From Auanema rhodensis (lineage: Eukaryota; Animalia; Nematoda), in contig OZ059894.1 of NCBI GenBank assembly GCA_964057225.1, positions 14,632,001-14,696,000 of the forward strand: a stretch of DNA of 64,000 nt. Reading direction: 5' to 3'. Of the stretch, positions 1 to 64,000 are shown piece by piece. Numbering within the stretch: position 1 is the stretch's first letter; every line of letters begins with the position of its first letter. The translations under genes were made by a program, and so were the position numbers. Under the pieces are notes generated by a model. The model searched no databases. It was not told the DNA's origin and was given only the letters and a program-made list of their open reading frames with translations.

Positions 1-830
1 GTGGGTAAGGAGCAAATTCATCAACGGCATCAGACCAAAAAGGATAGTAAATGGAATATGAATGAGGGCCATTTTTTGAGAGAAAGAGTGTGAACTTCGT
101 CAGACTTGAAGGGAAATCGGATATGTGTGATATTGAGCTATGCTAACTATAATATATGATCAAGAAAGGAAATGATGATGATGAGGAACATACATGCAGA
201 CTATATAGAAATATATCAAGACTATGTAAATTTAAGACGACTGCACGATGATTGAACCATTCAGCTTAGATATGAAAGGAAAGTTGGAAGAGTTTCAGAA
301 GAATCAAAAGAATCTAATCAGTTATTAAGAAATGATGATGAGGGAACAGGTCAAGCAGAATTACCTCCTCCATCTTTCCTAGGCAATAAACATCGAAATC
401 AGCTAATGCATGAGATTGACTACAGTTGAAAGCAAATGTGTAGGAAAATAAAACCATATTAAATACTGATAAGGCAAATTGTAGAAAAACACAAACAAAA
501 AGCTGTATATTGAAATGAAAGTGGTTATCGTGGGTTGAAGTTTGGTTGGGTAGATAAGACGACCGAGAGTGTTCGACTAGTCACTAGGACAGACAGAGAG
601 GGAGTATTACAGTTTTTGCGGCTTATCACCATTCGCAATAAGATATCTAAGACTGAGGTGTGTTCGGGGTACGGCAGTCCGTTTGAGGTATGAGATACTG
701 AGGAAGAAAGAAACCATCAGATTCGGATGTGATGAAGAGAAGGTAGATAGATTTGAGGAAGACAAACCACAACTTGATGTTGAAGGACAGCCAAACAAAA
801 CAAAAACGTGGTAGTACATGATTGCATGTC

Positions 831-3800
831 CTATGCACACCATGGTTCTCGTATACTTCCTAAGGTTTCCAATAGCCTGTGGAGATTATCGTCGTCACTT
901 CTGGAGTTTGGAGCTCGCGACCGCGGTGATCCTGCATCAGAGCTGCGCTCACTAGTACTGGCTGATGAATAATCCGATTTGTCCGAATTGTCGGGTAAAC
1001 CCCAAATTGATTGTTTGGAATAATCTTCTACCTGAAACACCACGATGAAGCATAAATAATAGATAACAAAACTTACAAAAACGGGTTTTTCGCTTAGTTG
1101 TGTTGTGTATATAGCTGCAGGCCAAATGGGCTCATCTCTTTTGTTGAAAGATCCGAAATGACCAGGTAGTGGTTCCTCGTTAGAGAAGCCGTTACGATTC
1201 AAATTTCCGAGGTCATTCGAATTTCGGTTAGGAGTGACATTGGTGTTGTTACATAACTTCATCGTAGCCATCATCTGCTGATTCGACATGGTGGAACGGT
1301 ATTGAGGGAATTGAGCAACATGGACTGGCTGAGTGTTCATAGGTGGCATTGAATTATTAGCAAACTCATAGGCTTCAGAGAGTCGAGCTTCTTGAGCACA
1401 TGAACCCCAGATGCGATCGGATAAAAACAGCTGAAAGAGTGATCATAAATATTTATAGTAAGGTGCTTCAATATTTAGATAATTTGAATACTACTATGCT
1501 TACCGGGTTAGCATTTCGTTGGTTGGTGTTATACATCCAAGGAGACTGCTGCTTTTGAGCATTATGCATAGCCTAAAACAATAACTTATATCAGATGTAA
1601 ATCAAATAAAAGTCATACGTGACTATTGTAAATCTTATGCTGTGCTCTATGCATGATTCCATCATTTCGTTCACGACGATGATCAGGACTTGCGACATAG
1701 AAGGTGTAGGATTTCTAAAAAAACATCCATTAATTTAGATTACTCCCTCATTGAAAATGTTTTAAATTGCTTGTTTCAATTCTATTCTGCTAAATATCTG
1801 CAGATATAAGAGGAAGGCAGCAGAAACGGAAGCTTGACGCAAACGGTCATTAATCAATCGAAAGAAAAGATGTCGCTATCGGCAGTCGGAACAACCGGTA
1901 TTTTGTTACAATGGTGAGTCGAAAAGCTTGATAAGCATGTCTCGACAATAAACAGTCGTACATCCATTTCAAGATGCCACATATAGATTGCAAAGTAAGA
2001 AAAAAACTATTTATGATCTAAACTCACGTAAAGGAAATCATGATTGTTTGGCATATTCTGAAAAAAAAACAAATAATGTTTGTTATTCTAAACTTCTTTG
2101 AAGCAAGAAAAGAAGTTTTGGTTGGAAACATACCCTATGTTGGCAATTGTCACAACGGCCCGAAGAGTGAGTAAGAGAGTTATTATTCCTCCGATGATCC
2201 TGTGGAGAATAAAATCTACGAGCCTGTTTTTTCAGCTGCACAGCTCGTCGTCGTTGGCAATCCAAGAAAGCCTACAATTAATAACAGATTTACTTGAATA
2301 TCAAAGTATTCGATAGCTTACCTCATTATTAGCAACTTTGTCGTATATACAAAACATCATGATCAAATATTCATCCTCCACATCTTCCCCATTTTGAAGA
2401 GGGAAGACAATCGAACTAACAGCGACCAACAATCTGATGAGAAGCGCTGGGATATTCTGAATATTATCATATTAGAAAAAAACAATCCTTTCTGGAAACT
2501 TACGTCATCACTGATGTTGGCAATGTTGCCATTTCCTTCTACTGCATCTCTGGTCTCACCAGACTTAGGCTCATATTGGCGAATAGGGGTCAGAAGCAAC
2601 TGACGTAAAGTTACAATTGCGCAACGAACACAACCAACATTTTGTGAAAAACTTCGAAGATGCTCGCGGATAGCGATTGAGCGATTCTTGAGTTTTTGAA
2701 TTGACTGAAGAATCTTCTTTCTTGCTCCTTGGGTAACCTAGAAGAATATCATTATAAAATTTTACAGCTTAATGATACTGTACCTGTCGGCGTTCGAGTT
2801 CACTTTCATCGAGGTTGAGCATTTCATCGTAGCTCATTTCTTGGAACATTTCCGTGTATTTATGTAATCGAAGAGCTTTCAACCAAGTTGGAACATCTTA
2901 AAATTGATAAATGTTGATCATTAAATTTTACAAATTCAACTTTTTTCATATTTTAAAGTGCGATTTCTACTATTACTCTGATTATACGAGATCAACTATC
3001 GTAAGAATTAATGGCTAGTTTTGTGAAATGTACTTGCATAAGTATGTTTCAATATTGCTTCATCACAAGTTTGCTCGGACTAACAACTTCTGATAATAAT
3101 AAAAAGTGCAGAAGACAAAAGTTTTCGAAGTTACCGAATACAGTAATCGAAAACTATCAGTCAGAAAGTCGTAAGAACAAAGGATATCCTCAATTCTACA
3201 AATTGACAAAAAAGTCTTTCCCACGTTGAAAATAGTGAGGACAATAGATTACTCATCCACTTTCATTTTTGAGCAAGGCATCTACTCTCATTCTCCATGA
3301 CCCCGATTTCAGTGTTTTCCCAATTTTCGTGAAAAGTAAATCGATTGATTGTTTATAAAGGCATATGAGACTTGCGAGGTTATAGAAGGAAGCATTAGTG
3401 CTGATGACCTAGGGAAGTTGCAATGAATGATGAACCAGCCGTCCAAAGCAGTGGTCGTTGTAATCTCGTTGGTTTGCTATGTCTATCGAAAGATATTGTT
3501 CAAGTTTGCGTTGGCGCTCGTAAATCAGCACCGGAGTGCCAAGCAAGGAAAAGTAACGTCGAAAGAGATAGTCTTGATTTGGATGTGTAAAGAGAAAAGA
3601 GAAATGTAAATGAGAGATCGAAAGACTAAGGACGAGCTATCGCAAAAGAGGATAATCCTGAACAGATCAGACTGATAGACTACAGCATGATAAGCGTGTT
3701 GTGCGAATCTTGAATCAGATGAGACAACCGATAAGGCATGGATAATAATAATATGATTGATGAGAATAGTCTATAGAGAACCTAACGAACTGTAGATATT

Positions 3801-5289
3801 TCAATAAGATAGCATTAATCTTATAATATCACGTTTGTACTTCTGTCTGGTTGGCAAAATCTGCATCGCGAACAATCAACCTGGAAACCGGGCGGTTGCT
3901 GTTGCACATTAGCCGGCATGGACAAGGAAGAAATCATGGAACTATTCAAATGCGATAACTTTTCACTCTAGACATTATAAATCGGGTTCAGGTTAAGATT
4001 TTTCATCTTTAAGACCGTATCGAAGACACGTATACCTCTCCTTCCGTAAAATCTTATCTTGAGTACATCAGGGGCTTCTTTTCATTCCTCCTACATAAGA
4101 AGAGGGGTAATTGTTGCGAAAATGAAGTAAATGAAGACAAGATTCGGAAGATACTATTCTTCTCCATATTTAGAATGTGATATAAATTGCCATTAATTTT
4201 GAACCGTTTAATGGTTCTATCACTTCGATCGCAACACTAAAAACACAATTAGAAGAGTTTAATGTAGAATTTCGAAGCCCCAATCATATTGAAACATGCA
4301 GAAGTATTGTCCATCTCTCAGATAAGATAAGAGCGTTCAATCAGAAGCACGGATAGCAATTGTTGCCAATAGATTCAGAAAAGCACATCTGTCCCCCAAA
4401 CAAAGTCCGGGCGCCTGTACTAACAAAGGAATCTCATCCGCACAAAAGGTGGAAATGATGAGCTGACAATGAGGGATAGAATTAGGAAGAAGAGATATAT
4501 TTCTGTCTCTTCTTTTCAAAAGCTGGCGTTTAGAAGGAACTCAGCCCCGTAGACACAGCTGTCGTAAGTACAGACAACTCTTGGTTTTTCTCTCGCACTA
4601 ATACTGCTTATTTAACAGAACAGTATCGTTTAATGCCAAAACAGAGACAGAGTGTGGAAAAACGGAGAAGAGCCTAACACAACAATTGGCAGGATTAGCA
4701 GACAACAAAATCAAAATATTGTAAACAATACTTACCTTTCATTCCAGGCTTGAAGCTTTCACCAATTGCCCGTCGGTTATATTCGAAAGAGAAAGACTTG
4801 ACGGATCCTTTACACGAATGGCGACAGTTCATTGAGGAAGAGGATGAACTATCTTCATATGAACTACTGGAGTCGTGTTGCTGAAATGACATCGTTGAAC
4901 GTCAGATGTGGTCAGTGGAGCAGCACAGTCTAGTTGATGAAGTGCTACTAGTCATACTACTGAATCAAGCGGTCATAATTTGACCGTGATAAGATAAGAT
5001 AAGCAACTGTCCCAGGCTTGTCCTGATGATCTGGGCTCAGGTCCTCAACTTGTCGGCAAAAACAAGGAAACAGGACAAACAAAGAATAGCTACCAAATCT
5101 TATCATCTCATGTGATATGATATTGGACTCTACAGAAGGCAAAAGAACTTACATAGACTGAAGGTGGAGATCGGCTGCCAGAAGACATTCCATCATTGAA
5201 GGTTGCTGTGTATGGTGAAGTAGCACCATGAGAAACCTGACCGTATTGCATGGCTGAGGTAAAACACTGTGAGTGAATCATGCCTTCAT
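831..5289 (-). CDS. SAMD4: Smaug/SAMD4-family RNA-binding protein (SAM + PHAT domain), core exons
   Basis: Exons (minus strand): 5289-5153, 4880-4736, 2896-2784, 2737-2504, 2456-2322, 2271-2134, 2057-2028, 1714-1619, 1572-1504, 1430-1077, 1031-831 (stop TAG at 833-831). All junctions are GT..AG and phase-consistent. The spliced translation contains [63 protein letters not shown], the Smaug/Vts1 SAM signature (WLKxLRLHKY...VTxGAR). A PHAT-like region follows (LRQLLLTPIR...NIPALLIRLL...DKVANNEAFLDCQRRR), then an N/Q/S-rich tail. The symbol names the family homolog, not a verified ortholog. Confidence 0.93.
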
Positions 5290-8200
5290 CTGAAAAAATA
5301 TGGAATATAAAAAATTAAAATGAGATTAATAAACGACAGAAGAAAAATAAGGCAGGTTTGCATATGAGAGAGTAAATGAGACATCATGCCGTAGCATGGT
5401 TAGGAAGTATATATGTAAATGAACGTGGGAGGGGCGGGTAAGCCACTTGTCTAAAAGATGTAAGAATTGAGGTCTTCCTCATTTATTGGATAACCTATGA
5501 GCAGGTTTACTATCGAGGAGAAGAGAAAGGAGACAAGGAAGAACTTAAACAAAAGATTAATGAAATTCGAAGTGTGATACGTAAGCAGATATATAGAACT
5601 ATGAGTAATACTTTAGCTAATGATTTCATAAATTATAAATGCAATCGCAATTTATAAGTGTAAGATGACGTAATAACATATGGAATAAACCACTAAATTA
5701 GCATAGGATGAGTTGACGAGAAAAATTGAATGGGAGGTCCCGACTAATTTCACATCCTTTCTGGGAATTCTGGATTAAGAGGCTTGAGCTACTCTCACAA
5801 GACAAGTGGCTGAGACTGAGCAAGGAGTGTCGTCTGAAGGAATGCACACCCATCCGTAGCTCCGCCGACTTCCGATGACCTGATATGGAATAGGCGGCAA
5901 GTTGAAAGGCTGACAGCCTAAGATATAAGGTGAAGGCGAGATCAAGATGTAACGGAGGTGTGCCGAAAAAATAACTTTCGACACCTCAGGTTACTTAACC
6001 AATTGAACTATTTAAAAGAACCGGCTCGAAAGCATGAACAATGTTCATAGCGGAATTATTAAAGGTAAAATGTGGAACTGGAACAATGAACACAAGAAAC
6101 TAACAAAGCGAAAAATAGAAACAAAAAGTTCAGTTCAACCGAGCTCAAAAGGGAATAGCTCATCTCCATAAAGTTGAAAAAATGAACAATATTGAGAACG
6201 AACAGATCAAAGAGTGAAACCAATGGTTTACCAAACCGTCGACTTACGATGAAAAGCATATTCGCAGATAAAACCAAATGCATGCTACATCTGAAGTTGT
6301 CCGAAAACTATATACTACATTTCAAATATATTAGAAAAGAAAATATTTATGGCCTAAATAATGTTATAGACAAAAGCGTCTCACATTGTAACGCTATCGA
6401 CAAGACAAGCTACTGTCTAGGAGTCGACCTGTGGTTTGCTAGAAAACGCACTTGGTTTCGAACTATGAAGTCAAGAACAGAGACAGAACTGAGAGGCATT
6501 CAAGAAACATGAAAGAAGTGTCTCGATCAGTATTGTACCAGACCGGGAGGGGGTGTGTCTGAACATATATGAAGAGAAAACGAGAGACGTAGGTATAATA
6601 GAGAAAAGAATAGCACTGCGTTTATACTTAGAACGAAACGGTACTAAAGACTGAGGTAATTTACGACCTGAGGTCAGCTGCCCAGACGAATATCAACCGT
6701 ATACCACCCATGAAGTAGAGAGTTATGATATACAGTTTCGAAATCAACGAGACCACAAGCAACGAATAAACAGTAAGGTTGTAAAACTAAGCCATCTTCA
6801 TGTAAATTTTACAACTAGAGTGGAAATCACTAAAATCTTTTAGAGCGTGCTTCCACTCCCATTGGCATTACAAAGAAACCTATGGATTATGAACGATTGA
6901 CAGGTCAGATATAATCCTGAATCGCGGTACCTTCTACAGAATATCCCGACTCATGTCATAGTTCAAGTGACAACTAGACTCAAGTTCAAGAAATCGGGAA
7001 CGAAGTGCAAATTGCGCAGAGATCAACCTTGACAAGAAGCGATGAATGTTCCAAAATTGCCGACCTATTCAAAACTTGCAACAGGAAAGATTAAAAGTAG
7101 CTTGAGGCATATTAAAACAAAATTGTTAACGCCCATACTGAGTCAAACTCTGAGACAGTGAACAGTAAGACATTCGAAATAAAGCAGATGTTAAGCAACG
7201 GAAAACAGAATATCAATCATATAGTAACCAAAAAATGACATGTTGTAGATAGGTAGAAATTGATAATAGATTGACCAAAAAGAAATACCAATGGGAAAAA
7301 TTAAAAGCTCAATAACTTGAGCTGGGCAGAAATATATATATAGAGAGAGAGGGGGAGAGGGAGAGAGAGAGAAATGGATAGATAGATGGCATTGCGCGAT
7401 TATGAGCTATCAGATTACATGAATAAGGCGCATACGTTACGTGTTGCTCTGGTAAGTAACCTGTTTGAAAAAACAATAGAGTTGAAAAAATACATAAACT
7501 ACTAAAAGAATAATCTACATTTATCATCATGAAGAGACACATGACTGGTTGGCGGTGGATTTAGGCCATTCTTCCCAGTTGTCCGAAAAAGATGAATGGA
7601 ATAATATACGGTTAGTGGATAGTGCTGATAGTGATGACAAGAGAGTCATATATCATATGTCGAGACTGTTATTATGGGAATTGATAATAATAGGTATGAG
7701 CCAAGTTGTCTTCGAGAAGATCAACTCATTAGAATATCTCCAAGGCATTATAATTGGGTTCGAGTGAAGGACAAATTAGAAATTTTTTTGAAATTATTAT
7801 AATATAGTATAATATAGTTATAATCAATATAGTGAAAAATAATCAAGATATACGAAATTCCTTACGTAAAGTCGACGAATGGCATGTTGCGCGGAGAAGG
7901 TGCGCGTTGATTTGTAAAAACCACACAACCGATTTTAGCGTAAATTAAATATAAAATGGTAGTTCACGTGAGCTCAACTTGTTTATGCTAATTACTAATC
8001 AATAATTGAATGACCGGTCTAAGCTATTCGCTCAATAGTCGGAATTTGTCGCGAATGCTTTCTATGAACAGAGAATGATACATAGATTTTAATAGGCCCA
8101 CAGTTGTTTTTGTTTCTTCCTCCCAATATTAGAGACACAGAGAGACTAAACGTGGGCCCAGATGTAGTATTTTTAGCTATTAACAAGTTTGATCTGGAAT

Positions 8201-11200
8201 CAAATCAACTAAAATATTAAAAGAAATAAAATATATGCTATCAATTAGAAAATAATTATAGAGTAGACGAGTAAAATATGGAATTTCGCAAATAATACAG
8301 AATCTTCTAGACAGGCAGTTAATATTTCCGGGCTGTCTGGAATTATGAAATATGTATTATATTGCATTATATTATCCTACAGTCATATAATAATACAATG
8401 CCCAAAAGCATAACATGACCCTAAAAACTGTCTGGCGTTTTGATTTCGGCAGCCAAGGGGCGGGCCATTATCGGATCATGTGGCGTGAGAAAATAACCCA
8501 CAGCTATGGTACAGTTGGGCGGGAGGAAGTCCGGAACGTACCTTATAATAAGTAAACAGTTCTTAAAGATACATGGATTTTATAGAAAATTTAAAAGCAA
8601 TCAATGAAAAATATGTAGTGAGAGTGAATCAAGTGCACATATCCGGTGTTACAAAATGGAAGAAGTGCAAGGCAAAGTAAGAAAAACTGAAAAACTACAG
8701 ATTGAATAGGATAAGAATCATAAAAAAGGAATGAAACTGATGGCTAATGAAATATTAGTACTAATGCTCGCCACAAGCATCGAAGTTGTTGTGCACTACT
8801 TCTGCTCTGTTAAGACTGTGGCAGACGGCCTGTCGAATAAGGCTTCTGTGACCTGTTATGTCATGAAGAATTGCCTGCGTAACGCACGAGCAGCCTGAGT
8901 ATTCCTCAGTAGGTTATGTTGCTATTAGGTGTTTCGAAAACTAGAGATGATGTTGCTTATGATGATTAAACAGTAGAAATGAAGCTTCAAGGCAGATAGG
9001 TCGTCGAAAAGAAGAAGATAATAAGGAGAGAGCGATTGTTGTAAATAGGCGAAGCCAAAATGCGTAATCAGATAACTAAACAGAGGAATACACGAAAATT
9101 AGTTTGTTTAGAGCATAGATAGGAACATATTAGATATAGAATAAAATAAAAATTTCGATGCTTGTTGTTGTTTAGATCAAACAAAAAAGTCGAAAGACAT
9201 CCGAAAATAGATATGGTCACTCTAGGAGCTTAAGTATATCTAACGATAGTTTCAGAAGCATTGAACGGAGAAAGTGCTTTCACTCTCTTTCTGGGAGATA
9301 GAGAAGGAAAGTTGAAGACGGTAAATAAAGGTGATTGAACGAGAATGCAGTGTGGAAGAATATTTTCTATCCCTCTCTCCGTATCTCTCCCTCTCCCGTC
9401 CACATTCCCCTCTCTCTTTCTCTTCATCAATGTTCTCTGTTCTCTCCACCTTTTCGCTTTTCAATTAATAAAAAATTTAAAGAAAATGAGGACATCAATA
9501 AAAATTACATAAAAAAAACAAGCTAAAACGCGCTACGTTATCGATGCGATTCTTGAAAATCATGGAAAATAGAAGAAAAAAAAGCGTAAAACTGTATATA
9601 AACAGGTGAGAGATAAGAGTAATCGGCTTTCAAAATAGAGGCCTCTAAGTACTCTTTTACTTCCAGAACTAGCAGCAGCCAACAGGCAACAGCAGCCTTT
9701 TCACCACATTGCAAGCGCCTAGACAGAATACAAGACAAGCCACGCCTACTCTTTCCTTTCCTCGTCGTCGCCTAAACGTTGAAAGTGCAACGGATGGGTG
9801 GAGCTAACGCATGGCGACCAGGCGATGAGAAGACTCGTCTGACGATGATGACGACGACGTCGTCGGTGTCGTTGGTTTGATGCAATAGGAAGATGTCGTC
9901 GTGATGGTCGTCTGGCAATGGTGTCAACCATCTTTGATGATCGAGTATGATTAGGAAAACAAGAGAAGATGAGAAAGAAAGTTGTATTCAGGAGTATGAG
10001 CACGGCATTCATCTACACGAAATGAAGGTGTTGTGAAAATATTGTAAAGGTTAAACAGATTCTTCGAGCAACTATGGTTAGGTCAATGTTGTACATGTTT
10101 GAAGTAGGCATGTCTTCCTTAAAAGGTGCAGGAACAGTTAGCGGGATTTGAAGAACGCGAGTATGACGTAAGTTGCCCTTCTATATGAAATCTTAATGTT
10201 TGCCCAAAGAAACGTAGTTGAAAACACATCGAGAATTTTGTTTGACTGAAGACTGTCAGGAAGAGAAAATATTTGAAAAAAATAGAAGGAAAAAGTATAG
10301 GCGGTGGTGATGAAAGAAAAAGAATATTATAATTTTTTTTTTAAAATGAAAATAGGCGATTGCATGAAAGCTCACAAAAGTTTTGATCCTCCTATTTCTT
10401 CGCTTATTTTTTTAAAAGAAATCTGAGCTCTTTTCCGTCTCTCCTCACCTCTCTATTTCTCTCTTGACGATAAGGGCGACAACTCAATGAAATGTTGCAC
10501 TATTGGTCTCTCGTTTTCGTTTTTTCTCTCTCAATAGTTGCGTTATCTTACACTCAAAAAGCAGGTATTTTTTTTTATCTTGAAGCAAATTCCATATTTA
10601 ACCAATATAGTTCATGAACAGTGAGCAAAGTAAAGAAATCAATTCATGGCTTGCAAGAGAAATGACGAATAGAAAAACGGCTTTAAATTAAAAAAATATG
10701 AAGAAAAATTAGGCAGTTTAAAGAGATAGAAGGACAGGCAGAGAAGGAATTTGATGTATAACAGTACTGTGAGAACTTATTAACCGTAGTGTTCACATAA
10801 AAGGGCACAGTCGGATGCCATGGAAATCTCTATGAGATACTAAAGCTAGAACATTGTAATGTTCGTGGTTGACAAGATGACAAGATAGTTACAATTAATT
10901 TTCATGTTCATCCCTCCTCCATCATGTCTCTTTAGGGCGCATCGATCTAACAATCGTACTTTATTCGGAAAAAAGAAAAGATTTTTTTTGATCATTTCAA
11001 GAAACTAATTGATAAAGAAAAATCATTTAGTAGTTATGTCTTTTCTTAATCGTTCCTCCTTTTTTAAAGTATGAGAGTCTATTCATCTGTAGTATTGTAT
11101 ACCAAATGTATCTTTCCTGCTATCAATTCTATTTTGCAGTCCTATCTCTGTTCTATTCTGCAACATTTTCTCATTAGGAATTTCCTTCTGAATTGCACTT

Positions 11201-11850
11201 CATATCTGCATTTATTCAGAGAAGACTGTAATTTCTGAGTCTTATCAATTAAATTCACGAACACAAAAACTATTCCTTATTATCTGGAATGATATGAAAT
11301 TTCATTTAGAATTTGCTTAAGCAATTTGAAATTAAAATGAATGATTAGGATGAACACAACAGCTTCAATGAATGGATGAGCAATTAGGTAATAATCCTGT
11401 TACTTCAAACTCTGATTCAACTAGCACCTTACTTCGTTCGTCGAATATATCCCTTCGTCACTCACACTCTTTCCATACGTTCATTCCTTGTAATGCGCTC
11501 GTCCTCCTATCCGTTTGGTCCTTCCGATGATCAAAATAACGGAACTGGCTTCGACCTCGAACGAAAAGAGATGAGTGTCTGATTTGTATCTTTCTTTGTT
11601 TCCATCCAGTCAAAATGGCCATATAAAATGACTTTTCCTCGATGTATCTCTCCCTCTATCTTGCCCCCCTCTCTCTCATTTCGCTTTTTTTCATTTTAGT
11701 CCATAAATTTATTCCGAAAAAAGGAAAAAAAATGGTTTAGAGGAGAAATCAATCGTATCATTGACTGATAATGTTGCAATTTGTCTTAATGCTTCTATAG
11801 GCTTGAATCAACAGATGGACTTAATGCTAGTGCGTATGCATTATATCATC

Positions 11851-11926
11851 CAGACTGGACCAGAATAATCAAGCCGCCTTCAGACAGCTGACTGTCTGAA
11901 GTCGGCTTGATTATTCTCTCCGTTTG
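11851..11926. ncRNA. Long near-perfect hairpin, pre-miRNA-like or foldback
   Basis: Arms 11862-11887 and 11892-11917 are 26-nt reverse complements with 1 mismatch and a 4-nt loop. About 8 further bp (cagac-gga / tccgtttg, one bulge, one G.U on the plus strand) extend the stem to ~34 bp. The hairpin itself is certain; its function is not. Confidence 0.4.
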
Positions 11927-14900
11927 CAAGCTTATCTTGCCTAGCTGCTTCTCTGACACATAGTATTAATCTCACTCCACTATTCAGGTGTAGAGTCTGC
12001 CTTCCTTCCAGCTGATGCAAGCGGCTTAGCTTAAATCTGACCTAAAGCTTATCCGCATCTCTCTTAGCCTAAACAACTGTGATGTTAATATCACAATCAC
12101 TAATTCTCATAAGGATAAGGAAAGAAAATTATTCATTGTGAAAAAAGAGCATCTCCCTCTAGGGAAGAGCTGCTACCAGATATAGGCTATACGGTCAGTG
12201 ACCTCAGGAAAAACTGATGAAAGTGAAAAAATTGCAGAAGTGCAGAGAAAGTTTGTTGACTTTTGCCCGACGGCCAAAGCAATGTTGACGGTTTTTGTCG
12301 GAAGAACCAGCAGCCAGATGCACTTGGTTTGCTCGTGGAGTCTGCTGTCTCATCAGTTATACGTCGTTTCATACCATTCCGCAACGTTGTCCTTCTTCTC
12401 TCTTTGTCACTCATTTTTTCTTTTTTTCTTCGATTCTCTCTTTTTCATCTAGCTCATCAACAGATAGCAATTCCGTAGTGATTTCTCGGATTCTCTATAA
12501 TCGACTCCGATCTATCATTAGGTTGGCTCTTTGTATAGCTTGCACTCTTGTGTAGAAAAGTTGACGGTGGAGAGACATGATGTTGCGAAGTTCGAGACCA
12601 TATAACCGGCTAAAAACACAGAATAGATGCACTGCACTTCGTTTTTTTCTCTTGTACGACTTTTTCATTTTCGCTTTTTGCCTCTTTCTTTCATTTTTGT
12701 ATGTTTTTTTGCTCTTTCTTTCTATTTTGCTCTTTTCCTTGTTAAATGAACTGTATTGAGGTGTGGAGAACAAAAAACTGAAGAAGAAAGAAATCGAAAA
12801 AGGAGGGAACAAGCTGTTTGACATGAATCAAATGTTCCTAAACTGCCACTGTCTCAAAACGTGGTAAACACAGATGGCTATATGAACTTTCAGTTCAAAT
12901 AGTCTCTCTTGTAACGTAAGATAGGATGAAGTGGGTATAGGAAAAACGAAGTTAAAGAAGAGAATTAGCAGTCCAAAAGATAAAATTTTTTTTATAATTG
13001 AGCACGTTAAAACCATATGTCTTTTTCATATAGAAAATCTTGGTTAAGAGAGTTCGCAACATGAAAAAAATGGTTTGCATCTGGTTCACAAAGATAACGA
13101 CTAATAAATACAGAATTATATCATCAATATAAACGAATAGTGAAGATATTACGGAAAAGTAAGTAAAATGATGATGGACCAAAAGACAAAAGTGCTTTTT
13201 CCGATAGTGGAGATGGAGATAGAGAGGAATGGGATCCATTATAATACAACCGTTCGCAATGAATAGATAGCAATGAATGACTTGTACGTGAGTATACGTG
13301 AAACACGTGAAATTTTTGATTCAAATTATGAATTTAAAGGTACTTAGGGGCTCCAATCATTGTAACAGCAAGTAGTTGTAAGATTGGATGAAAAAAGGAA
13401 GGCGGTGAAAAGCCAAAAGAAAAGTACAGAAGAACTGAACGGACGACAGCGACGACAAAAAATAGAACTGGTAGGAGCCAGAAGAGAGAAAAAGAAATAG
13501 AAAGAGTGGTTATTGGTTGACAGGATGGCTAGTTGGGTACAGTTCTGAAAACAAGGCAGAAGGTGAAGAAAATGGTACAAGAATAGTACTGAAAACGAGA
13601 AAAGAAGGCAGAGAAGGTTGAGAGAGTAATGAAGATCGAGGAAAAGGAAGAGAAATTAATGAATATGATGAAGAAGAAATAGTAACAAAATAGGTTGGAA
13701 AGGAACAGGGGAAAAGAAAGACGTACAGATGTATATGTATGTGAGTAAAGAGAAAAACAGTTTCTACAATGTGCCTACGGTAGTTGTTGAATTCTGAAGA
13801 CAGTTGCTGTCGTGCAGACATATATCAGGTCGCTTCCATAGATTGCTAAAGGAGAACGAAACAGTTGCAGAAATGGTAAACGCCACGAAGAGAAAAAGAA
13901 AGTAAAGGAATCAGGAAGTAATACACGTTGCTTAGAAGATGAATAGGTATCATTGAAATGAAAATAAGATATTTTCAAGTTTCAATGTTTTAGGTATCCA
14001 ATTAAGAAATATTCAGAAATGAACTATCTAGTAGCTCCGTAGATGAACTATAGCTGAAGACGAGTGTAAGAGAACACTAGAGAGGCAAGGATACACAGGA
14101 CATCGAGAGAAAAACTTTTTCTAGATAGCACGTTGCTAACACATCTTATAAGAGAGAGAGACCTAAGAGGAAGAGAGAGATAGATAGATGGATAGGTATG
14201 TGGAAAGGTTTCCGACTTCAGAAAGTGGGCAAGCAAGACGAAGATACTGAGGGGATATGCACTTTTCTCTTATTCTCTCTCAGGAAACATCTAAGGCCGT
14301 TCTTTCTCAATCTTTCTAAATCTTCGGTAAGATTCTCTTCTCTCACCATCGATAACAGATTGATGCTTATTTGTCTTAAACCTCTTGAGTTCTACTTACA
14401 TAGTAAAGAAGAAAGGCGGTCATCCTCGTGTCCAGTAAGTTACATTTAGCAGACGATTAGTAATATCAAAAGGATAGACAGAATAGTTATCAAAAAACAC
14501 TGTAAAATATCTCTATCTCTCTCCCCGTTTCATACTTTTCCCTTTTTTTCGCTATTTGTGATGTTAAACATTCATTCATTTTGTCTTTTCCCTTTGTTTT
14601 GGTTCTAGCAAACATTCAAAAAATACATGTCATTTCCTGTCGGGAAAGGTTTGTATTTAACAGTAGCTTTAAAACATAATCAGCTGTTTGTTCTTTATAT
14701 TGATAAGTAAATTTCAACGTACAGAAAACCTAATAATCTTTTTAAAATGTCTCCATGATAGCTATCAGAACTATGTAACTAAATCAAAAACGAGTTGAAA
14801 TTCGTAATTATTTGCTCACATGAGAATACTGTGTAGATAAGTTTGGTAGCTTATTCATCATGTATTATGTTGTATGTTTATCTAACAGTTTTTGATCTTA

Positions 14901-17900
14901 CGATTAAAGAGACGGCATCCGTTTATAGATGTTCAGTGAGCCTGCTGTGCCGAAAAGAAAAAAAAACGGAAGACATAGGTTCGAATAAGGAAAGAGTGAC
15001 AGGATGGATGATTGACCGGACATTGACATAAGACAAACATCGATGGATCGGCTTCATGCAGATCTATAATATACACATAACACATACATGTATGATGATT
15101 AGGTGGATGAGGAAGAGTAGGAGGATCTTTTTTAACTTTTAATACAAACGATTACATAAGTGAGTTATAGGTCAAAAAGATATACTAAACGTATATAGCA
15201 AGCTGAGCGAGAGGAAGGGAGAGATAAAGAAAGAGAGAGAGAAAGAGAGAGAAAAGAAATAATATAAAAAGAAAAATGTATACATGTATTTATATATATA
15301 AGTTAGATAATCTGATGTACAAATATGAATATTAAAAATTATTTTACTATACAGCAAGCCGACAAGCCATCGTCTTGTGATTGAATTGCGCAACATGCTA
15401 TGCTGATGACAAGTGCGGAATATCTTGGTGAGGCAATCGAACATAAATTAGACTGGGAGAAAAGAGATAAGTTGGAATAGGTTGAAAAAGACATTAAATG
15501 AACATGTTGGAGTTGTAATGAATGGAACAAATGAATAAATAAATAAAGAGAGAGGGGGGGGGGTTGTAGAGAAAAGGATGATAATAGATCATAATAACTA
15601 TCTTCGAGACTTTTGGATTTGGATGAATAATGGGTGGGATGGATTACAAGGACCACCCAATGAAGTATTCATATGATATGGTTATAAAGAAAAAAAATTA
15701 TATGATATATAGCAATATATCATATTGTGTCGGCATTTATAAAGAAATGAATAGAAGAAACAATACAACTTTCTTTCGAAAACTTATTGTCTGTCGTATG
15801 GTCGAAAGTTATGGTTTCATCTATCACCACGGGACATCCATAGTCATTACGCTTTTCAACAAAAATCTCCAATAGACGAAAAGAATACAATCTTTTGTTC
15901 CTTTTTATTAGTTCTTTCATGGGTGGTCAACAACCTTATTCTGTATTGTATACAAACTATCTCTGAAACTTTACCATAATAGCTATTAAGCCTTTAGGTT
16001 GGAGATGAATAAATGCCTATGCATATCTTACATTGTGATAGTACTTTGTAGTTGTTCGTTATATCATGTCAGCTATTGGAATGTTAAAAACTCGCAGAAA
16101 AGAACGAAGGGATCTATGATTATTGTGGGCATGATAGGAAAATCGTCAAAAAAATGTATTTTCAATGCTTCTTCTTTAGTAGCATAATAGAGATAGTTAG
16201 GTTGTTATTACTCTGAATTAGAGATAACACAGATACAATGTGACATCAGCTACAGAAAAAGCTAATCGGTTGAATGGATGAGCACTACCTGTGTCAGATG
16301 GTGTCTGGTTCGGGTAAACCAAACAGCTTGTATTGGACAAAAATAAAAGTAATTGATATGGTTAAAATGAAACATGACAGATTGTTAGATAGCTCGATAA
16401 AGCAGAGCTAATGAATATATTGTACCAGGTTGCTGTGCTTAAAACATTTTAAGATAATCAGTTCTTAAAAAAGATATGAAGTTTTGTGGTACTATCACAC
16501 CCCCTAATAACTTGTACTTTCAATAGTAGATCATTAGAGAGATAATAGGTACGTAAATAATTATATTCAAAAAAGGAAAAAGTATCAACCAAATAAGAAT
16601 ACGACCATTCAGATGGGTCTGGATAGGACGATTCAGATGGGTCTGTGCACGGATGGAAACAAATGATAGTACTTATAATCACGTGAAAGTCACGTGTAAT
16701 TTAATAATGAAATAATTACACGTATATATAAGCATAATTTAAAGATTAGAGGATGTTCAAATAAAAGAAAAAACTGTTTAATACTATATTGAGAATATAT
16801 ATACTTTGAACGATGTTGTAATAGTAGTTGTATTTCAACTAGATTGTTAATACATAAAGGGCATAGAAGAAATGTTTGTTATTGGTTGATTTTTTTTTAC
16901 GTGAAGTGAGTATGTTGTCTTTGAATCTTTGAGTGAAATTCTGGAGATTTCTGTTTACTTCTTTCTGCTATCGTCATCATTCGCTTTACTGAAACGTGAA
17001 CATTTTCACGTGAAATTCCATATTATCCTTAGTGTAGGAAAACAAAAAGACAACAATTTTTGCCACAAAAACAATATCTAATGTGTTTGTGTTGAAGAAT
17101 TACATCAGAGTTATGGATAAGGAAGTTTTTAAAGCGAGATTACTCGGATCGAATAACGGTAGCAAAGCTTGATATGATCAAATAAATGATAATAGGATAA
17201 AAACAAAAGTATAAGATAGGGTCAATGTTATTCTCCGTGAGCTCAAAATTGAAAAAAAGAACGAAAGAAAAAAAGAAAAAAGGGAAAATAGGTGAAAAGG
17301 TGGTTTTGATGATGGTTGAAGAGGTGGAATTGAAAAAGAGAACGACATATGCGTAGGTGAGAAGAGAATGAATATTACGTGTGGACACGTATGACGTCAT
17401 GAAATACAGAAGCATACAAAGTTTCGAAATATTTTTTGATTTGTTGATCATGTTAAAGCCCCGTATAAGACGAGTGAAATCAAAAAATACACAAACCAAA
17501 AAGAATAACATCACATAGTGGCTTGGTCATCATAACGTTAAATTATAAAACATAAGAGGCTATATGATTGGGACGATACACAGAGAACGACAGGTTCAAC
17601 AGAAGCATTGATTTTCGTGATATTTCTATAAATAACATAATATCAATGATGATAACATTGAGAGAGTTGAGAATGATACTCCCTTGAACGAACACGTGTA
17701 AATTCGGACAATAATCAGATGAATTTAAAAAAAATAAGAAAAACGCAAAAGACGATATGGCTGACTAATGTACAGCGTCAAATACACGACCCTTCAAAAA
17801 CTAAGAATTGAAATATTAGAAAGAATCATAGAAATCAGAAATTATTTTGTTATTTAATCGTACTGTGACAGTATGCGCTCACGATACTTCGAAAGTAGAC

Positions 17901-20900
17901 AGACATTTTTTGGGGAAATCCTGTGTTTATTGGTCGATGAACCGGTAGCTGGAAGTTGGCTCTGAGAAAAGTGTGACAAACAGTTTTCAATGATTTTCCG
18001 GAAAAAAAATTCAGTAAACAGGAGAGCCAGTCAGTTATCCAGTCAGCGTCAGTCAGACGGCCAACGTGATGACATACAAAATCAAGACAAATGATAATCA
18101 TTGAAGGTATAAGTCAAGGATTGTGGTAGAAAGAAAACAATGAAAGAGGAGGAAAAAAGAGTAGAAGAGGTGAAAAAGTCAAAGAAACAAGTGACTTGTT
18201 TTCTGTCCTCACAAGCACTTAGATTTGGATTGTTTCTGGAGAAAAAGTGTGGATAGAAGAAAGAACATAAAAAAACAAAAAAAAATTTAAAAAAAAACGG
18301 AATGAACATTAGTAGAAACAATATAAAGATTTAAGAGTTGTACAGGCATATGCACGTGTTTTTCAGTATCCACCATTGAATCAAAGTACAAATCACGGAT
18401 TTTAGCACCATTATATGCTGTTGAATAAATAGAGAATAACGAAGAAAATTTGCAGAAATGATGATTTGCATGTCGCTAAACTCTGTTCTTCTGATGCGTA
18501 TATGGTTGTGATTCTGTTGAAGAAATGTGTGATGTTCAATGAACATGGAAAGAGAATGAGAATGGAGCCAGAATTAGAAAAGGACAAGCTATCGAATGTG
18601 TGGGAAGATGAACAGGCTTTCACTCTGAGGTCGTAGAACGCAGCAAGTTATGCTGTGGTCCAAGGCTGGTCATAGGGCTAGGAATCCCTCTTTCTTTCAA
18701 ACTTGCTCTCTTAGTTTTTCATCAACACTAGCTCTCTTATTCAATATCTTTTTCTCTCTGTGATTCGGTGGATACGTGTGTAAAAACGAAAGGCTCTGGC
18801 TGTTGCAATAGTCTGCTGACAACTGGCCACACCGCAACACGCGCACCGGCTCTTCTGAAACATTTCTAAAGTCATTGGGAGAAGATATAAGAAAGAGAAG
18901 AAACGAGCTGGGGAGAGATTATTGAAATCGAAAAAAAGAAATTGAACTCAGCAGAGAAATGTGTCCAGAGGGTACTTTTAGGAAAAGGAAATTGAGACAC
19001 AGAGGAAAAGAGATACAGCTCTCAGAGAAGATGAAACTGTAGATGAATAGTTATAAACTTTTTCTGAAGTTTTACATGTATATATAATAAATTTTCATAA
19101 AAGAATGTTAATTTTTTGAAATTCTTAATCATTCCATCGTTTTATAAAATTGTTAAAATCTTGAGAAGTAGTTAAGATTCTACAAAAATGATAAATATAT
19201 ATCCGTAGAAATAATATATATATATATATAATTTCTGTTAAACTATTTAATTAAATGAAATATATATTATTTCTGTTAAGTGAAAGCGAGAACTTCCGCC
19301 AACTGAAAGATATCACTCACGCTGATTTAAAATCTTTCCGGCCACCTTATTCTTTAAACTATGCTCTAGCAAAGAAGGTAAATCTTACGAATAGATGTTG
19401 CAAAAGGAGAATGTATTAGACCAAAAATAAAAACATTAAAGAAATAATAAAATAGATATTAATATATAACGTATGATATAAGTTATTTATTATATAAAAA
19501 TAATTACAAATTTTGATCATAAATATATGATATGTGTATGTAATATCATATCATATCAGATCATAGCCATATGTTATAAACATTAAAAAATAAATACGAA
19601 TGCGAAAAAAAACGCAAAAGTTTGATTTAATTGTTGATTGAAATGCATCTAATTTGGCAACATTGTTGTCATTATGTTGATAAGGCCCATCCCACTACGG
19701 CACCATTCTGACTTTTGATAAGGAAAATACAACAATTGCATTAATAGCAATTATGGTTGTAACTTATTTTATGAGAATTAGTTTCAAACTATGAATTATT
19801 CAAAATAAAATTTTCAAAAATAAAACGATTCATCAAGCGTTCTCAACTGATTGACTTACACTTCAGCTATGAAGTTTGATAGACAACATAAAGTGCGTGA
19901 AACACGTGAAAAGCATTGTTATAATTAATTTCGATGTGCACGGTTGTTCAGTATATTTCTCTCAATATATATTAACGATACAGTATTCTTATATTACATT
20001 CGATTAGAGAGAATTTTAATTACGTTTTTGTATGAGCCATACTCCTTTGATTTCAAGGAAGATGGTGTAATTAAGAATTTTTTTTAAATGAAAAATTAAA
20101 TAATATTCCGGCTAATTTGAAAGAAATAAGAAACAAGGATATGAAGATTAATGAAAATAGATGGTTCTTTCGGTAATAATACTTCACATTCGCTCTGTTC
20201 ATTAATGATACATATCGGAAATCGTCTTTTTCACAGAGTACTGCTCATCATCTGTCTATGGACTAAGGACACATCAGAATTTTAGCAATAGATATGGATA
20301 GATAAATCTATTTTCGGTATATCGAAATGTTGCCTTAAGCACTGTATGTCGAACATCTGACTCCAGGGGGTCGAGCGGACATCTAATGTCTGCATTTTCT
20401 GCGACAGTTAATAGATAAATGAATGAAATGATGACGTGAGATGGTTGAAATACGGTTAGATGGAACACAGACGTCACCGTCAAGAAACTGATGGGCTCAT
20501 TGGAAGTGCTTTAAACTGTCTCTGTGCCCTTTTTTATTGGATCGCATTTACATCGTTTGTCACTAACCATTCGAAGGACATTGCCTATTAATGTTTTATA
20601 TATATCTATATATATATAAATGGCAGAAAGCGTGGAAGAATATACAGACAGTACAACTTTATCAAATCATCGCTATTTTCATATTTTTTGATTCTTCTGT
20701 CCTATCGTCCAATGGTTTCGGCTGGCAAATGTTCACTTCAGACTGAAGGCCAACCAATGGAACGTGACAATCAGGTGGGGATAATTTCAGATGACCAAGG
20801 AGAAAAAATTTTTTTTCGATGTATCTCTTTCAGCTAATGAGCTGGATGACCGTCGTTAGACTATTAGTTTTTACGTGAAAGACAACAGATCAAACAAAGT

Positions 20901-23900
20901 GAAGAGATGAAGATGAAGTCAGAGTTGTAGAGGTCGAAACAACTGCCCAAGTGCGAGCAGGTGGCATTTCATTGGCAATCTGACTCCGTGCATACTAGAC
21001 ACAGAAGAAAACAGAACAAGTGAAAAAGAAAGAGGAAAGAGGATGTAGAGACATCAGAGGTCGAAACCTACAACTTGGACATTTTCTTTTGGCATCTCAA
21101 CTCTTAATTTCTTCTCATCGTTGCTGCTATCCTCTAACAGCCCTGCTAGGCTATTGGCTTTTCCAGCAAAAGCTGCAAAAGAAGAAAAACGTAATGAAGA
21201 AGAGACATCGTAGATAGCTGGTCAGCAAAAGAAAAAAAAAGAAAACAGAGAGAAAGTTCAGAAGAAAAAGTTCTATTTCTTTTTTTTTCTGTTGATTATC
21301 CTCTATAATAAAAGTTGTAGTGGGTGAGAATTGGAACATGAAGGTTATCCAAAACTGTGAGAATGAGAAGATCACATACAAACATGCATGTGAGGATCAT
21401 ATTGATGGTACAAGCGATGTTTTTTTTGAAAATCAGCATAACTAGCGAATTGGAAACAAGTTTATATAGTTAGGTAAATGATATTCAATCATTATATATT
21501 ATATGAAATATACATATAATATATTTTAATTTCAAAAACAAAACAAAATATTATAGTTTCGTTAAGGATTTTATAATGAAGATTAAGAGTTCAATGTTCC
21601 TTTACCTAATGATTTCAAAATAAGTTCAGAAATTCATCAGTTGTTCATATTTTTTTGTTTGTCACACGTTTGATGGAAAGAATAATATCACGTGGGCTTT
21701 CCTATCACACAACGTCTCCTAAGAATGCTTGGGCATTCCTTTTCAGAAGGTAATTGACATGTGATTGTCTGGTGATGTTCAGACAGATCAGGTTTAACTC
21801 TCTCTCTCTCTTAATTGTTGATTTTGAGCCGTCTCTGGAATATTACAAGGCCAATGACTCATTCAGTCAGATGAAGGAGAAAAAAATCTTTTGAACAACA
21901 TCACATATGTTACAAAAAATGTATTTTTTTTCTTCTGCTAACAGTGAACTTAATTAAACAATTATAAACATTTTTCCTATTTAAGATTACGGTATAAATG
22001 ATTTTTATTTGTCAACGAGGAATAATCACCGTAATTGCGAAGCTGGAAAACAGGAGCTAGTCTACGATTATACCGCTTATCTGTATTGGCGTAAAAACCA
22101 ATTCAAGATAGGCCGAAATTATATGAAAATCAAGTGTAAAAGTGCAAACTTTATTACTGGTTTCGTAAAAATATTGACCAATATAATAGGATTTATATAA
22201 TAAAGTAATACGATTCACATATCATAATATCGACAAATGTTTCAAAAAAATGCTGAAATACGACTGGCAGGCAAACTCTGGCGAACTGTATACGAAGATA
22301 AGAGGTTGGCTGAACTTACGGAATAGAGAAAAAAAAGTTGCCGAAGTGAGAGAAAAAAAATTGAAAACGAGCCTGTGGTTGCTCATTACTCAGCGTAGTT
22401 CAAATCGGCTTCACTATTAAAGGACAATTGTCGGCGACTGACAGAGTTTTTATGTTCTGTCATCCGTGGTTTTTCGTTTCAGAAGACCTCATCATCTTTT
22501 TCGATGAGGTCGAAGAGGTGCCTAGATGAGAATCGAACGCGACCCATGATGGGTAGTAGCCTTTTGCATTCATTCTCTGTAGTCTCATTGGTCATTTGCG
22601 TTTTGGAATGCTTGATCCGCATTTTATATGGACGGGTTAGTAAAGATCAACAGGGATATGCAATGAAGAGAATGGAAGAGATGATACATTCATGAAAACG
22701 ATTAGTGAGAACAAGTGGGAATGAACTCATTAGGCTTACGATACTAATGATACTCTTTAACATCAGGTGAACAAAAGAAAAACTGAGTAGAATTAGAGTT
22801 GCGTCCGAAAGAGGAAGAGTGGAAAGAGAGGTGAGAGGGAGAAAGCCGAGAGAGTGATAGAGAGAGAGAGGGAAAGAATGAAGATTACCGTTCACAAATT
22901 TGTGAATAACACAACCGCTCGTCATTGTTAACATAAACGAAATGAAATCAGCATGTCTCACGTTCACCTAAACGTGCACAATCTCGGTATCTGTGCTAAT
23001 TTGAGATGAAGATGAAGATGTGAGTTGAGCTATAATACTCTCAGTCGTATAAAAAACTCAAACAACGTCCACATTAGATGAACTTTGCTTTCTCAAGATA
23101 ATGAGAAGAGTACTTAAAACGGCAATGCTATAAGCAGAGTGAACAGGTCATTTGAATTTTGCTGAAACCCTCTCCGAGCATATGTTTTGTTCAAAAAAGC
23201 AATTTGTTCTCTTTCCGTTACAGTAAAACAAAGAGATGAATTAAAAAATGTGAGGATTGTTCCATATATAGAGAATTGCTATCAAAATCCGGACGATATA
23301 GAATGCTTGCAATGAAAAAAGAAAAAAAAATAACAAAATTCAAGAGCACTAAGATATTAAGGATATAGAATTACAAGTCTTAGAAAATCAATAGAAAAAC
23401 TAGAATATATCAGTATGTCATCATACGAAAGCCAAAAAAGGTTTGATCTTCAAACATACTCTGAAAGGACAATTCTTTCTAAAGTCATAGCCAATACGCA
23501 TGAAAGCGTGGAAGACGTGTTATGGAAAACCTATCTCGGTTCTAGTTAATGCTTGATGTTCGCAACCTTCTCACAAAGCTACAACAAAAAAAAGAAAGAG
23601 AAACTTGCTTCACGTATGAGGTCAATATGATGTTATTAAAGAAAAAACAAAAATATTATTTTATTCAGCCTTTCTTCTTGTTTCACTTTTGTCGTTAAAT
23701 TTTGGCAACAGAATCACTGCTAGCTGTCACGATTTTTCATTTGTTTCTATTAGAAAAAAATTCCTTCATCGAATCGAAAACATGTTTAGATTTTGGCTGC
23801 TCTTCTCTCTCTATTTTGATTCCTCCTCTCTCTTTTTTCCTCTTTTTAGTTCTTTTTTTCGTCTTTTTTTCTTCTTCAGTAAATTTTACATTCAGATCAT

Positions 23901-24148
23901 ATGATCTATTCAGAAAATATAGGTTTTGAATAAAAAAAAGAACTGAATGTTGAGAGTAGAATTGAATGAGTGGAAAAAATGGCAACAAAACTGAAATTTC
24001 GAACAGTAGCCGAGAAAAAATGGAAAAGAACGCTGAAGAGAGATACTTTCCAAGTGAGAGAGGGAAACAAAGATTTAGAGAGAGAGAGAATTTGGCGAAG
24101 TATAAAGAGAATGAGAAGCCAATCAAGAGAATCTATTGATGTAAGCTA

Positions 24149-24171
24149 TGTGTGTGTGTGTGTGTGTGTGT
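24149..24171 (+). repeat. (TG)n microsatellite
   Basis: About 11 TG units. Confidence 0.9.
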
Positions 24172-25283
24172 CGTTTGTTTACCAAAAAGTGCAGGTTCGC
24201 GGGATGACGACCGGCTGTTGCGATGACGAGAAGGGGTGCGAGAGTGGAAGATGTCGACGATAGAAAAGCAAACGAGAGAGAGAGAACAACGTCAACGATG
24301 ACGATAGACTTGGAATGGATGTGCCATAAGACCACGTTGCTAGGAAAAATGGCCAAAGACAATTTAAACCTCGTTACATTTTTGGTTTACATGTGTGCAA
24401 AAACTTTACTGTCAATGCAAAAGTTACCATAAGTTTCTTTCAATCCAGGGTACTACGAGAAATATGGTCGTCGGATGGTCCATACTCTTTCTTTGAAGCT
24501 TATATGCGAGGGAAGAAAGAGTTTTTTGTTCTTGAGACTAGAATACGGTATAAGAGAAGTGAGCTAAATACAGATGTGAAAGTGGTCTATTCCCATATGT
24601 TCTTATAGAAATGTATCCTCATACTGCAACATTGTCTAGAAGTGTGAGTGAAAGTGAGTTTATCAACTTCTGATCCTTTGTATCGCTTGATTGAAGCGCC
24701 GAATTATTTCTCTTTGCAGCGACGAGCGTTCGCAAGAGTTGCGATATTCACATCATTCTGATATAAACAACTTGAAAGGGAGAACAACATGACAGTAAGG
24801 TATGTAAGAGACATATAAACCAAATGGAGAAAGAGGACAAGAGAATCAGAGAAAAAGGAAAAAGAAGCTAATCGAACATTCCATTTCCGCAACATGCTTA
24901 TCTATTGTTTTTCAATTCATATCCAAAGCTATCCTATTACTTAATCACAAAGCTCTTCAAGCAATTATGTGTAGAAGGTTCAATGTTAAGAGAGGGAAGA
25001 AAGAATGATTCAAAGAAATAATAGTTACTTCTGATAAAATTATATCTTCTTTCTACGTTTTTCCCATTTTTGTCCACACCTATCCCCTCAAGTTGAAAAT
25101 ACAGTATGTTAAATAAAATCCCACACTACATTCAATAATATTTTTGTCATTTATCTAAAACGAGATTGCCACACCGATTGTTTTGAAATTCGGTGCCATG
25201 CCAGTGTGTGATGTTGAAAACAGGAGAAAGAACTAGAGAATGACGTATATGTTAGAACTATTTTAGACTGCAAAACGAATGTA

Positions 25284-25355
25284 TGGAGGTATGGGGAATC
25301 GAACCCCAGACTTCTCGCATGCAAAGCGAGCGCTCTACCCCTGAGCTATACCCCC
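25284..25355 (-). tRNA. tRNA-Ala (anticodon UGC)
   Basis: Reverse complement reads GGGGGTATAGCTCAGGGGTAGAGCGCTCGCTTTGCATGCGAGAAGTCTGGGGTTCGATTCCCCATACCTCCA: a 72-nt cloverleaf with G3:U70 Ala identity pair, TGC anticodon, intact A and B boxes, and a T4 terminator ~9 nt downstream (25275-25272). Confidence 0.98.
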
Positions 25356-28300
25356 TACGTAGACATATACTTTTATGTCCAATTCATGACAAAACTTTCT
25401 TTTGATGTTATCAAAAAAATTTGAAATGTCTATAAAGTGCAAATATGGTGCTGATCAAAGTAATGAAACATCAAAGCTTGGTAATTTCATTGTTCATATC
25501 CCATATATAGTGTGTTTATTTTTTTTTCCAAATTGTTTCCGCTACTCAATTCATTCATACGAATTTCGTTAGAGAAAGAGCCAAAAGCTTCAGGTGATCA
25601 AATAATTAAAATAATCGTTCAAATGTTAAATGAACTCTATTCATAAAGTTCATAATCCTAATGGTCAATAGATTATGAAAATATGTGTGAGAAATAGAGG
25701 GAATCATCTTGAAAAGACAATAAAATCAAAAAAAGTGAAAATGAGTACTGATGTATCGAATAGAAAATGATTCAACACATTCAAGTCCTGTCATCTATAT
25801 ATCTATTTTTTCTTTAAATCGCGCAAATTTTACGGAAAAAAAAGAAAATTTTTTTTTCACAATTCGAGAAGTGTGGAAAAGAGAATTTGAACAATTAGTG
25901 ACCGCTGTTGTCGGTTATATGCAATTTCAGGAGAGAAACAAGCCACACCAGATGATATGCACCACTTGTCCATTTGCCCTTCTGGTCTTTTGGTTTATCT
26001 GTTTAACACTCGGATGAGTATTCATTTAGATTTTCATCAATTGTTCTTCTGTTTGGTGATACTATAATGAAAGCAAGATATAAGTTGAATGAGAGAAGAA
26101 GACATATTAGAAATTAAAATAATTAGATATATAAATATAATTAAAATTTAAAAAAAAAGTTGATTAAAGAACGAATTATTTAAAAGAATCAATATAATTT
26201 TTCTTTATTAATGGGAAGGTTTAAGATAAAACCTGTGTACTTTAAAGTTTCATTTTGTAGTTGGATTTTACTACACAGAACGTGTTGTGATTAAGTTTAC
26301 AACCTTAATGCAAAAGGTTGAAAGTCAAAAGTTTGATCAGATATTAAAACTCTACTATTTTAGGAAATTCCTTAATAAATAAAAAAAAAGTATAAAGGTC
26401 AAAATTGCAAACAATAAGATAATAATTATTTGTTATCAATATATATTATTATATTTATATATATATTTACATAAATATTCTTTTATTATATGTTCAAATA
26501 TAGTATTTTACATATATATAGTATACATATGTAAAAATTTATATTTTATTATGATTAACTGATAAGAAAAAGATGAAAAAGTTAATCAATAATAATGCTT
26601 ATTATTTGTTTCCAATTATAGGTACAATATCAGTGAGAATAAAAAAATATATATCAAAATGAATTAAAATGCTGATTGAAATAGATTAAACTTAATGAAG
26701 AGACTATCTTATATTTGGGGGGTGGTGGTGATGGCGGTGGTGGTGATGATGGCGGTGTTAATAAGATTTCAAATAATAATATTACAAACAAAACAAATTG
26801 GAAGTGCTACTGTCCTTGGGGAAAATATACATTCAGGTTGATGATAAGGTAAGAGCTGAGACATTACAGCGTAAGTTCTATTTCTCTATTTTTTCTCGTT
26901 TTAATTCTGTTCTAGAGTTGAGCTAGTCGTACGATTGACCTAGACTCTAGAACTTTCTTTTTTTTAAAACAAAGAAATAAATCAATGTTTTGTATTAAAA
27001 AGAAAAAAGAAAGAATTTTTTTTTCGTTAAATAAACTTTAAAATGATTGAAAGTAATAACAGTTCCATAATGACTATTTGAAAAAAACGAATAGAACGTC
27101 ACTCAACTATACTAATTATATTTAATATTTAATGGAAAAATAATTTATATATTATGTGATTGCCAGAGTTTTAAATATTGAACACTTACAAGTAATTAGC
27201 ATATTATACGTAATATGCTAGAACGCGTACGTGACGAGTCATGATGATGCAGGAGCTTTGCATTCATTTAAATGACCACATGCTTACGGATCGGTTGAGT
27301 ACTTTTCTCTCATCATCATTCTTAACCTCATCTTTCCTATCTTTTCAATCTCTTCGTTTTTCATTTACCATCAGTATTCTATCCTCTTGTTCTCTTCAAT
27401 AACAGAGAAATGAACTCTGTTAATGTTTCTGTTTCTGCAGACGACATCACAAAATGGTGAGAAGAAACCCTGCACATTGGAGTCAGAGAACAAAAAAGAA
27501 AGGATGTGCCAAGCTGATGGCGACCACCATTAGTCTAGCAAATAAGCTGCAAAAGTCAGAAAAAAACACAAGATGAACAGGACAAACTTTCAATAAATTG
27601 TTGTCTCGCAGATCTTTTTCATTATATTCAATTAAATTGTATTTTTTCTATATTCAGTACAGCAGTGAAGAGAGAAAGAGAGAAAAAGAATGAAATATAA
27701 TCTCTTCTTTAAACCCAAATAGACTATGAGTATCAGAAATTTAACCCAATATTGCCATAGATGCTAATCAAAAGACAAACTATGTATCAAGACACATTTT
27801 CAACCAAATTTCTTATCTATTCTTGATGGTTCGTTGAAAATGACACACATACATGAACATGAAAGGTGGAACAAATTCGAAAATTTAATTTTCTGCCACA
27901 CAACTATGATGAAAAAAACTTTTATATATATATAAGAATTGAAGGTATTTGATTGAATGTGACGAATAAAGATATTAAAAAAGATTTTTTTCTTTGTTTT
28001 GTTAATATGTTTCATGTTTACAAAAGAAAAATGTTCTATATATTTGGTCATAAAAAAACTTTTTTTCGTTGTTTTGGAAATGAAGGAAAAGAAAACAAAA
28101 ATTAACAGTGTTGATCTTAAAAAATCCGAAGCGCCACGTGTTGAGATCATATTTCAAGAAAAAACGATATTAAGGAATTTTCGAGAAAACTACCAGAATA
28201 TTCTGCATGTGTGTGTGTGTGTGTGAAGAGAAAGGATGCTTTGATAAATATTAAGATAATAAATTATTGTTGATATAATTAAAGAATTTAATAGAATATT

Positions 28301-28524
28301 ATTAATAGTATATCTATTACTTTTAAATAGAATGGAATGTTAAATGTTAAGTATAGAAAACACTTTATATAAATAGATCAACAAGTCATTATTGAACTTT
28401 TAAGGCAGCATTGCAAAAAATTCTCTTTCAAAAACATTTTTTTATATTAAATTGTTATAAAACATTTTTCTTTTTATTTAATTAATATTAATTATTGTTT
28501 AATGAAAAATTTAAAATATCTTAC

Positions 28525-28666
28525 CTGGTATTATGGAATGCGATGATTTGTGACATGTCTTGTTCTTTGAAGTTGTTGTTGAATTTGGATTGATCCAATG
28601 ACTGATTGCTAGTGGCTTATCCCGTTTGGGGAACCCGGAATATTTCGGATTCCTCTCCTCAATCAT
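28525..28666 (-). CDS. Probable distal first coding exon of the Smaug/SAMD4 gene (MIEERNPKYSGFPKRDKPLAISHWINPNSTTTSKNKTCHKSSHSIIP)
   Basis: Acceptor ctttcag sits directly before the ATG. The exon is 142 nt, only one frame is open, and it ends at a strong donor CAG|gtaaga in phase 1. That matches the phase-1 start of exon 5289 (G+AT = Asp). Joining implies a 23.2-kb intron (5290-28524) and a 597-aa protein. The link is inferred from phase, strand and splice signals, not from homology. Confidence 0.65.
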
Positions 28667-31600
28667 CTGAAAGTATATTCTGTTGAATCATTTCAAAAAT
28701 AAAAACATCATGTTAAAATGACTTCCGGTCACAAAAAAAAATTTAAAAAATCATTAATGGGCAAAAACAATTAGCAAATTAAAAAAAAAATTAATCAAAA
28801 CTTCAAAGATTATTCAGTTATATACACATGTATAACGGTGTGTACATATGTCTCTATACCGTAGACAGCAGTAACAAGGATGTGATGCTGAGAAAGCAAC
28901 AACTGAACTGTTGTGCTTCGAGAGAAAGAGTGGGGGGTAGGGGAGGCACACACACAACATACATACACGCACACACATGGGGGGTGGATGGGATGATGAT
29001 GATGATGGCGGTGGTGGTGATGTTGGTGCTGGTGGACTAGTGACCGAAACAGAGAGAGCCAAAGCAAGCTGTAACACAGCAACTCCTATGACATCATATG
29101 AGGAGTTTCTGTGCATGTGTGTATGTAGAAATGGATCATAATCAGATGAAGAAAGGTCATGAAACTCAGTTAATTCTTCAAAGCGACAGTTTTTTGAATA
29201 CAAATATCAAGTGTATGAAACATAAAGAGCTGACGAAGATCGTTTGTTTATAACGTATAAATCTTGTAGATATTGGGGAAATACCTACATCTCTATCAAT
29301 CAAATAGCTCATCAGATAGTTGCGAATTCCAACAAGCTGAAAACTTATCTGGGTCCGAACAGTTTTTTTCCCATTTTCGAACGGATAGAGAGTTGAAAGA
29401 TGGTGGAAAAGTATTGAGCGGGTGTAAAGAAATGGTGATGTTTCTGCTTAGGATCGTTAGAGGTGGTTGAAAAAACCAGCCCCTGGCACCCTAGATACCC
29501 CCAACGGTATAGGGCCAGACAGCCCACACAGATGCACGGACGACACAACTGGAGAGAAAACGGCCGACAATGACGTTGACGGCGTATAGAGGATTCTTGC
29601 AAGTGATAAACGAACAAGTTATATCTTTGCAGATTTATGAACCTGCCAAGAGAATGCAGTATGTACCGAAGTCTCGAAAGAATAAAGAAAGAGCTGAGAA
29701 ATGGAAGCTACTGTTCACGGCGTCTACTTGAAAAGAAATGACAAGTTTACGTTAACGTTGAATTGTTAGCGTGACTCACGTTAAAAATTTGAATATTTTA
29801 AAATAATTCGTCAATAACGTTTAGTAAAGGACAACGACGAAGAAAAAAATGCGAAGTAGCAATGAAAGGAAAACGAAAGGAAAATAAAGAAAAACATGTT
29901 GGCTTGGCAGTTCAATCAGATCAAAGAGATCGTGTGAAAAGATGCGCCTTGAAGCTCTAAAGGTTTTGCATCATTTCTAAGCAGCATCCCAGTCATATTG
30001 CTTGAGATGAATAATATCAGGTAAAAAGTATCAACAATTGAACAAAATCACTGTTCTACGTCGAACGATACACGTCTACATGTCCATGTTGCCGGTCCGG
30101 ACACGACAAATCCATAAATTGATGTCAGTGAGCGGGGGCTCGTTTCTCAATGCCGTTGGACAGTGGTGTTTGTATCGACAATGGTTGTTGCGAATAGGTG
30201 GCTAGCAAAAAAAATGGTAAGAATCAGACAACTAATGACGTCGTCGACGACGAGGACGACGTCTGATGTGCAGCATGGTGTGCGTTGCTGTTATCGCTCG
30301 ACTTCGAACACAACAACGATGCGGTGGTCGTCGGAGACAACGAAGAAGATGTCGAACGACTAAACACAAAACGATGAAATGGGAGAGTTGCTGAAAGAGA
30401 ATGAGATAAAGAGAGGTACGCCGAAAGAGAGAGAGAGAGATAGAAGAAGAGAGAAAGAGATATAAATAAGATATAAGAGACAATACTGTTGAATAAAGCG
30501 AACGGATTGATGAGAACAAAAAAAATTGGCTAAGGCATTATGTTCTTCAAATTGCAGATTATAATAGACGAAGGACATGACCAGTCGTTTTTTCAAGCCA
30601 GCTGTCTCTCAGGCTCATGTCAGCTTATGGTCATTTTTGGCAGAAATGTGATTATGGAAAATCGGACTGGAATCCTGAAAAACGCCCCACCTACGGTAGT
30701 TCATTATATTCAAATTTTTTAGTTTGAAGGGATTGTCCTCCGGAGGAGAGAGAGAGCGGGGGGGGGGAGAGAACAGGGAGCAGGGAAAAGATTCATATGA
30801 AGAGACAGAGCTCTTTATGAATGAATAGTTCTGATTAAAATTATAAGCTAATTTTTATAAAGTACAACATAACATTTTCCTTTTAGTTATTTAAATTTAA
30901 TTTTTGAATATAAAACTTTATTGAAAACTCAATCATTGTGTTGAATGGCATAGGATATATCAAAAGATCATGAGATCAGGAAAAAGAGCCTACACCTCTA
31001 TTGCTCATCTCTTTTTTCTTTCTTTTTTTGAAAGTATAAAAGAAATAAAAATAAAAGAAAGCTAAATGATAAAAAAAACAAAAGAAAGATGATGAAGATG
31101 ATGGAAAGAAGACTGATCACGTCTATGGAATCGAACAGTTAGGTATTGGGGGTCAGAAAGTACAACCTGGAGACAATGCCAAAACTACAGTAACCAATAA
31201 GGTTGTATTTTGAAAACGGAAACTCCAGCTAAGAGAACACGAATACGAAGAGGAAGAAGAAGAAGGAGAAGGTGAAGGCGATGAAGATATAGAAGAAAGA
31301 GCTCAGACACACAGCTGGTTCATGTCGACAAGTTTCGTTTTCTTCCGGCGAGTGAGCTGAACACTGCAGAGGAAGGACGGTAAGGAGAGAATGTGAGCGA
31401 GAGGAAAACAAGGAAGATATAGAGAAAATGAACCTAGAGGGAGAATGGGAAGAGATAGAGAGAAAAGGAGGAAGAGAGATTGATTGTAGAAAACAGGGAA
31501 ATTAATAGAAAATGATGATGGTTGTTAGACAAAGGGAGAAAACCTCAAGTTGTTGTTCGGCAAGTGAACTTTTGATCTGAATATCTCTAGATTATTGTAA

Positions 31601-32157
31601 AATCAGAAATATTTAGTTGTTAAAATAAAAATATTATATATATATTATGAATTTCTAAACAATGCGGTAAAACTGAACCAAGCAACATAATTTGGAGCTA
31701 TTTCATGATAAGCTGTTCAATCTCGCACTGTAATCAAAACGCTACTGTTCATAATGTTGCAAACTTTCAGACTTAGGTTTGATGTTTCTTCCCTACTTGC
31801 CATCATTAATAGCTTGTAATACTATCTTTATCACCTATCTGTACTAATTGCTTTATCAAAATTATTTTCGATAATAGATATCAGGACCGCATCGTTAACT
31901 GAAACATAACAGAGTGTAGAGAAGTTTCACGATACCTATAAGGAGGGACTGTGCCTACAGCTTAAATTTATAAAAAGATCATTATCGAATATGAAAAGCT
32001 GAATATGTAATTTGAATCGTATTTCTAGTCTGATATCAAACGATAACCGTAAGATAGATTGTTCACATAGTTTATAAGAATTTCTTAACCAGGAAATAAA
32101 TGCTGCTTCTGACTGATTTCATGGGGATTTCGACGATATACTCTCAATCATTCACTA

Positions 32158-32225
<68 letters not shown>
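32158..32225 (+). repeat. (CT)n microsatellite
   Basis: ~68 bp CT dinucleotide array with two TT interruptions. Confidence 0.95.
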
Positions 32226-32986
32226 ACCATTTTTAGCCAATCTCTTTCACCTTTTATCGCTTTTCATAACAATCATTGATGACAAGTTGCGAACTATTCG
32301 GAAAATTTGATATTTATTCAATTCAGGTGTTAACAATTTATTTTGCAATGTTATTCGCAAATAAAGTGCAAAATTGATTTGCAATAACTGCACTTATAAT
32401 GGATTATGCTAACAAAAGGTTGACACAGTAAACCATCTTTTTCTCTCTAAATCATAGTTTTCCTGAATCTTTTCACTTATTCTTCCTCTATTCTCTCTTT
32501 TCCTCTTTTGATCTCTTTTCTCTTTCTCTCTCCCACAATCAGTTTTGGAATATATCTTTGTTTTCCTTTTTTTATTAAGGTGAAAAGACATAATATCTCC
32601 TCTCTATCACTTATATGTATGAATGTGAACCAGCATGCTTATTGATGCTCGAATGTATGAACACATGTTTGTTGGATCAGCTAGTAGTTAGATGGCCATA
32701 CATACATATAAGCTCCGAATTTCAAGGGATCCGAGACTAACGGAGATTAAATTCTGCCTCAAGGAGATCCAATGATTTTATCCTAATCTTTCCTCATTTC
32801 ATTCTTAAATGCACATGTTTGGCCTAAAACAAAACTTTTTGAGCTTCGGTCAACAGTCAGTTTCAATGTTGCAAATGTCTAAGCCTTCAATAGTGTCAGG
32901 ACCAAAGTCTAAATATATGTATCTATTTCACAAAAAAGTTGTAATGAAATATTGATTAAGTATTATCTTTTATTGTTAAAAAATAA

Positions 32987-33274
32987 GGCTCTTCTTTACA
33001 ATACCCCCCCACCCTTTATACGTAATTACGTATATTTTTTGTTGGAAAGTTCAAATTATATTCTTCGTGTATAAGATAGTTGAGTATATATTAATTAAAA
33101 GGTTGGGAGCAATTCTCCAGAAAAAAGGAAATACAAGATTTAAGATTAAAATGTTTCATTAATATGTTAATTTGACCTTTTTTTATTATAAAGGTTATGG
33201 CTTTTGCTTGATAAATATTAATTTTAGATTACTGTAAACAATTTCAATTGGGGGGAGTATTGTAAAAAAGTGCC
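32987..33274. mobile_element. Putative MITE (288 bp, PIF/Harbinger-Tourist-like termini)
   Basis: Left end GGCTCTTCTTTACAATACCCCCCC versus reverse complement of right end GGCACTTTTTTACAATACTCCCCC: 21/24 identical. AT-rich non-coding interior. Flanks TAA|GGC...GCC|AAA give an imperfect 3-bp TSD. Confidence 0.5.
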
Positions 33275-36200
33275 AAAAACAAATTATATGAAAGTTAATA
33301 AGATATTACCGTATTATTAATTTTATATTTATTATTTCTACTATACTATATATATTGGAACATTTTATGTTTTTGAGTCTTTCTGAACTTTTCTTCTAGC
33401 ACTTTTTAGTCTATTAGATAATTGTGACGAAGACATACTTAAACATCTCTCATCCCAACTGTTCGCATCTGAGTAATGACTAGGTGTGAATGACTGAAGT
33501 CAGCAAACGATGTTTGATTATTAAAAAGAGGAAAAAGATTGTGAAGAAGGATATGAACGATTTCAAATTTCATTGATATGAGCTATGAGATACAAGCATG
33601 TTATTTCCATTTTGAGCATTAACAAAGAAGAAGTTTTACATTTTCTCTTTATTAAATACCTCTTTATGAATTTCATCTTCTTCATCTCTCATTTTAGCTT
33701 TATAGATTTCTTTTCAAGGCCAAACTTTGATAAGACAGTGAAATCTTTATCGGTGCATTTATCGCATAAAAATGTTGCGGTTGAATAGTTTTCACTCTCG
33801 ATCTCCAACTTCCAGGCTTCTCATCATTTTGAAAATACTATCAGCGAAAAGAAATTATTATATCAAAATTAGAATTTTAATTACCAATCAATCTATTTTT
33901 TTCACTTTTTCATTTATTTTCAAATCAGAAAAAAAAGGTGAAAAGACAAAGCAATCAAAGTAATTAGAGAGCTGCAAAAAAACATCAATAAATCATATTC
34001 CGTATTATTTTTTCTTTGTAACTATTCTTTTTTGATTTTTTTTTCAAAAAATATAATCTTCAATGGCCCATTAGATTGATGATACCTTTTTGACATTTTT
34101 TTGGTTTAAAATTTCTATTTTTCTTTAAGAAAAACACAATGAATTAGATGTGTGTTGAGTTGAATGACATTGCACTAACTAGCGTTACTATATCCATATA
34201 ATTACGAAACTAATCGAATGAAGAAGAAACATTACGTCTCAGTTGAGATACACGGACGTATTGATGACAATATAAGAATTGATTTCAGTATTACCATCAA
34301 CAGTTTCAATGAAATGTTGACGAAAGTTGTTCTGATTGGTCATTACTCTCAATCTTAATGCTCTTTTCCTACTATCTATCTCCTCTAAACTAGTGGTTAA
34401 TCTCTTTTTCTCTTTTTTCTTTTCCCTCTCTTAAGTACGTAATGCACTACAGTTTATAACTCTCCTTCAAACTCTAACATTATGATATATTGAAAAAACG
34501 AATGGCACTGATCATTACGGACTTTTCTACGAGCAATAATCAGTATGAGAAGACTTTTTTTTGACGGTTTTATGATGAGATTGGGTTAAAAAAGAAAATC
34601 AAACAATGAGCCATTCGTAATATTAAGATATGAACTTGTAAAGTATGAGGAAGGGGGGAGAAGAGTAGGGGAGGGGACCACAGCTAAGTGACCATATTGT
34701 TTCAAAATTTTATGAAAATAAAGAAAACTCCACTGATTTCTAGACATAAACAATGATACCATATGATGATGATGCTGATGATGTATATACTATAACTTTG
34801 AATTACAGTCTTTTGGAGTTGATACTTAATGAAATGATGTAATATGATATTCTTTGTTATATCTCTATCTATATTAGCCTATTATATATTATAAAGAATA
34901 TATAAAATATTATAAATATAATCTAAACTGTCTGAGTTTTTGATAAATGATGGTTTTAATGAAAATTTATTAGTTTTTATAATAAACAAAGGAAACGAAG
35001 GGAAACATGCTTTAATAGAAATTAACAGAAATCCAAGAAGAATTATAAAAGAAAAGAAATCAGGGACAAATATCTTTTTTCTTTTTTTTTGTGAAAAAGG
35101 CAATCAGAGAGGGAGAGAGAGAGAGAGGGAGGGAGGATAGAAAATGTTTAGCTCAAAGAGATTTTTTTGTTTTAATTTTACACGATGAAGTACGAAAGCA
35201 CTATAGAAGATTAAAAATTATTTTGATCATCCGATTTTTAAAATAAAAAAAAATTAATCGATAGTGTGGTTCAAACTTATAATATAATTTTTATGAAATT
35301 TTATCAGCATATAATGAATATATGTATTTCATATATATTAATTCATAAATAGTATGAGCAACAATACTATTATTTGTTATTTTTCTAATAAAAGGTCAAG
35401 ATTTCATGAAAGCATTTCATGAAATAGGGTAAATTGTTTCATTTCACAGGTGTTTAATCAAAAACATAAAAAAAATAATATAATAGCTTGAAGTAAGGGG
35501 ATGAGAAGGGGGAAGAACGAGAAGATTTACAGTTGCTCAAACAGGATGGCTCAACCCTGAGTCATTTTGATGAATCGTTTCGATTTGATTTAAAAATAGT
35601 TATATAGAAATAATTAAACTGTTATTAGCTTTCATTCATTGAAATTATAATTTTAATGATGAGGGATCTATAGTAATTATAAATAAAATATATTATTAAT
35701 ATTATTATTTATATATAAATAAATATAATAAAATAAAATAAATTTAAAATAATGCAACCAACTAATTGATTATTTATAATAAAAATGATGATAAATAGAA
35801 TTTTAATATTTTTAACGTGAAATATGTACGTGAATCTACATACACGCGAATATTCATTAGAATATTGAAGTGTTATTATAAGCACGTGAAATGATTATGC
35901 TCAATCATAATGTTGTAACAACACTAGATAATGATGTAATACATATAGGTCAAGCATTTTTAATTATATTATACATATACATATATAATAGATGATTAGA
36001 TATACATATATATATAAATTTTAATATTATTGATTGATAATTGATATAATAAATATAACTATACGGTATAGTGTATGTATATTATTTCTTGATATGGTAT
36101 TTGAATTCAGATTTATGAACTTTGATGTTGTTTAGTGACCAAGTATACATCTATTCTTCAACATTCCCTATCATTAACCCTTTCAATAGTTTAGTTTATT

Positions 36201-37861
36201 GAATTTTAATTTTGAAAAAAGTTGGAAAATGTGTTCAAAGCCTTGTTCGAGCAAAAATCATTACATCTCTATATGTGTTCCTTGTAAAAAAAATCATGAA
36301 AATTCAACTTTCAACAGAATAATTGAAATATGGTGTAGCATAACCATTATAAAAACTTTTTGTGTGCTCAGTATAATCGCAAAATTAACTATTCTATATA
36401 TAGTAACTATTGGAATTAAAAAAAATATTAAATAAAATATGAAAAAAAAATTAAATATTTGACTAACCATATTTGATAATAGGCAATATAAACTTGTATT
36501 CATCCAATGGCAACATAAAGTTGTATGAAAATCAGCAGGATACCTGAACTCTCCACCAAATATTCCTTGATCTGCACCTCAACACATGAAAATTGGATTT
36601 TGCTAAAAGTGATCTTTACAATAGATATGAGATAAATATAAGCAATTTTAAAAAGTATATCAAGCTATAGATAAATATGATGGAAAATAGAAAAATTGAA
36701 TATACATATGCGTGAATATACATACAGAGAGAGAGGGGAGGGGGCGAGGTAGGGAGAGAGGAAAAAATGGAAAAGATTCAGATTCAAGTGTCAAAGCAAC
36801 ATGTTATCAAATCCTAAGAATGATTTACATGATGTTGCCTTAATGAGAGAGAACAATGTAAAACAAAGCGAAGGATTGCTTGCAAAGAAATTTCCAAACA
36901 ACATGTTTTCAATTGACAAAAAAAAATTTAAAAAACGTTGAAAGAAAAAGAAAAGATTTCGATAAAATAACAAAAATTAGACAGTGATTATGTGTGAGAA
37001 TAAGACGTATCAGAGAATTTATCCTGGGGGATTAGTTCGATTGGAATACAATGTGTGAGTAACCTGATGAATGAATTGGAGATTGCATATATGAGGCGGA
37101 TAAGCTAGACATATTGGTTCCAATCTCACAGCTTTTAAAGATTTTCTGGCACATTAACAGTCTATTAACACAAAAATTGGATAAAAGTTTGATTTGGAAG
37201 CATTTTACAGGACAAGAAAAGTTTGTTACAATGTGAATCGTTGAAATAGTATTTGGAAACCTAAGAATGATACTGTGAATGTATAAAGAAATTTCATTCT
37301 TTGTTCATACATCCTCTACTGATAAACATAAAAACTTCTTTTTTTTTGTTTCCAGAATCCTAGACTATCAATTGATGTTCATTTATGTTGACGTCGGGCT
37401 GATAGTTCACGGTAGAATTTGTAAGGTATATTTCATTCAAATTAAACGAGATATTTGAAGAAAAGGAGGGGGGACGGGGAGAAGGTGAGAAGATTGCTGA
37501 GGAAGCAGCCGGTTAATGAATCGTATTCATTCAGTAGCAGTAGGTCTCATCATTTAAGGATGACGACCACACAGGTAGTCTACATCAAGGAGGATAGAGC
37601 CATAAATCAGTTGAAATACATAAAAGAGCCTTTGGTGGTCTTTCTATCCTTTTGTTTCTATTGTATCTCTTATTTACTTTGACTCTCTCTCTCTCTTTTC
37701 CTTTTTTCTTGTTCTTATGTCTCTTTAAGAAATAAGAAAGAAATAAAATTCAGATGAAAGATTGTTGAAACATTAATGGCAACATGCTGATGAAATGGCA
37801 GAAAAATTATATTTTTTCTTGAATTTCTGTATATGACTTTAGACTATAGACTAGAAATAAT

Positions 37862-37885
37862 TCTCTCTCTCTATCTCTCTCTCTC

Positions 37886-37943
<58 letters not shown>
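37862..37943 (+). repeat. (CT)n microsatellite
   Basis: ~80 bp imperfect CT array. Confidence 0.95.
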
Positions 37944-40900
37944 CTCTTTCGCTATTACTTCTGAGCGTGTTCTCTACAGAAAAAATAATTCAAAAGAACT
38001 GATTATTTGAGAATGATTGATTATAGAAGAATCTATTGAGCAAGTTTTGTTTATTTTATCTTTTTCGATTTTTTCTATTCATTCTGAGCTTTCGTTGAAA
38101 AAAAAACATTTAAGCTGAAACATTCTTCACCGTAACCTGCAGAACGCTCGTTTAAACACTTTAATCTTATGAAAACTTAAAAAAACTTTTTGAAACAGTT
38201 CAAGTTTAAAAGAAAATCCGAACCTGAATATCCTTTTCTCTTTCACTTGAACTCTTTGTCTTTTCATATCGCTTTTTTAAAAGATTTGTTTAAACATATT
38301 GTGTAAATTATTCAATTTTAATTATATTATTTCTAATTATATAAAAAAATTAGATATGATATTATACTTTTGAGATATAGTTTATATACATATAGTTAAC
38401 TATATTCTTCTATATTCTCATATGTATTTGACCACCCATCGTGTCTTTAATGGTTTATGGGAAGATTTCTCACCAATACCACCAACAGAGTTTCATGACT
38501 TCTTCATGTCAAAATTTTATGTTCTTCTAAATCGGGTTAATATTTCAAATAAATTTACATTAAAAATCATTAAAAGCTAATTCTATTGATGGAAATAGAT
38601 TAAGATGACTTGTTTCAAATTCAATAATGAATTAATCGCAATGATATCTTAAGGGCAATAAAATTAAAAATAATACGTTTTCATATGTTATTCCTCCCCC
38701 ACCCTTAAAGCTTCAAGCTTCAGTATTTTTTTGAGAAAGGTAATTTGATCGAAAACAAATTTACTTTAATAAATTCAAAAAAATGAATAAAGTATTATAT
38801 ATAATTTGTAAAGTAAAACTTTAATTATTTGGTATGAAGCAGTTAACTTAATATTCAATAAAATTTTGTTAATTAAAACTTTGCTTCCGCTTCGAATTTC
38901 AATAAAAATTTCATACGAAATATCATTGTTGAATCAGAGTTTGATGATAATGCAATAATCTCAATTTCAAGAAGTAAAGTACATAGAAAATTGATGTTTA
39001 TAGCTTGGATCAGAAGAGGTATGAGAAGAGATGTGTCGTCCTTCGTAGCTCACCCGCTGAGAGAGAATATGTTCCTTTGTTTGCTTCAGGAAATATTTCT
39101 CTAATGTAGAACAGTACATATAAAGTACTAAATGAAAGAAAAAATAAGATTAAATAGTATTTTGAAAAATATTATACTAACTATATGTATATAATAATAG
39201 TTAATATATATTATATGATATAGGACATTGATTATATAATAAATATATATAGTTATAGTTAGTAATACCTTCTATACGTAACTTTTGAAATAATTGGTAA
39301 AAATAGATGTGAAACAGATAAACATTTGAAATTTAAATTAAAATTGGACGTAAAACTAAAAGAAGTTGTATCATATAGAATACGATGATGATGTTAATTT
39401 CTTCATTGATTTGTGTACTTTTGAGAAATTTAAAAAATAATTTAAAGATATAATATCTACTATATGGATATACATACATACATACATATAAGTAAATATG
39501 AATAGAAACAACAAATCAATATAAAAATTCAAAAAGAACAACTGTAATGTTATTTGAATGAAGAAAATGATAAAAAAAAAGAACGAAAGAAGGGAAAGAA
39601 TAGAAGAGAAAAGAGATGATGCTGTTACAGGTCATCTGAAGGTGAACAAGATGTAAACGAACGTAGAGATTGAATAAGAAAGTGAGAAATAGAGAAAACT
39701 GAGGAATTAAAGTGCAAAATGCTATCTGAATTCAACGTTTTTCAGGATCTTCAATGACTCAGCTTGAGAAATGGGTATCGGCACTTCAAAACGCAACAGA
39801 GCAGATCCAAATAAAGAGCCTCCACTATCGTCTACATGACGTCATGTTTAAGCATTTCAACCATATTTTTTTTGGTTTTTTTGTGGGTTAACAAACGTAA
39901 AAAAAGACGAATATCTCATTTGATATATTTGAACTTGAGAAGAACAAAGAAAAATAAATATTTTTCTATTAAAATCAAATTTTAGATTTAATTGTTATTT
40001 ATAATATTTATAATAATAAAATATATTATTATTATTGTTATTTTTTCTTTTCAAAAAAAAAAAAAAGAATAAAGTTAAAATCTGTTAGAGAAATAACATA
40101 TGAAGGTGCCTTCAGATCATAAGATTTGCATATATTTTATTTGAAAACTTGTTCTTTTTTTCGATATAATACAATGTTTTTAACTAAATAAAAGTTTTTG
40201 TTTCAAAAGTTATTCAAAGATAATAAAAAAAGTTTTTTGTTGGTTAAAATGAAGAAGAAAAGGAAATTAATTAATATAAAGTCGATAAGAAGGTAGTAGG
40301 TATGAATGAGCTATAAGCATTAATTATTTTCAATATGGAAAATATTACAAGATTTCATAAAAGATAATATACTATATATGAAGTAAATATAACTATTATT
40401 ATTGATTTTACAGCATATTTTTAGTTAGAATAGGCGGTAGGTTGCAGTGATGTTGCAAAAGGTTGGTCAAGTTTTCTAACTATATACATGGCTATGCTAA
40501 TGAAGTCATGTATATAGTTATAACAATGACAGAATGTTCTATTTATATTAAATCGGTTCTCGTAAAGTTATTCCTTAAACTGAATAGAACAAAAATAAAT
40601 AAATTTTGCCTTTCGAAACATTGAGCTAACAATAAAGACATATTTTTTTGAAAAAAAAATGAAAATAGTACATCTAAAAGCCAGAAGAATAATATTTACA
40701 CTATGATTCTTCAAAATCTTGTTTTTTTCCAAAAGAAAGAAGAAGAAAATACCGAAAAACGTTTACCAGACGATTTTTTTCCCAAAAACGCTTGAAGTAC
40801 TTATCATGCTTGATTATTAAAAATAATTCATAGATATACATAAGTTACAAATTAGAAAATTTAATTCATGCAGTCGTACTAATTCGACCTGAATTGTCTT

Positions 40901-42243
40901 GGGAAAATTCATTATTTACTCAAGTAGTTCATAGTCTAGAGATATAGGTTTTACAAATAAAAAAAAATATAAATAGTTATTTATTATAATTTATATATAG
41001 TTAAAATATGAGGAATATAGTTATGACAAGATTATGATAATTCGCAAAACAAGAGAAAGTATGATATGGAAAAAAAAAGATAACTTTCAAACAAGATGAT
41101 TCGACATTTTGTTGTTGAAAGTGAAAAGAATGTAAAAAATTCTTTTTTTTTTCATAAAAATGAAATCATGAAAGAAGTTAGTGAAAAGCTAAAAAAAACT
41201 ATTCGATGTTCAAGGCTTTGAGCAAATAGTTCAATGTCCGAGCTTTTGAAATTTTATTTTGATATGATTCAAGTTACACCTTTTTACTTGATTTTTAAAA
41301 AGATGTCTGCAAAACTATCATACATAAAACATGCGTTAGTAAAGACATGAATGAATGAATATTCACGTAATCACGTATGTATAGTTAGAATGCTAATTTT
41401 CCACGTGATAGATGAAAAGTATGAAGACGAAATATGTTATTTAGATATGATGTTAGATGACGAACGGTTGTGAGTTTTCAGGTTGAGTCATCATTTACCT
41501 AATATAATCCTATATCTGTTTTCATTGTTGACTATTCAAAATGAAGCAAATGTATAGAGGATTGTAATGCATTTTTAATTACAATCGATATACATATTGA
41601 TAGTTTTATAGAAAACATTAATAGTTGTTGTTTTTAATATTAAAGGAAAGAAAAATGAGAATATAAAGTTTCTTAAACCAAAAATATGTTTGAAACTTAG
41701 AAATTTCAAAGGAAAAAAAAAGTGTGGGAGAGAAAAAGAATAAAGAACGAGATGATAGATTGAGAAAGAACGAGAGGTACAAGGAGAAAGTTAGAGGGAA
41801 AGAACCAAAAAATATATAAGAAAAGAGATACTGATCATTGCTGTGAAAATGAGGAGAGAAAGGACGAGATCAGTTCGAAGGGCAGACATCCTCTTCTTGG
41901 ACCAGACTGAATTGGTAACATTTCAGCTGGTCCACGAATTTTTAATCAAGTCGATGGGATGTTCCGGCTGCATTTCATTTTCTCTCATCCTCCCTCGCTC
42001 TTTCTCTCCTTTTTTTTTCTCAAAAAATGGACAATGACTCCCAAGAATCGCCATACAAACGATAATGTTGCAAATAAAAGAAAAACTATGCTTTAATTGG
42101 TTATTCTTAGCCTTTTTCCGTTTTTTTTGAGATTCTTTAAACCAAAAAAAAAGGATAATACCTGTTACAACAAGGTTACGATAATACTCTAAATAACTAA
42201 AATAATCTTTTAAAAATGGTATATATAGAACATGAATGATGTA

Positions 42244-42246
<3 letters not shown>

Positions 42247-42285
<39 letters not shown>
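42247..42285 (+). repeat. (CT)n microsatellite
   Basis: Perfect CT array of ~39 bp. Confidence 0.95.
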
Positions 42286-42288
<3 letters not shown>

Positions 42289-42944
42289 CATTTGTCATTC
42301 ACACTCTTCTTATCCTTATTTACCTTTTATATATTTTATTTATTTCTGTTTCTCTTCCTATCTTTCTTTCTGTATCTATCTTTTACCTCTATTCATTTTT
42401 CTCTTCCTCTATCATTCTCTCGTTTATAATTCTTCATTTTTCATCTGATATTTCGTATAACTTATGAGTTACTAGAGAGACATCCCAAAAAATTCTTTCA
42501 AATTTCATTATTTCAAAGAAAAATATAAACAAGATAGCTTTATGTTCTTTAGAAACTAGCATGTGATGATGATGATCATACAGATGCGGTTGTAGTTCCT
42601 TGTGACTTTCACTATTTTGGCGGTCGACCAAAACCTCAGTAAAATCGTTTTCAACATTCCTTTGTTTTAATTCGCAAACACTTGCTAATAGGAGAAGGTC
42701 TAAGGCTTGATCACGTGAATTTATGAAAAACAGCAGATGAGGAATATGCATATGATGCTCACATGTGAATCTTTCCAACGATTATCGTCGACGTCGTTCA
42801 CCGTCACGATGTCGTCGGAGGCTCGCGCTGAACATGAATAACCATGTGTTCAGCAGTGAGTGTTCAGTACGGTAACTGACAGATGTGCCTCACTGTCATC
42901 GAGCGGATATATCTTTCTCACCCTCACTCTCTCTATATTCATTC

Positions 42945-43010
<66 letters not shown>

Positions 43011-43019
43011 TTCTCTTTC
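42945..43019 (+). repeat. (CT)n microsatellite
   Basis: ~75 bp imperfect CT array. Confidence 0.95.
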
Positions 43020-44022
43020 GGAGAGTATGTTATTTTCATTTTTGCTTTGGAAATTCTTTGAATAACTATAGCTGGAAGTTTGCCAATTGTAGTGAAATTT
43101 CTCTTCAATCTTCAATAATTTGGATAGAAATCAGATTTAGTGAGAAAAATAAGATAAATGAAGCAAAAAAATGAGAAAAAAAGTAAAAAAAAAAAAAAAA
43201 GAAAGATCTTTAAGTAAAACATTAAAAACATTTCTTATGAATAAATATATATTTAAGAATGAAGAAGACAATGTTGTATAGCTTTATGCAAGATTACTAG
43301 TAACAATGCTTACAACTTTCTAGAGTATATTTAGAAAGTTATAAAGATTCATAAAATAAATTTTATTTCAAAATACTTTAGTATTCAGAAGTAAAATAAT
43401 CAGAAATCATGATCTATATCATCACATATCATTGGATATTCATTATAAATTTTATAAAATATAATAATAAATAATAGTTTATGAAAATGATTTATCTTGA
43501 TTTACTGTGGTCATTGAAGTAGGTGAATTTATAATTATAATTAAGAAATATTATACAAATATATATATTTTCTTTAAAAAAAAGGAATGAAAAGGATACA
43601 AAAAAATGTCTAAAGAAGTTATAAGATTGTTATAAGATTCAGAAAATCTGTTATAATCTAGTCAGTCTCAGTCAGTCAGTCAGTCTCTCTATAACTAATG
43701 CTTTAAAATCACTTAATATAAATGTACTTTACAGGTAAAAAACTGTTCTAAACTACCTATAAAACTGACCGATATTTATGAAATTAAATGAAAATATAAT
43801 ATTTGATGTGAAAATATTTGGAAAAAAGATTCATAATTTCCAACTAATTCTAGAGCACGTAAAATCAGATAATCTTATTATATGGCACATGAAAAAGTAA
43901 AAAAATAGTTTTTGATCATATGCTAGTTAGTCTATGAAGAGGTATAGTCAGAAAATAGGAAAAAAAGTTAAATCTTTTTCATATTGTATTATAGGAAACT
44001 TTGTTCTCTTTGCTATTGAGTG

Positions 44023-44037
44023 TCTCTCTCTCTCTTG

Positions 44038-44091
<54 letters not shown>

Positions 44092-44099
44092 CTATCTAT
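44023..44099 (+). repeat. Compound (CT)n-(TATC)n microsatellite
   Basis: CT array that changes into TCTA/TATC tetranucleotide repeats. Confidence 0.93.
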
Positions 44100-46464
44100 G
44101 ATCTGTAAACTTGCTAACGATATATGTTATTAACTACATGTAATTAAAGGATTTATATATTTATTAGACTTTTAAATAAAAGTATTTATACTTGATTAAC
44201 CTGAGTAAAACCAGTACATGAGTATCGACCAAATCACCTCAAACCTATAATGCTGCACTATCCAATGCTAGATGTTGCAACTTTTCGCGCATTTTATAGC
44301 GGTCAATAGCATGTCGAATCAGATGGTTTTACGTTTTTACGTGGAAATTGAATTAAGAGAATTACTATATCTGTGAAACGATTGTTCAATTTTCGATTTT
44401 TTTCGAAGGTTTAGTGGATGCTCGTTAAAAAAATTTTAAGTTCAATATTGTTCAACATGAACACGATATATTTGGAACAAGAAATTAAATAAAAAGGAAA
44501 TATCAACTAAAGAAAAAATGTATCTATGCTTTATTTGGATATGAAGCTGGATAGATGTATGTTAAGTTTCCAGCTGATGACCAAGTTCAAAACTTAAGAG
44601 ATGACGCCGCAGGCAAACATTCTAATATTTAAATATGGAATGTTGATTTGAGAATGAAATGATGATGGTCATAGCATAATGTTGATTATGAATCCAAAAA
44701 TAGAGAGAATATAGATATTAATTGATTATATTCTTGGAACAAATTGAGCTTTACATGAATATTTGTTTCTAAAACGTGAAGAGAGGATATACCAGCTGAC
44801 AAAACTTCTAGTCAATAGATAAAATACACATGTTGTACAAATAAAGCATTATTTCTAAATGAAAAGTTAAAGTTGCAACATTTAATTATACATTTATTCT
44901 CTCTTTTTTCATTAAGTGTATATTAAGAATCATATAAAATTTGATTGAATAGTTAGAAAGATAGAGAGTAGATCTAGTAGATGTATGTTCAAATATGTAT
45001 TCCTCAACTTTTTCTTAATAATTGTTTAGAAAATTATAAGTTATTTTCTATTTTTTATTAAGTAAAATAAAAAAATAAATAGCTTTTGATCGAAAAAGTT
45101 TATTTTCTTCTTGGAAAGAACAATTTTGTTCCAATTTTTTGTCATCTTCTTACAACTTGTATGGAATGTTTGTTCAAAACCATATGGCAAAAAGTCAACA
45201 CCGTCAGTGAAGAAAAGATTTTTTTTTTTTTTGAAAAAAGACAGGTTGATAAAGAGAGTGAGCAAGTTAGAGAGAAAAAGAAAGCAATAGAGAGAAATAG
45301 ATGGAGGGAAATGAAGAGTGAAAGAGAGGAAAAACGACGATCACAAAGTTTTTTGATCGTTCAAGATGAGAAAACGAAGACAACGCCATTCTGTTACGAA
45401 GTTAGGAAAAAATTAATTATAAGACTGTTCTCCAGATTTGTATTAGTTGAGCTTTTTTTTTTGAAAAAGTGGGGGTGGAAAAGTGGATTTTTTTGAAAAT
45501 TTTTGAATCACTAACCAAATATGAAAAAATCAAGAACTGAATCATAATATTGACAAGTTCAAAACAAAAAAAAATACGTATATATAAGGTTTTTTTTGAA
45601 AAACTTGTACCTTTTTGATTTTTTTGTTATGAAAATAATTATCCTAAAGTTTCTGAACATAAAAAGAGAGTAAACTACAGAGAAAGAGGGAGAGAGAAAG
45701 AGGGGAGAAGAGGAAATGAACTGAAAGAACATCTCTTCGTCTTTTTCTTCTTCTTATCATCTTTCTCTTTTCGTACTTTCTCAGTTTTTTCGTAAATGTG
45801 TATGATACAGGAATACATCAGATTTCCCGTTTTCTACGGGCATATCCACCTTTTATATATGACCATGTAAGATGATGAGACTGTACTCGAAATAAATAGT
45901 TATAGACTTTATTGGCTAGAGGTCAACGAAACGGGGCTTGCAGCCTCCCAGAAGACTTACAAGGCCACTCGAGTGAAGCGAATCTAGTGATTTAAGAAAA
46001 AAAACGGTCATACACTCTCCGCTCTTATAATAAGCAGAAAATAAATGAAAAATCATTTTTGTATAAAAGGAAAGTATTCTATTTCAATATCTTAATTATA
46101 TGAAATATAAGATAAATTATATGATAAGATGATGCAAAACTAATAAAATGATAAAAGACTGACGAATGAAATAATTGAATAATTGAAAATGATCTCTCTT
46201 TTTGCAAAAAAAACCAAAAAATCAGAGAAGTTGATTGTAAATGATGATGGAATGTAACTGATGACATGTATTATCAATACGGATTGTGGATCAAATGTTT
46301 CGTTGATGTCTGCCTTAGATGATGTAAGGGTAATCATTCAAAGTTATAGCATCATATATCATGAAAATCTTTCTTTCTTTTTTTTTAAACGAAAGATCTA
46401 TTCATACCTATAAAGGAAATGAATTTTTTCTTTCATTTCTGAACTTAAAAAGATATACTTACAG

Positions 46465-46467
<3 letters not shown>

Positions 46468-46499
<32 letters not shown>

Positions 46500-46560
46500 G
46501 AGATTGAGAGGGAGAGAGAGAAAGTTTAAGAGAGAAAGAGTTTGAGAGAGTTAGAGAGAG
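46468..46560 (+). repeat. (GA)n microsatellite with degenerate tail
   Basis: Perfect GA array at 46468-46496, then degenerate GA-rich sequence. Confidence 0.9.
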
Positions 46561-47055
46561 ATAAATAAAAAGAGACTGTAATGATAAAGAATTGAGAGAG
46601 ATTTTTTATATTTCTTATAAATTGAAATGAAACTTATATCATATAGTATTACAAAATTTTTCAAAAAATATATTTTTTTATATAAAAATTCAATTTTTTT
46701 ATTCAAAAAGAAAATGGTATGAGAAAGTTTGAAAGTATTAATATCTATCTACCTATTGAAAACGAACTATGCAGATTTCAAAAAGATGAGAACCGGTGTC
46801 GTTGGTGACATTTGGCAGATTTCCAAATGACAAAAAACTTGTAAAAAGACATAGATATATGTTGAGAGCGTAAAGACAAAAGTTAGAAGAGAATATAGAA
46901 GAGGAAAAGATAGAAAATGAGTGAGAACATTGGCAAATTGACAGAGAGTGATGAAGATGATGATGATGATGATGATGGGAGGCTAAATTTTCTGTACTCT
47001 CTTTCATTTTAAACAGTTAGGCTGTAGTTCATATGCATGCCTTCTTGATGCGTTC

Positions 47056-47057
<2 letters not shown>

Positions 47058-47116
<59 letters not shown>
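47058..47116 (+). repeat. (CT)n microsatellite
   Basis: Perfect CT array of ~59 bp. Confidence 0.95.
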
Positions 47117-47119
<3 letters not shown>

Positions 47120-47610
47120 CTTTTTCATACTCTCATTTCTATCTATTCGTCTTTTCAAACTGTTTTCTTGCCTTTTTCTACTTTTTTTTTCTTATTTGGC
47201 CATATCCCTGTTTTTCTCTGATTCTTTCTTAACGTGCTTTGGGGCAATAATTGACCTTGGTGGCCGAAACTGAAAAACGGTCGATGTTGCGATGCAGGAA
47301 AGTGACAGCGGAGGAACAGCTGATTCAGAGTATTCAAACAATTCACGCAATTCAGCTATTTTTTGTTTTGAACTTAATCATTTAAATTTTAAAAAATAAA
47401 AGAAAAGAAAAGAATATGAAAATAAGAATATAAGAAATGGTAAAATATTCTTCTAGGGGAGTAGGAAAATATAAAAAAAGTTATGAACATTTGATGTATA
47501 TTTCCATTCTATTTATGAATTGTCTACTACAATAAACAAGCATTCAAAGTTTTTAAAAAAAAGTTGTAGCTTGATCAATTTTTTCATATTTTTAAAAATA
47601 CTTCCGCAGA

Positions 47611-47850
<240 letters not shown>

Positions 47851-50800
47851 ATCACAGTCAGATAATTAATATAAAAAATAAAAATGTAGCTAATTTAATA
47901 GATGAATCCATGAAACATTAATATTTAGCTGTAAAATTTTTTTAACTTTGATCATTCCCCCAATTTTTTTAATTAATAAAGTCAATGAGCTATTCTTTAT
48001 GCAATTTTTTTAATTTCAAAAATGTTTTAAAATTAGTTGTATTGTTCTGATTAGTATCAAAAAATTAAAAAAAAAGAAAGAAAGAACAAATATATAGATG
48101 ACAAACAATAGTATAATGCAGCTTATGTAATATACTTGTAACAACACATGGGAGGCAAATGACATTAGATTAAAGACATGACATCAAATCTCTGAGTCTT
48201 GGAAGCTTACTAAATAAACATTTAATGATTTTATTCTGACAATTATATTAAATAAAGAAGTATTGGACTGATTAAAGGCGTTAGAAAACCTAAGTTTCTT
48301 TGTATTTTGTATCTATTTCAACCAACATTATTACCAACAATAGTGATAAGAAAAAGTAATGGAATGATGTGATAAAATGAAGTGATATTATGAAAAGATT
48401 TAGAAATCTTTTCTCAAAGTTGAAAAAATAATGATAATTCTAGATAATGCTTGGGCATTTCTCCAAATATTTCACGTCATAGAATCAGTTGAACTGTTGA
48501 ATATTAAAGAAAAATACAAATTGGGAATAGAAAAAAATCTTTTTTATCTTTGCTATGACTTATTAAATAATGATACATTCATACATATATATATACATAT
48601 ATATATAAGTAAATATGATAAAACATCATCAAAACAGTTTTTCTTCTTGTCTTCTATAATGATCTTGTAGTTCAAAGTTCAGATACTTTAATCTGATGTT
48701 TCATATCATCAGGTTGTTTATGAATTTGTTGATATAATTAACAATCAGCATTAATAAGAAACGGAAAAAGCTACAGAAAAAGTATAAAATGAAATGGAAA
48801 AATGATTAAGATTAGACATAGAGAGTGTAAGAGAAAAGCAGAGAGAGAGAGAGGGAGAGAGAGAGGGGGAGAGGGAGAGAGACAGAGAGAGAGGCGAAAG
48901 TAAAGTAAGGAGTGAAAAATGAATGTTAAGAATAGAGGAAACAACCGTTCATTGTTTATGCACCAAAGAAATAAGAAGGAAAAAGCATCGAAGAACATAC
49001 ACCTTAGTATAGTCACGTGCACACGTGAACTATACGTATCTGGTTATGTAAATTTAATTTGTAAATTTGATGACAAAATGATAGGCGATGAACAACAGTA
49101 ATACCAAATAAAAAAAATTAAAAGAGAGAAAGTGGGAGAGAGAAGAAGAATACGAAGAAAACGAAGAAGAAGAAGAACGATGAAAGAGAGTCAAGAACAG
49201 ACATTGGGGGAGGAGGTGAACAAGTTCTTTTTATATACGAGAAGGATTTCCAATTTGTTTTCACCTTTTTTTACATTGAAATAAGTTGACCTTTTCAAAA
49301 TATCTTTCTTTTAGAAAGTTACTTGTTAATTGAAGACATTAATAAATCAATTTCTGAGACAGTATCACAAGAATAAGAAGAGTAAGAATAAGAGAGAGAG
49401 AGAGAAAGAGAGAAAGAGAGAAATATATAGAGAGAGAGAGAGAGTTACAGAAGAAGGGTAAAAGTAATAGAGAGACAAACTTTAAGAGAATAGAGATAAA
49501 ATGAAAAATACATGCTAAAAACAACTGAGAGCAGCATAGTTTGTGTGAAGTTCTTTTTAAGAAAATTGTTGGTAAAATACCTCAAATTGGCATAAAGTAC
49601 AGATTTCTGCTTGAGATAAGAATTTCTTCAAAGATGCAAGGAAATAATGCCTTTTTAAAGTTTTTTCTTAGCAAGTTCGCTTCTCTCTTGCCAGCTCGTA
49701 GATGTAGATTGAATTTCAGAATGAAATGAAAGACAGATGATATAGTCATTTTAATTATATCATATAAATAAAGTTGCTACAAAGTTTTTTCTTCAATATT
49801 TGTAGAAAAAATATGAAATTGAAAGGAAAACTGCAATATTTTTGATGTCTGGCGACTTTTCACAAGACAAAATAGATAGATGATAGATAGCTTTGACCCT
49901 AGAATGTCGTCTTAAGTTTGAGCCTCCCGAATAGCGAATGTTTTATAATTTGTCGTGGTTGTCTTGCAAACGGCTGGATCTTTTTAAAATATTTTTTGCT
50001 TCCAAATCTGACTCATTTTTTTCCGAAAAGGGCCAACACAAGGGCAGAATAAGTCTAAAGGCTTATGGAAATGATTGAAATTTAAAAAATCTTATATCAT
50101 ATATCTTTAAAAGTAATGTAATCTTGAGAAATGGGTAAATATTCAGAAAATGCAAAGTTAACAAGAAACAAATCTGAAAAATGATAAAATTTGGAAAAAG
50201 AACTGCAAGCTAGCTAGTCCTCCAAGAAAAAAGGGGAAAAAACGATAGCTGGAAAAGGTCAAATGAAGGACAATGTTGTTGGATAAGAGAAAAGATGGGG
50301 TTGATTTGTCATGCATGTATGTATCTCTAATAAAGACAGAGAAACGATGGACAAGTTGCCAAGTTTTTTTTTTAAGTTCTTTATGAAGAATACAAAGAAG
50401 TTTTATGGAAAAATATCAATATGGATATATAAATAGAGGGATTGAGGAAAAGAAAAAGTAGATAGAGAGAAGGAGAGATGGAGAGAGAGAGATAGGGAGA
50501 GAGGGAGAGAGAGAGAGAGGGGAAAAGATTACATACTGATTAGACCTGAATATTATAGAAATAACTGAATATACATATTTGCGTATAATAGAATAGAAGA
50601 ATATAGAAACATAAAACTGTGTTTATTATTTATTTTAATTTTAAAATATTTAAAAACTTAATACTTGAACAGACATAAATAATATTAATTTAACAAAAAA
50701 TACAAAAAAAAATTTAATTTCAAAATTTAATAAATTATTATTGTCATCAAACAGGAAGTTATTATTTAATTTGAAAAAATATGTGAAAAAAATAGATGGG

Positions 50801-53800
50801 AAATGCAACAAGTGTCTGATGAAGAACGATTCAACTCCAGACGTAGACTGTCGAGAAGAACCGGATGATGATGATGACTATGATGGGAAGGCGAGAAGAA
50901 GAGAAGAAAAAGAATAATATGGTGAAGAAATAGAAGAAGAAAAGAATCCGTTGATGGCTGACTGGGCCACCCACTGAGACTCTTATTCGCAACTTTATAT
51001 AATTTTAAAATCGTATGTATCTATATAAATACATAGTATTCGAAACTTGAAAGACAAAATTCATTGCAAAATCTTTGAACTTCTGCCAATTATGAGATCA
51101 TATTGAAAAGCTATCTGATACTGTTTCATGCGTTCTATTGCGAAAAGTAGGTAAAAGCATAGAAAGGCATGACCTCGTGCTCGACACCGAACCACCGGTT
51201 AAAAGATAAGAGGTAAGAGAAACTTGAATCATGTTCAATAATCTTTAAGGCATTTTCATTGTCAATTGTGCGGATAAGCTGGGCATTAGTTGTTTCTGAT
51301 ACAAGTAAACAGGATTGAGGAAGTAGCGTGTGTGGGTGAAACGAATAGCCGAAGAATATCAACATTAAGTTTTCACAAAAGTTAATAATAAATTTCATAT
51401 TGTTCCCATAGATTATAGATAGCAGATATCGTTTCATGCGTTTGTGCTAGCAAAGCAATAAACATGTAATCAAAATACTTTACATATCAGAAATTTATAA
51501 TTGTATTATATAATATTATGAAATTAAAGTGAAATATGATAGAAAAATGAATAAATAAACATATGAAAAACACAATATGAAATCAGTTCCAACTTAATTA
51601 TATAATATTTAAAGTTTTATTAGTTATATATGTATGTATGCATACATCTATCATCAATGATTACATCTTCTTATCAGCATAACTGATTAATTCTCATGAT
51701 TTTACCTCAGTATCTTCTCTCGAGTTGTATATATTGAAGAAGTTGACTTCAAACTTTAAGGAGAAAAAATTCTTGTTGAATGGATACATCTGATTCACAA
51801 CGATTCAGAATTGTCGGAAATTCTTTATAATAGACCTCCCAAATAGATCTTAACTTTCTTTTGTAAGAAAAGACCGTTTCACTTATTTCGCAGCAATTAA
51901 AGTTGATTCTTGGGTCTAGATCGTGTTGCTAAGTGCAGACTGATATTTATGGATTAGTAAGGATGAATGAACCTCGTGTATACTAAAGTCTTATTCTAGA
52001 ATGAAAATATTTTAGGAAAATGAGGAACAAGAGAGAGAGGGAGGGGAGAGAGAGAGAGGGAGAGATACAAAGAGGTAAAGAGGTAGATAGAGTATGAGAA
52101 ACGGTTGAAACAACTTAAAAGCGAAACAGATTCTCATCTCTAAAGCACTGTAATAGACCTCCCATTATAAGGCACGGATGACAGAACGTCCTTACATGAG
52201 CAGAAAATGTGGAAGAACAGGCTGAAACTAGCACAAACCTCATAAAAGCCATAAAATAATGATACGGTCGATAACGAAAAAGGGCTGTGATCCTGAGAAA
52301 TGGGCATCACCGATGGCGACAATACTGAATAGCATGAGAGAATAGACTGAGAACGTAAGGGAAATTGGGTTCGCCTCTCAACCTTTTATATTAAAATTGG
52401 GTAAAAACAACGATTTTACTTTAAAAAGCTATAAGTTGGTAGAAATTCAAAATAAGTTGGATTCAAGCCTTATACAATTACACTCTATTCTATAGTGTTT
52501 CAAAACAATTTTACAGAAAAAAATTAATCTATCTATTTCATTGTGTATGTTCTGTGTTAATAAGAATAGAAGAAAAGACAAAATAAAATGATTTGGAAAA
52601 ACATAGCTGACTATAAAACTTAAAGCATAGTTGTTAAAATGTTCATTGTCGAGAAATAAACAGAAAACATGCTTAAATAGATTGGATAAAGAAGAGAGAT
52701 AGCCGGAATTGAGATGAAGATGAGAGGACAAAACTATGAAAAGAAGTTCAGCTTACTATCGAAGGTAATTGGGTTCAGGATTTAAGACCATATTGTTAGG
52801 TAAGTAGAAGATGCAAGAAGGAGATAGACCGACAACCATTTAAGTACATGTTGATGAGTGGTTTTCCAACGAAATAGAAAGAACTAAGAAAGAAAAAGAT
52901 AAAGAGACATAGAGAGAGGATGAGAGGAAGTGCGAGTGCTAGAGTAAAAAAAATTGAGAGATAGAAAGAGATAGAAGAGGTAAGTGCAAATTAAAGAGAG
53001 AGCTGCAAAGAGAGATGGTAAAAGAGAAGATGTGGAAGAAGAGAGAATTGTGAGCTAGGGAATGGATAGCTTTGAACAAGAATAGCTGCAGCTTAGGACC
53101 ATGCTAATCAAATCAAACACCCATTGAACCCTTTTGCTTGTTCTGCATTTCATCTGGTAAGCTTAGTTCAACTTTAATTTAATGGTAAAAGAAAGAAGAA
53201 AGAAAATGAGAATATTAATAAATTGAAATATATCTATAATACTTTAGTTTGCAAATTATATTAAAATACTTGTTTTTATATAATAAATCCAAGGTATGTT
53301 CATATTATTACTTCATCTATTTCCCTTATTCAATCGTCAAACTATTAAAACTTTCCGTTTTCAAAGTAAATATGCACTTTTATTAAAAACCTATTGAATA
53401 AGCTTTGAATCTGTGAAGAACATCTCAAATTCTCTCCAAGTTACAAATCAAGAAAAATGAGAATGAAAGAAAAATTGTTCAAGTTCACTGCCCTCCAAGC
53501 ATAGTTTGTTCAATCTCATACATATGTATATTAAGATGAAAAGACTATTGAAAATATATAATTTGAGGAAAAGCAGAAAAACATAATTAAGTTTAATAAT
53601 AATAAATACAACCGCTCAGATCGTAAAAGTAAATATAAATAAAGAATAAAAATTTTTAAACTTTACGTGAAATTCACGTGAAACTTTAATTTTGTGCAGT
53701 TGATCTATGACTTTTAAATGCCTAAAACTGACGATTCTGAATTATTTTCAATCTTCTTATATTTAAACTAATAATCTTGAGAATTATAAATAAGCTATTA

Positions 53801-56800
53801 TATAAGTTATAACTCTCTATTTTCATATTTTTCGCATGCTTTCAGAGATGGCTGAAGGACCACGACTAAACTTCTTATGCTGTCTCCGATAAGTAACTTC
53901 AAATACGTTTTTCCAAAAAAAATTTAAAAACTGAAAGTATTTATTCAATATAGTTAGTTTAAACTATATGTTTATTTCCTATTAAAGAGACAACTGAATA
54001 GAAGATGGTCTGTGAATATGTGCTCAAATTAATCTTATTCAATTAAAATAAAATTAATAAATATATTTTATGTTATGAATATATAAAAATAATAAAATTT
54101 ATTTTATGAAAACAAAAATAACATGTATTTACATATACATTTGACAATACGTACTTGGAATTTTGAGGAAATTTCGTTCGACGCATCGGTAAAAGGCAAG
54201 AAAAACAGTAAGTATTTAGTATTTTATAAACGATTAATATATTATTTAAATCATTTTTTATTCTAATTATGATATTTTAGAAGCTATTTTCTCATGTTGT
54301 GATGTACTACCTGAAAATATTGATGATTCATCTTTAAAATGTTAAAACTTGCATACCATCTTTGAGTATATTAGATAAGTTAGGTGTTGGAACTGTTTGA
54401 ATATGTTGAAGATTATCAATTACTGTATTTTCTTAAATAAAAAAGAAAAATAAAAAATTTAATTTAATCTAAAAACCTGTATGTGATCGTGGTAAGCGTT
54501 CACTATCTGATTTGATGGTATCAAAATATTTGGCTGGATAATCAAAACTGTCATTTTGAATTCCCTAAACATAACTATAAGTATATAGGGCTAAAGCTTA
54601 AATTTCTTACAACCTTTGAAACATAATTTGGATCCCAGACATAGATGTAATAAACACTTAATGATAAAGCTGGTAGAGAAACAAAGAATATATATCCTAA
54701 GACTGTTAGAAATCGAATCCATCTGGAAATATTATATATAATAGTATACAGATATATATTAGACTAAGATAATATATAACATATTACTATATATTATGTA
54801 GAAAAATATTATTTTTGAATGAAAAATTGTTTAAAAGAATAGAAATATCGCTACAAAATCATACCTTTCTGGCTCACGAACAAATCTTTTTGCAGAGAAA
54901 AACTCATTTTGTGAAGATTTTCTGGATTCCATTACAGAAGAAAAGGCTCGAATTCAACAAAAGTCGTATTTTTATGTTTAGAAAAAATTTTGGAAGCTGA
55001 CAGCTCAAAAAAAAATGGATTTGTTGAAGTTTAGGGTAGAGATTTGAAAGAAAAATGCGAGGCCAATTCGATTTTCGTGGTTTGTTTGCAAACTTCTTTG
55101 GCTCAATTTGGAAGAATTCAAGGCAAGTTCAAAATTGACAGAGATTGGTAGAGAAGAGAGAGAGTGACAGAAAGATATGCAGCTTCTTTCAAGCTCACTT
55201 TACCATCGCTCTTCTAGACGGGCGGTTGCAGTATATAGATTTGTCTATGAGAGCATATCGTCTGCTTTCTTTTATTATTTTTTTAAAATTAAAGTTTTTA
55301 ATATGTAATATGAACTTACTTTTTATTTTCCCTCTGAGTAAATTTAGCTCGTTTATCAGATGTATAGACAGGTTGCTTCTGATAGCTTCGACGATGTCTA
55401 GCTGAATAATTATTTCCCGTTGAGCAGTTATTCATTTTTTCTAAAAAAATTTAAAACTAAATTCATTTTTTAACAAAGAAAATTGACAGAAAAGAAGAGT
55501 AAAATGGAGCAAATTTGAAGATGTCGTGATTGTTATTCGATATTTCAAACTATCAAGTTTAAGCTACACACTTAAGAAGTCTCTCATATCTCTATATTTC
55601 TTTCACAAAAAAATATTTAATTAATGATTATAATATATATATTTTTAATTTAAATATTAATAATACATATATAGTCATAGTATTATATTCTCTAAATACT
55701 TTTTTGAATGATATTTTTTTTGTAAAAATGAATTTTCTATGAGAATCACATGGTTTAGAATTGCATATTCATCTTATTTCTTTATCGATTTCAATAAATT
55801 ACTAATTCAAAAAAAAAGAAGAATATGAATTATTATATTTTAATTGTTTTCATATATTATTTAAAAAAAAAAATTTTATTTTAAACATATTTTTCTTAAT
55901 TTTCTTTTTACAATTATTTTACACATACAACTAATTAAGTTTTTAAATTGAAAGTTAATTTATAACTTAATTTGGAAAACGAACACATCGTAAGAGTTAG
56001 AGAAGAAACGAGAGATAAGGAAACCTATGAATAAATCAACTATAAAACATTTGGAATTCAGAAGACAAAGACTTCATGATCACAAGGATAGTGCTCTCCT
56101 GGTGAGGGACGACTAGAAGCCCGGGAGCAGCCTCGTCGTCTGCCGCACGTCGATCGATTGTCTGAGTCTCTTCATTTCGCATTCCATGTCATCCTCTCTA
56201 ACTTAGATATCATAAAGAGAATTAGGATGGCCCATTCACATATTCTCTCTTATTTTCCTTTTCCCTCTCTCTTTCTCTCGCTATCTTTAGCATTTCCTTT
56301 TGCCTATTTCCCGTACTTGTTCTCACTTAGCTTCTACATCGCCTTCTTCAGAACTGAGCTTTTCATTTTCAGACAAATCTTCTTCATCCATCCACATTCG
56401 TTCTATCCCATAAGTTAAGAAAGACTTATGGTTCTACGACCTACTGCTACTGCTGCTCTCAGAGATTACGTTTTGACCTAACCCAACAGCTTCTCTACCT
56501 CTCGGTATATCTTTCTCTTTAAGTTTCCGTAATCCACCAACTAATATCAAATATGATTGACAGATAATATATGAAAAGATAGAATGTTGATGGAATATGT
56601 ATGAAATTAGGATAACATCATTATATTTCCGTTTTATGCTCCATGTGTTTCAATAATAATTGTCAAATGTTGTATACCTGTATAATAAATTTTAAATATA
56701 TTATGTGTTTCTATTTTATATTTCAATTCAAAGAAACAATGTAAATCAAGAATATTATGAATATGTGCTCTGTTACAACATCAAAATCTTCGACACATCT

Positions 56801-57509
56801 TTAGAAACTCAATGCTCAAGGGAGCATTTCTTTGCAAAGATTCATATGCTGATGGCTTCACTCCTATTGGAATCTGCATATTGACCAGACAAGCAACAAG
56901 AAATAACAAAATCTTCATAACTCAGTTGCTCAACTTTGGCATCTATTATCGACTCAAAACGATATCTAGAGATTATTATCAAAAATGAAAAATGAATCGT
57001 GAGGTATGGTAACTGAACAAGAATGTCAGATTAGAATCTAAATTACTCATACGAATAAATTATACTCAGCTATAACTAATTACAGATGACCCATAACCTT
57101 GTGAGGTCTTCCAACCTCCTTCTTGATATTCAGCAACAGAAGCCCCATTAGCAACATGTTTAGTTCTGCCGCATGGTTATTTTTCTTTCCACGCCCCTTT
57201 TGCAAGTGACGCACAAAATGCGGTCAACAGTTGGCTCCGCCTATTTGTGCTGTAATCGGTGGCGTCCACAGCCTGCTGTTCATGCCTATGCTGTGCACTT
57301 TAACTAAATATTTTTTAGCTTAATAAACATATTTTGTTTATATTGATTTTTGTTCGAACTTTGTCTTCATTCTCACTTTCTATTCTGTCTTTTTTAAATA
57401 AATCAGAAGACTTTTAACAACTTAAAAAAAAGATTTATCATTGATTACTCATCAATAACAAAACTTTTTCCATAAAACTGTATTAAGCAACAGTTATCAC
57501 CATTTTATT

Positions 57510-57518
57510 TTGTTTCAG
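57510..57518 (+). promoter_or_regulatory. Likely SL trans-splice (outron) acceptor of unc-112
   Basis: TTGTTTCAG preceded by a T-rich tract, 38 nt upstream of the ATG, with no obvious nearby upstream donor. It could instead be a cis acceptor for a 5'UTR exon. Confidence 0.6.
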
Positions 57519-57556
57519 CTTTGATCAGAGTAACATCAATCTGATCTGTGGGTAAA

Positions 57557-60500
57557 ATGGCTCATTTAGTCGAAAATGGAACAGTTTTAGGTGACGGCTC
57601 TTGGAGCCTCCCAATTTTGATTACCGATATGAATATACAGAGGTACAGTTGAACACAAAGCACAAAGTTATTGTTATTATCTAAATTAGGAGTCTGTACG
57701 TAAGGGGAGATTTACATATTGGAGGTCTTATGCTGCGTCTTGTTCAGGAAGTCGGTCAGTAAATTATCTTACTGTTATAATTATTAAACATTAATAATCA
57801 ATATACATATATATATATATATCGATTATATTCTATTATCTATCATTTCCTAATCAATCTACTCATTTCGTTGAGAACCTATTAACTCATCATGTTTCTG
57901 CTATCAGTATAGAACATCTCATTATATATTTTTTTTAACCAAACCTCACATTCATTGCATAATTGCTTTTAAACAATATCCTTGAGAATCATCTCTTTGA
58001 TCGATTTAATGATTTCGATCCTTATATTCAATCTTTCATAGTTGCATTTTTTCGTGACTCTCAGCTGGTTTTCTGATTTCTTTCAAGGATAAACCGTAGA
58101 AGAAAGTTCTCGCTTTCCCATCCATTCATGGACACTTGACTATCTTCACAAATTTTCCCATAATATAAACATAAATATCTCTGGTTTCGAACCTAAAATA
58201 TTTTTTTTCTTTTAAAAAATACTTTCTTTTCACTATAAATATCAAATGGTTCAGTGAAATTCAAAATGTTTCGCTTTTCATATATACATTCTGTGGTTCT
58301 CTTCCCCTCTGATCAATGCTCTGTTCTCTGCCATTGGTTGGAAGGAAGGAAATCGAGGATGAGAATGTATGCTGGGAGGAGGAGAGGATAAAGGGGTAGT
58401 TGCTGCCGCCTACCCTTATTACACTGTTCATTCTAACCCCCTGTCTCTTTATAACTTTCTTTTAGCCACCCCCTCTTCCAGAGATTGAGAGGAAGGGTTG
58501 AAGGCAAAGATAAACAGGTTTAAATACTGAAGATAACGAGAGATCGAGAGATTCTAAGAGAGCTTCAATCTCACTAGAGCAATAAGATTTTTGTCTGAAG
58601 TTTTCATCTGTGTTCTATATTTTTGACACAGCCCTTCACTACAACCTTTCTTTCAAATCCAAAGCTCATCTATATAATCAAGTATAACAATAGCAAATCA
58701 TATAACCAAACGTTGGCATTTCTAAACAAATTCAAATCAAATGATGAGCATAATATCATAAAGGTTGATCAAATGGTAAAGTTCAAAAACGGGGAAGTAA
58801 TCGATGTGAATTCAATTGGCCATAGAGTCTAGGTTCACCAGACATTGAATCATAGGGGTCGCCGATCCTCACATATTTCTTTCTTCTCTTCTTTACCCTT
58901 TCAAAGTTTTTTTTATCCTACGACATCAACTAGTTTTTACTATTTTGGTAGCTATAGGAGGACAAAAGTGAAAAATCTTGACATAATCCTATTGATATCA
59001 TGATACTCTCTATATATATACCTGCATAACATACATCAAAAGAAAAACAACAGTTGAAAGTAATGCTTGAGAGATTGACTTATCTTCTTTAAAGGTCATG
59101 CTCTTTATACATGACAAACTATTTGATATCAAATAGTTGTTGTCATAGTAGTAGTAGTAGTAGTAATATTAGTTACTACTTTACTACTGTTGACAATGAT
59201 GATAAGATTGTAATAATACGAGCCAAAAGGATCATTTCTATCTATTCACTAGCATCCTCATATCATTCCATACAGTTATTGCTATTATCGATTACATTGA
59301 ATGTATGTCACATATTCTTATCTAGCGTATGCGATAAATGGAATGTTCATAACAACCTTGTACGTATAGCAGAAGGTACTCACATCCTTTACGATTTTGT
59401 TTCTATTGCTTCATAAATTTAAGCAAATCTAAAAATAAAAAAGATACATCTTTTATATTTTATATTATTATTTTGTAAATATGAGGATGATGATGATGAT
59501 GTTTTCTTTAATATTTAGCTTTGCTTTACCCCTTTTATTGATCACCTTATTTGTCTAAAGTATTGAAGTATACCTAGATTGGACCACAATCTTTATTTAT
59601 TTATATTGCTAGAGTAGAAGAAACGAATATAGAATACTAAGAATTAAGAGAAAGAGATAGAGAAAGAGAGGAGGGAATTTGAGAATGTAAAGGAACATCA
59701 AAGCTTTAGAATATAATGATCTAGAAAGGAACGGAAATTCATAGCTTTCTTTCTCTCTATCTCTCACCTTTCTTCCTTTCCTCTATTCTACCTTCTTCGT
59801 ATGTCATTAATCTGGTAATGGTAATGCATACGACCTGAGAAAAGAAGAACAAAAGTATCACACGATCATAAATATATTTTTTCTAAAGAAAGTATTAAAT
59901 CCTTTTTATTTTTTTGGGTCGAATAATAATTTGAATGATCAGTAATAGACCATTATGTATCCTTGTGAACATGGATGGTCAAATAACTACTTATGCTATT
60001 CACAAAATGTATGAAGCTTTTCATGTAACATCTGGCGTGACCAAAGACGAATAAGACAAGTACTGTTGATGAGCTAGCTTGCTAAATGCTTAGTTTGTGC
60101 AGAAAAAGGTTTTTCTCAAGATGGTTCAGTCACTAATCTTTTCATAAAATCTGAAAAATACATCAAATAATCTTAAATGACCTTCATTTTCTATCAAAAA
60201 CCAGTCGCTTGTGTATGAAAAGTTTATAAAAGGCTTGTTTTCGTAGTCAGAATATTAGTGTATTACGTTTTCTTCTTCTCTCTCTAGCTCTTATATATAA
60301 TATTAGTTGATAGACTTATATGCTCCAAAGCTCTGTAGTAGCCATCATGTTATAGTCTAACGCTAATTTGTCCCCAGACTCATAGATGATGAGCTATATG
60401 TTTCCCAGATTATATCATCAAATGAATGCCACAATTGCGCAGCTGCTACCCTGATCATAACTTGTACGAAATAAGCGCAGAATTTCCAAAGAAGCGATTT

Positions 60501-63500
60501 GTGCCTTACATGTCTATAAACTGAAACGATCAGCTGTAATAAAAATTTAAGAGCAACATCTTTACAGATATTTCCCGTGATTGGTCCGATCATGCATTAT
60601 GGTGGCCTGAAAAGCGTCGATGGCTACAGCATACTCGGTCAACATTGGACCAAAATGGTATCACTGCTGACAGTAAACTCGAATTTACTCCTATGCATAA
60701 GGATGTTAGGTATGATATTAAATAAATAAATAAAATATAAATCTAGATAAACCTGGTATGAGAACCGGTACGTTTAAACATAAACGTAAAGGGGTATTTC
60801 CAGGGAAATAATATGTCTAATAATCTTGTCACATTCGCGTTTATCAATTTGATATACGTGAGTACGAGAGCAGTAGCACATTTATAATATTATATTATTA
60901 TATAAAATTAAAATTTTAATAAATAAAACGAATGATACATACTTGGATTATAGAATTCAACTACCTGATCTTCAAATGATCGATGCCAGACTTGATTTTT
61001 CTGTCAATGTTGTGAGAGCCACTGGCAAACTTTGTCGAGATTTGGGACTACGACACGCTGAAGAACTTAGCTTGAAAAGGTACTTTTTCGTGAAATCCCT
61101 TTCAATATGATTTCATGTACTATTCTTTCCAGATATATTCCTCCAGACCAACTTAGAAAAGGAACTAATGATCCCGAAAATATGAGTGGCCCTGTGCCTA
61201 TCAGACCTGGAGAAGAATCTGTTGGTCCAATGACTCTGAGAAAAGCTACTCCAATCTTTGCTTCCCAATCGAACTTAGATAGACGTCGTCAACAGAGTCC
61301 CGCTCTCTCAACCTCTGGACATATATTCAATGCTCATGAAATGGGAACATTACCTCGCCATGGAACCCTGCCACGTGGAGCCAGTCCAAGTCCAGGAGCT
61401 GTAAGTATTTCTTGAAATTTAAAAATTGGAAAATGAGATAGAGATCTGGACGATTCCAACCTAAACAATAAAATACCAAGCCACATTTATTTATAAAAAT
61501 ATATTATTTACAGTACAACGGAACCATGGGTCGTGTTCCTATTATGCCTAGTGTCAGCTTCAGTGAAGGTATAGACCAGTTCATCAGCTTAATCATCAAT
61601 TTCTTATTTTTAGGCTTAGAAAGCGATCAGTTTGATATGGCTTTAGTACATTCTCCTCGTGTAGTAGCAACTAGAGATACACCTGTCTTCCGTCCTCAAA
61701 ATTATGTAGAAAAGGCTGCTCTTAACAGGGGATGGTTAGACTCTAGCAGATCATTGATGGAACAAGGAGTGTTTGAGGGCGATATCGTACTTCTTCGATT
61801 CAAATACATGTCATTCTATGATTTGAATCCTAAAGTATGAATCTTATTCGTATAATAATCCTAATTTCAAATATTACAGTATGATCCTGTACGTATTAAC
61901 CAACTTTACGAACAAGCTAAGTGGTCCATCCTTCTTGAAGAATTTGATCACACAGAAGAAGAAGCCACTCTGTTTGCTGCTCTTCAGGTATTTTTCCCTC
62001 ATATGTTCATTGTTCAAATTTTATATTTAGCTTCAAGCAACACTTCAACGAGATTCTCCAGAACCTGAAGGAAACGAAAAAGATGATGTAGACGTGATGT
62101 TGGATGAATTGGTACGAACTTGTTCAAATATTTTCAGACAATTGAATTTAAAAAATTAAGTCTATAATAGTTATTATGCGTTTTACAGGAGAAGAATTTG
62201 GATACAGCTGTAATCGGTGGACGTCATTCAGATTTGACACAAGTTCCTGAATTAGCTGATTATATCAAATACATGAAGTAAATTGTTTTTACTAGTTTAT
62301 TGATATAATTAATGAAATTTTAGACCTAAGAAGTTGGCTGCATTCAAAGGATTTAAGAGAGCTTTCTTCACCTTCCGTGATTTGTATTTGAGTTATCATC
62401 AAAGTTCTAGTGACATGAACTCTCCACCTCTTGGCCATTTTTCATTGAAAGGTAACAAAATCTTAAAGAAGAGAGATTTAATATTCTTAATAGGTTGCGA
62501 AGTCACTCCTGATGTTTCTGTATCTCAAGGCAAATATCATATCAAGTTACTTGTTCCAACCGCCGAAGGCATGACTGATTTTGTTCTCAAATGCGATACG
62601 GTATGTCATTGAAATCGAACAACAAATGTAATATTATATTTTTTCTAGGAATATCAATATGCTAGATGGATGGCTGCCTGTCGTTTGGCTTCTCGTGGAA
62701 AATCTATGGCTGATGCTTCTTACCAACAAGAAGTTGATAACATTAAGAGTCTTCTTCTTATGCAAGTAGTAAACGGACGTGAAAACAATGGTGCCAAGAA
62801 AGCTCAAGCAGTTAAATTGCCTTCTGACTTCAATGTTGACGAATATGTTTCATCTCGATATGTCAAACGTGCCCGAAGCAAGCAATCGGTATGTCAAGAG
62901 TCACAAATATTTCACTAAAACAATTGTTTTACAGCTACAACAAAGAATTTCTGATGCTCATAGTAATGTGCGACAACTAACATCGACGGATGCTAAGCTC
63001 CAATACATCAGGTATTAAACTTGTTTATGTGAACTTGAATTCATTGATATATAACAGAGCCTGGCAAGCGCTTCCGGAGCATGGATTACACTACTTTATT
63101 GTCCGTTTCCGAAACGGAAAGAAGAATGAACTTATTGGTATGTGTTAAGTTAATCTGATTAGGTTTCAACCAATAATATTTTAGGAGTAGCAACAAACCG
63201 TTTGGTTAAAATGAACATTGATAATGGAGAAAGTCTCAAAACATGGCGATTCACAAACATGAAGAAATGGCATGTTAACTGGGAGATTCGGCATTTGAAA
63301 GTTCAGTTCGAAGACGAAGATATCGAGTTCAAGCCTCTGTCAGCTGATTGCAAAGTATGTTTATCAAGTAATAATCAAAATAAAAAAAATATTTTGAGAT
63401 TGCTCACGAATTCATTGGAGGATATATATTCTTGTCGATGCGAAGCAAAGAACAGAATCAAACAATGAATGAAGAAATGTTCCATAAACTGACAGGAGGA

Positions 63501-63509
63501 TGGGCTTAA
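57557..63509 (+). CDS. unc-112: Kindlin (fermitin family; FERM F0-F3 with inserted PH domain), UNC-112 ortholog, 717 aa
   Basis: 17 exons: 57557-57642, 57690-57754, 60568-60709, 60954-61079, 61133-61400, 61514-61568, 61614-61834, 61880-61987, 62031-62111, 62189-62277, 62324-62451, 62494-62600, 62649-62888, 62935-63011, 63058-63137, 63185-63354, 63399-63509. Total 2154 nt, phases consistent. Motifs: [113 protein letters not shown], and terminal FHKLTGGWA*. Confidence 0.98.
60749..60883 (+). ncRNA. Intronic box H/ACA guide RNA (sno/scaRNA), predicted guide for U2 snRNA Psi41
   Basis: Hairpin-hinge-hairpin-tail structure in kindlin intron 3 (60710-60953). HP1: CCTGG 60752-56 / CCAGG 60800-04, with apical TACGTTTA-aaca-TAAACGTA. 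H box ANANNA at 60806-11 or 60808-13. HP2: ATTCGCGT 60833-40 / ACGTGAGT 60856-63, plus TATCA/TGATA. ACA box at 60878-80 followed by TTT. The HP1 pocket strands (60758-64, 60793-98) are complementary to U2 on either side of U41. Confidence 0.82.
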
Positions 63510-63638
63510 ATCGAGAAATGATAGAAGATTGGAAATATGCACCCTGTTTTACAAGCTCAAAACTTCAATTGCTATATCAATTATTTAAGTATTTTATTAT
63601 TACAGAAGCAGCATGTTGAACTACGTTCTTTAAGAGTT

Positions 63639-63771
63639 AATAAATGCAGATGTCATGTCTACTTATGATGATTTCAGTTTTGTATTTAATTTTTTTCATA
63701 TAATTGTCATCATAATGTCTGACTCAATCCATAATCGCGTGCCTTGTGCCACAAAAGAAAGGTTTAATAAA
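63639..63771 (+). terminator. Two candidate polyadenylation signals of unc-112 (AATAAA at 63639-63644 and 63766-63771)
   Basis: Canonical hexamers about 130 and 257 nt after the stop codon, each followed by AT/T-rich sequence. Confidence 0.55.
63736..63745 (+). promoter_or_regulatory. miR-124 target site in the unc-112 3'UTR
   Basis: CGCGTGCCTT is the exact complement of nt 2-11 of miR-124 (UAAGGCACGCGG...). It is a GC-rich 10-mer in an otherwise AT-rich UTR. Confidence 0.55.
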
Positions 63772-64000
63772 CATTGAATATTTATTTGAAAATAACAACA
63801 GAACAATATTGAGAAAACATACAACACATTGAAATATAATTGTCTACTTATTTAAATTTAAAGTTGGACAAGTGTCGGTAGTATTATAACTCTTCGAACT
63901 CACCGAAACATGTAAAAACTTTTTAAAACATACAGAATTATTGTTTTCAAACTGAGTACTTCAGATTCGTGGTTTCATACACTAACCATAAAGCTAAACA

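Follow-up and report, generated by a model that had tools for sequence, protein, structure and literature searches.

Intron 3 of the kindlin (unc-112) gene of Auanema rhodensis raises the question whether its structured core encodes a guide RNA for U2 snRNA, as the initial annotation had claimed, or is a structured sequence with another role or with none. The question was addressed in the window, which is the whole stretch of 64,000 nucleotides that was analyzed, and the homologous intron was compared in other nematodes.

The host intron and the fold of its core

The host intron and its flanking exons were placed as follows.

60568-60709, plus strand: kindlin exon 3 (transcript contigs and kindlin translation/alignment)
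60710-60953, plus strand: kindlin (unc-112) host intron 3, 244 nt, GT..AG (transcript contigs; the flanking exons translate as kindlin)
60954-61079, plus strand: kindlin exon 4 (transcript contigs and kindlin translation/alignment)

Splicing of intron 3 was confirmed by three transcript contigs from three runs, in which position 60706 was joined to position 60951 without a gap. These RNA data are assembled contigs of spliced mRNA and are silent on small non-polyadenylated RNA. Alignment to the closest kindlin protein showed that the other kindlin introns are about 40-110 nt long, except intron 2, which is 2.8 kb. The earlier statement that most introns of this gene are 42-53 nt was therefore roughly right, but intron 3 is not the sole long one.

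The fold, a motif search and an H/ACA scan gave the following features within the intron.

60752-60883, plus strand: candidate H/ACA RNA, a 132-nt core with 37% GC (fold and H/ACA scan)
60752-60804, plus strand: 5' hairpin (MFE -17.6, z -3.0; equaled by 0 of 200 shuffles)
60806-60813, plus strand: hinge with the H box, either AAAUAA at 60806-60811 or the overlapping AUAAUA at 60808-60813 (motif search; unpaired in the MFE structure)
60815-60877, plus strand: 3' hairpin (MFE -19.6, z -3.7)
60878-60880, plus strand: ACA box, immediately 3' of the 3' hairpin (motif search)

The GC content of the core (37%) was compared with that of its two flanks, which was 9.5% and 11.4%. The segment 60749-60883 folded into two hairpins with an MFE of -42.3 kcal/mol (z -5.43), which none of 200 shuffles equaled, and the folding energy of the plus strand was 10 kcal/mol better than that of the minus strand. 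The intron flanks around the core were unstructured, unlike each of the hairpins taken singly. The 5' hairpin has a basal stem CCUGG/CCAGG, an 8x7-nt internal loop that would be the pocket, an upper stem of 2+8 bp and the apical loop AACA. The 3' hairpin has a basal stem of just 3 bp when the ACA is held single-stranded, followed by a 4x4 loop, a long stem of 19 bp interrupted by a CAC bulge, and the apical loop AUU. With hairpins of 53 and about 63 nt and a hinge of 8-10 nt, the core has the hairpin-hinge-hairpin-tail layout of H/ACA RNAs of about 120-160 nt. The two-hairpin H/ACA fold with an ANANNA hinge and an ACA, which the initial annotation had proposed for this segment, is present.

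The H box AAAUAA starts 1 nt past the stem of the 5' hairpin, but ANANNA is common in AT-rich DNA and is weak evidence. In the unconstrained MFE structure the ACA is base-paired as part of hairpin 2's basal stem, and keeping it free costs only 2.9 kcal/mol; both ends of the RNA are assumed, and so is the distance of 3 nt between the ACA and the 3' end. In the 3' hairpin the natural internal loop lies 8 nt from the ACA, which is too near for a pocket. The upper stem's base would lie 14 nt from the ACA if the 6-bp helix 60824-29/60864-69 opens, and the hairpin agrees with the 14-16-nt pocket rule solely with that helix open. No UGAG CAB box was found in either apical loop, as had been noted earlier; the sole UGAG occurrences are at 60759, within the pocket, and at 60859, within the stem of hairpin 2. 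The absence of a CAB box is of little weight for or against a guide RNA.

Our own H/ACA scan covered the window on both strands, 128 kb of real sequence in all, and matched the element only. The same scan of 26 shuffled windows gave 18 architecture matches, or about 0.7 per 128 kb, one of which reached -38.4 kcal/mol. Of 18 shuffled windows, one had a match with a pocket at 13-16 nt from the box, and none equaled the element in stability. The H/ACA architecture by itself is not rare. Telomerase RNA was also considered for the element and was rejected, since no template that could pair with the nematode telomere repeat was seen.

The pocket of the 5' hairpin and its match to U2

The two strands of the pocket in the 5' hairpin are the following.

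60758-60764, plus strand: guide strand AUGAGAA, 5' side of the pocket, pairing with U2 nt 43-49 (human numbering)
60793-60798, plus strand: guide strand GGUAUU, 3' side of the pocket, pairing with U2 nt 35-40

AUGAGAA forms 7 bp with U2 (1 G.U) right beneath the upper stem, and GGUAUU forms 6 bp (2 G.U), with the pair G60793-C40 adjoining the target U41. The nucleotides of both guide strands are exactly those that the MFE structure leaves single-stranded, and together the strands give 13 bp with 3 G.U and leave U41-G42 free; this pairing had been predicted from the sequence and was borne out. The U2 partner is the universally conserved segment taken from established knowledge and from the initial annotation, not read from the A. 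rhodensis genome. GGUAUU lies 12 nt from the H box at 60806, or 14 nt from the alternative box, and the upper stem lies 13 or 15 nt away, respectively. The match occupies the only canonical register: it adjoins the upper stem, a G-C pair stands beside the target, and the distance to the H box is 13-15 nt. The energies of the guide arms are -3.8 and -1.7 kcal/mol, and each arm is weak alone. The target uridine, U41 in human and other vertebrates, corresponds to yeast U42 and C. elegans U43, and Psi43 has been mapped in C. elegans (PMC1276797).

Judged from its sequence, the plus-strand core of kindlin intron 3 (about 60752-60883) has about an even chance of being an intron-encoded box H/ACA guide RNA for U2. 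The spliced intron would be trimmed by exonucleases to the part shielded by dyskerin, Nop10, Nhp2 and Gar1. The pocket of the 5' hairpin would then bind U2 on either side of the U that follows GUAGUAUC. The target U and the next G would be left without a partner just below the upper stem, and there dyskerin would turn the U into pseudouridine; the 3' hairpin would provide the ACA box and stability of the RNP.

It is improbable, in our judgment, that the core is a real H/ACA RNA with a target other than U2 (rRNA or another RNA), or an orphan, and that the 13-bp match to U2 is coincidental. This alternative gains from random 6.2-kb target sets, 7.8% of which gave an equally long match (13 bp with at most 3 G.U) when 16 registers were allowed. 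Hairpin 2 clearly has another target or none, and its pocket strands showed no complementarity to the conserved U2 segment in a check by hand; yeast snR81 likewise pairs a U2 pocket with an rRNA pocket. A search of the window for rRNA and other snRNA genes gave none. However, the observed match occupies the single canonical register and falls on a uridine that is among the few with known pseudouridylation, and a rough estimate, inferred from the random-target trials, puts the joint chance of this below 1%. The match also has the G-C pair next to the target that has been singled out as essential in functional pockets (PMC5733568).

The 3' hairpin could also be read by itself, as a stem-loop of 60-70 nt that is nearly perfect and has the size of a pre-miRNA. 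Some H/ACA RNAs, such as SCARNA15/ACA45, are processed into miRNA-like RNAs. That the intron carries some other structured feature, either a microRNA-type precursor in the 3' hairpin or an element acting in cis on kindlin splicing, is nevertheless very improbable. Hairpin 2 has no match to a miRNA family, and such a feature leaves hairpin 1, the placement of the boxes, the geometry of the pocket and the U2 match unexplained. An effect in cis on splicing is, moreover, not expected of an element that is missing in relatives.

Flanking repeats and the homologous intron

The core is flanked by a direct repeat.

60711-60751, plus strand: upstream copy of the direct repeat, 41 nt, AT-rich, ending exactly at the first base of the element
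60883-60923, plus strand: downstream copy of the direct repeat, beginning exactly at the last base of the element

The two copies are identical at 31 of 41 positions. Among real AT-rich segments of the window, 1 of 231 matched equally well.

Kindlin orthologs in other nematodes were found by single-exon searches, and seven loci were compared at the position of intron 3.

Teladorsagia: homologous intron of 58 nt
close relative (Logan contig): homologous intron of 42 nt
C. remanei: homologous intron absent
C. angaria: homologous intron absent
C. auriculariae: homologous intron of 192 nt, unstructured
Diploscapter pachys: homologous intron of at least 186 nt, unstructured, then an assembly gap
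Mesorhabditis belari: homologous intron filled with a 41-nt tandem repeat

The element was missing from the homologous intron in all seven nematode loci, in which neither a similar sequence nor a U2-type pocket was found. The element-free introns of the relatives were either 42-58 nt long, or long and unstructured (z about 0).

Because the direct repeats flank the element exactly, they suggest that the element is a recent insertion. Its arrival in the intron was probably a recent event of this lineage, by insertion of a copy. No further copies of the element were found within the window. A transposon or MITE was considered and rejected, as no terminal inverted repeats surround the element and no other copies were seen.

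The insertion could be inert, that is, a dead H/ACA snoRNA copy or another structured fragment that is spliced out and degraded and has no role on U2; we consider this rather unlikely, though it is in keeping with several of the observations. The exact flanking direct repeats resemble a target duplication, the same intron lacks the element in all seven relatives, the transcript contigs show spliced mRNA only, and hairpin 2 has a weak basal stem. Human H/ACA-derived copies are reported to be mostly retrogenes (PMC1802619), which was also counted in favor of an inert insertion. On the other side, the hairpins, boxes and pocket are all intact and no decay is visible, and the guide strands still fit U2 in the canonical register. 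The element also lies in sense orientation in a spliced intron of an expressed host, which is sufficient for expression of an intronic H/ACA RNA.

An unlikely but more specific possibility, read from the arrangement of the sequence, is that a mobilized H/ACA guide was caught here: a mature-length copy would have been inserted with a 41-nt target duplication and would now be expressed from its new host. The copy would begin with the 5' stem's first base and end 2-3 nt past the ACA, and the recipient intron would have been about 72 nt long. If this were true, a mobilized guide would represent RNA-mediated relocation of a snoRNA caught in the act in a nematode. The flanking repeats are the sole feature of the locus that may teach something new, namely how snoRNA genes move.

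Comparison with known families and guides

Searches against Rfam were made at two levels. The whole window, searched at the gathering threshold, gave nothing relevant, and segments of 601 nt and 146 nt, searched with E values up to 10, matched no H/ACA family, including SCARNA15, SCARNA4 and snR81.

If the U2 guide proposed for the kindlin intron is real, it adds one more to the short list of nematode guides for modification of spliceosomal RNA, and it means that a deeply conserved U2 pseudouridine can have its guide in different host genes across nematode lineages. Deleting it would also offer a simple way to ask whether this U2 pseudouridine is important for splicing in a worm. The candidate opens no new kind of mechanism. 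The initial annotation had regarded an integrin-adhesion gene as an unusual host; this view is not supported by the C. elegans snoRNAs, of which 111 of 142 lie in introns, spread over 88 different genes (PMC3342880). Residence in an intron is usual among nematode snoRNAs and was counted in favor of a guide RNA.

RNA guides act on this U2 uridine in yeast, vertebrates and C. elegans (PMC5733568). The candidate had been presented as a nematode functional counterpart of the yeast and vertebrate guides, but it does not fill a gap in nematodes: in 2018 C. elegans C50C3.14, the SCARNA15 ortholog, was shown to guide U2 Psi43 (Deryusheva and Gall; PMC5733568). The candidate would be an ordinary addition to the H/ACA guides, as C. 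elegans already has a known guide for the site. A guide of the SCARNA15 type, such as that of C. elegans, might be duplicated in function by the candidate or replaced by it.

C50C3.14, the ortholog of SCARNA15/ACA45, is like the candidate a nematode box H/ACA RNA with a 5'-terminal pocket on the same U2 uridine. In C50C3.14, two further U2 sites, Psi41 and Psi39 (C. elegans numbering), are guided by the 3' pocket, whereas hairpin 2 of the candidate lacks such complementarity: a hand check found none to the U2 positions that correspond to vertebrate U39 and U37. C50C3.14 has been verified by RACE and by its activity in yeast, whereas the candidate is a prediction from sequence. By its name, C50C3.14 presumably sits on cosmid C50C3, away from unc-112.

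Vertebrate SCARNA4 is a Cajal-body scaRNA with CAB boxes. Yeast snR81 is independently transcribed rather than intronic, and it has its U2 pocket in the 5' hairpin, while its 3' hairpin guides a non-U2 target, 25S rRNA. The earlier comparison of the candidate with these two guides as acting on equivalent U2 pseudouridines was correct (PMC5733568). SCARNA4 (ACA26) is the H/ACA guide in human and Xenopus for the vertebrate U41 equivalent, which is the same site as that of the candidate (PMC5733568), but the candidate differs from it in having no UGAG in the apical loops and no Rfam SCARNA match at E up to 10. Similarly, snR81 shares no detectable sequence similarity with the candidate, but it is the H/ACA guide of the equivalent U2 Psi42, the position that the candidate is predicted to target (PMC5733568).

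Host gene and structure of the element

The candidate box H/ACA RNA (60752-60883, plus strand; hereafter the element) lies within the third intron (60710-60953) of the kindlin gene unc-112, whose start was placed at 57566 by alignment to the closest protein. The following features were located.

57754-60567: kindlin intron 2, which at about 2.8 kb greatly exceeds all other introns of the gene
60568-60709 and 60954-61079, plus strand: kindlin (unc-112) exons flanking the intron, 73-93% identical in translation to nematode orthologs
60711-60751 and 60883-60923: two copies of a 41-nt AT-rich direct repeat, identical at 31/41 positions
25284-25355, minus strand: tRNA-Ala, anticodon UGC (Rfam, 69 bits; ARAGORN agrees)

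Assembled transcript contigs from three runs joined 60706 to 60951 without a gap, so the 244-nt intron is real and spliced; the next intron (53 nt) was likewise skipped in three runs. The initial annotation gave most kindlin introns as 42-53 nt, which was roughly correct, the others being about 40-110 nt, but left out intron 2. Intron 2 gave no match to Rfam at the gathering threshold or in the H/ACA scan.

The segment 60749-60883 folded into two hairpins (60752-60804 and 60815-60877) with an energy of -42.3 kcal/mol, compared with -23.2 ± 3.5 kcal/mol for shuffled sequences (z -5.43), and this fold was recovered when the entire intron was folded. Both hairpins were significant separately (z -3.0 and -3.7), and neither flank of intron 3, folded separately, gave a fold. 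The box AAAUAA (60806-60811) is one base 3' of hairpin 1 and ACA (60878-60880) immediately 3' of hairpin 2; the two-hairpin architecture first described was reproduced with its boxes in place. Hairpin 1 has a basal stem of 5 bp, an internal loop of 8x7 nt and an upper stem of 2+8 bp. This upper stem is 13 nt from the H box and 15 nt from the overlapping alternative box AUAAUA (60808-60813), as had been claimed, in agreement with the spacing rule of 15 ± 1 (PMC5733568).

Chance occurrence was examined with a custom detector requiring ACA, ANANNA 50-80 nt upstream, and a single hairpin on each side, the two having energies no higher than -15 and -12 kcal/mol. The only match on both strands of the window was 60752-60883 (total -38.5 kcal/mol), and the next best under relaxed cut-offs had -25.9. 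The bare architecture is not rare, since 26 dinucleotide-shuffled windows gave 18 matches, one of them at -38.4. When a pocket 13-16 nt from the box was also demanded, one match (-27.2) was left in 18 shuffled windows. The GC content was 37% in the core of the element and 9.5% and 11.4% in the intron flanks. The antisense strand folded 10 kcal/mol worse than the sense strand, whose fold contains three G.U pairs; this asymmetry, of the kind that G.U pairs would give, is indicative of an RNA transcribed from the sense strand. From the scan controls together with the GC-rich island and the difference between strands, we take the structure to be real and not accidental.

Predicted pairing of the element with U2 snRNA

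The well-established conserved stretch of U2 surrounding the branch-site recognition sequence, with the letters quoted in the initial annotation, was searched for pairings of at least 8 bp with the pocket. Only one was found, and it was the pairing originally claimed: 60758-60764 with U2 43-49 and 60793-60798 with U2 35-40 (human numbering), giving 13 bp including 3 G.U and leaving U41-G42 unpaired. The pairing bases are precisely those unpaired in the minimum free energy fold, and the predicted duplex borders on the upper stem at either side. Each guide arm alone is weak (-3.8 and -1.7 kcal/mol). With 16 registers allowed, a match of 13 bp including no more than 3 G.U was reached in 7.8% of random 6.2-kb target sets; for a single canonical register the rate would presumably be lower. 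Only a few per cent of all uridines are pseudouridylated, and we infer a joint chance below 1%.

A G-C pair adjoins the target uridine, a feature among the most essential of a functional pocket (PMC5733568). The predicted target also agrees with mapped modifications: C. elegans U2 carries pseudouridines at 10, 16, 28, 39, 41, 43, 45, 46 and 56, and position 43 corresponds to vertebrate 41 (PMC1276797).

Hairpin 2 forms a long stem with few imperfections, and the 4x4 loop that occurs naturally in it is unfit as a pocket, being only 8 nt from ACA; opening the 6-bp helix under a CAC bulge would put the upper stem's base 14 nt from ACA. The basal stem is only 3-4 bp when ACA is held single-stranded. 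No complementarity was found between hairpin 2 and the U2 branch-site region. Retained activity is reported for a mutant form of a C. elegans guide whose hairpin is stiff and shows no obvious loop (PMC5733568).

Origin of the element at this site

The homologous intron position was compared in the kindlin loci of seven other nematodes.

Teladorsagia circumcincta: intron of 58 nt
Close relative (Logan contig): intron of 42 nt
C. remanei (L005 3406-3410): intron absent
C. angaria (L006 2365-2369): intron absent
C. auriculariae: intron of 192 nt, z -0.27
Diploscapter pachys: intron of 186 nt or more, z +0.31, running into an assembly gap
Mesorhabditis belari: intron of about 385 nt, largely made up of a 41-nt tandem repeat

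In D. pachys kindlin exon 4 and the last part of the intron are lost to a run of N (L004 3537-3746). In M. belari the 41-nt repeat is present in 6.4 copies, after which come 2.8 copies of a 20-nt repeat (L002 4900-5160). The called unc-112 range of M. belari also holds, upstream of the exon-3 match, a 485-nt large-subunit rRNA fragment (L002 3609-4093, minus strand; Rfam 260 bits, model positions 1456-1888); either an insertion from rDNA or an artefact of assembly may account for it.

Neither a sequence similar to the element nor a U2-type pocket was found in the seven loci, the D. pachys intron being incomplete, and Rfam detected no snoRNA in them. Thus the orthologous introns, whose alignment had been proposed initially, showed no counterpart of the element, and by sequence comparison the element is apparently lineage-specific at kindlin intron 3. 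The intron itself was gained or lost within the group, since it is present in C. auriculariae, Diploscapter, Mesorhabditis, Teladorsagia and A. rhodensis and absent in C. remanei and C. angaria.

The upstream copy of the direct repeat runs up to precisely the element's first base, and the downstream copy begins at precisely its last one. The repeat score was equalled in 0/5000 mononucleotide shuffles and in 1/231 real AT-rich segments of the window, and the intron minus the element and one repeat copy is about 72 nt, near the size of neighbouring introns. The element thus looks like an insertion with target duplication, a reading made uncertain by the low-complexity flanks and consistent with nested snoRNA genes undergoing slow birth and death, as described for Caenorhabditis (PMC3342880). 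The main rival to a guide function is that the element is an inert inserted copy; the repeats and the lineage-specific position would suit such a copy, and the structural controls and the predicted U2 duplex argue for a guide. On balance the element is somewhat more likely than not to be a genuine H/ACA RNA, of whatever kind, and we give an even chance to its being a functional guide for the U2 U41 equivalent.

Comparison with known guides

The Rfam covariance search suggested initially returned no family for the element, even at E up to 10. The host, described at first as unusual, is unremarkable as a non-ribosomal gene, since 111/142 C. elegans snoRNAs are nested in introns, in 88 host genes (PMC3342880); a literature search found no paper tying unc-112 to a snoRNA. 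The initial observation as a whole was confirmed. Its interpretation, a hypothesis that is plausible and free of internal contradiction, is less novel than claimed: a guide for this U2 site is already known in nematodes (C50C3.14, PMC5733568). U2 is not a substrate of C. elegans Pus1p (PMC5473140). SCARNA4, which had been named as the human guide, is indeed confirmed for vertebrate U2 position 41 and, in a strain deleted for snr81, restores this modification (PMC5733568). C50C3.14 is the C. elegans SCARNA15 ortholog, with ends mapped by RACE (Deryusheva and Gall, PMC5733568). Unlike hairpin 2 of the element, in which no complementarity to the branch-site region was found, its 3' pocket acts on U2, directing two neighbouring pseudouridines in yeast (PMC5733568). 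Its 5' pocket, as predicted for that of the element, guides formation of the pseudouridine that corresponds to C. elegans U43, also shown in yeast (PMC5733568).
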